Source of the DNA: a virus
Virus record (IMG/VR): IMGVR_UViG_3300025343_000001
Length of the DNA stretch: 8,343 nt
Reading direction: 5' to 3' (one strand)
Part shown: positions 1 to 8,343 of the stretch, piece by piece
Numbering within the stretch: the stretch's first letter is position 1
Layout of the letters: the number at the start of each line of letters is the position of its first letter
Position numbers and translations under genes: made by a program
Notes under the pieces: generated by a model
What the model was told of the DNA's origin: nothing
Databases searched by the model: none
The model's input: the letters and a program-made list of their open reading frames with translations, nothing else

Positions 1-127
1 AAGATGCGGTGGCAACTGCAACACCGATGTTTGACACAGGGACCGTGCGATAGAGCGGCGTCTGCACGTTCTATTCGCTGGTTGAACCGAGTCGAAATGA
101 TGTTGATGGCGATTAACATATTCGCTG
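1..127. repeat. Terminal direct repeat, left copy (exact 127-bp match to 8217..8343); signature of a circular molecule linearised with overlap
   Basis: Direct comparison of both window ends: 127/127 identical, and the repeat abuts both window edges. Implied unit length 8,216 bp. Confidence 0.95.
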
Positions 128-137
128 TTGCGAATAT
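118..137. promoter_or_regulatory. Perfect 8-bp inverted repeat (atattcgc / gcgaatat) with 4-nt loop tgtt, in the main non-coding region
   Basis: Stem 118..125 pairs with 130..137. It sits at the start codon (117..119) of the first small Cys-rich ORF in circular coordinates and at the edge of the terminal repeat. Confidence 0.4.
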
Positions 138-350
138 CAAGCCGGTTGATTTGAACCCCTGATTGATCATGTAGAGACCGGGCATCGCGAATAGAAACGC
201 AACTGCAACAGCTCGCATTATCACCCACGAATGTGAAGTCCACGGTTCGACCGGGGAGGTCGAGCGGATCACGACTAGATCGACAAAGCGGTCGATCGGG
301 TTCGTGGGTGTGTCATATTTGGAACTCATAATGTGAGGTTCGAGGGAGGG

Positions 351-752
351 TTACCGAACAGCGACACCCCAGGCGACGACGGTCGCGAGGAACGCGACGA
401 TCGGGCCGAGGTTGCTGCTAGTGTTGATAACGTCGGCGACCTGGGGAACGTACTGGTAGCTCGCGATGATGACCGGGCCGAGAGCGATCGCGACCTGTTC
501 CCACTGCTCGTAACTGTCAAACTGCTTAGTCTCACTGCTGGCGAAGGCAATCGCGTAGGCGCCCAGGGAGATGAATGTGGCGTGTTCGGCGGTGAGCGTG
601 TAGTCGATCCACGTCAGCAGCACCTCCGAGATCCCGCCGAACTGGTAGAGCCCGGCGATGATGAACACGACTGACAGCAGCGCGGGAAGCGTCCGCAGGT
701 GAGTGTAATCCGAGAGGACGTTGCCCATCGAGTTTGAGTAGGACGACGCCAT
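351..752 (-). CDS. Small integral membrane protein, about 4 predicted TM helices (possible virion internal membrane protein, VP3-like)
   Basis: 133-aa ORF with four hydrophobic stretches (LPALLSVVFIIAGLY, ATFISLGAYAIAFA, VAIALGPVIIASY, LGPIVAFLATVVAWGVAV). Its ATG overlaps the upstream stop as ATGA at 752. The membrane-protein call is from sequence; the VP3 analogy rests on gene order only. Confidence 0.6.
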   Translation of the reverse strand: MASSYSNSMGNVLSDYTHLRTLPALLSVVFIIAGLYQFGGISEVLLTWIDYTLTAEHATFISLGAYAIAFASSETKQFDSYEQWEQVAIALGPVIIASYQYVPQVADVINTSSNLGPIVAFLATVVAWGVAVR

Positions 753-1099
753 CAGGAGTCACCCTGAATCTTGCAGAAGGTGGGAAGGTAGTTCCCGCCG
801 TCGTCCAGCTCCTGCTCTTCGACACCACGGGCGATCCAGGCGGTATCACCAAGTTGGAGGTTGCCCTGCTTGAGCGCAGTCTTCACCTCATCTTTGGCGA
901 AATAGTCCACGACACCACGGTCTTTGTCCTTGATTGTGAGGCGGAACCACGGACCGTATTCGCTTTCCCCTTCGGTGATATCGAGGACAAACCCGACCAG
1001 CGTTTCACCAGGAGAAAGTTCGATTGCTTCCGATCCATCCGACGTAGGCGCGGCGGCATCAATGAAGCCGTCCGGCGCGGTTGGCGTTTCACTCGACAT
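752..1099 (-). CDS. Hypothetical small acidic protein (116 aa from the ATG at 1099; the ORF is open back to an ATG at 1183)
   Basis: ORF 752..1183 on the minus strand. The internal ATG at 1099 is preferred because codons upstream of it run through an AT-rich promoter-like island. No recognisable motif. ATGA coupling to the downstream membrane protein gene. Confidence 0.5.
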   Translation of the reverse strand: MSSETPTAPDGFIDAAAPTSDGSEAIELSPGETLVGFVLDITEGESEYGPWFRLTIKDKDRGVVDYFAKDEVKTALKQGNLQLGDTAWIARGVEEQELDDGGNYLPTFCKIQGDS

Positions 1100-1195
1100 T
1101 GCAATTACAAATGTGAACGATTTGCATATAAAGCATGAACCTGTGCGGAGTGAAAGTAAAACCCAGAACCAGCAGCACACCATGATTTATTATAT
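1100..1195 (-). promoter_or_regulatory. AT-rich promoter-like island between the replication gene stop and the small acidic protein gene
   Basis: Only strongly AT-rich stretch in this part of the window. On the minus strand it carries TATA-like elements (ccatataaatataataaatc near 1185..1204, ctttatatgc about 25-35 nt upstream of the ATG at 1099) and a short T-rich run after the upstream stop. Archaeal TATA and leaderless-mRNA logic is established knowledge; the assignment here is inference. Confidence 0.4.
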
Positions 1196-3229
1196 TTATA
1201 TGGTACTTTTGACTGTAGATCGGATTTCGTCGAGCGCGGACGGTGGGAGCATGAGCTGGCCAGCGATGGAGATAGGCGAAGTCTCGCCAGTAGTCTCAAC
1301 CAGCTCCCTAATCGCAACCAGCTCGCGTTCACCGAGTTTCGGTTCGGGTGACGACTGTCTCTCGAATCGGGTAGTGTACCAGTTATCAGACCACTGCTTT
1401 GGTGTCAACCGACGATCTGCGTGAACAGTTTCGCACCACTCGCGAGCGACCAGCTCCGGCGGGGGAACTCGACCGGAGCGAACATCAGATTCGTCGAAGA
1501 ACGACGGGTTTTCCCAGGGTTCCGGCCCTTCGAGGGAAGAGGATAGCGGGAGATACGGAAAGTCGGTTTTATCCATTATCGAGCCGGCTCCCTCAACGAC
1601 GATCGTGCCGTAGGCCGTAGCACCGGGAGATCCGATTTCGGTCACTTCCTCTGTTGAGAGCTGAACAACAGCATCAGGTGACCATTCGGGTTCCCGATCG
1701 AATCCATCTCGTTTCGTTTCAGCAGGTGGAGCTTCAGCAGAATCAGGTATCGGTACCTCTGCTGAAACCGTATGATTCGGAGATTCGGTTTCAGTGGCAC
1801 AGAGGGGACAGGTATCTGGTTCGGCGTGGCCACACCGTCGAAGGCGTGTCTCAGAACCGATCGACCCGGCCGATCGAGCCGAAGGCCACCGTTCTGCAAG
1901 TGTTTGAGGGATCTCATCAGTCTCTTCCTGGTCATCTGCAGATTGAGACAGACGGAAGCGTGCAAGCGACGACTCAGATTGATCGATACCGTGAGGGGAC
2001 CCGCACTCCGCGCATTCGTAGGTGAGTCCCGGTCTTGAAGAACGGACGATTGAATCGCCATGTTCAACAATCTGACCGGTTTGGGAGTCGAGATACTGTT
2101 GTTGACAGGCATCGGCTTTGACAGCCGCCGTTGCCCACCGCGAGCGGCTGTATTTCTGTGTCGTCGTCGACCATTGAGAGGCGGCCCAAATTAAATACTC
2201 GTCCGAACGCTCAAGGAGGTCTTGGTCCGGATCGACGGCGACATATTCGGAGACGTAGGACGCGAAGTCCTGAATCTCGTCGTCTTTGCGCACAGTCACT
2301 GCACGATCCATATCGTGTGCAGACCAAGCGGCGCCCTCACACTCAGAGACGTGTTTCGCGACGACCGGACGGTAAGTCTCTGGGTCAGTTGCGACACTCG
2401 TGGAGATCGCAGCTGCATCGAGGATAACGACGGGATGGCTGTGAGAATAGCCCGTCGCGTCTTCCTGTGGGCCGGGATGGGGTTCGGACTGCCAGTGCCA
2501 GACGTATTCACCGGACGAGAGTCCGAGTTTGTCCTCAAGAACATAGCGAAGCGTTCGTTTCACCGAATTTGAAGAACCTGACCACGCATCACGAATCCCC
2601 CGATCGTGATCAGCTATCGGACGAAACGACCCATCGTCCTCAAGCGACGAGGCGGTCAGACCGAACAAAACCGTAACGGGCTCGGAGAACTCGGGTTCGC
2701 AAGTATGTCCCCTCGGATATTCTCCACCCATAAACTGACGCTCTAAAGCCTTGAGACGTGCGTACTGGGCAGTCTGATACGACGGGGTGAGACTGTTGTC
2801 CATATCGATCAAGAACGATTCGTAGTCGTTCCGGACCTCGGAGCCGCGAGCCATCCGAAGAAACTTGTCGCGATATCCTTCGTACCATTCAAGCATTTCC
2901 TGAATGCCAGCGATCAGCGGGAGAGACCCACGCGAAACGGTTTCCTCGATCTTTTTCTCTTCGGTTTCGCCAATTTCAACGACCCGAGTGACCGTCTCAG
3001 GCTCCTCAAGTACCTCTTCGCGAAGTTTCCGACCGTGGACGGTGGAGATAGGTTCGAAGACGCGATCTCCGTACCGTTCGATAATTCCAGAGATCCGTTC
3101 TTCAACGGTCGGGAGACCGGAAGGACGGAAAGATAGTTCTGGTGACTCAGGGCCTGTATCGGTCGACGCGGGGTTAGTCACGTTGGATAGCCAAGCCGCA
3201 TCCGCATCGGCTTCCCGCGGCGAGCTCAT
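1196..3229 (-). CDS. Putative replication initiation protein, 677 aa, with an HUH-like motif and a Cys4 zinc-ribbon-like region
   Basis: Longest ORF in the window. HSHPVVIL (codons at 2420..2443) fits the HUH motif 2 of rolling-circle Rep proteins. Upstream VLFGLT (about 2654..2671) is a weak motif-1 candidate; downstream tyrosines YRPVVAK and YVSEY (about 2243..2257) are motif-3 candidates. CAEC ... CGH ... CPLC lies at about 1799..2014. No Walker A motif. The function is inferred from motifs only. Confidence 0.5.
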   Translation of the reverse strand: MSSPREADADAAWLSNVTNPASTDTGPESPELSFRPSGLPTVEERISGIIERYGDRVFEPISTVHGRKLREEVLEEPETVTRVVEIGETEEKKIEETVSRGSLPLIAGIQEMLEWYEGYRDKFLRMARGSEVRNDYESFLIDMDNSLTPSYQTAQYARLKALERQFMGGEYPRGHTCEPEFSEPVTVLFGLTASSLEDDGSFRPIADHDRGIRDAWSGSSNSVKRTLRYVLEDKLGLSSGEYVWHWQSEPHPGPQEDATGYSHSHPVVILDAAAISTSVATDPETYRPVVAKHVSECEGAAWSAHDMDRAVTVRKDDEIQDFASYVSEYVAVDPDQDLLERSDEYLIWAASQWSTTTQKYSRSRWATAAVKADACQQQYLDSQTGQIVEHGDSIVRSSRPGLTYECAECGSPHGIDQSESSLARFRLSQSADDQEETDEIPQTLAERWPSARSAGSIGSETRLRRCGHAEPDTCPLCATETESPNHTVSAEVPIPDSAEAPPAETKRDGFDREPEWSPDAVVQLSTEEVTEIGSPGATAYGTIVVEGAGSIMDKTDFPYLPLSSSLEGPEPWENPSFFDESDVRSGRVPPPELVAREWCETVHADRRLTPKQWSDNWYTTRFERQSSPEPKLGERELVAIRELVETTGETSPISIAGQLMLPPSALDEIRSTVKSTI

Positions 3230-3254
3230 CGGTCACCTGCAGTCGACTCCATGT

Positions 3255-3671
3255 TCACAGAAACCGCCCCCGCCCAGCAGACTCGGAGAGGCCCGGCCCA
3301 AGGCCGGGTGCGGCGACAGAGTCGCCGGTCGGGTCAGCCCCCCGTTGAAGGGGGGCTGCTTCCGCCCGTGATTGCGACGGCGATTGGCGCTCGCCGTCGC
3401 TTCCGCCACCGCCACTCGTTTGGCGAGCTTCGGTCGCCTGTGAGCGGTCGGCGCAGCTAGATCCGCGTTCGAGGCAGTCGAGCGCGTGGCCGTATTCGAT
3501 TCCCGTGGTCAGGTTGCTGGTACATCTCTGTCCGCAGACAGGACACCAGAATTCACCCGGGCCGTCAGCGGTGAGATGAGAGTTGGAGTTAGAACGGGAA
3601 CCGAGAGTCGCGTCGCTGGAGAGATCATCTAGATCGGCGTCCTCGACGAAGTCGGAGAGATCGTCGTCCAT
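3255..3671 (-). CDS. Small zinc-finger protein with acidic N-terminus (138 aa from the ATG at 3671; the ORF is open back to 3794)
   Basis: ORF 3255..3794. The ATG at 3671 is preferred because upstream codons cross the AT-rich promoter island and hairpins. Contains CPVCGQRC ... H ... C ... C (CxxC plus His/Cys). N-terminus MDDDLSDFVEDADLDDL is encoded by the 48-bp repeat. Confidence 0.5.
   Translation of the reverse strand: MDDDLSDFVEDADLDDLSSDATLGSRSNSNSHLTADGPGEFWCPVCGQRCTSNLTTGIEYGHALDCLERGSSCADRSQATEARQTSGGGGSDGERQSPSQSRAEAAPLQRGADPTGDSVAAPGLGPGLSESAGRGRFL
3292..3357. promoter_or_regulatory. Cluster of three consecutive perfect GC-rich hairpins just upstream of the replication gene start (candidate origin or operator)
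   Basis: Hairpin 1: cccggcc/ggccggg, 7-bp stem, loop caa (3292..3308). Hairpin 2: cggcgac/gtcgccg, 7-bp stem, loop aga (3311..3327). Hairpin 3: agcccccc/ggggggct, 8-bp stem, loop gttgaa (3336..3357). It overlaps the 3' end of the zinc-finger ORF. Confidence 0.4.
3621..3668. repeat. 48-bp imperfect direct repeat, copy A (43/48 identical to 4903..4950); encodes acidic motif DDDLSDFVEDADLDDL
   Basis: Manual alignment of gagatcAtctagatcggCgtcctcgacgaAgtcggagagAtcgtcgTc against copy B gives 5 mismatches. Contains tctagatcgg. Confidence 0.85.
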
Positions 3672-3735
3672 GACGAAATTAATTCTAGGGAGATACAACA
3701 TATATGTTTTGGTCTGTGATAGCAGTGTTGACACT
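3672..3735 (-). promoter_or_regulatory. AT-rich promoter-like island upstream of the zinc-finger and replication gene pair
   Basis: Minus strand reads aaaacatatatgttgtatctccctagaattaatttcgtc immediately before the ATG at 3671. A TATA-like element sits about 25-35 nt upstream of the start codon, consistent with a leaderless transcript. Confidence 0.4.
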
Positions 3736-3751
3736 AAGGGTATTGTAAGCC

Positions 3752-3812
3752 GCGCGGCCCCCCACAAGGAGGGGCCGCGCAGGCTGCCGCCCACTGAAAA
3801 GGGTGGGTGGGT
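3752..3812 (-). terminator. Hairpin plus T-tract terminator-like structure downstream of the NTPase gene
   Basis: Perfect 10-bp GC stem gcgcggcccc/ggggccgcgc (3752..3761 with 3771..3780, 9-nt loop), followed by a second shorter hairpin cccac/gtggg whose loop on the coding strand contains TTTT. It lies directly after the NTPase stop and before the promoter-like island. Confidence 0.4.
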
Positions 3813-3860
3813 CGGTGAGTGGAGAACCGTGTTTAGATGTGATTATCGGACGAATTATGA

Positions 3861-4817
3861 CTATGCCGGTCCACGGTCGCGAAGCTCATCAAGAAGATCG
3901 GGCCAGTCGAGGTCGAGTGCGAATAGGTCGGGTTCGAGGTTCCAGTCCCACGGCGCCGCGTCATTCGGGTCCGGTTCCGCGGTGGCAGGTTCGAGATTTT
4001 CCAGGGACCCGCCGAACAGCTGATCGGTAGGCTTGTCGGCATCAGCAGGCCAGTTTTCGAAGAAGTCGACTTCCTTCTTTGAGTGTTTGAAGTACGCGGT
4101 CGTGAACAGCCGCTTCAGCTCAGGGTGACAGTCCTTGCCCGTGTGGAACACCGTGCCGAACACGTCGACGTTGACCTTCGCCATCCGCTTGGCGAGCGGC
4201 GAGAATTGCGCCGCGACCTCGTAGGAGTTAGTTCGAGCATCGAAGTGAGTCGACCCCTCATCGATGAAGACGAACTTCGGCCGATCGCGATGTTTGATGC
4301 AGGTGACTGCGAGGTCGTGTGCGCTGGTAACGACCTTGTCCGTGAGCGGCCAGGTCCGCGAGTTAGATATGACAAGGAGATCGTCGACGGTCGCGGAACG
4401 GAGCTCGGCAAGCAACGACATCAGGTTCGTCTTGCCCGTGTTCGGGTTACCGCAGCCACCGATGAACGCGGTCGCGTCATTGTTGGTCATCATGTCGTCG
4501 AGCCGCAGCGGGAGACGCAGCGCCGAGGCGTCGAGGTCCTGCTCAGTGATACCGACCAAATGTGAGAGCAACAAGGAGTTACCAGAATGGATCGCTTCGG
4601 ACGCCTGCCGGGACTGCTGGGTCCGATCGACGAGGGACAGCAGCTCGGAGTGCCCGGACACGTCGGGATCAATATCGTCGAGGAACACAGAGGCAGCCAC
4701 ATCGTCGGGAGCGAGTGCACCCGCACCGGAGGCGAGGTTTCGGTCCGTATCGATGTTCCCGGCCAGCTGTTCGGCGAGCTTCGCCGCGGTCAGCATCCCC
4801 TCATCGGAATCACCCAT
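3861..4817 (-). CDS. P-loop NTPase (Walker A GNPNTGKT, Walker B FVFIDE); candidate virion-associated ATPase
   Basis: 318-aa ORF. Walker A is encoded at 4428..4451 (checked by reverse-complement translation) and Walker B about 50 residues later at about 4257..4274. Start overlaps the upstream gene by 8 nt. Confidence 0.8.
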   Translation of the reverse strand: MGDSDEGMLTAAKLAEQLAGNIDTDRNLASGAGALAPDDVAASVFLDDIDPDVSGHSELLSLVDRTQQSRQASEAIHSGNSLLLSHLVGITEQDLDASALRLPLRLDDMMTNNDATAFIGGCGNPNTGKTNLMSLLAELRSATVDDLLVISNSRTWPLTDKVVTSAHDLAVTCIKHRDRPKFVFIDEGSTHFDARTNSYEVAAQFSPLAKRMAKVNVDVFGTVFHTGKDCHPELKRLFTTAYFKHSKKEVDFFENWPADADKPTDQLFGGSLENLEPATAEPDPNDAAPWDWNLEPDLFALDLDWPDLLDELRDRGPA

Positions 4818-5652
4818 CGGCGGACACCTCCGGTTTCTCTACGTGGCCGTTCCGATCAGTAGCGGGCTCGGGCTCCGAAAAGTCGAACCCGGACTTGTGG
4901 TCGAGATCGTCTAGATCGGAGTCCTCGACGAGGTCGGAGAGGTCGTCGCCGGAGTCGTCAGCCAGTCCGAACTCCTCAAGTTCCTGGTCGATCGCACGGC
5001 CGAGTCCGTCGCCCGAGTCGGGGAGCGAGCCGTCCTCGAACAACTCGACGACGCGCTCAACGGTGTTGCGGGTGGCGCGGCGGACGACCGTGAACGCGGA
5101 GGTTTCGAGGATGAATCCGCGCTGGGCGTCTTCCTGGAGTTGGCCGCGGCATTCGTGGACCGCACGAAGGGCACGGGTAAGCTCCCGATCGTCAAGCGTG
5201 CCGCGCCAGGTTCCTACGACGGTCATGTCTTCTAGGTCGACCTGTTTTGAGACGTAGAGGTTCGGGGACAGTTGGGTGATGTCGTAGGAGGTGTTGATGA
5301 ACCCGTCGTCGTCGAGAACGTCCATTTCGCGGAAGTCCTCGGGCGGGAGTCGGTAGATACCGCCGTCGAGTACGCGGGCATCGAGGTCGATCAGCCAGAC
5401 AAACGAGGGGTTGTAGAGCCAGCTAACGACCTTCGAGCCGGTCCACCAGCCGAGAGGCGTCGCGAACAACGCGGCGAATCCGGCGATGCGCCAGAAGCGG
5501 GGAATCGATGCGTCGAAGCCAGCGACCATCGCGACGATCGTGGTGACGACAGACAGCACGATCAGCTGGGGAACGCGAGCGCGGGCCCAGTCGAGTAGGT
5601 CCAGGTGAGCGGGCTGTTCGTCTCGGGTCGAAGGTGGGTCATGCTGAGTCAT
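4810..5652 (-). CDS. Membrane protein with two N-terminal TM helices and a long acidic C-terminal domain
   Basis: 280-aa ORF with hydrophobic segments VPQLIVLSVVTTIVAMVAGF and IAGFAALFATPLGWWTGSKVVSWL. ATGA start/stop overlap with the upstream gene at 5649..5652. C-terminus carries the acidic DDLSDLVEDSDLDDL motif encoded by the 48-bp repeat. Confidence 0.65.
   Translation of the reverse strand: MTQHDPPSTRDEQPAHLDLLDWARARVPQLIVLSVVTTIVAMVAGFDASIPRFWRIAGFAALFATPLGWWTGSKVVSWLYNPSFVWLIDLDARVLDGGIYRLPPEDFREMDVLDDDGFINTSYDITQLSPNLYVSKQVDLEDMTVVGTWRGTLDDRELTRALRAVHECRGQLQEDAQRGFILETSAFTVVRRATRNTVERVVELFEDGSLPDSGDGLGRAIDQELEEFGLADDSGDDLSDLVEDSDLDDLDHKSGFDFSEPEPATDRNGHVEKPEVSADG
4903..4950. repeat. 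48-bp imperfect direct repeat, copy B; encodes acidic motif DDLSDLVEDSDLDDL near the C-terminus of the 2-TM membrane protein
   Basis: gagatcGtctagatcggAgtcctcgacgaGgtcggagagGtcgtcgCc. Same reading frame and peptide register as copy A, but in a different gene. Confidence 0.85.
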
Positions 5653-6182
5653 GCTATTCTCTCGGGTTGTTCAACGCGACCGTAGACGCGGCGAGCGACG
5701 AGATACAGCGTGGTGAGAGCGACACCGAGCGCGGCGCCGACCCCAGCAGCTTGTGAGTCCGAAGCAGTGAACGGGCCGGCGACGATCGTCGAAGAGGTTT
5801 CGAGCGGGACGCCGTACAGTGTGGTTCCGTCGTCGACGGTGACTCCAGCGCGCCCGTCCGAAGAGACGACACGCATGCGGATTTCGGTCTTCCCATCGAC
5901 GATGAAGCTCTGTCTGTTAAGTTCGCGCGGTTCGCGGAGTACAACGGCCTCAGTGACGGTGACGCGATCGCGGGTGTCAGAGTCGAGGACCAGGACGGCT
6001 TCACCGTTGACGAAGTCAGAGGAACAGAGCCGAAGAGTCGGCGTTATCTCTTGTGAACAGGTTTCGGGCTGTTCCACGTCGGTCGGGTTCTCAACGGTCG
6101 CGTTCGGGGAGTCTTGAGCGGCGACAGATCCGGTCAGGGACACCACTATCACGAGAGCGATTAGGAAAGATCGAGGGAGCAT
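5649..6182 (-). CDS. Secreted type-I membrane protein with signal peptide and C-terminal TM anchor (177 aa from the ATG at 6182; the ORF is open back to 6356)
   Basis: From the ATG at 6182: MLPRSFLIALVIVVSLTGSVAAQDS is signal-peptide-like, and the C-terminus has AAGVGAALGVALTTLYLVARR followed by basic residues. The extension to 6356 encodes an Arg-rich stretch overlapping the spike gene in another frame and is probably not translated. Confidence 0.6.
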   Translation of the reverse strand: MLPRSFLIALVIVVSLTGSVAAQDSPNATVENPTDVEQPETCSQEITPTLRLCSSDFVNGEAVLVLDSDTRDRVTVTEAVVLREPRELNRQSFIVDGKTEIRMRVVSSDGRAGVTVDDGTTLYGVPLETSSTIVAGPFTASDSQAAGVGAALGVALTTLYLVARRVYGRVEQPERIA

Positions 6183-6187
6183 GGTTG

Positions 6188-7957
6188 TTAGTTGTTCAGA
6201 CCGAAGAAGGCGACCACGGCACCGACGCCGAGAGCGACGACTTCTCCGGGCAGTCCGAACATGTCGAGCTGTCCGAGGTCGAGGCCGCCGCCGTTGTTCT
6301 GCGAGTCCTCGAACTTCTCGATCAGGTCTTGATTCTGTTTTTCGAGCTGATCCCACTCCTCCTGTGAAACGTAGTTGTCGTCAGTCTGTGGTTGAGCGTT
6401 GTCGAAGCTCGTAGTCGAAACTTCTTCACCAGATTCAGTGTTCATCAACTTGTCGACGCTAAACGGGCCGTCGAGTTGCAGCGTTTCAAACTGCGTCTCG
6501 GTGGCGGCGGAGACGAAGCGCGCAGATTCAACGTTCGTGATGTTGGTTTCGAGGTCAGCCGAGGCGTCGTAGGACCACGTGCCGTCGCCGTTATCCGTCC
6601 AGTCAACAGCAGGGACAGAGACGGTTTCAGAGGCAGCAGTTGTCACTTCGATTGCGGTTCCCTCATACGGTTCCTCAGTGATCGTTATGGATCCACCATC
6701 GACCGCCGTCTCATAGGCGACCCAGTCGCCCGATACAAGACTCGTGTCGGCCGTGAAGTACACATCACCGACGAAGGTGGACGGGTCGTAGGTCGTACCC
6801 GACTCAATCGGGCCGTCCGACGAGTCGGTTAGCCCGAACGTGCCGGACAGCGTTGCGCCAGTGCTGTTGATAGTGATTGTCGCCTCGCGTTCGAGATCGA
6901 CCGGAATATTAAGCGCAATGAGGTCAGAGATTGCCTGCGAGGTGCCTTCCTCCTCGCTCATCATAGCAGCGCGTTCGCGAGGCGTCACGAGGTCACTGAC
7001 CGAGAGCTCGCCGGACTGAACATCGCCGTAGACGTTCGTAACCCACATCGAGATGCCATCCAAGACGCTTTGGTGCACGGTCGAGATCTCGTCATGGATT
7101 CCCTTCCACGTAGGCCCGTCTAAATATATGACGCTTTCGCCGTCGGGGTTGGGGTTGGAAACGATGACGTTGAAGTTATGGTCGACGTTGTAACCGCGCA
7201 CGTCCAAATTCAGAGGATCAGCAACGGCCCGTGCGCCTTCCACCATACCATTCACGCCCTCTAACTGAAAGGTCGACCCATCGAACAACGTAATGTCTCG
7301 GGTCAATTTGTCCGTGAAATTGCCGAAGTCGCGGTCAACCTTAGTGACCCCTGAATCCAGCACCGCACCCGGACTCAGGTCAGGGTGCGACTGCAGAGTC
7401 GACCGCAGATTGTAGAACTCGCGGACCGACTCATTCCATGTCTTGAGTAGATTCTCCTGAACCGTGCTCAGGTAGGCAGACACAGCAGATTTCGCCGCGG
7501 TTTGAACCTCAGACTCAGAGACTCCCGCGTTCAATTGCTCAATGGCGGCGATCTTGGCGTCGACGTAGGCGGTGTTTTCCACGCCGTCAAGGATGTTCTG
7601 GTTGTCGATGATCGTCGAGGCGTTCGTCGACTTCCGGGTTTTCACAGTCTGATAGACCTGCTGTTTCAGCACGTCACCAGTTAGTCCCTCAGCAGGTGCG
7701 TCAGAGCCGACGACCTCGTATTCACGGAGAGCCCAACCGAGTGCGACAGAGCCGGCGACACCACCGGCAATGATAACCGGAGCGATAGCCTGCCCGTTTT
7801 GGACGGGCGAGCCAGCGACTCGTGATCCGCCGTAGTAGGCCGCGCCAGCGCCAATTGTGGTAGCTCCAACCCGGCCAAGGAATTGTCGTCGATTGATACC
7901 TTCGTGATCTAGATCATCATCTAGATCGGTGTGTTTGTTCTTATTCATTGGAATCAC
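6188..7957 (-). CDS. Envelope/spike-like glycoprotein candidate, 589 aa: twin-arginine signal, large ectodomain, coiled-coil-like segment, C-terminal TM anchor
   Basis: N-terminus has INRRQFLGRVGATTIGAGAA (Tat-type RRxFLG motif plus hydrophobic region). C-terminus LPGEVVALGVGAVVAFFGL is a TM anchor, preceded by the heptad-like QEEWDQLEKQNQDLIEKFE. Five N-x-S/T sequons (NAS, NES, NFT, NST, NIT). The spike function is inferred by analogy to pleolipovirus VP4-type proteins. Confidence 0.7.
   Translation of the reverse strand: MIPMNKNKHTDLDDDLDHEGINRRQFLGRVGATTIGAGAAYYGGSRVAGSPVQNGQAIAPVIIAGGVAGSVALGWALREYEVVGSDAPAEGLTGDVLKQQVYQTVKTRKSTNASTIIDNQNILDGVENTAYVDAKIAAIEQLNAGVSESEVQTAAKSAVSAYLSTVQENLLKTWNESVREFYNLRSTLQSHPDLSPGAVLDSGVTKVDRDFGNFTDKLTRDITLFDGSTFQLEGVNGMVEGARAVADPLNLDVRGYNVDHNFNVIVSNPNPDGESVIYLDGPTWKGIHDEISTVHQSVLDGISMWVTNVYGDVQSGELSVSDLVTPRERAAMMSEEEGTSQAISDLIALNIPVDLEREATITINSTGATLSGTFGLTDSSDGPIESGTTYDPSTFVGDVYFTADTSLVSGDWVAYETAVDGGSITITEEPYEGTAIEVTTAASETVSVPAVDWTDNGDGTWSYDASADLETNITNVESARFVSAATETQFETLQLDGPFSVDKLMNTESGEEVSTTSFDNAQPQTDDNYVSQEEWDQLEKQNQDLIEKFEDSQNNGGGLDLGQLDMFGLPGEVVALGVGAVVAFFGLNN
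7906..7927. repeat. Tandem CTAGATC motifs including a perfect 10-bp palindrome gatctagatc, at the 5' end of the spike gene
   Basis: gatctagatc at 7906..7915 and tctagatcgg at 7920..7929. Encodes HTDLDDDLDH in the spike N-terminal region. Same core motif as the 48-bp repeats. Confidence 0.6.
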
Positions 7958-8135
7958 TTCTATCGTTGTCGTCGATCACGGAGCGGATCGCGTCGGAAAT
8001 ATCTCCAGCACAGTCGACACAGTGATCTCCCGCAACATCGGTGTCGACTCCATTGTGCACTTTAACCACAAGGGCAGGACCAGCCCAGCGCTCGTCGATT
8101 CGGATTTGACAGCAGTCGCAGATTATTGGTCTCAT
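7941..8135 (-). CDS. Small Cys/His-rich protein (64 aa from the ATG at 8135; the ORF is open back to 8165), possible zinc-binding
   Basis: CDCC ... H ... HCVDC pattern. The ATG at 8135 forms an ATGA overlap with the stop of the upstream Cys-rich ORF. Its 3' end overlaps the spike gene start by 17 nt. Confidence 0.35.
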   Translation of the reverse strand: MRPIICDCCQIRIDERWAGPALVVKVHNGVDTDVAGDHCVDCAGDISDAIRSVIDDNDRSDSNE

Positions 8136-8335
8136 TGGCATTTCTCCCCGTTTTCGGAAGAGCATATTGAGCTCCCCGAACAGTGCGGGCAGTCTGTTCC
8201 GTGCATCACTGAGTCAAAGATGCGGTGGCAACTGCAACACCGATGTTTGACACAGGGACCGTGCGATAGAGCGGCGTCTGCACGTTCTATTCGCTGGTTG
8301 AACCGAGTCGAAATGATGTTGATGGCGATTAACAT
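8132..8335 (-). CDS. Small Cys/His-rich protein (67 aa), crossing the terminal-repeat junction
   Basis: CVKHRCCSCH ... H ... CPHCSGSSIC pattern. First gene of the apparent spike operon. No clear TATA box upstream, so support is weak. Confidence 0.3.
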   Translation of the reverse strand: MLIAINIISTRFNQRIERADAALSHGPCVKHRCCSCHRIFDSVMHGTDCPHCSGSSICSSENGEKCQ

Positions 8336-8343
8336 ATTCGCTG
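8217..8343. repeat. Terminal direct repeat, right copy (identical to 1..127)
   Basis: Exact identity to 1..127. The minus-strand ORF 8132..8335 runs through it, so in the circular molecule that ORF begins at coordinate 119. Confidence 0.95.

What the first reader, a model, noticed from the sequence alone, without database searches (positions are those of the whole stretch)
1..8343. Window is probably one complete circular replicon of about 8.2 kb (127-bp terminal redundancy)
Positions 1..127 are identical to 8217..8343 and the repeat touches both window edges. Genes are contiguous across the junction: ORF 8132..8335 runs into the repeat. This is the expected signature of a circular contig reported with overlap. 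The alternative is an integrated element flanked by 127-bp att-like direct repeats, but no integrase or tRNA is present.
Basis: seen in the sequence. Interest (0 to 1): 0.8.

Follow-up and report, generated by a model that had tools for sequence, protein, structure and literature searches.

The report
Complete circular haloarchaeal pleolipovirus genome
The window is one complete 8,216-bp circular genome of an uncultured membrane-vesicle-type virus of salt-loving archaea (genus Alphapleolipovirus). The 127-bp repeat at its ends is the usual overlap an assembler leaves on a circle, so this is a correct but ordinary finding.

Summary
Bases 1-127 equal 8217-8343 exactly, and 127 is the longest prefix that equals a suffix, so the unit is 8,216 bp.

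The circular-replicon reading is supported by three results:
- Closing the circle restores a 137-aa gene across the join, and that gene has full-length homologues in independent metagenomes.
- An independent contig (L004) aligns as one 93.4%-identical block straight through both repeat edges. Other contigs read through one or both edges.
- Only the closed circle gives the canonical alphapleolipovirus gene order (Rep, ORF3-like, internal membrane protein, spike, ORF6-like, ORF7-like, ATPase), with all ten genes on the minus strand.

The replicon is a small alphapleolipovirus with a rolling-circle Rep. Its structural genes are closest to Halorubrum virus Humcor2. Its Rep is closest to the HHPV-1/HHPV-2 type, and is 79% identical to the Rep of a provirus in Halorubrum amylolyticum. 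It has no integrase, no tRNA and no attP-like site, so the att-flanked provirus alternative is rejected.

It is a new species-level member of a well-known family, and interest is low. Side observations:
- a two-gene accessory cassette across the join that sits at other positions in relatives;
- an over-represented GATCTAGAT / D-L-D-D motif near gene ends;
- a conserved CCCACCCACC-plus-hairpin element downstream of the ATPase gene.

The parts
1..127 (.). Terminal redundancy, copy 1 (identical to 8217-8343). This is assembler overlap on a circle. It encodes residues 68-110 of the junction-spanning gene g1.
8217..8343 (.). Terminal redundancy, copy 2. It is redundant sequence; the true genome is 1-8216.
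1..329 (-). g1, 5' part (codons 1 to about 110). The gene continues at 8216..8132. The product is a 137-aa accessory protein with a hydrophobic middle and a Cys-rich C-terminus. It has no Pfam or PHROG family.
8132..8216 (-). g1, 3' part (Cys-rich end and stop codon).
351..752 (-). g2, internal membrane protein (HRPV-1 VP3 / HRPV-6 VP4 homologue). 82% identical to Humcor2.
   Evidence: phrog_5900 E 3e-60; PF26064 VP3 on the L004 homologue
752..1099 (-). g3, ORF3-like protein (HRPV-6 ORF3 / Humcor2 HrrHm2_030). The mechanical ORF extends to 1183, but the homology and the 115-aa gene called in L004 point to the ATG at 1099.
   Evidence: phrog_6009
1125..1132 (-). TATA-like box TTTATATG about 29 nt upstream of the g3 ATG. 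Inferred promoter of the structural operon that runs through the junction.
   Evidence: sequence; inference
1196..3229 (-). g4, rolling-circle replication initiator (HUH-type Rep), 677 aa. Motifs seen: VTVLFGLTAS, YSHSHPVV (H-x-H), YVSEYVAV (Y-x-x-x-Y).
   Evidence: PF07232 E 4.6e-16; phrog_10542 E 5.5e-120
3255..3671 (-). g5, small CxxC (zinc-ribbon-like) protein upstream of Rep. The mechanical ORF extends to 3794. The likely start is the ATG at 3671 (or 3701), behind the TATA-like ACATATATG at 3699-3707. The CxxC core is conserved upstream of Rep in Humcor2 and ZC67 (protein matches), and its coding 9-10-mers recur upstream of Rep in HHPV-1/2 and the Halobaculum plasmid.
3748..3815 (-). Non-coding cis element: CCCACCCACC (3802-3811) followed by two hairpins. 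Candidate origin, terminator or packaging signal. It is conserved at the same place in other alphapleolipoviruses.
3861..4817 (-). g6, putative NTPase (HRPV-1 VP8 homologue). Walker A GNPNTGKT, Walker B FVFIDE. 87% identical to Humcor2.
   Evidence: phrog_1979 E 1.7e-97
4810..5652 (-). g7, core ORF7-like membrane protein.
   Evidence: phrog_5952 E 1e-104
5649..6182 (-). g8, core ORF6-like protein with a signal peptide and a C-terminal anchor. The mechanical ORF extends to 6356. The homology starts at the ATG at 6182.
   Evidence: phrog_1938
6188..7957 (-). g9, spike / fusion protein precursor. It has a twin-arginine signal (RRQFL) and a C-terminal anchor. The likely ATG is at 7948.
   Evidence: phrog_2231 E 5e-114; PDB VP5 6qgi E 6e-200
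7941..8165 (-). g10, 74-aa CxxC accessory protein. With g1 it forms the cassette inserted between the membrane-protein gene and the spike gene.

Best explanation
The window is the complete 8,216-bp circular genome of an uncultured alphapleolipovirus (family Pleolipoviridae). These are enveloped, pleomorphic, non-lytic viruses of halophilic archaea. The host here is probably Halorubrum.

The 127-bp terminal repeat is not a biological feature. It is the k-length overlap a de Bruijn-graph assembler leaves when it prints a cycle as a linear contig.

All ten genes lie on one strand and appear to form two transcription units.
- A short unit runs g5 (CxxC protein) then the HUH rolling-circle Rep.
- A long structural unit runs ORF3-like, internal membrane protein, g1, g10, spike/fusion protein, ORF6-like, ORF7-like, NTPase. 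This unit crosses the window's artificial break.

The rest is inferred. Rep would nick one strand at an origin and replicate the circle by rolling-circle synthesis. The genome, single- or double-stranded (not decidable here), would then be wrapped in host-derived membrane carrying the spike and the internal membrane protein and released without lysis. Lacking an integrase and an att site, the virus should persist as an episome rather than as a provirus.
For: Shown:
- Exact 127-nt prefix equals suffix; unit 8,216 bp.
- The junction ORF g1 becomes 137 aa on the circle, with full-length homologues in other assemblies.
- L004 aligns in one 93.4% HSP across window 2932..1|8216..7827 and has the gene order Rep, ORF3-like, VP3, g1, g10, spike. 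Nine further contigs read through the join.
- All five family core genes are present: phrog_5900, 2231, 1938, 5952, 1979 with E 3e-37 to 5e-114. The spike matches solved VP5 structures at E 6e-200.
- Rep matches PF07232 and phrog_10542, with H-x-H and Y-x-x-x-Y motifs aligned to the Humcor2 Rep.
- The nearest records are all alphapleolipoviruses.
- The order, strand and size match HHPV-1 (8,082 bp) and HHPV-2 (8,176 bp). They also match the closed 8,308-bp episome of cultured Halobaculum magnesiiphilum, whose spike gene crosses that record's own origin.
- No tRNA, integrase or attP.
- k = 127 is the usual top k-mer of SPAdes.

Inferred: the promoters, the rolling-circle mechanism, the episomal lifestyle and the Halorubrum host. 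The host inference rests on structural genes 57-87% identical to Halorubrum viruses and a Rep 79% identical to a Halorubrum amylolyticum provirus.
Against: - No reads, coverage or assembly graph are available, so the closure is inferred from sequence and from relatives, not seen in the sample itself.
- The source contig was not found in IMG/VR, in the JGI metagenome contigs or in the gene-position index, so no alternative permutation of the same strain could be examined.
- A close relative of the Rep module is integrated at tRNA-Pro in a Halorubrum chromosome, so temperate relatives exist.
- No origin nick site could be identified. The haloarchaeal RCR-plasmid nick motif recalled from Zhou et al. 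2008 (TCTCGGC) occurs only at chance frequency.
Confidence: 0.9

Rival explanations
1. The window is an integrated provirus (or another integrated element) bounded by 127-bp att-like direct repeats, with host DNA just outside the window.
For: Pleolipoviruses are often proviruses. Humcor2 integrates at tRNA-Pro. A relative with 79%-identical Rep sits next to tRNA-Pro(CGG) and host genes (ppk, pyrF) in Halorubrum amylolyticum ZC67.
Against: The repeat lies inside a protein-coding gene that is single-copy and uninterrupted in relatives. Viral genes, not host genes, flank it on both sides in the independent contigs that read through it. There is no integrase on either strand, no tRNA and no significant match to the tRNA-Pro att site. 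The known att in this group is 13 bp, not 127. The repeat length equals a standard assembler k-mer.
Confidence: 0.02
2. The molecule is linear or concatemeric: a genome with true direct terminal repeats, a fragment of a rolling-circle concatemer, or tandem integrated copies. In that case the repeat reflects more than one unit rather than a monomeric circle.
For: Rolling-circle replication makes head-to-tail multimers. Sequence alone cannot tell a circle from a tandem array (inference).
Against: All characterised Rep-encoding alphapleolipoviruses have circular genomes of 7-11 kb, and the only linear pleolipoviruses use a protein-primed polymerase, which is absent here. A repeat of exactly 127 nt is what an assembler produces, not a packaging mechanism.
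Confidence: 0.04
3. The replicon is circular but behaves as a plasmid (a pleolipovirus-derived episome such as pHK2) that no longer forms virions.
For: Closed circles with the same gene set are deposited as plasmids: Halobaculum magnesiiphilum unnamed3 (8,308 bp) and Haloferax lucentense pHK2.
Against: All five virion/core genes are intact full-length ORFs with strong family matches. These include a spike with an intact Tat signal and membrane anchor. The deposited 'plasmids' may themselves be viruses. This rival does not contradict the finding that the window is a circular replicon.
Confidence: 0.08
4. The closure is an assembly artefact: a false cycle made by joining strain variants or by a genuine internal repeat of 127 bp or more in a larger molecule.
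For: Many related variants co-occur in hypersaline metagenomes. The g1-g10 region that carries the join is recombinogenic and sits at other positions in some relatives.
Against: The exact arrangement across the join is reproduced by L004 from another sample at 93% identity. The resulting gene set is complete and non-redundant, and the size matches isolates. No gene is duplicated or missing.
Confidence: 0.03

Closest known systems
Halorubrum virus Humcor2 (MW344764), alphapleolipovirus and provirus of Halorubrum coriense
   Same: It is the best nucleotide match: 81.5% over 25% of the genome and 75.7% over 55%. Protein identities are membrane protein 82%, NTPase 87%, ORF6-like 74%, ORF7-like 70%, spike 57%. 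It has the same core gene order, the same CxxC gene upstream of Rep, and a nearly identical CCCACCCACC-hairpin element after the NTPase gene.
   Different: Humcor2 is 11.8 kb and carries a XerC/D-like integrase, an attP matching tRNA-Pro and several reverse-strand genes. The window is 8.2 kb, has all genes on one strand and has neither integrase nor attP. The Rep proteins are only 32% identical. Humcor2 lacks the g1-g10 cassette.
Haloarcula hispanica pleomorphic viruses HHPV-1 (8,082 bp dsDNA) and HHPV-2 (8,176 nt ssDNA)
   Same: They have nearly the same size and the same layout: Rep, ORF2, VP3, VP4, ORF5, ORF6, ORF7. Among viruses, their Rep type is the closest, at 37-38% identity over 72%. 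They share the CCCACCCACC element.
   Different: Their structural genes are much more distant, with only short nucleotide matches. They have a reverse-strand ORF8 where the window has g5. They have no g1-g10 cassette: VP3 and VP4 overlap or abut.
HRPV-2 and HRPV-6 (Halorubrum pleomorphic viruses, ssDNA alphapleolipoviruses)
   Same: The structural module is 72% identical at nucleotide level over about 42% of the genome. The spike is 57% identical to HRPV-6 VP5 and matches the solved VP5 fusion-protein structures 6qgi, 6j7v and 6qgl.
   Different: Their Rep belongs to a different lineage, with no tblastn match and 16-17% identity in the alignment. They carry reverse-strand ORFs.
Halobaculum magnesiiphilum NBRC 109044 'plasmid unnamed3' (CP081961, 8,308 bp, closed circle)
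   Same: It has the same circular order and strand for spike, ORF6-like, ORF7-like, NTPase, Rep, the annotated CDS at the ORF3 position and the membrane protein. Rep is 39.5% identical. It is a closed episome from a cultured strain, which shows that such 8-kb circles exist in cells.
   Different: It comes from a different host genus. Protein identities are only 25-57%. It has no g1-g10 cassette: 39 nt separate the membrane-protein and spike genes.

Membership tests
Pleolipoviridae (ICTV 2022 profile) | Conserved cluster of five genes (HRPV-1 genes 3, 4, 8 and ORFs 6, 7): internal membrane protein, spike, putative NTPase and two ORFs | tested here: met
   g2, g9, g6, g8 and g7 match phrog_5900, 2231, 1979, 1938 and 5952 (E 3e-37 to 5e-114). 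tblastn identities to HRPV-1, HRPV-6 and Humcor2 are. The spike matches PDB VP5.
Pleolipoviridae | Core genes collinear in the family order | tested here: met
   The order membrane protein, (g1, g10), spike, ORF6-like, ORF7-like, NTPase is obtained on the closed circle. It is the same as in HRPV-1, HRPV-6, Humcor2 and HHPV-1/2.
Pleolipoviridae | Enveloped pleomorphic virion of 40-70 nm; non-lytic persistent infection of Halobacteria | not testable with these tools
   This needs isolation or electron microscopy. Only the acidic proteome, the Tat signal and the relatives point to a haloarchaeal host.
Genus Alphapleolipovirus | [quoted passage not shown] | tested here: met
   g4 matches PF07232 at 59 bits against a cutoff of 23 and phrog_10542 'replication protein' at E 5.5e-120. 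It is 37-38% identical to the HHPV-1/2 Rep. H-x-H and Y-x-x-x-Y motifs are seen.
Genus Alphapleolipovirus | Circular ssDNA or dsDNA genome of about 7-11 kb | tested here: met
   The 8,216-bp unit has a terminal overlap and read-through in relatives. Circularity is inferred, not measured. Strandedness is not testable.
Genus Alphapleolipovirus | Monophyly in whole-genome phylogenomic analysis | not tested
   No tree was built. The only evidence is that the closest database hits are alphapleolipoviruses, with short spike-only matches to beta-type HRPV-3 and HRPV-9.
New species within the genus (ICTV: more than 5% nucleotide difference) | More than 5% nucleotide divergence from every classified member | tested here: met
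   The best deposited match is 81.5% identical over 25% of the genome. The nearest metagenomic contig, L004, is 93.4% identical over 3.3 kb.
Temperate (integrating) pleolipoviruses such as Humcor2 and SNJ2 | Self-encoded tyrosine integrase plus an attP matching a host tRNA or gene | tested here: not met
   No integrase family matched any ORF on either strand. There is no tRNA. The best match to tRNA-Pro is 10 exact nt, or 22 nt with mismatches and a gap.
HUH endonuclease superfamily (Rep) | Motif II (H-hydrophobic-H metal site) and motif III catalytic Tyr; nicking at a cognate origin | tested here: inconclusive
   The motifs YSHSHPVV and YVSEYVAV align with YTHIHVGV and YLAAYMG of the Humcor2 Rep. 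There is no solved homologue. No origin nick site was identified. Catalysis cannot be tested here.

The most novel reading that the evidence does not exclude
The region that happens to carry the assembly join is a recombination hot spot. A two-gene accessory cassette (g1 membrane/Cys-rich protein plus g10 CxxC protein), unknown from any isolate, moves between positions in closely related pleolipovirus genomes and other haloarchaeal mobile elements. The breakpoints fall at a short, strongly over-represented palindromic motif, (CC)GATCT/AGAT, which is read in frame as D-L-D-D. The motif would act as a module-boundary sequence, comparable to the boundary sequences of lambdoid phages, or would be used through Rep-mediated illegitimate recombination. 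Separately, the CCCACCCACC-hairpin element after the NTPase gene, shared by genomes with three different Rep lineages, could be the long-sought replication or packaging signal of alphapleolipoviruses.
Probability: 0.25. Interest if true: 0.5.

Novelty: new member of a known kind. Interest (0 to 1): 0.22.

Why it matters
It adds one complete, integrase-free, single-strand-coded 8.2-kb genome to a family for which 184 non-redundant genomes had been compiled by 2023, so on its own it changes little. It is a clean example of the Rep-module and structural-module mosaicism already proposed for pleolipoviruses. The side observations are cheap leads for people studying how these very small viruses exchange genes and where they start replication. 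Those leads are the mobile g1-g10 cassette, the GATCTAGAT motif and the conserved element after the NTPase gene.

Tried and rejected
- Looked for the source contig or another permutation of the same strain. Exact-protein look-ups of g2 and g10 found nothing. A 30-mer of the repeat was absent from IMG/VR. A junction-specific pattern (20 nt + N127 + 20 nt) was absent from the JGI metagenome contigs. A 33-mer of the repeat found ten related contigs but not the source.
- The search for related loci in IMG/VR with g1, g2 and Rep found no relatives.
- Tested the haloarchaeal RCR-plasmid nick motif TCTCGGC, recalled from Zhou et al. 2008. The paper is not held in the library. The motif has 3 hits against 2.5 expected, all inside genes, so it was rejected as an origin marker.
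- Tested whether the 17-nt repeat bounds the cassette in L013. The full 17-mer is absent there, and only a 6-nt CGATCT is shared at the breakpoint. The recombination-site idea therefore remains a hypothesis.
- The Rep-to-g3 intergenic region does not fold better than shuffled sequence (z = 0.1).
- The bacterial sigma-70 promoter and terminator scan was at chance level and is not relevant to archaea.
- Plus-strand ORFs of 113-231 aa have no Pfam or PHROG match and overlap well-supported minus-strand genes, so they were rejected as genes.
- The Rep has no sequence relative among solved structures.

Full report
**1. The observation**

The first 127 bases of the window are identical to the last 127. 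127 is also the longest prefix that equals a suffix, so the non-redundant unit is 8,216 bp (family D1). Chance cannot explain a 127-nt exact match placed exactly at both edges. The window is 57.8% G+C. It contains no tRNA.

**2. Gene content**

All credible genes lie on the minus strand. Listed in the direction of transcription on the closed circle:
- g5, a CxxC protein (3255-3671; the mechanical ORF runs to 3794).
- g4, Rep (1196-3229).
- g3, ORF3-like (752-1099).
- g2, internal membrane protein (351-752).
- g1 (329..1 joined to 8216..8132).
- g10 (7941-8165).
- g9, spike (6188-7957).
- g8, ORF6-like (5649-6182).
- g7, ORF7-like (4810-5652).
- g6, NTPase (3861-4817).

PHROG profiles match seven of the ten with E-values from 2e-18 to 5e-120. 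Rep also passes the Pfam PF07232 threshold. The spike matches the solved VP5 fusion proteins of HRPV-2/HRPV-6 (6qgi, 6j7v, 6qgl) at E = 6e-200 over almost its whole length. It also has a twin-arginine signal (RRQFL) and a C-terminal anchor. The proteins are strongly acidic, as in haloarchaea. Ten plus-strand ORFs of 113-231 aa have no family match and overlap these genes.

**3. Is it a circle?**

Four lines of evidence agree.

On the circle it is a 137-aa gene starting at 329, and the repeat encodes its residues 68-110. This full-length protein exists in other assemblies: P0001-P0003, 84-89% identity, 95-100% coverage.

Second, contig L004 from a different JGI sample aligns as one HSP, 93.4% identical over 3,333 nt, to window 2932..1 followed directly by 8216..7827. 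It carries Rep, ORF3-like, VP3, g1, g10 and the start of the spike. In a close relative, then, the 127-bp stretch is single-copy and interior, and it is flanked by exactly the sequences that circular closure predicts. L013 and L014 also cross both repeat edges in one block. L005/L006/L011, L008-L010 and L020 cross both edges in two collinear blocks.

Third, the family gene order (Rep, ORF3-like, membrane protein, spike, ORF6-like, ORF7-like, NTPase) is found in HRPV-1, HRPV-6, Humcor2, HHPV-1 and HHPV-2. It is also found in the closed 8,308-bp episome of cultured Halobaculum magnesiiphilum. In the window this order appears only when the ends are joined.

Fourth, 127 is the customary largest k-mer of SPAdes/metaSPAdes runs. 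It is established knowledge that de Bruijn assemblers print a cycle with a k-length overlap. The field accepts such terminal repeats as the completeness criterion for pleolipovirus genomes.

**4. The provirus alternative**

This alternative deserved a real test, because relatives do integrate. Humcor2 is a provirus at tRNA-Pro with a 13-bp att site and a XerC/D-like integrase.

The one hit in the species-representative genomes, Halorubrum amylolyticum ZC67 scaffold36, shows the same pattern. Host genes (aminotransferase, polyphosphate kinase, methyltransferase, OMP decarboxylase) are followed by tRNA-Pro(CGG). Next come a Humcor2-like left end, a g5-like CxxC gene, a Rep 79% identical to g4 and a g3 homologue 80% identical. 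The scaffold ends there.

The window differs on every relevant point:
- It has no integrase on either strand.
- It has no tRNA.
- Its best match to the tRNA-Pro sequence is 10 exact nt, or 22 nt with mismatches and a gap.
- Its 127-bp repeat lies inside a coding gene rather than at a virus-host boundary.

I reject this alternative (about 2%). A concatemer or tandem array cannot be formally excluded from sequence alone, but it would still imply the same 8,216-bp unit.

**5. What it is and how it probably works**

It is an alphapleolipovirus by the ICTV criteria: the five-gene core cluster plus an RCR Rep, and a circular genome in the 7-11 kb range.

The genome is a mosaic.
- The structural module is closest to Halorubrum viruses. 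Against Humcor2 the identities are membrane protein 82%, NTPase 87%, ORF6-like 74%, ORF7-like 70% and spike 57%.
- Rep is only 32% identical to Humcor2's. It is 37-38% identical to HHPV-1/HHPV-2, 39.5% to the Halobaculum episome, and more distantly related to small haloarchaeal RCR plasmids.
- Rep carries VTVLFGLTAS, YSHSHPVV (H-x-H) and YVSEYVAV (Y-x-x-x-Y). These align with the corresponding Humcor2 motifs.

Two TATA-like boxes are visible: ACATATATG at 3699-3707 and TTTATATG at 1125-1132. They sit about 30 nt upstream of the ATGs at 3671 (g5) and 1099 (g3). From this I infer two leaderless transcription units. The second one runs through the artificial break in the window.

Rolling-circle replication, budding in host membrane and an obligately episomal lifestyle are inferred from the family, not shown. 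A Halorubrum host is likewise inferred from the relatives. The best deposited nucleotide match is 81.5% over 25% of the genome, so the genome would be a new species under the 5% rule.

**6. Things noticed beyond the finding**

(a) Accessory cassette. Between the membrane-protein gene and the spike gene, isolates have a short overlap or at most 129 nt. The window has about 600 nt encoding g1 and g10. Neither has a Pfam or PHROG family. g1 is absent from all deposited phage and plasmid records but occurs in 41 metagenomic protein clusters. The cassette sits in at least three contexts:
- Upstream of the spike, downstream of the VP3 gene: directly in L004, after two further genes in L005/L006. L020 shows g1, g10 and spike.
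- Inside the CxxC gene upstream of Rep, flanked by an 81-nt, 98%-identical direct repeat: L013 and L014.
- Next to a 208-aa tyrosine integrase: L007 and L008, with cassette fragments in L009 and L010.

L018 has an extra 1.2 kb of accessory genes between g10 and the spike. In many relatives the g1 homologue stops at about 106 aa without the Cys-rich end, and in L013 that end lies in another reading frame. In the window and in P0001-P0003 the two parts are fused.

(b) Breakpoint motif. Whatever gene follows g10 begins MNKNKHTDL: the spike here, a CxxC protein in L013, an AbrB-like ORF in L018. The breakpoint therefore lies just after ...ACACCGATCT. GATCTAGAT occurs 4 times at 3 sites in the window against 0.04 expected. 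A 17-nt family (3452, 3624, 4906, 7916) and a 46-nt, 91%-identical pair (3621-3666 and 4903-4948) place this motif, read as D-L-D-D, at the N-terminus of g5, the C-terminus of g7 and the N-terminus of the spike. Whether it acts as a peptide or as a DNA recombination site is unresolved. The full 17-mer is not present at the L013 breakpoints.

(c) Conserved cis element. The 10-mer CCCACCCACC (3802-3811, gene-sense strand) is followed by two hairpins; the fold of 3720-3820 gives -29.6 kcal/mol and z = -5.4. The element lies in the non-coding gap after the NTPase gene. The same 10-mer occurs downstream of the NTPase gene in Humcor2, HHPV-1, HHPV-2, the Halobaculum episome and HRPV-6, where it is tandemly duplicated. 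HRPV-1 has one-mismatch versions there. That covers genomes with three different Rep lineages. In most of them the CCCAC pairs with a downstream GTGGG. No paper in the searchable library contains this 10-mer together with 'pleolipovirus'. It is a candidate origin, single-strand origin, terminator or packaging signal.

**7. Verdict**

Both the observation and the interpretation are correct. The object is ordinary: an assembler-closed, complete genome of a new species-level member of a well-studied virus family, for which 184 non-redundant genomes had already been compiled by 2023. Interest is 0.22. The side observations are the only part with some novelty potential.

Noticed in passing
window 7941-8216 + 1-329 (minus strand); L004, L005, L006, L013, L014, L007-L010, L018, L020: A two-gene accessory cassette (g1: 137-aa membrane/Cys-rich protein; g10: 74-aa CxxC protein) fills about 600 nt between the membrane-protein and spike genes, where isolates have at most 129 nt. 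g1 is absent from all deposited phage and plasmid records but is common in metagenomes. In close relatives the cassette occupies other positions: inside the CxxC gene upstream of Rep, flanked by an 81-nt 98% direct repeat in L013; next to an integrase in L007 and L008. L018 has 1.2 kb of extra genes after it.
   Followed up: partly
window 3452-3468, 3621-3666, 4903-4948, 7905-7932: GATCTAGAT is strongly over-represented (4 matches against 0.04 expected). It belongs to a 17-nt repeat family and a 46-nt 91% repeat pair. It is always in frame as D-L-D-D, at the N-terminus of g5, the C-terminus of g7 and the N-terminus of the spike. Cassette breakpoints in relatives fall right after ...CCGATCT, and the ORF after g10 always starts MNKNKHTDL. 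Whether this is a peptide motif or a DNA recombination site is unresolved.
   Followed up: partly
window 3748-3815 (minus strand); Humcor2 8990, HHPV-1 7413, HHPV-2 7388, CP081961 3633, HRPV-6 7856/7868, HRPV-1 6496-6509: CCCACCCACC followed by stable hairpins (z = -5.4 in the window) lies in the non-coding gap after the NTPase gene. The motif recurs downstream of the NTPase gene in six other alphapleolipovirus-type genomes with three different Rep lineages. It is a candidate origin, terminator or packaging signal. It was not found in the searchable literature.
   Followed up: partly
L021 (Halorubrum amylolyticum ZC67 scaffold36, NZ_SDJP01000036.1) 9464-12713: A related pleolipovirus provirus is integrated at tRNA-Pro(CGG) beside host genes. 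It has a Humcor2-like left end, a g5-like CxxC gene, a Rep 79% identical to the window's and a g3 homologue 80% identical. The scaffold ends inside the provirus. This suggests Halorubrum as the host genus.
   Followed up: yes
window 1-329 + 8132-8216 (g1) versus L013 2440-2897 and P0004-P0032: In the window and in P0001-P0003 the N-terminal membrane part and the Cys-rich C-terminal part of g1 are one ORF. Most other homologues stop at about 106 aa without the Cys-rich end, and in L013 that end lies in another reading frame. This could be a gene fusion or split, or possibly a frameshift. The fusion point lies inside the 127-bp repeat.
   Followed up: partly
window 3255-3671 (g5); Humcor2 65-471; HHPV-1, HHPV-2, CP081961 upstream of Rep: A small CxxC (EFWCPxCG...EYGHALDC) coding segment lies upstream of Rep in Humcor2 and ZC67 (protein matches). 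Its coding 9-10-mers also recur upstream of Rep in HHPV-1, HHPV-2 and the Halobaculum episome. It appears to be unannotated on that strand in HHPV-1/2.
   Followed up: partly
NZ_CP081961.1 (L022), whole record: The 8,308-bp 'plasmid unnamed3' of Halobaculum magnesiiphilum NBRC 109044 encodes a full pleolipovirus gene set: spike, ORF6-like, ORF7-like, NTPase, Rep, a CDS at the ORF3 position and the membrane protein. It is probably a pleolipovirus episome annotated only as hypothetical proteins.
   Followed up: partly

Follow-up and report, generated by a model that had tools for sequence, protein, structure and literature searches.

A pGRB1-like HUH replication protein and a candidate double-strand origin within its gene in an alphapleolipovirus-like genome

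The rep gene and its genome

The window, by which we mean the whole 8,343-nt stretch of viral DNA that was analysed (IMG/VR record IMGVR_UViG_3300025343_000001), carries the following gene:

1196..3229, minus strand: rep gene, a 677-aa ATG-to-stop ORF with its stop codon inside these coordinates, encoding a pGRB1-like HUH Rep (PF07232)

The two ends of the window share an identical 127-nt terminal repeat, indicating a circular genome that is complete at 8216 bp. PHROG matches were obtained for all of the pleolipovirus core genes (VP3-like, spike, two ORFs and ATPase) as well as for the HUH Rep. The order of the core genes is the same as in HHPV-1 and in the BV1 provirus, and the window is collinear with HHPV-1. 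DNA identity to Humcor2 is 81% over the matched stretches, which amount to ∼24% of the query and fall within 306..5433. The host is probably Halorubrum. Scanning the window against Rfam and for tRNAs gave no matches.

In a Pfam search PF07232 matched residues 108-371 of Rep with a score of 59.2 bits (cutoff 23; E = 4.6e-16), and PHROG 10542, annotated as 'replication protein', matched with E = 5.5e-120. PF07232 is the HUH Rep family of alphapleolipoviruses, for which rolling-circle replication is predicted (PMC13107129, PMC13595969, PMC6668415). We recovered 190 homologues of Rep, many of them full length, and because of these and the PF07232 and PHROG 10542 matches the ORF and the motifs named below are far beyond chance. 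TBLASTN analysis with Rep gave matches to HHPV-1, HHPV-2, Humcor2, pHK2, pNB101, pZMX201 and pHGN1, and identity to the HHPV-1 and HHPV-2 Reps is 37-38% over residues 39-523. A scan of IMG/VR with the family alignment found no relatives; those used here for locus comparison came from a metagenome scan. Residue conservation was counted across 79 homologues and, separately, in a 12-sequence alignment that includes annotated Reps. Judged by its sequence, the 677-aa protein is a HUH rolling-circle Rep of a known kind. The first-pass annotation, which gave no strand for the ORF, had described it as possibly divergent and as much larger than typical Reps of small plasmids. It does exceed the plasmid Reps (338-388 aa), but its size is ordinary for its own group (783 aa in HHPV-1, 643 aa in Humcor2 and 619 aa in pHK2), and within the pGRB1-like group it is not unusually divergent.

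A candidate double-strand origin within rep

The features considered at and upstream of the 5' end of rep are:

3167..3196, minus strand: candidate double-strand origin (DSO), rep codons 12-21, GCTTGGCTATCCAACGTGACTAACCCCGCG
3190..3196, minus strand: heptamer GCTTGGC, within the candidate origin block
3197..3208, minus strand: tandem GATGCG GATGCG adjoining the heptamer on its 5' side, perhaps iteron-like
3214..3219, minus strand: CGCGGG, possibly an upstream arm that encloses the heptamer by pairing with CCCGCG (3167..3172); weakly supported in this clade, from a DNA minimum-free-energy fold
3245..3400, no strand assigned: four GC-rich hairpins, an accessory structured insertion

According to PMC9569500, which cites Zhou 2008, the DSO of haloarchaeal RCR plasmids has the sequence TCTCGGCnnnCnnnG. 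At the homologous position the window carries GCTTGGCTATCCAAC, in which five of the seven heptamer bases are kept (GCTTGGC versus TCTCGGC), the C at +11 is retained and the final G is replaced by C. TCTCGGC occurs at the homologous position in HHPV-1, pHK2, pZMX201, pHGN1 and pNB101, and across the family the block is conserved with heptamer variants of the form TCT[C/T]GGC. Zhou et al. 2008 are said to have mapped the nick of a haloarchaeal plasmid origin at TCTC/GGC, and the supplement of Sencilo 2012 reportedly tabulates putative virus dso. By analogy, the nick in the window would fall between T3193 and G3192 (GCTT/GGC), with both its position and its strand presumed from these origins. The exact TCTCGGC sequence occurs three times in the window, which is at chance level (2.5 expected); each occurrence is on the minus strand within another gene, and none is an origin.

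All 71 of the metagenomic loci that retain the 5' end of rep contain the origin block. Third codon positions within it have an identity of 0.86 (gene mean 0.46, sd 0.075) and synonymous codons one of 0.94 (versus 0.52); nowhere else in the gene are synonymous sites as strongly conserved. The loci for this codon analysis were chosen by a pattern containing part of the block, which introduces only a small bias, since no locus that keeps a 5' end is without the block. In other lineages the heptamer is enclosed by a covarying stem of 7-11 bp, and in most lineages it lies in the hairpin loop. Since the loop varies in length and MAFFT could not register the upstream arm, we scored the pairing of each sequence with its own arm against permuted arms, and the observed score of 6.28 (permuted 4.63, sd 0.22) was reached by none of 5000 permutations. 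The window's clade lacks a covarying upstream arm and has at most a 6-bp GC stem. The GATGCG repeats beside the heptamer have a counterpart in one relative (L016), where five (G/A)-variant copies occupy the same place.

Constraint of this kind could instead act at the level of RNA or translation, with codons 12-21 kept, for instance, as a regulatory site or as structure in the 5' part of the mRNA rather than as the origin. The block lies 30-60 nt from the start of the ORF, a place at which folding of the mRNA may influence translation, and the covarying hairpin could pair equally well in RNA. However, in related plasmids this heptamer context has been described as the DSO. The annotated rep ORFs of pHGN1 and pNB101, moreover, do not include the heptamer, which points to a function in DNA that is independent of translation. 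We regard a role for the block at the RNA or translation level in place of an origin as improbable.

The first-pass annotation had instead proposed hairpins at 3292..3357, part of the four-hairpin cluster, as the nicking target of Rep. The cluster adjoins rep on its upstream side, its folding is significant (z-score -3.3 versus shuffled sequence), and comparison of the window with one relative (L011) revealed three double (compensatory) changes in stem 1, a swap of the C-run and G-run in stem 2 and an A:T to G:C change in stem 3, all with pairing kept. Across 15 close relatives, whose Reps mostly show 81-91% identity, the cluster is confined to the window and L011; in 13 of the 15 the insertion of ∼150 nt is missing. 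The region 3292..3357 is a clade-restricted insertion and probably not the double-strand origin. Moreover, no TCTCGGC-like heptamer lies inside the cluster, and a universally conserved DSO-like block is found elsewhere, at 3167..3196, so that we give a nick within ∼3245..3400 very little credence. An accessory element, for example a single-strand origin serving complementary-strand synthesis or a terminator of the upstream small ORF, fits the cluster better; single-strand origins of RCR plasmids are structured, interchangeable cassettes. As read from the sequence, the block at 3167..3196 is the better origin candidate, and the nicking site likely falls in the first ∼25 codons of rep.

The Rep protein and its proposed mode of action

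The following parts of Rep were delineated:

2114..3112, minus strand: HUH endonuclease domain, ∼residues 40-372
2648..2674, minus strand: motif 1, TVLFGLTAS, residues 186-194
2420..2449, minus strand: motif 2, YSHSHPVVIL, with H263 and H265 as the putative HUH metal-binding pair
2237..2269, minus strand: motif 3, DFASYVSEYVA, with Y325 and Y329 (YxxxY) as the predicted catalytic tyrosine pair
2003..2107, minus strand: zinc site 1, a CHCC ribbon (C375, H390, C406, C409), all four residues invariant in 79/79 homologues
1799..1834, minus strand: zinc site 2 (C466, H468, C474, C477), CGHAEPDTCPLC
1199..1462, minus strand: C-terminal helical region with helix-turn-helix (HTH) module(s), ∼residues 590-677

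The motif candidates picked out in the first-pass annotation held up well, and so did their order. VLFGLT lies upstream of motif 2 within the strongly conserved TVLFGLTAS, a uuTu-type motif 1, where T192 is T in 71 of the 79 homologues and S194 is S in 73, and which aligns with the LT(A/F)S segments of the plasmid Reps, for example in TAMLTFTASS of pZMX201 and TAMVTLTAST of pHGN1. HSHPVVIL corresponds to residues 263-270, and both of its histidines are invariant (79/79 homologues and 12/12 sequences of the alignment with annotated Reps); this extends to Reps, annotated or putative, from small plasmids of haloarchaea that have been classed as rolling-circle replicons. The tyrosine-containing motif 3 is downstream of motif 2, with Y325 and Y329 likewise invariant in 79/79 and 12/12 sequences, and E249-P250-H251 is invariant in all 79 homologues. 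The predicted fold matches HUH nucleases, although Foldseek matches of the Rep model to HUH structures were weak (best E = 0.026), and searches of PDB sequences with the single Rep sequence and with profiles returned nothing meaningful. The invariant H263/H265, the ordered motifs and the predicted HUH fold bear out the original proposal of a HUH rolling-circle initiator with a zinc ribbon and no helicase. The reported lack of a Walker A box is also borne out, there being no [AG]xxxxGK[ST] pattern anywhere in Rep; no helicase family matched the protein, setting Rep apart from CRESS-type Reps, in which an SF3 helicase with Walker A/B motifs is fused to the nuclease.

The CxxC...CxxC pattern noted earlier is made up of C406-x2-C409 and C474-x2-C477, one pair in each zinc site. 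C474 of the second site is present in 62 of the 79 homologues, the segment being deleted in the remainder, and the site is shared with the HHPV-1 Rep. A beta-rich region follows at residues ∼505-545. Modelled alone, the C-terminal region gave a pLDDT of 70.7 and a pTM of 0.35, worse than the full-length model, and the interpretable part of this model is the HTH helices only. Binding of origin DNA is most likely the task of the CHCC ribbon, the second zinc knuckle and the HTH region at the C-terminus, which may also contact host factors. At the other end of the protein, residues 1-31 are predicted to be disordered (pLDDT ∼30), which is in keeping with a stretch of coding sequence whose constraint lies in the DNA and not in the protein.

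We consider it highly likely that the ORF encodes a pGRB1-like HUH Rep (PF07232) belonging to an alphapleolipovirus-like genome, circular and complete at 8216 bp, and we propose that the origin is embedded in the gene itself. Rep would recognise a double-strand origin that lies at the 5' end of rep (3167..3196, on the rep-sense strand). H263 and H265 would hold a divalent metal, and one tyrosine of Y325/Y329 would cut GCTT/GGC and become joined covalently to the 5' phosphate, sequence-specific nicking of single-stranded DNA through a 5'-phosphotyrosine being expected by homology. The free 3'-OH would then be extended round the circle by host polymerase and helicase, after which the second tyrosine would cut the regenerated origin and the displaced strand would be re-ligated as a single-stranded DNA circle. 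The roles given here to the individual tyrosines are likewise assigned by homology.

The protein might act mainly as a HUH Y2 transposase or integrase of the IS91 or Helitron kind rather than as a replication initiator, but a tyrosine pair is typical of replicative Reps of the phiX174 type as well. Integrated relatives have a tyrosine-recombinase integrase of their own (350 aa in L089), Humcor2 has XerC/D and an attP in a tRNA gene, and the family takes in Reps from small haloarchaeal plasmids classed as rolling-circle replicons, together with ∼4.3-kb circular elements, all of which makes a transposase very unlikely. The fallback offered in the first-pass annotation, a primase-polymerase (AEP) or other non-HUH replicase with a fortuitous HSH, had the size of the protein in its favour (677 aa exceeds small-plasmid Reps) and gained a single Foldseek match at noise level to the LigD polymerase domain (2iry, E = 0.55), but it is effectively refuted and in our view scarcely credible; neither an AEP/PrimPol domain profile match nor an AEP fold was found in Rep.

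Returning to the proposed embedded origin, a further joint reading is that the first ∼31 codons of rep mainly carry the origin, the encoded disordered tail being dictated by the DNA, and that the origin has been remodelled in the window's clade. In that event the heptamer would have changed from TCTC/GGC to GCTT/GGC, with the encoded Arg becoming Trp, and the covarying hairpin arm would have been replaced by the tandem GATGCG repeats. We offer this reading tentatively and think it possible but rather doubtful. If it is true, remodelling implies a shift in Rep-origin specificity, read by the C-terminal half with its zinc ribbon and HTH, and that half might recruit a host helicase as a substitute for a fused one.

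It was already known that alphapleolipoviruses encode pGRB1-like HUH Reps, and hundreds of their metagenomic genomes have been described, so the identity of the protein will hold little surprise for specialists. Of practical use are a specific origin candidate (3167..3196) for viruses whose rolling-circle replication is only predicted, evidence for an origin embedded in the rep coding sequence with a covarying hairpin in most lineages, and a domain map of the C-terminal half with two zinc sites and HTH module(s). Possible uses include Halorubrum shuttle vectors and HUH-tag style reagents for high salt.

Comparison with known systems

Among solved structures, the HUH domain of the Helitron Helraiser and the SIRV1 ORF119 Rep share 7-9% sequence identity with the window Rep, a likeness at the level of the fold only, and Helraiser differs from it in having a fused helicase and a role in transposition. 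Rep-Arvir of betapleolipoviruses (DUF7845/PF25227) does the same job in the sister genus and also has an HTH-type DNA-binding end (PMC13107129), but its catalytic fold is Rep_trans/TBP-like and unrelated to HUH; DUF7845 (PF25227) was absent from the Pfam matches of the window Rep at E up to 0.1.

The Reps of pZMX201, pNB101 and pHGN1 (pGRB1 family) belong to the same Pfam family, have the HUH and YxxxY residues, and their plasmids show the same DSO heptamer context near the start of rep. These plasmid Reps are shorter (338-388 aa) and only 24-28% identical to the window Rep, and they have no zinc ribbons, no beta-rich region and no HTH region at the C-terminus. Humcor2 has a structural module that is 81% identical in DNA, whereas its Rep is only 32% identical, indicating that the replication module has been exchanged. 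In the provirus of Halorubrum sp. BV1, Rep is 82% identical and the gene order identical. Both Humcor2 and the BV1 provirus carry an integrase, unlike the 8.2-kb genome of the window.

The Reps (ORF1) of HHPV-1 and HHPV-2, whose host is Haloarcula (Haloarcula hispanica) where that of the window is probably Halorubrum, resemble the window Rep in having motifs 1-3 and both zinc clusters. They also share with it the segments ERWPSA and CPLCATETE-PNHTVSG-VPIP and an HTH-like tail at the C-terminus, and the HHPV-1 protein (783 aa) has additional C-terminal insertions. The DSO-like heptamer of HHPV-1 is likewise placed within the first codons of rep, where it has the canonical form TCTCGGC in place of the GCTTGGC of the window.

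Family and architecture of the replication protein

The first-pass annotation described a 677-aa putative replication protein (Rep) at 1196..3229. The ORF is real and ATG-initiated, and our sole addition is that it lies on the minus strand. The profile search suggested at that stage placed the protein in the HUH Rep family PF07232 (DUF1424, "putative rep protein"; residues 108-371, 59.2 bits, cutoff 23), and PHROG 10542 ("replication protein") covered residues 11-539 with E = 5.5e-120. In TBLASTN analysis Rep was, over residues 39-523, 38% identical to ORF1 of the haloarchaeal pleolipovirus HHPV-2 and 37% identical to that of HHPV-1; the "putative Rep" of Halorubrum virus Humcor2 was 32% identical. 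Further matches were to an 8.3-kb Halobaculum plasmid, to pHK2, and to the small plasmids pNB101, pHGN1 and pZMX201, which the literature describes as rolling-circle replicons. PF07232 is the HUH Rep family of the alphapleolipoviruses, exemplified by HHPV-1 ORF1, and the Rep-Arvir family of betapleolipoviruses has a different, non-HUH fold (PMC13107129); our Pfam search gave no Rep-Arvir match to Rep. The alphapleolipovirus HUH Reps have been exchanged with the pGRB1-like and pTP2-like plasmid families (PMC6668415, PMC10599561, PMC13595969). The protein is thus almost certainly a PF07232 HUH Rep, a further member of an already known type.

Translation recovered every motif that had been named initially, and a pattern search agreed that Rep has no Walker A box. 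Motifs and modelled segments are as follows.

Residues 1-31: disordered tail (predicted)
Residues ~40-372: HUH nuclease
Residues 186-194 (2648..2674, minus strand): motif 1, TVLFGLTAS
Residues 261-270 (2420..2449, minus strand): motif 2, YSHSHPVVIL
Residues 321-331 (2237..2269, minus strand): tyrosine motif 3, DFASYVSEYVA
Residues 375-409 (2003..2107, minus strand): CHCC zinc ribbon, C375...H390...C406-x2-C409, followed by a linker
Residues 466-477 (1799..1834, minus strand): second zinc knuckle, C466-G-H468...C474-x2-C477
Residues ~505-545: beta-rich segment
Residues ~590-677: helical HTH module(s)

H263, H265, Y325, Y329, E249 and P250 were invariant in a 12-sequence alignment with annotated Reps, and all 79 diverse homologues keep H263, H265, P266, Y325, Y329, E249-P250-H251, H293 and H305. 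Each residue of the zinc set C375/H390/C406/C409 was likewise present in 79 of 79; the second cluster occurs in 62 and is deleted in the others. The catalytic core does not depart from the family norm. Large size and lack of a helicase, both pointed out in the first-pass annotation, are real features but not atypical ones, since the HHPV-1 Rep has 783 aa and contains these zinc and C-terminal segments too.

An AlphaFold2 model built on the alignment of the 79 homologues was confident (mean pLDDT 83.7, pTM 0.71), with pLDDT below 50 only at residues 1-31, 432-439 and 625-629. Foldseek returned weak but consistent HUH matches for this model, to MVM NS1 (E = 0.026, probability 0.91) and the origin-binding domain of RepB from pMV158. 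Residues 440-677 had no match in Pfam or NCBIfam and gave a poorer model when predicted alone. The confident terminal helices resemble tri-helical HTH modules (Tc3 at 7.2, then IstA, Myb-like, homeodomain and Lrp-type), and from this fold similarity the zinc and HTH half of Rep may bind DNA.

A candidate origin within rep

The double-strand origin (DSO) of haloarchaeal rolling-circle plasmids is given as TCTCGGCnnnCnnnG in PMC9569500, which cites Zhou et al. 2008. HHPV-1, pHK2, pZMX201, pHGN1 and pNB101 each have a single copy of TCTCGGC, on the rep-sense strand, located at the start of rep or slightly within it. At the homologous position (3196..3167, rep codons 12-21) the window has GCTTGGCTATCCAACGTGACTAACCCCGCG, beginning with the heptamer GCTTGGC. 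Among 80 metagenomic loci that have a rep homologue, 70 carry the block ...[T/G/C]CT[C/T]GGCnnTCCAACnnGAnT[T/A]ACCCCGCG; in one more (L059) the heptamer of the block differs by one G-to-T change, and the remaining nine lack the 5′ end of rep.

Codon conservation was compared across 40 Reps, each less than 90% identical to the others, in 10-codon windows. Third-position identity was 0.86 at residues 12-21 and 0.461 over the whole gene (sd 0.075), and synonymous-codon identity was 0.94 versus 0.52. The 12 top-ranking windows all overlap residues 9-29, while those of the HUH and tyrosine motifs were at background (0.44-0.55). Because the conservation is synonymous and residues 1-31 are predicted to be disordered, the constraint appears to act on the DNA and not on the protein, which is also favoured by the position of the heptamer outside the annotated rep ORF in pHGN1 and pNB101. 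We consider it likely that the 3167..3196 block is the double-strand origin. The nick would presumably fall between T3193 and G3192, if cleavage follows the pattern TCTC/GGC.

Exact TCTCGGC copies at 477-483, 5449-5455 and 6227-6233 (minus strand) were rejected as candidates; they lie inside other genes without the extended block. These three copies, all on the rep-sense strand, compare with 2.5 expected, a chance level.

Most lineages have an upstream arm complementary to the downstream part of the block, so that the heptamer lies in a loop. From one lineage to another these arms covary, as the pairs GTAACTCC/GGAGTTAC, GTAAGTCC/GGACTTAC, GGGGTTACTCC/GGAGTAACCCC, GGGGTTAGT/ACTAACCCC, GGGTAACG/CGTTACCC and GGTAACTCT/AGAGTTACC. 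The longest own complement averaged 6.28 nt, versus 3.31 for shuffled upstream sequence and 4.63 (sd 0.22) for permuted pairings, none of 5000 reaching the observed value, a significance that is overstated because the permutation control ignores phylogeny. The clade of the window is without a covarying arm, its sole possible pairing being CGCGGG (3214..3219) with CCCGCG (3167..3172), so that here it is positional homology and sequence conservation, and not a hairpin, that support the origin assignment. Immediately 5′ of the heptamer are two tandem GATGCG hexamers (3197-3208, minus strand), and one homologous locus (L016:237-266) has five (G/A)-variant copies in the same position. The repeats, which look iteron-like, stand where other lineages have the hairpin arm, and encode D-A-D-A of the Rep N-terminal tail.

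The best-supported mechanism would be canonical HUH rolling-circle initiation by Rep at this embedded origin, with synthesis and unwinding provided by host enzymes. The quantified synonymous constraint, the covarying hairpin surrounding the origin and the apparent remodelling of the origin in the window clade are modestly new; they may already be known, as the supplement of PMC3384331 lists putative dso sites for viruses of this group.

The hairpin cluster upstream of rep

Hairpins at 3292..3357 had been proposed earlier as the nicking substrate. Folding of this region is indeed unusually favourable (z = -3.3), yet the region belongs to an accessory insertion, which argues against a role as the Rep target. 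When the 254 nt upstream of rep were aligned for 15 close relatives, four consecutive GC-rich hairpins (~3245..3400) appeared as a ~150-nt insertion present only in the window and in L011, and missing from 13 relatives, mostly with Reps 81-91% identical. Between these two, stem 1 shows three double compensatory changes, stem 2 a C-run/G-run swap and stem 3 A:T to G:C; stem 4 is unchanged with a different loop. Maintenance of the stems by compensatory changes marks the cluster as a real structured element. No Rfam family matches it; it is perhaps a single-strand origin or terminator, and could also be a small structured RNA.

Directly upstream of rep lies a small acidic zinc-finger ORF (CxxC...H..C; 3255-3794, minus strand; start probably ATG 3671), and Humcor2 has similar "CxxC motif" ORFs ahead of its rep. 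The hairpin insertion lengthens this frame by ~50 codons relative to L071, so that the C-terminal part is unlikely to be functional as protein. Both copies of a 46-nt direct repeat (3621-3666 and 4903-4948, 91% identical) specify the same acidic peptide (DDLSDFVEDADLDDL / DDLSDLVEDSDLDDL), one at the N-terminus of this ORF and the other near the C-terminus of a 280-aa conserved ORF, and the peptide may be a shared interaction motif.

Replicons carrying this Rep

Two contigs with homologous rep, L056 and L065, are perfectly periodic (4273 and 4321 bp), and thus represent ~4.3-kb circular elements assembled beyond one unit. Every unit contains a single origin block and a single large PF07232-type Rep; that of L056 further encodes a 279-aa protein, whose DnaA-like and HTH matches are weak, as well as a small ORF resembling a repressor, and no virus structural genes were detectable in it by PHROG. 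The large Rep therefore occurs on plasmid- or satellite-like replicons too. In L074, L075 and L076 (3.7-4.4 kb) rep is truncated by the start of the contig and the origin block sits near the opposite end, which suggests further small circular permuted elements.

Bases 1-127 of the window are identical to bases 8217-8343, a direct repeat, and the database copy of Rep is on one JGI contig of 8343 nt; we conclude that the window is a circularly assembled contig with a unique genome of 8216 bp. Every sizeable ORF lies on the minus strand, and together their PHROG matches form the pleolipovirus core set. The ORF listing has no integrase and the tRNA scan of the window found no tRNA.

351..752, minus strand: VP3-like membrane protein (PHROG match)
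752..1183, minus strand: ORF2/ORF3-like protein (PHROG match)
1196..3229, minus strand: rep, ATG start, 677 aa (ORF listing)
3861..4817, minus strand: ATPase-like protein (PHROG match)
4810..5652, minus strand: conserved ORF (PHROG match)
5649..6356, minus strand: conserved ORF (PHROG match)
6188..7957, minus strand: spike (PHROG match)

The circular gene order (rep, small ORF, VP3, spike, ORF, ORF, ATPase) is that of HHPV-1 and of a provirus of Halorubrum sp. BV1 (GCA_000746205.1), whose Rep is 82% identical to that of the window. This provirus occurs twice (L088 and L089), once terminating an 829-kb contig and once as a separate 10.7-kb contig with an integrase; the two may correspond to its integrated and excised states, or the assembly may have split it. 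Humcor2 DNA is 81.5% identical to the window over matched stretches within 306..5433 (~24% of the query). In its structural module the window closely resembles Humcor2, and the nearest counterparts of its Rep belong to proviral and uncultured Halorubrum elements.

What the first reader, a model, noticed from the sequence alone, without database searches (positions are those of the whole stretch)
3292..3357. Triple GC-rich hairpin cluster immediately upstream of the replication gene
Three perfect stem-loops (7, 7 and 8 bp stems) are packed into 66 bp, 60-130 bp upstream of the Rep start. Rolling-circle origins and Rep operators typically consist of hairpins next to rep. The region is also annotated as the 3' tail of the zinc-finger ORF, so either the coding sequence is constrained by DNA structure or that ORF ends earlier than predicted.
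Basis: partly seen in the sequence, partly recalled or inferred. Interest (0 to 1): 0.55.

Follow-up and report, generated by a model that had tools for sequence, protein, structure and literature searches.

The report
Plasmid-type hairpin cassette beside replication origin
The hairpins are real: they form a four-hairpin, non-coding DNA cassette that this archaeal virus shares with small salt-lake plasmids, placed just upstream of the likely replication nick site and most probably marking where the second DNA strand is started.

Summary
The hairpins exist and are not chance. There are four perfect ones (7, 7, 9 and 10 bp) within 109 nt, which no shuffle reproduced.

The window is a complete 8,216-bp circular alphapleolipovirus-like replicon, with all genes on the minus strand. 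The hairpins belong to a ~165-nt cassette (3242-3407). I found 64 copies of it (46 distinct sequences) in hypersaline metagenomes:
- in ~1.6-kb pZMX201-like rolling-circle plasmids;
- in Rep-less minicircles;
- at several sites in related pleolipoviruses.

Stems change by compensatory substitutions (99.2% of cells paired; 12 different versions of hairpin 3). Loops and the overlapping "protein" are not conserved.

The zinc-finger ORF tail is accidental read-through. In most relatives examined the ORF stops after 62 aa, and one relative that has the cassette reads it in a shifted frame.

The cassette is not the nick site. A unique match to the haloarchaeal plasmid origin motif (TCTCGGCnnnCnnnG) lies inside the first 50 nt of rep (3182-3196). 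That is 99 nt downstream of the last hairpin, the same spacing as in the plasmids (85-124 nt).

Best reading (about 0.5): a single-strand origin, where host enzymes prime complementary-strand synthesis. Rivals are a Rep-binding accessory of the origin, an RNA leader element, or a recombination scar. This is an ordinary kind of element in a new setting.

The parts
3292..3308 (-). Hairpin 1: CCCGGCC-TTG-GGCCGGG, 7-bp stem and 3-nt loop
   Evidence: The stem is invariant in relatives, which is partly forced by the search pattern. The loop varies (TTG, CAC, ATG, TTT, CTG).
3311..3327 (-). Hairpin 2: CGGCGAC-TCT-GTCGCCG, 7-bp stem and 3-nt loop
   Evidence: It shows a compensatory A:T to G:C change in most relatives, and its loop varies (TCT, CTTG, AGA, TGT).
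3335..3358 (-). Hairpin 3: CAGCCCCCC-TTCAAC-GGGGGGCTG, 9-bp stem and 6-nt loop
   Evidence: There are 12 different versions among 46 cassette variants, and every one is a hairpin: 11 have perfect stems and one has a single G:T wobble. pZMX201 carries GGCCCCC-TCCCAT-GGGGGCC at the equivalent place.
3374..3400 (-). Hairpin 4: GCGACGGCGA-GCGCCAA-TCGCCGTCGC, 10-bp stem and 7-nt loop.
   Evidence: Three stem positions covary and the loop GCGCCAA is mostly constant. Some copies replace it with a different hairpin, CTGAAC-AGGCG-GTTCAG.
3358..3366 (-). Conserved motif GGCGGAAGC immediately 5' of hairpin 3 (overlaps its first base); mostly unpaired in the folds
   Evidence: Direct repeat D3. It is invariant in alignment A1. 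A (C/G)GGAAGC motif also sits next to hairpins in pZMX201, pNVE2 and pBOL4-2.
3399..3407 (-). Second copy of GGCGGAAGC, immediately 5' of hairpin 4 (overlaps its first two bases); left edge of the cassette
3242..3407 (-). Whole plasmid-type hairpin cassette. It is present here but absent at this site in 84-91%-Rep relatives.
   Evidence: The boundaries come from comparison with L002-L010 and with plasmid and virus copies.
3407..3454 (-). Remnant of the native pleolipovirus rep-upstream element. It includes degenerate hairpin HpB' (3422-3438, GGCGACC-GAA-GcTCGCC, with one C.C mismatch).
   Evidence: It is about 90% identical to the rep-upstream region of L002-L010 and 93.6% identical to Humcor2, whose Rep is only 32% identical.
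3182..3196 (-). Candidate double-strand origin (nick site): GCTT/GGCTATCCAAC, at nt 34-48 of rep. The nick is inferred between 3193 and 3192.
   Evidence: It is the only match in the window to YCTYGGCYWTCCAAS, with 0.00 expected. It is homologous to TCTCGGCTATCCAAG(ACTAAC) of pZMX201 and the metagenomic plasmids, and to TCTCGGC at the same place in rep of L231, L232 and HHPV-2. The motif TCTCGGCnnnCnnnG is quoted from Zhou 2008 in PMC9569500.
3163..3223 (.). 10-nt inverted repeat (90% complementary) bracketing the candidate nick site
   Evidence: pair I4. I did not test whether it is conserved.
1196..3229 (-). Rep, 677 aa, a rolling-circle initiator of the DUF1424 (pGRB1/pZMX201-like) family
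   Evidence: Pfam PF07232 at 4.6e-16 and phrog_10542 at 5.5e-120. It is 37-38% identical to the HHPV-1 and HHPV-2 Reps.
3255..3671 (-). Zinc-finger (CxxC...H..C) ORF. Only 3472-3671 is conserved as protein. The tail 3255-3471 is read-through of non-coding DNA.
3752..3780 (-). Separate 10-bp hairpin between the ATPase gene and the zinc-finger ORF promoter region. It is not part of the cassette.
   Evidence: It is conserved in L003 and L141 with one compensatory G:C to A:T change.

Best explanation
The hairpin cluster is a non-coding, structure-selected cassette of the replication-origin region. It was acquired by recombination from co-resident pZMX201/pGRB1-like rolling-circle plasmids. It most likely acts as the single-strand origin (sso).

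Proposed mechanism:
1. Rep nicks the gene-sense strand (the window's minus strand) at GCTT/GGCTATCCAAC, inside the first 50 nt of its own gene.
2. Leading-strand synthesis peels that strand off.
3. The cassette lies 99-207 nt 5' of the nick, so it is exposed last.
4. Once single-stranded, it folds into four GC-rich hairpins separated by constant motifs that are largely unpaired (GGCGGAAGC twice, ACCCGAC).
5. Host priming enzymes then start the complementary strand there.
6. The same would happen on an incoming single-stranded virion genome.

What is shown: the hairpins, their covariation, the lack of protein conservation, homology to the plasmid cassette, constant orientation, and constant spacing from the origin motif.

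What is inferred: the nick position (by homology) and the sso function itself.
For: 1. The hairpins are real and non-random.

2. Structure is selected rather than sequence. In 25 variants, 99.2% of cells are paired. Seven pairs and 23 cells changed on both sides, and 0 of 500 shuffles reached the observed paired percentage, number of doubly changed cells or covariation score (1 of 500 reached the count of seven pairs). Slid controls gave 0-2 pairs. RNAalifold independently recovers the four hairpins. Hairpin 3 has 12 versions, all hairpins.

3. The region is not protein. Homologous ORFs stop after 62 aa in most relatives examined. The L019 tail is frame-shifted across the hairpins.

4. The same cassette lies 85-124 nt upstream of the TCTCGGC origin motif in 31 instances. 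The window's spacing is 99 nt. No origin motif occurs on the opposite strand in any of the 64 instances. pZMX201 and four other sequenced family plasmids also have GC-rich hairpins upstream of TCTCGGC, 60-250 nt in four of them.

5. These are the textbook sso properties: upstream of the dso, orientation-specific, several stem-loops, structure mattering more than sequence, and Rep-independent (PMC4595007; PMC5714925; PMC9569500).

6. The cassette does not track Rep.
- It is about 85-90% identical next to Reps that share only 27-31% identity.
- It also precedes a non-orthologous Rep (PF23343/phrog_12863) where no pGRB1-type origin motif is found.
- It is absent from this site in relatives with 84-91% identical Rep, which carry other hairpins (HpA, HpB) there.

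7. Rep-less minicircles keep the cassette.
Against: - No sso has, to my knowledge, been defined experimentally in haloarchaeal or any archaeal rolling-circle replicon, so there is nothing to match by homology.
- Perfect palindromes fold equally on both strands. Strand specificity rests only on constant orientation and on three G:T wobbles against zero A:C, which is weak.
- GGCGG-type repeats flank the hairpins and the nick, so Rep binding is not excluded.
- The metagenome pattern fixed the outer stem of hairpin 2 and the 5' arm of hairpin 1. Their invariance is therefore partly ascertainment.
- Many copies are related by descent or recombination, so counts overstate independent events.
- The differences between the window and L019 could come from exchange with the plasmid pool rather than from selection inside the virus.
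Confidence: 0.5

Rival explanations
1. The cassette is an accessory part of the double-strand origin. It would be a Rep-binding or enhancer locus (hairpins extruded as cruciforms, or GGCGG-type repeats acting as iterons) that helps Rep find and nick the nearby TCTC/GGC-like site.
For: - Its spacing from the origin motif is constant.
- (G)GCGG repeats flank the hairpins and sit directly 5' of the nick in the plasmids (GGGGCGGTTCTCGGC) and in the window (GCGGATGCGGCTTGGC).
- Origins with separate bind and nick loci are known, for example pMV158 at 84 bp apart (abstract of PMC1851628) and SNJ2 (PMC13107129).
Against: - Relatives with 84-91% identical Rep lack the cassette at this site.
- The cassette is near-identical beside Reps of 27-31% identity, and beside a non-orthologous Rep with no pGRB1-type origin motif.
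- In some elements it lies 580-704 nt from the motif.
- Stem sequences vary freely, which is unlike a sequence-specific binding site.
Confidence: 0.2
2. The cassette acts as RNA. The hairpins would sit in the intercistronic or leader part of the zinc-finger-ORF/rep transcript and tune Rep synthesis. Possible routes are mRNA stability, occlusion of the Shine-Dalgarno sequence, coupling to termination of the upstream ORF 26 nt before the rep ATG, or acting as the target of an antisense copy-control RNA.
For: - The cassette has the same orientation as the genes everywhere.
- I saw no TATA-like promoter motif between the zinc-finger ORF and rep in the sequences, and rep is preceded by a Shine-Dalgarno-like GGAGGTGA/CAGGTGA, which suggests co-transcription.
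- The RNA fold is very stable (-88 kcal/mol, z = -3.7).
- The few non-Watson-Crick pairs are G:U-compatible on the sense strand.
Against: - The cassette occurs in inconsistent RNA contexts. It is found before rep, after the ATPase gene upstream of a promoter-like AT-rich region, and in Rep-less minicircles 580-704 nt from any rep remnant.
- The loops, which are the usual antisense contact points, are not conserved.
- No Rfam family matches.
Confidence: 0.12
3. The cassette is a functionless recombination scar or a selfish palindromic element. In this reading, plasmid DNA was captured by illegitimate or short-homology recombination (for example at GTGGCGGTG) and has simply not yet decayed.
For: - The cassette is patchy among close relatives and sits at several sites.
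- The L003 insert is a plasmid segment permuted at the nick site and flanked by a 13-nt duplication.
- One degenerate copy exists, at L019 249-284.
- The window's hairpin 4 is identical to one L019 copy, while the other L019 copy equals a plasmid version. This suggests exchange rather than in-place evolution.
Against: - All 64 copies keep every hairpin, nearly always perfect, despite many substitutions, which shows purifying selection somewhere in the pool.
- The window, L019, L156 and L180 lost the native HpA hairpin region and kept this cassette at the same distance from the nick, as expected for a functional replacement.
- No terminal inverted repeats were seen.
Confidence: 0.1
4. The hairpins contain the Rep nick site itself, with a loop-borne origin as in CRESS-DNA viruses.
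For: Hairpins next to rep are the classic origin layout. The betapleolipovirus SNJ2 uses an essential hairpin as its origin.
Against: - All four loops vary or can be replaced.
- No TCTCGGC-like motif lies in 3292-3400.
- The unique origin-motif match is at 3182-3196.
- The cluster is absent in 84-91%-Rep relatives.
Confidence: 0.03
5. The region is genuine coding sequence, a C-terminal tail of the zinc-finger protein, and the palindromes are incidental.
For: An uninterrupted ORF covers it in the window, in L019 and apparently in L180.
Against: - The tail is missing from the 62-aa homologues.
- It is frame-shifted between the window and L019.
- It is homologous to non-coding plasmid DNA.
- I estimate that a stop-free run of about 70 codons at roughly 70% GC has about a 30% chance probability.
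Confidence: 0.02

Closest known systems
Origin region of pZMX201 and other pGRB1-family haloarchaeal rolling-circle plasmids (double-strand origin TCTCGGCnnnCnnnG; Zhou et al. 2008, as quoted in PMC9569500)
   Same: - The Rep family is the same (DUF1424).
- The window carries a homologous origin motif (GCTTGGCTATCCAAC against TCTCGGCTATCCAAG).
- GC-rich hairpins lie upstream of the nick. pZMX201 has GGCCCCC-TCCCAT-GGGGGCC, which equals common hairpin-3 variants, followed by CCGGCCC-GAAC-GGGCCGG.
- A GGAAGC motif sits beside the hairpins.
   Different: - The window is an 8.2-kb virus-like genome, not a 1.7-kb plasmid.
- The motif sits inside the rep ORF and deviates at 3 of 15 positions.
- BLAST finds no match to the cassette in sequenced plasmids.
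- I could not retrieve the 2008 paper, so I do not know whether it discusses the hairpins.
Single-strand origins of bacterial rolling-circle plasmids and ICEs (for example pBAA1, pTA1060 and ICEBs1 sso1)
   Same: - It is a cluster of three or more stem-loops on the displaced strand.
- It lies upstream of the double-strand origin.
- Orientation is constant.
- Structure is conserved more than sequence.
- It moves as a cassette independently of Rep.
   Different: - There is no sequence homology, and none is expected.
- The host is archaeal, and its priming enzyme at such sites is unknown.
- Function is untested here.
Origin hairpin of the betapleolipovirus SNJ2 (Rep-Arvir family; PMC13107129)
   Same: It is in a pleolipovirus, it is a hairpin-forming cis element next to the replication gene, and the structure is essential rather than the sequence.
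   Different: - The SNJ2 element lies downstream of rep.
- It is a single conserved hairpin proposed as the nick site.
- It belongs to a non-HUH Rep family.
- The window's cluster is upstream, multi-hairpin, has variable loops, and is separate from the candidate nick.
Native rep-upstream hairpins HpA and HpB of related alphapleolipoviruses (Humcor2, and proviruses of Halorubrum amylolyticum and Halorubrum sp. BV1)
   Same: - They occupy the same position relative to rep and the nick.
- HpA also covaries with a constant loop, CGGAC.
   Different: - The sequence family is different.
- The window has lost HpA, retains a damaged HpB, and carries the plasmid-type cassette instead.

Membership tests
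Single-strand origin (sso) of rolling-circle replicons | Carried by a replicon with an HUH Rep and a double-strand origin | tested here: met
   Rep matches PF07232 and phrog_10542. A unique origin-motif match lies at 3182-3196.
Single-strand origin (sso) of rolling-circle replicons | Non-coding region with extensive intrastrand secondary structure | tested here: met
   There are four perfect hairpins, with z about -3.7. The overlapping ORF tail is not conserved as protein.
Single-strand origin (sso) of rolling-circle replicons | Structure conserved rather than primary sequence | tested here: met
   99.2% of cells are paired, 7 pairs and 23 cells changed on both sides, and 0 of 500 shuffles reached the observed covariation score. 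Hairpin 3 has 12 forms. RNAalifold agrees.
Single-strand origin (sso) of rolling-circle replicons | Located upstream of the double-strand origin, so that it is displaced last | tested here: met
   In the window the cassette is 99-207 nt upstream of the inferred nick. The spacing is 85-124 nt in 31 instances. The rule is cited from PMC4595007 and PMC9569500.
Single-strand origin (sso) of rolling-circle replicons | Works in one orientation only | tested here: inconclusive
   All 64 instances are co-oriented with the Rep genes, and no origin motif lies on the opposite strand. This is consistent, but the copies are not independent and function was not assayed.
Single-strand origin (sso) of rolling-circle replicons | Rep-independent priming by host enzymes, which lowers ssDNA accumulation | not testable with these tools
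   This needs plasmid assays such as non-denaturing Southern blots and primer mapping.
pGRB1/pZMX201-type double-strand origin (nick site) | Motif TCTCGGCnnnCnnnG, or a close variant, within the element | tested here: not met
   There is no match within 3292-3400. The only match in the window is at 3182-3196.
Loop-borne nick site (CRESS-type stem-loop origin) | Invariant loop sequence across relatives | tested here: not met
   The loops of hairpins 1-3 vary, and hairpin 4 can be replaced by another hairpin.
Transcription terminator (hairpin plus T-run, or archaeal oligo-T) | A run of T on the sense strand after the hairpin | tested here: not met
   Read directly from the sequence. The hairpins are followed by ACCCGACC, CA and CCTCTCCGAG, with no T-run.
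MITE/PATE-like mobile palindromic element | Terminal inverted repeats, target-site duplication, and many dispersed genomic copies | tested here: inconclusive
   No terminal inverted repeats were seen. A 13-nt duplication flanks only the L003/L141 insert. Every contig whose genes I could identify was a plasmid or a pleolipovirus.
Protein-coding tail of the zinc-finger ORF | Amino-acid conservation in homologues | tested here: not met
   The homologues in most relatives are 62 aa and lack the tail. The L019 tail is frame-shifted.
Any described RNA family (Rfam 15) | Covariance-model match | tested here: not met
   There are no relevant matches even at E up to 1.

The most novel reading that the evidence does not exclude
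The cassette is more than a priming site. It would be a shared cis signal that lets small plasmids and Rep-less minicircles exploit pleolipoviruses, or the reverse. For example, it could be a recognition or packaging element for the displaced single strand. The ~1.6-kb plasmids and ~2-kb Rep-less circles would then be satellites that are replicated in trans and exported in pleolipovirus vesicle-like virions. That would explain why viruses with two non-orthologous Rep families, small plasmids and minicircles all keep the same cassette, and why one host CRISPR array targets all of them.
Probability: 0.07. Interest if true: 0.8.

Novelty: new member of a known kind. Interest (0 to 1): 0.45.

Why it matters
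No alphapleolipovirus origin has been mapped experimentally. The literature I could reach offers only predicted double-strand origins in an unavailable supplement of PMC3384331, and a mapped origin for the unrelated betapleolipovirus Rep (PMC13107129).

This analysis gives concrete, testable candidates for both origins of one complete genome:
- a nick site inside the 5' end of rep;
- a covariation-supported hairpin cassette upstream of it.

It also shows that the cassette is exchanged between viruses and pZMX201-like plasmids. That fits the view that pleolipovirus replication modules come from plasmids (PMC6668415, PMC10599561), and extends it from the rep gene to the cis elements.

In practice it also warns annotators. 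GC-rich origin cassettes contain no stop codons and inflate neighbouring ORFs, as seen in the window's zinc-finger ORF and probably in the RefSeq Rep CDS of pZMX201.

If the sso reading holds, this would, to my knowledge, be the first defined lagging-strand origin type in haloarchaeal rolling-circle elements.

Tried and rejected
Searches and look-ups that led nowhere:
- IMG/VR scans were unproductive. Rep peptide patterns found no relatives. The hairpin-3 pattern hit only unrelated hairpins in unrelated contexts. A loose GGCGGAAGC...GGCGGAAGC pattern returned more than 120 hits, none of which matched the window's cassette region by BLAST. A tighter cassette pattern returned nothing.
- Rfam gave no relevant hit.
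- BLAST of 3176-3460 against PLSDB found nothing. Against GenBank phages it found only the HpB element of Humcor2.
- Zhou et al. 2008 (the pZMX201 origin paper) could not be read by DOI or PMC id. The supplement of PMC3384331, which holds predicted pleolipovirus origins, is not held.
- Text searches for pZMX201, TCTCGGC, heptanucleotide, and haloarchaeal sso gave nothing usable.

Ideas I rejected:
- TCTCGGT at about 3595 in the zinc-finger ORF as the nick site. It is not conserved in relatives.
- TCTCGGC heptamers at about 478, 5450 and 6228. They lack the extended motif.
- A terminator function, because no T-runs follow the hairpins.
- A coding constraint, because the tail is absent or frame-shifted in relatives.
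- MAFFT alignment of the short hairpin-3 variants. It was unreliable, so I analysed hairpin 3 separately with an anchor-based script.
Full report
**What the window is**

The last 127 bases repeat the first 127, so the window is a circular contig of 8,216 bp. All convincing genes are on the minus strand:
- spike protein, 7957..6188
- two conserved ORFs
- ATPase, 4817..3861
- a small zinc-finger ORF, 3671..3255
- Rep, 3229..1196 (Pfam DUF1424 4.6e-16; phrog_10542 5.5e-120)
- a small ORF
- a VP3-like membrane protein

The closest isolate is the alphapleolipovirus Halorubrum virus Humcor2, at 81.5% DNA identity over the structural genes. Rep is 37-38% identical to the Reps of HHPV-1 and HHPV-2.

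The three hairpins are at the stated coordinates, with stems of 7, 7 and 9 bp. A fourth perfect 10-bp hairpin lies at 3374-3400, and an imperfect fifth at 3422-3438.

Four perfect hairpins of at least 7 bp within 110 nt never occurred in 300 genome shuffles or 3000 local shuffles. Folding z-scores are about -3.7 for either strand, as DNA or RNA. The motif GGCGGAAGC directly precedes hairpins 4 and 3.

**The relatives settle the coding question**

Rep homologues of 78-92% identity are common in hypersaline metagenomes and in Halorubrum genomes.

In the relatives L002-L010 (Rep 79-91% identical) the zinc-finger ORF is 62 aa and stops about 220 nt before rep, except in L008, whose contig holds only 93 nt upstream of rep. 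L140 and L141 (Rep 90%) have the same layout. The spacer there contains two other perfect hairpins:
- HpA: GGTCCGC-N5-GCGGACC
- HpB: GGCGACC-GAA-GGTCGCC

These are followed by a Shine-Dalgarno sequence and the ATG.

The window lacks the stop codon and HpA. It keeps only about 48 nt around a damaged HpB (3407-3454). It then carries about 165 nt (3407-3242) that those relatives do not have at this site, and this stretch is the hairpin cluster.

A further relative, L019 (Rep 89%), has the same arrangement as the window but with compensatory stem changes:
- Hairpin 4: GCGACGGCGA/TCGCCGTCGC becomes GCGCCCGCGG/CCGCGGGCGC.
- Hairpin 3: the C-run/G-run stem is replaced by a G-run/C-run stem.
- Hairpin 2: an A:T pair becomes G:C.
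- Hairpin 1: the stem is unchanged and the loop differs.

Its ORF tail is frame-shifted across hairpins 4 and 3, so the amino acids there are unrelated. The ORF tail is therefore read-through of non-coding DNA.

**The cluster is a widespread cassette**

One metagenome scan with a 23-base pattern spanning hairpin 2 returned 88 loci, and 51 of them hold true copies. Together with the window and earlier loci this gives 64 instances and 46 distinct sequences.

On a 25-sequence alignment:
- 99.2% of cells are paired.
- 7 pairs and 23 cells changed on both sides.
- 0 of 500 shuffles reached the observed covariation score.
- Slid-partner controls gave 0-2 such pairs.

RNAalifold independently predicts the same four hairpins.

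Hairpin 3 exists in 12 forms, all hairpins. Hairpin 4 is sometimes replaced by a different hairpin, CTGAAC-AGGCG-GTTCAG. The loops of hairpins 1-3 vary freely. The only non-Watson-Crick pairs seen are three G:T pairs on the gene-sense strand.

One caveat applies. The search pattern fixed the outer stem of hairpin 2 and the 5' arm of hairpin 1, so their invariance is partly ascertainment. Many copies also share ancestry.

**Where the cassette lives**

1. *Small plasmids.* Many contigs are exact tandem repeats of a 1.55-1.7-kb unit with one gene. That gene is a DUF1424 Rep (2.4e-72), 60% identical to the Rep of pZMX201 from Natrinema, and only 27-31% identical to the window's Rep core.
2. *Rep-less circles.* Repeating units of about 2 kb carry the cassette, an origin-like site, fragments of two Rep types, and an unrelated 231-aa ORF.
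3. *Pleolipovirus contigs.* The cassette lies before rep in the window, L019, L156, L180 and L184. It lies after the ATPase gene in L003, L141 and L229, and L019 has copies at both sites.
4. *A different Rep family.* The cassette also lies upstream of a non-orthologous 681-aa Rep (PF23343, phrog_12863) in L165 and L205.

It is always co-oriented with the Rep and the other identified virus genes.

**Finding the double-strand origin**

PMC9569500, citing Zhou et al. 2008, gives TCTCGGCnnnCnnnG as the origin of haloarchaeal rolling-circle plasmids. The same paper notes that single-strand origins usually lie 100-200 bp upstream of double-strand origins.

pZMX201 has TCTCGGCTATCCAAG(ACTAAC) at position 400, with hairpins 61-123 nt upstream. 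One of these, GGCCCCC-TCCCAT-GGGGGCC, equals common hairpin-3 variants. The metagenomic plasmids have the same motif.

In the pleolipovirus relatives L231 and L232, and in HHPV-2, TCTCGGC lies about 30 nt inside the rep ORF.

The window has GCTTGGCTATCCAAC followed by GTGACTAAC at rep nt 34-57. This is the only match in the window to a degenerate form of the motif, with 0.00 expected by chance.

The inferred nick, between 3193 and 3192, is 99 nt downstream of hairpin 1. In 31 cassette instances this spacing is 85-124 nt, and in 10 it is 580-704 nt. No motif occurs on the opposite strand.

Five sequenced plasmids of the family all show GC-rich hairpins upstream of TCTCGGC, 60-250 nt in four of them, though their sequences differ.

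**Interpretation**

The cluster is not the nick site:
- Its loops vary.
- The motif lies elsewhere.
- 84-91%-Rep relatives lack the cluster at this position.

It is an origin-proximal, strand-consistent, structure-selected cassette that moves independently of Rep. These are the defining properties of single-strand origins:
- upstream of the double-strand origin;
- orientation-specific;
- several stem-loops;
- structure mattering more than sequence;
- Rep not involved.

I therefore favour an sso at about 0.5. In the window it appears to have replaced the native HpA region at the same distance from the nick. HpA itself covaries with a constant loop, CGGAC, across Reps of 32-90% identity. This suggests that the two hairpin sets are functional equivalents.

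The rivals are:
- a Rep-binding accessory of the origin, because GGCGG repeats flank both the hairpins and the nick (0.2);
- an RNA leader or intercistronic element (0.12);
- a recombination scar or selfish cassette (0.1);
- the nick site itself (0.03);
- true coding sequence (0.02).

**How it got there**

The left junction falls in GTGGCGGTG, which is repeated in the plasmids just before the cassette (GGTGGCGGTGGCGGTGGCGGAAGC). Short-homology recombination with a co-resident plasmid is therefore plausible.

The L003/L141 copy is a plasmid segment circularly permuted at the nick site. This points to Rep-mediated illegitimate recombination. Both points are inference.

**Comparison and novelty**

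This is a known kind of element, namely origin-associated hairpins of a rolling-circle replicon. The setting is one where neither origin has been mapped, and the cassette is shared between viruses and plasmids.

BLAST finds no copy of the cassette in sequenced plasmids or phages. I could not read the 2008 pZMX201 paper, so I cannot say whether its hairpins were discussed there.

I rate this a new member of a known kind, with interest 0.45.

Noticed in passing
L153, L160, L189, L200, L214, L225, L227 (metagenome contigs); targets include window 628-658, 3978-4012 and 6551-6586: These are long CRISPR arrays with the repeat GTTTCAGACGCACCCTTGTGGGGTTGAAG and up to 74 repeats. At least 30 of 117 distinct spacers match this community:
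- the window itself;
- related pleolipoviruses;
- Rep genes of the small plasmids;
- the origin motif, where one spacer starts 2 nt before the inferred nick;
- the hairpin cassette, where the spacer ACCCGACCGGCGGCTCTGCCGCCGCACCCGGCCAT is present in all seven arrays.
   Followed up: partly
L147, L202, L151, L171, L218, L142, L183: These contigs are repeats of a ~2-kb unit that carries the cassette, an origin-like site (GCTCGGCTATCCATGACTAAC), fragments of two different Rep genes, and a 231-aa ORF on the opposite strand whose N-terminus looked RHH-like to me by eye (not searched). There is no intact Rep. They are candidate helper-dependent minicircles.
   Followed up: partly
L003 1232-1428 and L141 160-360; equivalent empty site in the window at about 3831-3846: A ~175-nt plasmid-derived insert lies after the ATPase gene. 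It holds hairpins 3-1 plus both sides of the plasmid origin, circularly permuted at the TCTC/GGC nick, and is flanked by a duplicated GATAATCAYATCT. It looks like Rep-mediated illegitimate integration.
   Followed up: partly
L165 2383-4745; L205 384-1055: The same cassette precedes a non-orthologous 681-aa Rep (PF23343 7.9e-7; phrog_12863 1.4e-208). These contigs have no pGRB1-type origin motif within 3 mismatches. The 5' end of that rep (ACTGGGGCGAAAACCGCTCTATTGC...CTAAC) faintly resembles the plasmid origin.
   Followed up: partly
L002 2464-2600; L005 and L009 about 1500-1600: In the integrated proviruses, similarity to the window's circular form begins partway into the zinc-finger ORF, so the provirus ORF has a different N-terminus. 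L002 is integrated next to tRNA-Pro. The zinc-finger/rep unit may therefore be completed only after excision, as reported for SNJ2 (PMC13107129). The window itself encodes no integrase.
   Followed up: no
L001 (Humcor2) 353-424; L231 1386-1404; L232 1351-1369: The native rep-upstream hairpin HpA keeps its loop CGGAC while its stem covaries (GGTCCGC, GGACCGG, GGTCCGG, GCGGCGG) across Reps of 32-90% identity. The HpB element is 93.6% identical between the window and Humcor2, although their Reps are only 32% identical.
   Followed up: partly
L230 (pZMX201, NC_006996.1) 281-414: The RefSeq Rep CDS (295..1455) starts inside a 10-bp hairpin and runs across the mapped origin motif. It is probably over-extended in the same way as the window's zinc-finger ORF.
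   Followed up: no
window 3752-3780: A separate perfect 10-bp hairpin, GCGCGGCCCC-N9-GGGGCCGCGC, lies between the ATPase gene and the AT-rich region upstream of the zinc-finger ORF. It is conserved in L003 and L141 with one compensatory G:C to A:T change. Its function is unknown.
   Followed up: partly
window 3163-3223: A 10-nt inverted repeat (TCGCCGCGGG...CCCGCGTCGA on the minus strand, 90% complementary, 41 nt apart) brackets the candidate nick site, so the nick would lie in the loop. I did not test whether it is conserved.
   Followed up: no
window 1-127 and 8217-8343: The exact 127-nt terminal overlap shows that the window is a circularly closed assembly of 8,216 bp.
   Followed up: yes
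L018 1-290: The closest Rep relative (92% identical) has a different upstream gene of more than 95 aa, with no zinc finger. It overlaps the rep start (ATGA), and there is no hairpin cluster, so the region upstream of rep is highly mosaic.
   Followed up: no

Follow-up and report, generated by a model that had tools for sequence, protein, structure and literature searches.

A 48-bp coding repeat in a Halorubrum-type alphapleolipovirus genome that probably records the transfer of an ORF7 tail motif to a zinc-finger gene

The gene for the membrane protein ORF7 (HRPV-1 numbering; also ORF7 of HRPV-2 and HRPV-6) and the NTPase gene that follows it are the most conserved genes of pleolipoviruses, and we know of no function for either. 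ORF7 is followed by the NTPase gene in Humcor2, HRPV-1, HRPV-2, HRPV-6, HHPV-1 and HHPV-2 alike, and the phylogenies of the two proteins are congruent (PMC10599561). Halorubrum alphapleolipoviruses also encode, just upstream of rep, CxxC proteins (e.g. Humcor2 HrrHm2_005) of approximately 57 aa, with a GTG start directly before the core DGPGEFWCPxCGxRCT...EYGHALDC. Short direct repeats on one strand are known as iterons or Rep-binding repeats; copy-choice or short-patch conversion at microhomologies in rolling-circle replicons moves short tracts between a donor and a recipient on one replicon, with mosaic neighbouring regions, and results in deletion, duplication or homologue exchange; and viral short linear motifs and docking acidic tails are short, lie in disordered regions, are conserved beside variable flanks and can sit on unrelated proteins. 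The usual view of linear motifs is that point mutation creates them, and acidic stretches are common in haloarchaeal proteins.

The window, which is the whole stretch of 8,343 nucleotides analysed here, has identical ends (1-127 and 8217-8343) and therefore represents a circular genome of 8216 nt, that of a Halorubrum-type alphapleolipovirus, a small membrane-vesicle virus of archaea, with all genes on one strand. A search of a plasmid collection with the window returned no match. The features that concern the repeat are as follows.

3255..3671, minus strand: CxxC (CPVCG...H...C) zinc-finger ORF upstream of rep, open frame of 138 aa
3285-3425 and 3745-3830: hairpin clusters, likely origin, both away from the repeat copies
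3621..3668, minus strand: copy A, the probable derived graft, codons 2-17, peptide DDDLSDFVEDADLDDL
3627-3658: 32-nt tract of copy A, probably transferred
3659-3668 (GACGACGATC, coding strand) and 3621-3626 (GATCTC): parts of copy A in common with the pre-event allele
3672..3710, minus strand: region upstream of the CxxC ORF, with TATA-like CATATATG (3699-3706)
3861..4817, minus strand: VP8-like P-loop NTPase, between copies A and B (phrog_1979, E=1.7e-97; Humcor2 and HRPV annotations)
4810..5652, minus strand: ORF7-like core membrane protein, 280 aa, with two TM helices at the N-terminus, then a soluble domain, then an acidic tail
4879..4950, minus strand: full ORF7 tail motif, [SD]DLSDLVDDxx[IL]D[DE][LM][DE]HKSGFDF
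4903..4950, minus strand: copy B, donor-type, G-DDLSDLVEDSDLDDL, residues 235-250 of the 280-aa ORF7-like two-TM protein
4903-4908 (GAGATC), 4909-4940 and 4941-4950, plus strand: right microhomology, 32-nt core and left microhomology of copy B

The 48-bp repeat that the initial annotation placed at 3621-3668 and 4903-4950 was read directly and has 43 identities in 48 positions; a repeat search returned it as 3621-3666 versus 4903-4948 (46 nt, 91% identity, spacing 1282). Both copies lie on the minus (coding) strand in the same frame, encoding DDLSDFVEDADLDDL and DDLSDLVEDSDLDDL. Copy A opens the zinc-finger protein directly after the ATG at 3671-3669, and copy B, near the C-terminus of the two-TM protein and said to precede the NTPase gene by about 90 nt, spans 86-133 nt upstream of the ATG at 4817. 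With matches scored +1 and mismatches -2, the best direct repeat of the circular genome scored 34, and the maximum among 60 codon-preserving shuffles was 17 (mean 13.6, sd 1.1); the observed score is approximately 18 sd above this null, and the similarity is indeed far above chance. The five mismatches between the copies comprise two synonymous changes (GAT/GAC twice) and three non-synonymous ones (D/G, F/L, A/S). The string tctagatcgg, which had been called palindromic, is not a palindrome as a whole; only its cores are, namely TCTAGA, or ATCTAGAT in copy A.

The protein that contains copy B matches the profile phrog_5952 (E=1.1e-104 over residues 6-274), and PF26446 and PF26447 (DUF8125/DUF8126) are precomputed in 80 of 80 ORF7 homologues. 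A local copy of Pfam gave no match for ORF7, the CxxC protein, the NTPase or the spike, and neither the ORF7 profile nor a sequence search with the NTPase, in which the Walker A (GNPNTGKT) and Walker B (FVFIDE) motifs were read, matched any entry of the PDB. Helices are predicted at residues 15-45 and 52-79 in a low-confidence AF2 model of ORF7 (32-sequence alignment, mean pLDDT 49.7, tail below 40), and the annotation of the Humcor2 homologue lists two TM domains. Because the model is this poor, disorder of the tail is a tentative reading; the tail is presumably cytoplasmic and may be exposed. As in other members of the family, the gene sits between an ORF6-like gene and the NTPase gene; its stop overlaps the NTPase start by 8 nt (4810-5652 versus 3861-4817), and it is translationally coupled to the NTPase gene.

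The acidic tail of the window protein ends in HKSGFDF, as in Humcor2, HRPV-2 and HRPV-6, but differs from the family motif in having VED for VDD, and the window alone has a CTA codon that creates TCTAGA. The tail motif is present in Humcor2, HRPV-2 and HRPV-6, in looser form in HRPV-1, HHPV-1 and HHPV-2, and in approximately 50 of 80 database ORF7 homologues; D240, V242, H252, S254, G255, F256 and F258 are invariant columns of the ORF7 alignment. The peptide is kept in 28 distinct orthologous ORF7 DNAs despite synonymous change (per-codon table), and even invariant tail residues vary synonymously among them, with four codons each for Ser19 and Gly20. The tail is thus conserved as peptide and not as DNA, and the repeat, if it acts at all, therefore acts as protein rather than as DNA. 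Judged by these alignments, copy B is ancestral and is part of a conserved, selectively maintained acidic-hydrophobic linear motif of the ORF7 tail. A search of the literature found no published description of this motif or of a function for the family, and a phmmer search of 1.84 billion representative proteins with the 35-aa tail, a short query of low power, returned a single ORF7 only. The motif is sharply conserved and previously undescribed, and it offers a handle for pull-downs and mutagenesis.

The zinc-finger protein of the window has the same core (approximately 3465-3560) in the same place just upstream of rep as its alphapleolipovirus relatives (70% identity to the Humcor2 CxxC protein by tblastn, residues 33-69), but it is extended by an acidic N-terminus with the ORF7 motif, supplied by a new ATG and leader, and the frame continues through the hairpin cluster, where the 3' half of the ORF may be non-coding. 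The CxxC proteins of Humcor2 and approximately 17 proviruses start with GTG as 'VSLG/VSLT' with a stop upstream, and the acidic DDLSDxVED motif is absent from all of these approximately 18 aligned relatives. It is also absent from the sister CxxC alleles L014-L016, L042, L046, L047, L060 and L062, among which L015, L016 and L042 have the allele that would have preceded the event; L042, which is 91.6% identical to the window over 3.9 kb, has copy B in ORF7 and a CxxC allele that lacks the motif. When 94 loci (876 kb) were scanned in six frames with a PSSM, the motif was found only in ORF7 tails and in the CxxC N-termini of one narrow lineage. The carriers of copy A are the window and nine metagenome contigs (listed: L010, L011, L017-L020, L048 and L090), which come from several independent JGI and ENA samples and have two different upstream backbones. 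These allele comparisons indicate that copy A is derived, recent and lineage-restricted. Accordingly, the proposal of a shared protein motif holds for copy B, which belongs to the ORF7-family tails, but not for the zinc-finger family, and the absence of the motif from homologous proteins, which the initial annotation had associated with a recent neutral duplication, was found for the zinc-finger gene and not for ORF7. A Halorubrum trueperi match (P0010), considered for the CxxC comparison, proved to be an uninformative, degraded CxxC-Rep remnant. In an alignment of ten alleles the region upstream of the CxxC ORF (3672..3710) is the same with and without the motif; because its TATA-like element lies 27-35 nt before the ATG, the mRNA would be near-leaderless, with the first ATG opening the acidic extension.

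The two copies have more in common than their peptides. Eleven of the 13 residues identical in copies A and B use the same codon, versus 5.8 expected (P=0.003); the minor Leu codon CTA (7% of Leu codons) occurs in both; and the derived Glu of VED is confined to copy A and the ORF7 of the clade formed by the window and P0014. Shared codons and shared derived Glu therefore place the donor within the same clade. At the left junction GACGACGATC faces GGCGACGACC with 8 of 10 positions identical, at the right junction GATCTC is identical at 6 of 6, and ATGGACGACGATC and GATCTCTCCAG are common to the alleles with and without the motif. With a pre-event allele, microhomology at both junctions and excess codon sharing, the suggestion that the repeat is a footprint of intragenomic recombination is borne out. 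A 32-nt tract of the ORF7 motif would have replaced 29 nt of the CxxC leader between the microhomologies GACGAyC (left) and GATCTC (right); the similarity of the replaced 29 nt to the transferred tract is not above chance (p=0.14). The first two-thirds of the ORF7 tail motif were copied and HKSGFDF was left out, and a further deletion of 14 nt would have removed TGA/GTG and brought leader and zinc finger into one frame. The CxxC leader is a hot spot of mosaicism: at least five alleles exist, and one of these, in L014, is an unrelated in-frame fusion. As to mechanism, we infer that copy-choice (template switching) or short-patch conversion during replication of the rolling-circle replicon is the most likely route: as in described systems of this kind, the tract is short, microhomologies of 6-10 nt flank it on both sides, donor and recipient are on one replicon and the neighbouring regions are mosaic, whereas here one gene would have received, in frame, a coding tract from an unrelated gene. 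ORF7-CxxC fusions without the NTPase gene, which would be products of deletion between the direct repeats, were absent from the 94 loci. The best explanation for these observations, and probably the correct one, is that a motif of ORF7 for docking at the protein level was grafted onto the zinc-finger gene through microhomology. The repeat would then represent motif transfer by recombination and no new class of element, and would be a clean, polarised example of a tiny rolling-circle genome moving a coding motif between unrelated genes via microhomology.

The same repeat could in principle have arisen without any transfer, or serve at the level of nucleic acid. Asp, Glu and Leu abound in haloarchaeal proteins, and similar acidic-hydrophobic termini occur in this genome (e.g. 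the NTPase C-terminus, DLFALDLDWPDLLDEL), so an acidic peptide might have evolved independently in both proteins; the codon statistics, with the rare CTA and the derived GAG in both copies, refute such convergence, which the nucleotide score far above the codon-preserving null and the existence of a pre-event allele with sharp junctions also make exceedingly improbable. An assembly chimera, conceivable for a contig assembled from a metagenome, has scarcely any probability either when copy A stands in its CxxC context in nine further contigs that come from independent assemblies (JGI and ENA), copy B is universal in its ORF7 context among relatives, and both copies are in frame. The initial annotation had also raised a cis-regulatory DNA element, and a cis-acting DNA or RNA element in coding sequence (protein-binding site, iteron or promoter element) could be centred on TCTAGATCGG, which occurs exactly three times on one strand (3628, 4910 and 7920; 0.63 matches expected at one mismatch or fewer), each time within approximately 140 nt of a gene start, and whose CTA is kept in all copy A alleles. 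The strand bias is due to the location of all genes on one strand, however, and none of the 27 other distinct ORF7 tail DNAs has the TCTAGA core, the window being the only one of the 28 with CTA at that codon. In sister genomes 92-97% identical to the window, CTC destroys TCTAGA and the peptide is kept; synonymous sites of the ORF7 tail vary freely among relatives; and both copies are inside ORFs, with the likely origin hairpins elsewhere. Iterons and Rep-binding repeats are likewise short direct repeats on one strand, but here the copies are in coding sequence, 1.3 kb apart, off the origin-like hairpins and unconserved as DNA in relatives. The comparative data largely refute a cis-acting element, which we consider very unlikely. 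The stretch at 7916-7932 in the spike signal peptide does not qualify as a third copy: its local alignment to the repeat scores 12 versus a null mean of 12.9 (not significant), and the n-region, with a DLD expansion of its own, is a feature of the lineage. CTAG is neither avoided nor enriched in the genome (9 observed, 9.2 expected).

Given a recombinational origin, copy A may nevertheless be a selectively neutral passenger, an idle acidic extension free to drift, and this is a credible if tentative alternative. Among genomes that share more than 90% identity some have copy A and others do not, the two kinds of allele co-circulate, and the invariant HKSGFDF half is missing, so copy A could be non-functional; it also lies in the mosaic hot spot of the leader with its unrelated fusion. 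Its three population variants (D2N, A12S and L17P) are all non-synonymous, L17P placing Pro for Leu at a conserved hydrophobic position, and give no sign of purifying selection. On the other hand, the allele is in frame and has persisted in approximately ten contigs, which represent several samples and two backbones, the motif-bearing CxxC protein clusters hold 21 member sequences versus 12 in the motif-less clusters, and a second change, the 14-nt deletion of TGA/GTG, was needed to fuse copy A to the zinc finger.

If the grafted docking motif is instead functional, the zinc-finger protein, which now displays the acidic peptide of ORF7, would presumably bind the partner that ORF7 has; at a guess, this might be the NTPase or a further factor in assembly or replication. 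Both this partner and an advantage from copy A are putative. In the most far-reaching form of this idea, which is doubtful at present, DLSDLVxD..LDDL would be a portable pleolipovirus address tag that docks proteins to ORF7/NTPase or to a host factor at the membrane, and in this lineage the zinc-finger protein, encoded beside rep and perhaps involved in replication or regulation, would have been rewired to that site through capture of the tag by template switching. Like viral short linear motifs and docking acidic tails, the ORF7 motif is short and conserved beside variable flanks and can sit on unrelated proteins, and the tail in which it lies has low model confidence and may be disordered; here, by contrast, the motif would have moved as a patch of DNA within one 8-kb genome. 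If true, the spread of a linear motif by DNA copying would be directly observable within an 8-kb ssDNA-type genome. The co-circulating zinc-finger alleles with and without the motif constitute a natural experiment. As an amphipathic helix the peptide of the repeat is not clean (hydrophobic moment 0.19-0.23), which, like the commonness of acidic stretches in haloarchaeal proteins, weighs against the main explanation.

Bases 1-127 of the contig are repeated exactly at 8217-8343 (127-nt terminal overlap), which makes it a circular genome of 8216 nt. Among isolates, Humcor2 (a Halorubrum virus) and HRPV-2/6 are the closest, all of them alphapleolipoviruses. All ORFs of convincing length are on the minus strand.

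ORFs of the window, in minus-strand order
3255-3671, minus strand, CxxC zinc-finger ORF, the first in this order
1196-3229, minus strand, Rep (DUF1424)
752-1102, minus strand, small ORF
351-752, minus strand, VP3-like membrane protein
across the origin of numbering, minus strand, two small Cys-rich ORFs
6188-7957, minus strand, spike with Tat signal
5649-6182, minus strand, ORF6-like protein
4810-5652, minus strand, ORF7-like two-TM protein
3861-4817, minus strand, P-loop NTPase

A 137-aa membrane/Cys-rich ORF that crosses the contig junction (ATG near 329, end at 8132) was missed by linear ORF listing.

The 48-bp repeat that the initial annotation reported between the zinc-finger gene (copy A, 3621-3668) and the gene of the ORF7-like protein (copy B, 4903-4950) is real: the copies are identical at 43 of 48 positions, and the genome's top direct-repeat score, 34, compares with a mean of 13.6 (sd 1.1) and a maximum of 17 in 60 shuffles that preserved the codons of every gene. 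On the coding strand the two copies share one reading frame and translate as DDDLSDFVEDADLDDL and GDDLSDLVEDSDLDDL. Copy A takes up codons 2-17 of the zinc-finger ORF; copy B encodes residues 235-250 of the ORF7-like protein and lies 86-133 nt upstream of the NTPase ATG. The five mismatches between them are non-synonymous (three) or synonymous (two).

The protein that carries copy B is a genuine ORF7-family protein (PHROG 5952, DUF8125/8126). The same motif is found in the ORF7-homologue tails of Humcor2 (DLSDLVDDEVIDEMDHKSGFDF) and HRPV-2/6 (SLDDLVDDLDLDDAEHKSGFDF), with looser acidic-hydrophobic versions in HRPV-1 and HHPV-1/2, and among 80 database homologues the pattern [SD]DLSDLVDDxx[IL]D[DE][LM][DE]HKSGFDF is present in every one down to approximately 60% identity. 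In 28 distinct orthologous ORF7 DNAs the invariant residues of the motif are encoded by varying codons (TCG, TCC, AGC or TCA for Ser19, all four codons for Gly20, and third-position variation for Leu, Asp and Val), a pattern that marks purifying selection on the protein. Copy B is old, and selection on it acts on the peptide. No paper describing either the tail motif or DUF8125/8126 was found, and a newly defined conserved ORF7 tail motif is a by-product of the analysis.

Copy A sits in a member of the small CxxC family encoded upstream of rep; in Humcor2, the homologue of its zinc-finger core (DGPGEFWCPVCGQRCT...EYGHALDC) is the 57-aa "CxxC motif protein". That protein begins at a GTG ("VSLG", "VSLT" or "VSLS") in Humcor2 and in approximately 17 proviruses of Halorubrum, where a stop codon lies just 5' of the GTG and the acidic extension is absent. 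A position-specific score built from the ORF7 motif and run in six frames over all 94 fetched loci (876 kb) gave matches in ORF7 tails and in CxxC N-termini from one narrow lineage (the window and loci L010, L011, L017-L020, L048 and L090), and nowhere else. The sister genome L042, with 91.6% identity to the window across 3.9 kb, has copy B in ORF7 and a CxxC allele without the motif. Copy A is young and derived, and the shared protein motif that had been proposed is supported for the conserved tails of ORF7 but not for the zinc-finger family, of which it is not a feature.

The CxxC leader alleles of related contigs align cleanly, with an upstream TATA-like CATATATG and the start ATGGACGACGATC common to all. 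In the upstream-ORF allele, the shared start is followed by CCCGACAAACCGCGTCCACCGATACCCAC-GATCTCTCCAGC..., encoding a 24-codon upstream ORF (MDDDPRQTASTDTHDLSSCWRLSA, then stop) whose TGA overlaps the ancestral GTG start (GTGA). The motif allele has identical flanks, but TCTCCGACTTCGTCGAGGACGCCGATCTAGAT (32 nt) replaces 29 nt of the upstream-ORF allele, and a 14-nt deletion with substitutions takes out the TGA/GTG and joins the leader in frame to the zinc finger. The replaced segments have no similarity beyond that of shuffled sequence (p=0.14), and the donor ORF7 and the recipient have GACGAyC in common at the left junction (8/10 over GGCGACGACC versus GACGACGATC) and GATCTC at the right junction (6/6), so that the "48-bp repeat" is a 32-nt transferred tract plus two microhomologies. 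The same codon is used at 11 of 13 identical residues (5.8 expected, P=0.003), including CTA, which is 7% of Leu codons; codon usage thereby confirms that copies A and B are related by descent at the DNA level. The derived Glu of VED is confined to copy A and the ORF7 of the clade of the window and database match P0014 (VDD is found in 24 of 28 distinct ORF7 tails), which points to that clade's own ORF7 as the donor. The 32-nt ORF7 tract would have replaced the 29 nt of CxxC leader between the two microhomologies, by copy-choice or short-patch conversion as the natural mechanism on a rolling-circle replicon. The recombination footprint considered in the initial annotation is supported by the pre-event-type allele, the microhomologies and the shared codons; microhomology transfer of short coding patches is of a known kind, of which the window is a new, unusually well-polarised instance.

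A cis-regulatory DNA element is not supported. Among ORF7 genes, CTA at the Leu/Ile position is found in the window only, the others having CTC, CTT, ATC or ATT (sister genomes L042 and L045-L047, 92-97% identical, have GCC GAT CTC GAT GAT CTC); the TCTAGA core is therefore private to copy B of the window genome, which argues against a conserved cis-element. The word CTAG occurs 9 times (9.2 expected). Unlike iterons or operators, the repeat of the window has no DNA conservation in ORF7 relatives, and an iteron or operator identity failed on every testable point.

The CxxC leader (3560-3671) has at least five alleles (L014-L020, L042, L046-L048, L060, L062 and L090), and is a small mosaic or recombination hot spot between genomes otherwise >90% identical.

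Leader alleles of the CxxC gene
short in-frame allele MDDDPGQIASTTVDRPTGTNLTAD: L046, L047, L060, L062
upstream-ORF allele: L015, L016, L042
motif-less in-frame fusion of independent origin: L014
three motif variants: reference; D2N; A12S with L17P

Several JGI and ENA samples contain motif alleles, with two kinds of upstream neighbourhood (the NTPase gene in one, an AbrB-like gene and then an origin-like element in the other), and protein clusters contain 21 member sequences with the motif versus 12 without. The A12S change (GCC to TCC) in the copy A alleles of L010, L011 and L048 gives the Ser of the window's copy B, and every copy A allele has CTA, as does copy B of the window, whereas sister copy B sequences do not; the A12S match may be due either to parallel mutation or to further (repeated) exchange between the copies. 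Variants within copy A are all non-synonymous (3/3), one changing a conserved Leu to Pro, and so offer no positive evidence of constraint on copy A. That copy A is neutral for the zinc-finger protein is possible, if short of probable. Copy A, which is the first two-thirds of the ORF7 motif with HKSGFDF missing, could also recruit the zinc-finger protein to the putative partner of the ORF7 motif or could be an intramolecular acidic tail acting on the zinc finger.

In ORF7, the conservation pattern supports a function of the motif as protein. A first guess at its putative partner is the NTPase, given that the two genes adjoin with an 8-nt overlap (ORF7 stop/NTPase start ATGGGTGA, 4810-4835), are reported to be the most conserved of pleolipoviruses and to have congruent trees (PMC10599561). 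The overlap and a GGAGGTG Shine-Dalgarno-like sequence 9 nt upstream imply probable translational coupling, and the overlap would also explain why the last ORF7 residues (EVSADG/D) are conserved. The ORF7 tail has a net charge of -22 over 75 residues, the helical hydrophobic moment of the 15-mer is low (0.19-0.23), and the predicted model of the tail is without confidence (pLDDT <40); taken together, this agrees better with an acidic-hydrophobic linear motif that is disordered than with a stable amphipathic helix.

One stretch looks like a third copy: ATCATCTAGATCGGTGT (7916-7932) is 16/17 identical to copy A, and codes for HTDLDDDLDHEG within the Tat-signal n-region of the spike. It was rejected: gapped local alignment of the ORF7 tail with the genome scores 12 there (codon-shuffled null mean 12.9, sd 1.2), and spike relatives, with n-regions such as MNHDLDHEG, MNKNKHTDLDHEG and MNKNKHTDLDDDLD(H/R)(E)G, have 0 to 2 DLD units, so that 7916-7932 is an internal expansion of the GATCTAGAT unit specific to that spike lineage. 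The spike N-terminus (7895-7957, minus strand) has the n-region MNKNKHTDLDDDLDHEG-INRRQFL, with GATCTAGAT twice. An identical n-region on spikes that are just 47% identical (database match P0206) suggests a recombination breakpoint right after the signal peptide. In sister genome L045 the NTPase is 97% identical to that of the window, but the spike N-terminus and lineage are different (MSSKNEISTSGE...RRTFVKGLG); the structural module is therefore mosaic even between very close relatives.

Hairpin clusters of the window
3285-3425, minus strand, perfect hairpins just upstream of the Rep ATG, in the 3' half of the 138-aa zinc-finger ORF; stems GCGACGGCGA/TCGCCGTCGC, CAGCCCCCC/GGGGGGCTG and CCCGGCC/GGCCGGG
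3745-3830, minus strand, two strong hairpins directly after the NTPase stop, GCGCGGCCCC..GGGGCCGCGC and CCCAC..GTGGG

As ssDNA, 3285-3425 has an MFE of -51 versus -34.5 kcal/mol in shuffles (z -5.7). The second hairpin of related contigs differs in sequence with pairing kept (CAGGGGC..GCCCCTG, or CAGCCCCCC..GGGGGGCTG with another loop), and in L017 and L018 the whole element is also upstream of the CxxC promoter. This cluster is a candidate rolling-circle origin, and its location within the ORF suggests that the zinc-finger protein actually made may fall well short of 138 aa (relatives, approximately 57 aa). The hairpins at 3745-3830 (MFE -28.4 versus -15.8 kcal/mol in shuffles, z -5.6) could be a terminator or a candidate single-strand origin.

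Follow-up and report, generated by a model that had tools for sequence, protein, structure and literature searches.

The window, that is, the whole 8,343-nt stretch of DNA analyzed here, is a single metagenome contig, and the virus is known here from its sequence alone. Every gene of the window lies on the minus strand (Table 1), and the ten listed ORFs use up the coding capacity in full. Strong homologues were found for nine of the ten (PHROG E-values of 1e-18 to 1e-120, with tblastn matches in isolated pleolipoviruses), so the features described are not the product of chance.

Table 1. Coordinates of genes and non-coding features in the window
Feature	Position	Strand	Remarks
Junction ORF, N-terminal two thirds	1..329	-	ATG at 329, continues 8216->8132; 137 aa in all
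Internal membrane protein, HRPV-1 VP3 homologue, 133 aa	351..752	-	phrog_5900 E 3e-60
HRPV-1 ORF2/HRPV-6 ORF3-like protein, 115 aa from M29	752..1099	-	phrog_6009 E 9e-19
Putative rolling-circle replication initiator (Rep), HUH type, 677 aa	1196..3229	-	DUF1424; phrog_10542 E 6e-120
Acidic/CxxC protein, 138 aa	3255..3671	-	upstream of Rep; real start M42
TATA-like AT-rich sequence	3695..3711	-	~30 nt upstream of ATG at 3671; conserved in relatives
Conserved non-coding bipartite element	3752..3822	-	just downstream of NTPase gene; z = -4.8
VP8-like P-loop NTPase, 318 aa, core gene	3861..4817	-	phrog_1979 E 2e-97
HRPV-1 ORF7-like membrane protein, 280 aa, core gene	4810..5652	-	phrog_5952 E 1e-104
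HRPV-1 ORF6-like protein, 177 aa, core gene	5649..6182	-	phrog_1938 E 3e-37; 74% to Humcor2 HrrHm2_045
Spike/membrane-fusion protein precursor, 586 aa	6188..7948	-	phrog_2231 E 5e-114; PDB 6QGI E 6e-200
Small zinc-ribbon-like gene, CxxC...CxxC, 64 aa from M11	7941..8135	-	25 homologues, 74-92% identity
67-aa Cys-rich ORF	8132..8335	-	zinc-ribbon-like C-terminal tail (8 Cys) of junction ORF
Terminal direct repeat	8217..8343	no strand	identical to 1-127; assembly overlap

Genome form and core genes

Positions 1-127 are identical to positions 8217-8343 (127 nt, 100%, spacing 8216), giving a unit length of 8,216 bp. In HRPV-8, a long terminal repeat was described as the typical assembler overlap on closing a circular template (PMC13631441). 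From the exact 127-nt repeat we infer a circular molecule of 8,216 bp, in line with the circular 8.2-kb size given in the initial annotation.

That annotation had also described a virus-like structural module on one strand at 3861-8335, and every feature listed in it was found there, on the minus strand. Stop and start codons overlap by 4, 8, 4, and 8 nt at the junctions of the structural block, and one junction is a 5-nt gap. The two membrane proteins correspond to HRPV-1 ORF6 and ORF7 and have homologues in HRPV-1 and Humcor2. The true start of the ORF at 5649-6356 is M59 (position 6182), where the alignment with Humcor2 HrrHm2_045 begins, and the product has a signal-like helix at its N-terminus and a transmembrane helix at its C-terminus. 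The NTPase contains Walker A (GNPNTGKT, residue 123) and Walker B (FVFIDE, residue 182) motifs; it is 87% identical to the Humcor2 ATPase and 49-54% identical to HRPV-1 VP8 (49%), HHPV-1 ORF7, and HRPV-2/6 ORF8.

The conserved five-gene cluster of Pleolipoviridae (HRPV-1 genes 3, 4, and 8 and ORFs 6 and 7) encodes an internal membrane protein, the spike, two ORFs, and a putative NTPase (ICTV profile 2022, PMC12642806). This cluster is complete in the window. By tblastn, the VP3-like, spike, ORF6-like, ORF7-like, and NTPase genes are 67%, 23%, 40%, 47%, and 50% identical to HRPV-1 and, in the same gene sequence, 82%, 57%, 74%, 70%, and 87% identical to Humcor2; the VP3-like protein is also 72% identical to HRPV-6 VP4, and the ORF7-like protein 66% identical to its HRPV-6 counterpart. 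All five match PHROG profiles (2231, 1938, 5952, 1979, and 5900) with E-values of 3e-37 to 5e-114. In HRPV-8, gp3, gp4, and gp5 belong to PHROGs 5900, 2231, and 1938 and the ATPase to PHROG 1675, while gp6 has none (PMC13631441). The order of the core genes is identical to that in Humcor2, HRPV-6, and HRPV-1.

Within the cluster, the spike, ORF6-like, ORF7-like, and NTPase genes adjoin within 4.1 kb (3861-7948) with overlaps of 4-8 nt. PMC10599561 takes as its core-gene criterion HRPV-1 ORFs 4, 6, 7, and 8 within 4.5 kb in isolate order, and the spike-to-NTPase block shows this order and proximity. The reading of the region as a pleolipovirus VP4-spike-to-VP8-NTPase block was thus borne out; as the conserved core it is incomplete, since four core genes lie within 3861-8335 and the fifth, the VP3-like gene (351-752), lies outside, across the circular junction.

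The 677-aa protein scores 59.2 bits (cut-off 23) with Pfam DUF1424 ('putative rep protein'), matches phrog_10542 ('replication protein'), and carries HSH (263-265) and YVSEY (325-329) in the expected order plus two CxxC pairs. By motifs, profiles, and homologues, it is a putative HUH rolling-circle initiator. The 179-aa ORF upstream of it is over-extended, and its real start, M42, gives 138 aa. HRPV-8 gp2, encoded directly upstream of the internal membrane protein gene, is a predicted ssDNA-binding protein of PHROG 4932 (PMC13631441); we assume from position alone that the ORF2-like protein is its equivalent, although the PHROG differs (6009 vs 4932).

No ORF had a capsid-like match in Pfam, PHROGs, or NCBIfam, and no integrase-like sequence was detected in any frame of the window (best tblastn E 0.18), consistent with the annotated absence of both. 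The window also contains no detectable tRNA or tRNA fragment.

The spike protein and the cassette upstream of its gene

The spike ORF (6188-7957) reads as 589 aa from a GTG and as 586 aa, the product in the public record, from the ATG at 7948. As annotated, it has a Tat signal (INRRQFLGR, with predicted cleavage after GQA) and a C-terminal transmembrane segment (569-587). The crystallized VP5 spikes of HRPV-2 and HRPV-6 (PDB 6QGI, 6QGL, and 6J7V) match it near full length (E 6e-200 to 3e-178), aligning over residues 58-585. The best alignment (6QGI, chain residues 1-528, E 6e-200) starts exactly at the hydrophobic IAPV... segment, and the hydrophobic stretch at 57-75 aligns with residue 1 of the mature HRPV-2 VP5 chain. 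Identity by tblastn is 57-61% to HRPV-2, -6, -9, -3, and Humcor2, and 24% to HRPV-1/HHPV-1 VP4. Judged by these alignments, the protein is a homologue of HRPV-2/6 VP5, which itself corresponds to HRPV-1 VP4. For both the spike and the NTPase, similarity to pleolipovirus proteins was clear, and the best matches were not housekeeping genes.

HRPV-2/6 VP5 has been demonstrated to mediate fusion with the host cytoplasmic membrane and to adopt a V-shaped two-domain fold (PMC6381117). The window protein fits the features of a type-I fusion spike (signal, hydrophobic mature N-terminus, and C-terminal transmembrane segment), and its ~60% identity to the solved structures suggests a V-shaped ectodomain. 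The hydrophobic mature N-terminus is a putative fusion peptide. A region in the first half of the chain (~197-275) is poorly conserved relative to HRPV-2/6 VP5 and probably corresponds to N2, the variable, least conserved subdomain of VP5 (PMC6381117).

The annotated Cys-rich ORFs upstream of the spike gene, 8132-8335 (67 aa) and 7941-8165 (74 aa), do contain two CxxC pairs each, but their boundaries had to be redrawn. Linearization of the circle splits a 137-aa junction ORF (329->1 joined to 8216->8132), of which the 67-aa ORF is the tail; the part at 1..329 encodes two hydrophobic helices, one of them clear and the other weaker. For the 74-aa ORF, M11 (8135) is the most likely start, which shortens it to 64 aa and makes it overlap the preceding stop codon as ATGA; relatives agree with this start. 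Homologues of the junction ORF were found in metagenomes only, including three fused full-length forms (84-89% identity), and family matches of the 67-aa ORF are weak (Pfam DUF7129, E 0.09-0.11; phrog_24592, E 0.012-0.018). The 25 homologues of the zinc-ribbon gene are likewise all metagenomic. This gene overlaps the spike start by 8 nt, and the metagenome contig L055 has a zinc-ribbon gene at the same position with the same 8-nt overlap. The spike N-terminal half is 85% identical (nt) to that of L055, so that the zinc-ribbon gene and this half of the spike are common to the window and an otherwise unrelated pleolipovirus backbone.

The genome as a whole is mosaic: the NTPase is 87-90% identical to Humcor2-type proviruses, the Rep is 82% identical to a single Halorubrum laminariae provirus (L005), and the spike N-terminal half resembles L055. 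A falsely circularized chimeric assembly of co-occurring pleolipovirus genomes would also be a mosaic, and many related strains occur together in the same sample type. We nevertheless consider a chimera extremely unlikely. Mosaicism is a documented norm in the family, as in the spike swap of HRPV-8 (PMC13631441) and as the title of PMC5867852 indicates, and wherever segments of different affinity meet, one or more independent collinear metagenome contigs cross the junction (L025 from VP3 to the cassette, L030 from ORF6 through to VP3, and L055 from the cassette to the spike). Moreover, no ORF is broken, and the terminal repeat is exact.

A conserved hairpin downstream of the NTPase gene

The first part of the bipartite element consists of ACCCACC-type repeats that form a small hairpin (3787-3822), and the second is a 10-11-bp GC-rich hairpin, GCGCGGCCCC-TCCTTGT-GGGGGGCCGCGC (3752-3780). 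Across relatives, the latter takes the near-invariant form GCGCGRCCCC-TCCTTGT-GGGGGGYCGCGC. It is kept in pleolipoviruses and proviruses of Halorubrum, Haloparvum, and Halobellus, which span three HUH Rep lineages and have NTPases only 50% identical; in HRPV-6, no copy was found at up to 4 edits. The integrase-less order NTPase-hairpin-small ORF-Rep recurs in four independent contigs (L030, L041, L043, and L044).

This element is a candidate replication origin, single-strand origin, or packaging signal, and could also be a terminator. We found no origin or packaging site of alphapleolipoviruses described in the literature searched, and the conserved double hairpin offers a short, concrete target for defining one. 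The TATA-like sequence may be the promoter of a leaderless Rep-operon transcript. The ten genes would then form one clockwise transcription series, running from the TATA-like box near 3700 to the conserved hairpin near 3752-3780, a region that would also be the best candidate for an origin or packaging site.

Two possibilities are put forward jointly, as a tentative proposal that we regard as rather doubtful. First, the bipartite element may be a cis-acting site that these viruses have in common, serving as an origin (rolling-circle or single-strand) or for packaging. Second, the cassette (a two-transmembrane protein, with or without a zinc-ribbon tail, plus the 64-aa zinc-ribbon gene overlapping the spike start) may be exchanged among unrelated backbones together with the spike half that binds the receptor. 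If so, the cassette would be an accessory component of the entry/host-range module that has so far gone undescribed, and the zinc-ribbon gene travelling with the spike N-terminal half a possible spike-associated accessory factor.

Affiliation, proposed lifestyle, and comparison with known relatives

We are highly confident that the window represents the complete circular genome of an uncultivated member of Pleolipoviridae, in the genus Alphapleolipovirus, with Halorubrum as the most likely host. The HUH Rep (1196-3229) assigns it to this genus: the protein is 37-38% identical to the HHPV-1/HHPV-2 Rep and has DUF1424 and the HSH and YxxxY motifs. For each gene, the best matches come from alphapleolipoviruses or from proviruses that have HUH Reps. 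Two other genera were considered and rejected. The Betapleolipovirus signatures, HRPV-3 ORF6 and ORF9 (Rep-Arvir), were not detected in the window (best tblastn E 0.9-2). Gammapleolipovirus has a linear genome and a type-B DNA polymerase; the contig is circular, and Pfam, PHROG, and NCBIfam profiles detected no such polymerase domain in any ORF.

A new species requires nucleotide identity below 95% to all described members. Megablast matched one record (25% coverage at 81.5%), and blastn identity times coverage was 41% to Humcor2, 29% to HRPV-6, 6% to HRPV-1, and 4% to HHPV-1. The best values, 41% to any deposited virus in a comparison collection that left out HRPV-8 and Tebi-PV1 (2025-26) and 63% to the Halorubrum laminariae provirus, indicate a new species in a known genus. 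The initial suggestion that it may be a new lineage is an overstatement: by nucleotide identity, this is a new species-level member of the well-described genus Alphapleolipovirus, and the element itself is of a known kind.

Pleolipoviridae infect extremely halophilic archaea (class Halobacteria), with which the nearest homologues are indirectly consistent, being proviruses in genomes of Halorubrum, Haloparvum, Halobellus, Natronomonas, and Halorhabdus. NTPase relatives at 85-90% identity are integrated in at least 13 Halorubrum loci in 12 genomes, and at 13 loci in 12 Halorubrum genomes identity to the proviral NTPase, ORF7-like, and VP3-like copies is mostly 65-94%. These close copies suggest that the host is probably a Halorubrum species.

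By homology, region 3861-8335 encodes the particle and entry machinery. Virions in this family are pleomorphic membrane vesicles, and the life cycle is persistent and non-lytic. As in the family, the genome would be enclosed in a host-derived lipid vesicle with the spike outside, the VP3-like protein inside, and no capsid; particles would bud from the cell without lysing it and gain entry through fusion driven by the spike, with the first ~20 hydrophobic residues of the mature spike serving as fusion peptide. The HUH Rep would nick the replicon and drive rolling-circle replication. Gene content alone is no proof of virions, because pHK2-type plasmids and proviruses carry the same genes. A pleolipovirus-derived, pHK2-like plasmid that kept rolling-circle replication and lost infectious particles would suit the lack of an integrase, a record consisting of sequence with no virions seen, and a Rep family common to small haloarchaeal plasmids (39.5% identity to an 8.3-kb Halobaculum plasmid, 30% to the 10.8-kb Haloferax lucentense pHK2, and 23-29% to plasmids of 1.6-3.8 kb). 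However, none of the five core structural genes is disrupted, and they lie close together, with stop codons overlapping the next start. Identity to the corresponding genes of viruses obtained as particles or from virus stocks (PMC7911831) is 57-87%, and megablast against PLSDB gave no match. Together, this makes such a plasmid very unlikely.

Lacking an integrase, the virus would not be a provirus but would persist as an episome or chronic infection. For most genes, the nearest relatives are nonetheless integrated proviruses with XerC/D-like integrases beside tRNA genes, and the circle could have been excised from a temperate provirus, as Humcor2 was from Halorubrum coriense. We give this origin scarcely any weight given the lack of integrase and tRNA sequences, the recurrence of the integrase-less gene order in the four contigs named above, and a size of 8.2 kb, at the small end of the range, versus 11.8 kb for Humcor2. 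Genome size in pleolipoviruses correlates with the presence or absence of an integrase, according to the abstract of PMC10599561, which leaves the direction unstated. The same paper reported 164 metagenomic pleolipovirus genomes in 2023. One more uncultivated, integrase-less alphapleolipovirus is not surprising, and is useful for cataloguing and for studies of host range and spike diversity.

The closest overall relative found is the Halorubrum laminariae R60 provirus L005 (NZ_JANHDL010000005), with identities of 82% for Rep, 90% for NTPase, 73% for the ORF2-like, 75% for the VP3-like, and 72% for the ORF7-like protein, and the same hairpin except for a covarying pair. Unlike the window, L005 is integrated; it carries an integrase-like gene, with 34% identity to that of Humcor2, as well as reverse-strand ORFs, and it lacks the cassette upstream of its spike gene (spike 58% identical). 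The best deposited match, Humcor2 (MW344764; Alphapleolipovirus, an induced provirus; spike 57-60%), shares the core gene order and, past the end of the NTPase gene, the hairpin, which has one additional G. It differs in its length, its integrase, an attP site, several reverse-strand genes, a Rep only 32% identical, and the absence of a cassette separating the membrane-protein gene from the spike gene.

HRPV-2 and HRPV-6 have a syntenic core block and a spike homologous over the whole mature chain and C-terminal anchor (~60%), but their NTPases are only 51-53% identical and their Rep is of a different HUH lineage with no tblastn match to the window Rep; HRPV-6 also has reverse-strand ORFs, whereas the window does not. 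Conversely, HHPV-1 and HHPV-2 share the Rep lineage (37-38% over ~485 aa, CxxC pairs included) and are of similar size (8.1-8.2 kb), and HHPV-1 likewise has no annotated integrase and nearly all genes on one strand. Their spike is of a different type (~24-25% identical), their NTPases are 52-54% identical, and their host genus is Haloarcula.

For the candidate origin, the betapleolipovirus SNJ2 provides a comparison by description: its bipartite replication origin was tested by mutagenesis (PMC13107129). The SNJ2 hairpin is 22 nt long (positions 176-197 downstream of orf19) versus 29 nt in the window, and its Rep is of the Rep-Arvir family versus HUH. Like the window element, however, the SNJ2 origin is intergenic, beside the replication operon, and combines a variable inverted repeat with a highly conserved hairpin downstream of it.

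Genome organization and structural proteins

The first and last 127 nt of the window (1-127 and 8217-8343) are identical, so the window represents an 8,216-bp circle with an assembly overlap, in agreement with the circular 8.2-kb form proposed in the initial annotation. The HRPV-8 contig had an equal artefact, in which the repeat length was the assembler k-mer (PMC13631441). The G+C content is 58%, and all ten convincing open reading frames (ORFs) lie on the minus strand. Along the direction of transcription, they encode the acidic protein, Rep, the ORF2-like and VP3-like proteins, the junction-spanning ORF, the zinc-ribbon protein, the spike, the ORF6-like and ORF7-like proteins, and the NTPase. 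The sole sizeable non-coding stretch spans 189 nt (3672-3860). Three mechanically called ORFs were over-extended at the 5' end, and we moved their starts to the positions at which homologue alignments begin. Plus-strand GC skew is positive in most windows and strongest at 3250-6250, with cumulative skew rising from 0.15 to ~1.8. Such asymmetry of genes and skew would fit unidirectional transcription, rolling-circle replication, or a combination of them. No tRNA was found in the window, and an Rfam scan returned no family match, only two sub-threshold chance hits. Scans for sigma-70 promoters and intrinsic terminators, models that are not applicable to archaea, stayed at chance level.

Predicted features of the window, with original calls and PHROG matches
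Feature	Position	Strand	Product	Original call	Corrected start	PHROG (E value)
Acidic/CxxC protein	3255-3671	minus	138 aa	3255-3794 (179 aa)	3671	
Rep	1196-3229	minus	677 aa			phrog_10542 (6e-120)
ORF2-like	752-1099	minus	115 aa	752-1183 (143 aa)	1099	phrog_6009
VP3-like membrane protein	351-752	minus	133 aa			phrog_5900 (3e-60)
Junction-spanning ORF	329->1 + 8216->8132	minus	137 aa			
Small zinc-ribbon ORF	7941-8135	minus	64 aa			
Spike	6188-7948	minus	586 aa			phrog_2231 (5e-114)
ORF6-like	5649-6182	minus	177 aa	5649-6356 (235 aa)	6182	phrog_1938 (3e-37)
ORF7-like	4810-5652	minus	280 aa			phrog_5952 (1e-104)
NTPase	3861-4817	minus	318 aa			phrog_1979 (2e-97)
Bipartite non-coding element	3752-3822	minus				

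Every feature that the initial annotation had listed for a structural module at 3861-8335 is present. The spike-like protein carries a Tat motif (INRRQFLGR) and a C-terminal transmembrane helix, the NTPase has P-loop motifs (GNPNTGKT and FVFIDE), and start and stop codons overlap by 4, 8, 4, and 8 nt. Cys-rich ORFs also occur as described, except that one of them, of 67 aa, is only the tail of the 137-aa junction ORF. Among deposited viruses, tblastn matches were to pleolipoviruses only, and the gene order is that of HRPV-1, HRPV-6, HHPV-1, and Humcor2, which bears out the suggested pleolipovirus-type block. The similarity expected of the two key proteins was found by the same search: spike identity is 57-61% for HRPV-2, -6, -9, -3, and Humcor2 and 24-25% for VP4 of HRPV-1, HHPV-1, and HHPV-2, while the NTPase is 87% identical to that of Humcor2 and 49-54% identical to HRPV-1 VP8 and its counterparts in HHPV-1/2 and HRPV-2/6.

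PHROG profiles matched nine of the ten ORFs. Three of these profiles (5900, 2231, and 1938) are those assigned to HRPV-8 gp3, gp4, and gp5; the HRPV-8 ATPase was assigned PHROG 1675 (PMC13631441), unlike the window NTPase. The spike, VP3-like, and ORF6/7-like proteins had no match in our local copy of Pfam. Relatives carry precomputed annotations to newer families (PF26255 Viral_env_HRPV, PF26064 VP3, PF26259 DUF8063, and PF26446/7), so these negatives reflect the library version. Nothing matched in NCBIfam for nine proteins or in PDB sequence searches with the NTPase and Rep.

The spike aligned over nearly its full length to three solved VP5 chains (6QGI, 6QGL, and 6J7V; E 6e-200 to 3e-178, ~60% identity). 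At the site of the Tat motif, RRTF(V/L)K is found in HRPV-6, Humcor2, HHPV-1, HRPV-3, and a provirus of Halorubrum laminariae, and the HRPV-1 spike lacks it. The virion-purified 6QGI chain starts IAPLVG..., and its alignment to the spike opens at query residue 58 (IAPVII...), so cleavage is predicted after GQA; the mature N-terminus is hydrophobic. VP5 is a monomer on the virion, folds into two domains arranged in a V shape, and drives fusion with the host cytoplasmic membrane; its N-terminal ~20 residues are hydrophobic and shielded, forming a putative fusion peptide, and conservation is lowest in the N2 subdomain, the putative receptor-binding part (El Omari et al., PMC6381117). Conservation in the VP5 alignment is poor over query residues ~197-275, a stretch within the first half of the spike chain that probably corresponds to N2.

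Collectively, homology shows a predicted Tat-exported type-I fusion spike, a VP3-like internal membrane protein, and two more membrane proteins, along with a predicted P-loop NTPase and HUH Rep. From what is known of the family (PMC12642806, PMC6381117), virions would be vesicles without a capsid that enter by spike-driven fusion and exit by non-lytic budding, and the genome would replicate by rolling circle. As initially annotated, an integrase is absent: that of Humcor2 had no match in any window frame, from which we infer episomal persistence. Transcription would run as one series from an AT-rich TATA-like box ~30 nt upstream of the start codon (ATG) at 3671, a spacing that suggests a leaderless transcript, and would terminate past the NTPase gene.

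Two kinds of repeats lie within coding sequence. A 46-nt direct repeat (3621-3666 and 4903-4948, 91% identical) encodes one acidic stretch, DDLSDxVEDxDLDDL, in two proteins: N-terminally in the 138-aa protein and close to the C-terminal end of the ORF7-like protein. The same cross-match recurs in four relatives (L028, L030, L044, and L048), and a related DLDDDLD motif lies at the N-terminus of the spike precursor (7906-7930). The repeat could be a common interaction motif or a small gene-conversion tract. The CTAG/GATCTAGATC palindromes of repeat family D2 were rejected as cis sites, as the copies simply encode D-L-D-D. CTAG occurs 9 times against a Markov expectation of 9.2, and GATC 68 times against 68.3.

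Rep, classification, and relatives

Rep scores 59.2 bits against the Pfam family DUF1424, "putative rep protein", above the gathering threshold of 23. Its identity to the HHPV-1 and HHPV-2 Reps is 37-38%; the values are 39.5% for a gene carried by an 8.3-kb Halobaculum plasmid, 30% for that of pHK2 from Haloferax lucentense, and 23-29% for Reps of small haloarchaeal plasmids. The motifs TVLFGLTAS, HSH (263-265), and YVSEY (325-329) follow HUH-endonuclease order, and two CxxC pairs are common to the HHPV-1 Rep. The Reps of HRPV-1 and HRPV-6, of another HUH lineage, did not match the window Rep; the betapleolipovirus markers HRPV-3 ORF6 and ORF9 were absent from all window frames; and Megablast against PLSDB plasmids gave no match. 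For the C-terminal part of Rep (residues ~524-677, 1196-1660), tblastn matches in deposited viruses and plasmids stop near residue 523-528. These ~150 residues are kept in metagenome contigs and in the H. laminariae provirus, whose Rep is 82% identical from end to end, and the extreme C-terminus, with an LPPSA motif, can be aligned to HHPV-1.

Under ICTV criteria, five core genes define the family and a rolling-circle Rep defines Alphapleolipovirus (PMC12642806), and the element has both. Identity times coverage was 41% for Humcor2, 29% for HRPV-6, 6% for HRPV-1, and 4% for HHPV-1, and divergence from each deposited genome is well above 5%. The window is therefore the complete genome of a new species-level alphapleolipovirus. 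The new lineage considered initially is thus new as a species, within a genus of an already known kind. One more genome is a modest addition, since 164 metagenomic pleolipovirus genomes have been published (PMC10599561); a conserved hairpin element and a cassette upstream of the spike gene slightly raise its interest.

When one genome per prokaryotic species was scanned, 21 loci proved to encode a related NTPase. Thirteen of these, from 12 Halorubrum genomes, encode NTPases 85-90% identical to ours; farther copies occur in Haloparvum (65%) and in Halobellus, Natronomonas, and Halorhabdus (45-51%). The host is most likely Halorubrum, judging from these relatives. Gene-by-gene comparison shows a mosaic. 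The H. laminariae provirus has a similar Rep (82%) and ORF2-like gene (73%), most other Halorubrum proviruses have a Humcor2-type Rep (~31% identical to the window Rep), and the proviral spikes vary from no identity up to 61%. Reps encoded on metagenome contigs are 81-94% identical to the window Rep, and these contigs are collinear with the window over every segment boundary; identity to the window is 93% for contig L025 (over 1-3241 and 7944-8216) and 87% for L030 (over 500-3242 and 3659-6262). JGI metagenome contigs record the exact spike (the 586-aa ATG product), NTPase, Rep, and VP3-, ORF7-, and ORF2-like proteins. The spike, NTPase, and VP3-like protein are singletons in a 90% clustering of ~15 billion proteins. 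In the IMG/VR collection, an exact 38-mer search, three protein scans with the small ORFs and Rep, and a hairpin pattern search all lacked matches; the window and its close relatives are not in the collection searched.

A cassette upstream of the spike gene

In the circle, the 67-aa ORF runs upstream to an ATG at 329, 21 nt past the VP3-like stop. The resulting protein, hidden in the linear window, has N-terminal hydrophobic helices and a C-terminal eight-Cys tail. Its homologues come from metagenomes only: three are fused full forms (131-149 aa, 84-89% identity), many are ~106 aa and lack the tail, and the two halves occupy separate frames in L025 and L034. Copies of the ~45-aa tail (8132-8270, HGPCVKHRCxSCHRIFDSV.HGTDCPHCSGSSICSSENREKCQ) end otherwise unrelated metagenomic proteins at 78-93% identity, including PadR-like ones (P0064-P0068 and P0071). 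The tail resembles a terminal module that has been shuffled, or else a recombination junction.

The adjacent 64-aa gene (CxxC...CxxC) overlaps the stop of the preceding ORF as ATGA and the start of the spike gene by 8 nt. Its 25 homologues, 74-92% identical, are metagenome-only; it keeps its position relative to the spike gene in contigs L055 and L056 and lies upstream of Rep in L034. The cassette of these two genes sits between VP3 and spike in the window and L025, is shrunk to the 64-aa gene in L027, precedes a small ORF and Rep in L034, and follows two additional genes in L055. None was found in the isolates or genome-borne proviruses examined.

Contig L055 has a different backbone, its VP3, ORF6/7-like, and NTPase proteins having no match to the window counterparts at E 1e-5. 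Nevertheless, L055 (1561-3235, JGI sample 3300026560) is 85-87% identical at the nucleotide level to window 6882-8216 and 68-308, and 98% identical to 1-45. The shared span comprises the cassette and the first ~355 spike residues, and in L055, too, the 64-aa gene overlaps the start of the spike gene by 8 nt. The cassette and the putative receptor-binding half of the spike therefore appear to have been exchanged together, as a host-recognition module. Such an exchange fits the modular spike exchange already known for pleolipoviruses, as in HRPV-8 (PMC13631441).

A conserved hairpin element downstream of the NTPase gene

Folded as single-stranded DNA, the non-coding stretch reached -32 kcal/mol, compared with -17 kcal/mol for shuffled controls (z = -4.8). 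Within it lies a bipartite element, masked in the original gene calls by the false 5' extension of the 179-aa ORF. Its first part has ACCCACC-type repeats with a small hairpin and reads CCAC(T/C)CACC-GACCCACC-CACCC, a short loop, and GTGGGCGG. Its second part is a near-invariant hairpin, GCGCGRCCCC-TCCTTGT-GGGGGGYCGCGC, which in the window (3752-3780) is GCGCGGCCCC-TCCTTGT-GGGGGGCCGCGC.

Allowing up to four edits, we found the second hairpin at 12 of the 13 Halorubrum genome loci, in a Haloparvum contig and related metagenome contigs, and in three Halobellus proviruses in which the NTPase is only 50% identical (loci with the element: L001, L004, L005, L007-L012, L014-L017, L020, L021, L023, L027, L030, L041, L043, and L044). 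Without exception, it lies on the gene-sense strand, 3' of the NTPase gene, at a distance of 60 nt to 1.8 kb for the Halorubrum copies and 1-2.4 kb for those of Halobellus. Three HUH Rep lineages (window/HHPV, Humcor2, and HRPV-6 types) and three host genera are represented among the carriers, with no protein-coding neighbour common to all copies beyond the structural module. Direct checks of HRPV-1, HRPV-6, HHPV-1, and HRPV-3 found no copy at up to four edits. Humcor2 is the only deposited virus with the hairpin by blastn, and the Humcor2 paper does not mention it (PMC7911831).

In an alignment of 18 sequences, the stem is near-invariant. The closing pair covaries (C-G in 7, T-A in 5, and T-G in 3), and an internal pair is A-T in 11, G-T in 4, and G-C in one (the window), with A-G and T-G as non-canonical forms. 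Tolerance of G-T would require folding of the sense strand, as single-stranded DNA or RNA. In Halobellus, the upstream small hairpin is altered yet complementary (CCACCTA...TAGGTGG).

A plain terminator, the lowest ranked of three candidate roles, would leave the conservation of the loop across genera unexplained. We rank a packaging signal second and a replication-related site, either a double-strand or a single-strand origin, first. The hairpin was rejected as a copy of the SNJ2 origin hairpin, because the two are similar only in architecture and are likened by description, not sequence; that of SNJ2 is 22 nt and lies next to the Rep-Arvir gene, of a different Rep family (PMC13107129). In architecture, the candidate replication-related site parallels the experimentally defined SNJ2 origin, in which a variable inverted repeat is followed by a conserved hairpin (PMC13107129).

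What the first reader, a model, noticed from the sequence alone, without database searches (positions are those of the whole stretch)
7941..8335. Two tandem small Cys/His-rich ORFs leading the spike operon, coupled by an ATGA overlap
Both encode short proteins with clustered Cys and His (CVKHRCCSCH ... CPHC, and CDCC ... HCVDC) suggestive of zinc binding. They occupy the only otherwise unexplained coding space between the non-coding region and the spike gene. Small zinc-binding proteins at this position could be regulators or virion-associated DNA-binding proteins. Support is weak because small ORFs arise easily in GC-rich DNA.
Basis: partly seen in the sequence, partly recalled or inferred. 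Interest (0 to 1): 0.45.

Follow-up and report, generated by a model that had tools for sequence, protein, structure and literature searches.

The report
Two small zinc-ribbon genes before spike
The two short cysteine-rich reading frames are real, conserved accessory genes of an uncultured salt-loving archaeal virus (a pleolipovirus), one of them cut in half by where the circular genome was opened, and they belong to the common class of small zinc-finger proteins of such viruses, with unknown function.

Summary
The window is a circular 8,216-bp alphapleolipovirus-like genome printed with a 127-nt terminal overlap. Both ORFs are real, but the description needs correcting.

**ORF1.** It is not 67 aa. 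Across the circle junction it is a 137-codon gene (window 329..1 joined to 8216..8132, minus strand). It starts 21 nt after the internal-membrane-protein (VP3-like) gene. Its product is a two-helix membrane hairpin fused in frame to a C-terminal CxxC…CPxC zinc ribbon. These are separate genes in most relatives.

**ORF2.** It is 64 aa, from ATG 8135, in ATGA overlap with the ORF1 stop. It overlaps the spike ATG by 8 nt. It has 41 distinct nucleotide variants in metagenomes, none with a stop. Its start alternates between ATG and GTG. Relatives at 30-50% identity keep exactly four cysteines (C6, C9, C39, C42).

**Position and mobility.** The genes are cistrons 3 and 4 of the structural operon, not its leaders. 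No non-coding gap lies next to them. They behave as a recombining accessory cassette: absent from cultured pleolipoviruses, and elsewhere placed in front of other genes.

**Limits.** Codon usage is atypical and dN/dS is moderate (0.3-0.5). No Pfam or PHROG family matches and the structure models are poor. Function is inferred only, as zinc-ribbon interaction or regulatory micro-proteins.

The parts
8132..8343 (-). 3' part of ORF1 (codons 68-137 plus stop). It carries the end of TM helix 2 and the C-terminal Cys/His zinc-ribbon tail (module B: SHGPCVKHRCCSCHRIFDSVMHGTDCPHCSGSSICSSENGEKCQ). It continues upstream into window 128-329, because 8217-8343 equals 1-127.
   Evidence: Module B is conserved in 13 unique variants with dN/dS 0.28.
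1..329 (-). 5' part of ORF1 (ATG at 329..327; bases 1-127 duplicate 8217-8343). Module A covers roughly window 72-329. It has a conserved N-terminal PTNPIDRFVD motif and two hydrophobic helices: residues ~37-55 (window 221..165) and ~62-79 (window 146..93).
   Evidence: Stop-to-stop frame on the circularised sequence. 41 homologues (alignment A2). dN/dS 0.45. Kyte-Doolittle peaks at residues 43-47 and 69-73. AF2 helices 33-56 and 60-93 at pLDDT about 70-82.
7941..8135 (-). ORF2, 64 aa: MRPIICDCCQIRIDERWAGPALVVKVHNGVDTDVAGDHCVDCAGDISDAIRSVIDDNDRSDSNE. It is acidic (pI 4.3). The conserved Cys codons are C6 8120..8118, C9 8111..8109, C39 8021..8019 and C42 8012..8010. A C-terminal helix is predicted.
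8132..8135 (-). ATGA overlap of the ORF1 stop (TGA) with the ORF2 start (ATG).
   Evidence: ATGA or GTGA occurs in all 38 distinct junction contexts. An SD-like GGGGAG lies 8 nt upstream.
7941..7948 (-). 8-nt overlap of the ORF2 end (…AAT GAA TAA) with the spike start (ATG AAT AAG).
   Evidence: The same overlap occurs in L002/L008 and L004.
8217..8343 (.). Terminal redundancy of the contig, identical to window 1-127. It marks the circle junction that cuts ORF1.
   Evidence: Contiguity is confirmed by linear relatives L004 and L009.
351..752 (-). Context: the internal membrane protein gene (VP3/VP4-like), directly upstream of ORF1.
   Evidence: phrog_5900 at E 3e-60. 82% aa identity to the Humcor2 internal membrane protein.
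6188..7948 (-). Context: the spike protein gene (Tat-type RRQFLG signal), directly downstream of ORF2.
   Evidence: phrog_2231 at E 8e-114. PF26255 Viral_env_HRPV on the homologue in L002.
7904..7939 (-). Conserved junction element at the 5' end of the spike gene: AACAAACACACCGATCTAGA followed by the hairpin GATCTAGAT-GATG-ATCTAGATC. This is where homology between cassette variants breaks.

Best explanation
**Shown.** The window is a circular alphapleolipovirus-like genome with all genes on one strand. Between the internal-membrane-protein gene and the spike gene lie two tightly packed accessory genes.

- ORF1 (137 aa) is an in-frame fusion of a small two-helix membrane protein (module A) with the C-terminal half of a zinc-ribbon gene (module B). 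In most relatives module B is a separate ORF.
- ORF2 (64 aa) is a soluble, acidic CxxC…CxxC protein with a C-terminal helix.
- Both families are conserved at the protein level in dozens of metagenome contigs.
- Their evolutionary history is uncoupled from the flanking structural genes, so they behave as a recombining cassette.

**Inferred.**
- The genes are transcribed with the structural operon from a TATA-like box about 30 nt upstream of the gene that precedes VP3. They are translated by coupling: a 21-nt gap, then ATGA, then an 8-nt overlap.
- Each Cys quartet binds one zinc ion and forms a zinc ribbon.
- By the positive-inside rule, the ORF1 ribbon faces the cytoplasm or the particle interior.

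**Most likely function (inferred, low confidence).** They are dispensable accessory micro-proteins that act through zinc-ribbon-mediated binding of nucleic acid or of a partner protein, modulating expression or host interaction. The analogy is to the small CPxCG-type zinc-finger proteins of haloarchaea. They are probably not core virion building blocks.
For: **Genome and setting**
- Circularity and the true ORF1 extent.
- Pleolipovirus identity: DUF1424 Rep; PHROG matches for spike, VP3, ATPase and others; Humcor2 similarity.

**ORF1**
- 41 homologues resolve module A (usually a 106-aa protein) and module B.
- In L002, module B is a separate ORF starting at a GTGA overlap.
- Several different in-frame A+B junctions exist (window, P0001, P0002, P0003, P0009).

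**ORF2**
- 58 loci and 41 unique nucleotide variants, all open in the sense frame. Two of the 41 have stops in the aligned antisense frame.
- Third codon positions vary most: 19/14/27 variable columns by codon position.
- dN/dS is 0.49 in the sense frame and 0.74 in the antisense frame.
- 13 of 29 invariant residues show synonymous codon variation.
- Distant members (P0067, P0070, P0072, P0074, P0076, P0077, P0080) leave only C6, C9, C39 and C42 invariant.

**Cassette behaviour**
- Window versus L055: VP3 is 56% nucleotide-identical but ORF2 is 93%. Window versus L004: VP3 is 98% but ORF2 is 87%.
- ORF2 also precedes an 81-aa gene, a 78-aa CxxC gene, a Dam methylase and a 142-aa gene of unknown function.
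- Module B is also found fused behind Dam, PadR and DUF6884 proteins.
- Distant ORF2 relatives sit in arrays of small same-strand ORFs.

**Dispensability**
- Cultured relatives have VP3 and spike adjacent: overlapping in HHPV-2, gaps of 5-128 nt in HRPV-1, Humcor2 and HRPV-6, and a single 34-aa ORF between them in Halfgib1. Here the gap is 618 nt.

**Operon**
- TATA-like TTTATAT lies 30 nt upstream of ATG 1099. No TATA-like motif precedes ORF1, ORF2 or the spike gene.

**Precedent**
- Small zinc-finger proteins that regulate the adjacent gene (Brz, PMC2253796).
- CxxC proteins are common in haloviruses (PMC7911831).
Against: - Codon usage is atypical. GC3 is 0.52-0.60 and codon log-odds are near zero; for ORF2 the antisense frame scores slightly higher.
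- Purifying selection is only moderate (dN/dS 0.3-0.5). Synonymous divergence is much lower than in the flanking genes, which could also reflect constraint on the DNA itself.
- No curated family matches above threshold in Pfam, PHROGs, NCBIfam or PADLOC.
- AlphaFold models are poor: pLDDT 48 for ORF2 and 58 for ORF1. The zinc-ribbon fold is therefore inferred from motif spacing alone.
- Some ORF2 copies in relatives are truncated or degenerate.
- There is no expression, zinc-binding or functional data of any kind.
Confidence: 0.7

Rival explanations
1. Virion component. ORF1 would be a minor envelope protein whose near-neutral zinc-ribbon tail faces the particle lumen and tethers or condenses the naked genome. 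ORF2 would be a co-packaged or assembly cofactor, made in step with VP3 and the spike protein.
For: - The position is exactly between the two major structural genes, with translational coupling.
- ORF1 is predicted to be a two-helix membrane hairpin.
- The ORF1 tail has pI about 7.1, whereas ORF2 is strongly acidic at pI 4.3.
- Module B is fused to DNA-binding proteins elsewhere, PadR and Dam.
Against: - It is absent from all cultured pleolipoviruses examined, which assemble without it.
- Most relatives have module A without the ribbon.
- ORF2 occurs in non-structural contexts and in early-gene-like arrays.
- The cassette history is uncoupled from VP3 and the spike gene.
Confidence: 0.15
2. 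Not protein-coding. The conservation would reflect a DNA or RNA element (origin, operator, recombination site or structured leader), and the ORFs would be chance open frames in moderately GC-rich DNA.
For: - Codon usage is atypical, and A/T-ending rare codons are conserved.
- dS is low relative to the flanking genes.
- A 156-codon antisense open frame exists.
- A strongly conserved 20-mer with a hairpin lies next door.
Against: - Homologues at 30-50% identity keep only the four Cys and the overall length.
- There are 0 stops in 41 variants, and ATG/GTG alternates at the start.
- Several independent in-frame fusions of module B occur.
- There is no Rfam or tRNA hit.
- Substitutions are concentrated at third positions and at chemically similar residues.
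Confidence: 0.05
3. One gene split by a sequencing or assembly frameshift at 8132..8165.
For: - The two frames overlap by 34 nt if ORF2 is started at ATG 8165.
- One metagenome protein (P0039) joins module B to the second half of ORF2.
Against: - The same stop/start overlap is present in 25 distinct module B-ORF2 junction contexts from independent samples.
- ORF2 occurs without module B, after module A, after VP3 or after other genes.
- P0039 is a deletion variant, not a frameshift correction.
Confidence: 0.02
4. The real gene is on the plus strand: the 156-codon open frame at 7908..8375, antisense to ORF2 and the ORF1 tail.
For: - It is a long open frame.
- Its codon log-odds are slightly higher than the sense frame over ORF2.
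Against: - dN/dS is 0.74 against 0.49 for the sense frame.
- Stops appear in 2 of 41 variants.
- Its first ATG is only at 8220.
- All other genes are on the minus strand.
- It is the codon-aligned antisense frame, where stops correspond to the sense codons TTA, CTA and TCA; from general knowledge these are rare in haloarchaeal genes (not measured here), so its openness would be expected.
Confidence: 0.03

Closest known systems
Small CPxCG-related / C(P)XCG zinc-finger micro-proteins of haloarchaea (e.g. Brz of Halobacterium salinarum, HVO_2753 and HVO_0758 of Haloferax volcanii; PMC2253796, PMC6562870, PMC11241148)
   Same: - ORF2 is about 60 aa, acidic, and has two CxxC knuckles as its only strictly conserved residues.
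- Like Brz, it is encoded directly upstream of, and in the same orientation as, the gene it might influence.
- The long form of module B has a canonical CxxC…CPHCG ribbon.
   Different: - The ORF2 knuckles are CDxCQ and CxDCA, with no Pro and no Gly.
- There is no detectable sequence homology to any curated family.
- It is virus-encoded.
- ORF1 is 137 aa and membrane-anchored.
- Zinc binding was not tested, and some C(P)XCG proteins do not bind zinc (PMC11241148).
'CxxC motif proteins' annotated in haloarchaeal viruses and proviruses (Humcor2 HrrHm2_005/_080/_085, Halfgib1, Hardycor1; PMC7911831)
   Same: They are small halovirus ORFs with one or two CxxC pairs, tightly packed with neighbouring genes, and of unknown function. 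Hardycor1 HrrHc1_050 likewise combines CxxC motifs with a transmembrane helix.
   Different: - Those genes lie mostly outside the assembly module, near Rep or the integrase (PMC7911831). Here they lie between the two major structural genes.
- tblastn found no sequence similarity to any record in the phage collection.
Halfgib1 HfxHg1_025, a 34-aa ORF between the internal membrane protein and spike genes
   Same: It is the only cultured-virus example found here of an ORF in the same intergenic position.
   Different: It is much shorter, was not shown to be related, and is a single ORF.

Membership tests
Haloarchaeal one-domain C(P)XCG zinc-finger micro-proteins | Length of 70 aa or less | tested here: met
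   ORF2 is 64 aa. ORF1 is 137 aa and fails this criterion. Stand-alone module B forms are 51-88 aa.
Haloarchaeal one-domain C(P)XCG zinc-finger micro-proteins | At least two C(P)XCG-type motifs | tested here: inconclusive
   ORF2 has two invariant CxxC pairs, but they lack Pro and Gly (CDxCQ, CxDCA). The ORF1 tail has CxSCH and CPHCS. Only the long module B form has CPHCG.
Haloarchaeal one-domain C(P)XCG zinc-finger micro-proteins | Binds one zinc ion | not testable with these tools
   AF2 models are of low confidence. This needs metal analysis of purified protein.
Pfam zinc-ribbon families (Zn_Ribbon_1 PF13240, DZR PF12773, Zn_ribbon_8 PF09723, DUF7129 PF23455) | Score above the curated gathering threshold | tested here: not met
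   ORF2 gave no hit. The ORF1 tail scored 13 bits against DUF7129 (cut-off 30). Long module B scored 23.8 bits against Zn_Ribbon_1 (cut-off 25) and 19.3 against DZR (cut-off 27.3).
YgiT/MqsA-type zinc finger (TIGR03831) | Profile match or profile-profile similarity | tested here: not met
   Only distant ORF2 relatives hit, below the cut-off (14.9 and 13.5 bits against 20.2). hhalign of A4 against E. coli MqsA gave 10% probability over 15 columns.
Pleolipovirus conserved core genes | Present at a syntenic position in characterised pleolipoviruses | tested here: not met
   Absent between VP3 and the spike gene in HRPV-1, HRPV-6, HHPV-2, Humcor2 and Halfgib1. tblastn found nothing significant in the phage collection: no hit for ORF2, and only chance-level hits (E about 7-9, unrelated bacterial phages) for the ORF1 tail. 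No significant PHROG family (ORF2 none; ORF1 only a weak phrog_24592 match, E 0.018).
Halovirus 'CxxC motif protein' class (descriptive) | Small virus-encoded ORF with CxxC pairs, conserved among related elements | tested here: met
   The location inside the assembly module is atypical for the class (PMC7911831).

The most novel reading that the evidence does not exclude
The module B-ORF2 pair is one unit of a cassette-exchange system in pleolipoviruses. Small accessory genes would be shuffled into a hotspot immediately upstream of an exactly conserved 20-36-nt junction: AACAAACACACCGATCTAGA plus a GATCTAGAT hairpin, which forms the first codons of whatever gene follows. The exchange would be driven by recombination at that element, possibly mediated by the viral Rep or an integrase. 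The zinc-ribbon proteins themselves might recognise the palindrome as an operator.
Probability: 0.12. Interest if true: 0.6.

Novelty: new member of a known kind. Interest (0 to 1): 0.3.

Why it matters
- It corrects a gene model. A contig opened inside a gene made a 137-aa membrane plus zinc-ribbon protein look like a 67-aa ORF beside a non-coding region.
- The supposedly invariant VP3-spike junction of pleolipoviruses can host accessory genes.
- It defines two unannotated small-protein families (module A/B and the ORF2 family), with clear candidate zinc ligands for mutagenesis.
- Small zinc-finger micro-proteins are abundant and mostly uncharacterised in haloarchaea and their viruses. A virus-borne, recombining pair placed inside the structural operon is a tractable case for asking what such proteins do.
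- The finding itself is not surprising to a specialist.

Tried and rejected
- **Structure route.** AF2 with the family alignments gave pLDDT 48 (ORF2) and 58 (ORF1). I did not run fold searches, because matches to such models are meaningless.
- **Solved structures by sequence or profile.** Only chance-level hits: PKC C1, CopA, and the ribosomal L32 zinc ribbon.
- **Curated libraries.** Pfam, PHROGs, NCBIfam and PADLOC gave nothing above threshold.
- **MqsA/YgiT resemblance.** This lead came from memory and was not supported.
- **ClpX zinc-binding-domain resemblance.** Also from memory. No Pfam hit was found and I did not pursue it.
- **Other collections.** IMG/VR scans for ORF2, VP3 and module A found no relatives. 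An alignment that included distant members was too divergent for the scan. GTDB genomes gave only a spurious 35%-identity hit in an Acidobacteriota MAG. The window's own ATPase is not on record, so the source sample is unknown.
- **RNA alternatives.** There are no credible Rfam hits (two chance-level matches elsewhere in the window) and no tRNA.
- **Rolling-circle nick site.** A CTCTCGGC-type site (from memory of haloarchaeal RCR plasmids) is not enriched or informative.
- **Codon usage as a coding test.** It is uninformative here, since the cassette is atypical yet conserved.
Full report
**1. What the window is**

Bases 1-127 are identical to 8217-8343. The window is therefore a circular element of 8,216 bp written with a terminal overlap.

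All credible genes are on the minus strand:
- a DUF1424 rolling-circle Rep;
- clear PHROG matches for the pleolipovirus internal membrane protein (phrog_5900, E 3e-60), spike (phrog_2231, E 8e-114), ATPase (phrog_1979) and three further conserved proteins.

The nearest cultured relative is the alphapleolipovirus Halorubrum virus Humcor2. It shares 81.5% nucleotide identity over parts of the structural block.

Around the circle the order is: p143 - internal membrane protein (752..351) - ORF1 - ORF2 - spike (7948..6188) - p235 - p280 - ATPase - a CPxCG-containing ORF - Rep.

**2. Checking the observation**

The two ORFs exist as listed, and the quoted Cys/His strings are there.

*The ATGA overlap.* It is real, but it involves the third in-frame ATG of ORF2 (8135..8133) and the ORF1 TGA (8134..8132). 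ORF2 then ends (TAA 7943..7941) 8 nt inside the spike gene (ATG 7948..7946).

*The ORF1 boundary.* This is the important correction. When the circle is closed, the ORF1 frame stays open from 8132 up to the equivalent of 8566. Its first ATG is at window 329..327, only 21 nt after the stop of the internal-membrane-protein gene. ORF1 is therefore 137 codons. The ATG at 8335 is an internal Met in a hydrophobic helix. The apparently non-coding stretch at window 1-350 is the 5' half of ORF1.

*Contiguity.* It is independently confirmed by linear metagenome contigs in which Rep, a 115-aa gene, VP3, a 131-aa ORF1 homologue, a 65-aa ORF2 homologue and the spike gene follow one another (L004; L009).

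**3. ORF1 is modular**

A database search with the 137-aa product found 41 relatives. Their sequences resolve two modules.

*Module A (residues 1 to ~86).*
- It has a conserved PTNPIDRFVD motif and two hydrophobic helices.
- Support for the helices: Kyte-Doolittle peaks and AF2 helices 33-56 and 60-93 at pLDDT about 70-82.
- In most relatives it is a separate 106-aa protein with a short HGHTCGRTDISxNSEDQQ tail.

- In L002 it is a separate, uncalled ORF that starts at a GTGA overlap with module A.
- In L005-L007 and P0035 it has a longer form with an extra N-terminal CxxC…CPHCG ribbon.
- The window carries an in-frame A+B fusion. Other contigs carry different in-frame junctions (P0001, P0002, P0003, P0009).
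- Module B is also found fused behind a Dam methylase (L041), PadR-type regulators (P0035, P0038) and a DUF6884 protein (P0034).
- In 13 unique variants the conserved residues are PC, RC, SC, CPHC and IC. The second Cys of 'CCSC' and the last Cys vary. dN/dS is 0.28.

**4. ORF2 is a conserved micro-protein**

*Breadth.* Searches gave 25 close protein clusters. A metagenome scan gave 58 loci.

*Coding signal in the close set.*
- 41 distinct full-length nucleotide variants were extracted, all open in the sense frame.
- Codon 1 alternates ATG (29) and GTG (12). Every junction reads ATGA or GTGA.
- Third codon positions vary most.
- 13 of 29 invariant residues show synonymous variation.
- dN/dS is 0.49 in the sense frame and 0.74 in the codon-aligned antisense frame, which has stops in 2 variants.

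*Distant relatives.* A profile search of 1.84 billion representatives added relatives of 56-63 aa, plus one 124-aa protein with an extra C-terminal hydrophobic extension, at 30-50% identity. With them aligned, the only invariant columns are C6, C9, C39 and C42. This is the strongest evidence for a translated Zn(Cys)4 protein.

*No family or structure.* ORF2 matches no Pfam, PHROG, NCBIfam or PADLOC family and no solved structure. Its AF2 model is unreliable (pLDDT 48).

**5. Place in the genome**

- In cultured pleolipoviruses the internal-membrane-protein and spike genes are adjacent. They are 5 nt apart in HRPV-1, overlapping in HHPV-2, 86 nt apart in Humcor2 and 128 nt apart in HRPV-6. Halfgib1 has one 34-aa ORF between them.
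- Here 618 nt separate them, fully occupied by ORF1 and ORF2.
- No TATA-like sequence precedes ORF1, ORF2 or the spike gene.
- A TTTATAT box sits 30 nt upstream of ATG 1099, the likely true start of p143, whose phrog_6009 match begins at residue 29. A second box sits about 30 nt upstream of ATG 3670.
- I therefore infer that ORF1 and ORF2 are cistrons 3 and 4 of one leaderless structural operon in which nearly all junctions are overlaps or gaps of about 20 nt or less. They do not lead it.

**6. A recombining cassette**

*Uncoupled histories (matched pairwise comparisons).*
- Window versus L055: VP3 is 56% nucleotide-identical (dS 1.6) but ORF2 is 93% (dS 0.12).
- Window versus L004: VP3 is 98% but ORF2 is 87%.

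*Variable neighbours.*
- ORF2 is followed in different contigs by the spike gene, an 81-aa gene, a 78-aa CxxC gene, a Dam methylase or a 142-aa gene of unknown function.
- It is preceded by module B, module A, VP3 or other genes.
- One contig has two copies (L041). Some copies are truncated.
- Distant relatives lie in arrays of small same-strand ORFs typical of accessory regions.

*Absence elsewhere.* Neither family was found in the phage collection, IMG/VR or GTDB genomes.

*Codon usage.* It is atypical (GC3 0.52-0.60, log-odds near 0), which fits a mobile origin.

**7. Mechanism**

*Shown.* These are two conserved, tightly coupled genes. One encodes a membrane hairpin with a Cys-rich tail. 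The other encodes an acidic four-Cys micro-protein.

*Inferred.* Zinc binding rests on motif spacing and exclusive conservation of the Cys residues. Cytoplasmic or lumenal orientation of the tail rests on the positive-inside rule. Co-transcription and coupled translation rest on the gene spacing and promoter motifs.

*Function.* My best estimate is accessory interaction or regulatory micro-proteins, by analogy with Brz. Brz is a small zinc-finger protein encoded directly upstream of the gene it regulates (PMC2253796). The wider class of C(P)XCG micro-proteins (PMC6562870, PMC11241148) and the halovirus CxxC proteins (PMC7911831) offer the same analogy. Fusions of module B to PadR and Dam give a weak hint towards nucleic-acid-related roles.

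*Rivals.* A role as a minor virion protein that tethers the genome is the main alternative (about 0.15). The non-coding, frameshift and antisense-gene alternatives are unlikely, for the reasons listed under the rival explanations.

**8. Verdict**

The feature is a new member, in fact two new unannotated families, of a well-known kind: small zinc-finger proteins of haloarchaeal viruses. Its unusual aspects are the position inside the structural module and the mosaic, fusion-prone architecture. Interest is modest (0.3). The most novel possibility not excluded is that the exactly conserved junction element next to ORF2 marks a cassette-exchange hotspot.

Noticed in passing
window 7904-7939 (minus strand); also L030 34-53, 101-120, 535-554: The 20-mer AACAAACACACCGATCTAGA (codons 4-10 of the spike gene, MNKNKHTDLD) is exactly conserved in 24 of 69 fetched loci. 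In the window it is followed by a hairpin with a 9-bp stem and 4-nt loop, GATCTAGAT-GATG-ATCTAGATC (DNA fold z -2.2). Homology between contigs with different downstream genes breaks within or after GATCTAGA. In L030 the element occurs three times, within a ~67-bp repeat unit, on both sides of an ORF2 copy; one copy lies inside a short 31-aa ORF of doubtful significance. It could be a recombination junction or an operator.
   Followed up: partly
window 3621-3666 and 4903-4948: A 46-nt direct repeat (91% identity) encodes the acidic peptide DDLSD(F/L)VED(A/S)DLDDL. It lies at the N-terminus of the ORF upstream of Rep and near the C-terminus of p280. It shares the CGATCTAGATGAT core with the spike-start element.
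   Followed up: no
window 3255-3794 (minus strand): The listed 179-aa GTG ORF probably starts at ATG 3670 (MDDDLSDF…), with a TATA-like ATATAT about 30 nt upstream. It contains a CPVCG motif and occupies the position of the 'CxxC motif protein' upstream of Rep in Humcor2 and Halfgib1.
   Followed up: partly
window 1097-1196 (minus strand): An AT-rich 96-nt spacer follows the Rep stop. It carries TTTATAT (1132..1126) 30 nt upstream of ATG 1099. This is the likely leaderless promoter of the whole structural operon. p143 probably starts at MSSETP rather than at 1183.
   Followed up: partly
window 7908-8343, continuing to 1-159 (plus strand): A 156-codon antisense open frame covers ORF2 and the ORF1 tail. 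Its first ATG is at 8220, which is the listed 4..162 ORF. It behaves as a shadow frame: dN/dS 0.74, with stops in 2 of 41 variants.
   Followed up: yes
window 5649-6356 (minus strand): The listed 235-aa GTG ORF overlaps the spike gene by 169 nt. The likely start is Met59 (ATG 6182), which begins a signal-peptide-like MLPRSFLIALVIVVSLTGSVAAQ, 5 nt after the spike stop. phrog_1938 matches from residue 65.
   Followed up: no
L034 (JGI Ga0306907_1000474, 17.4 kb contig) 800-6924: This is a larger integrase-carrying relative. Module A and ORF2 lie upstream of an 81-aa gene, a multi-helix membrane protein, a 174-aa protein and a 505-aa spike-like gene. They follow PadR-like and SWIM-like genes. So the cassette is not always between VP3 and the spike gene.
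   Followed up: partly
L041 2561-3728: Two ORF2 copies flank a Dam-type methylase (PF05869), whose C-terminus is fused in frame to module B through the linker QQTLVTDGGQ. The unfused methylase in L038 ends at that linker.
   Followed up: partly
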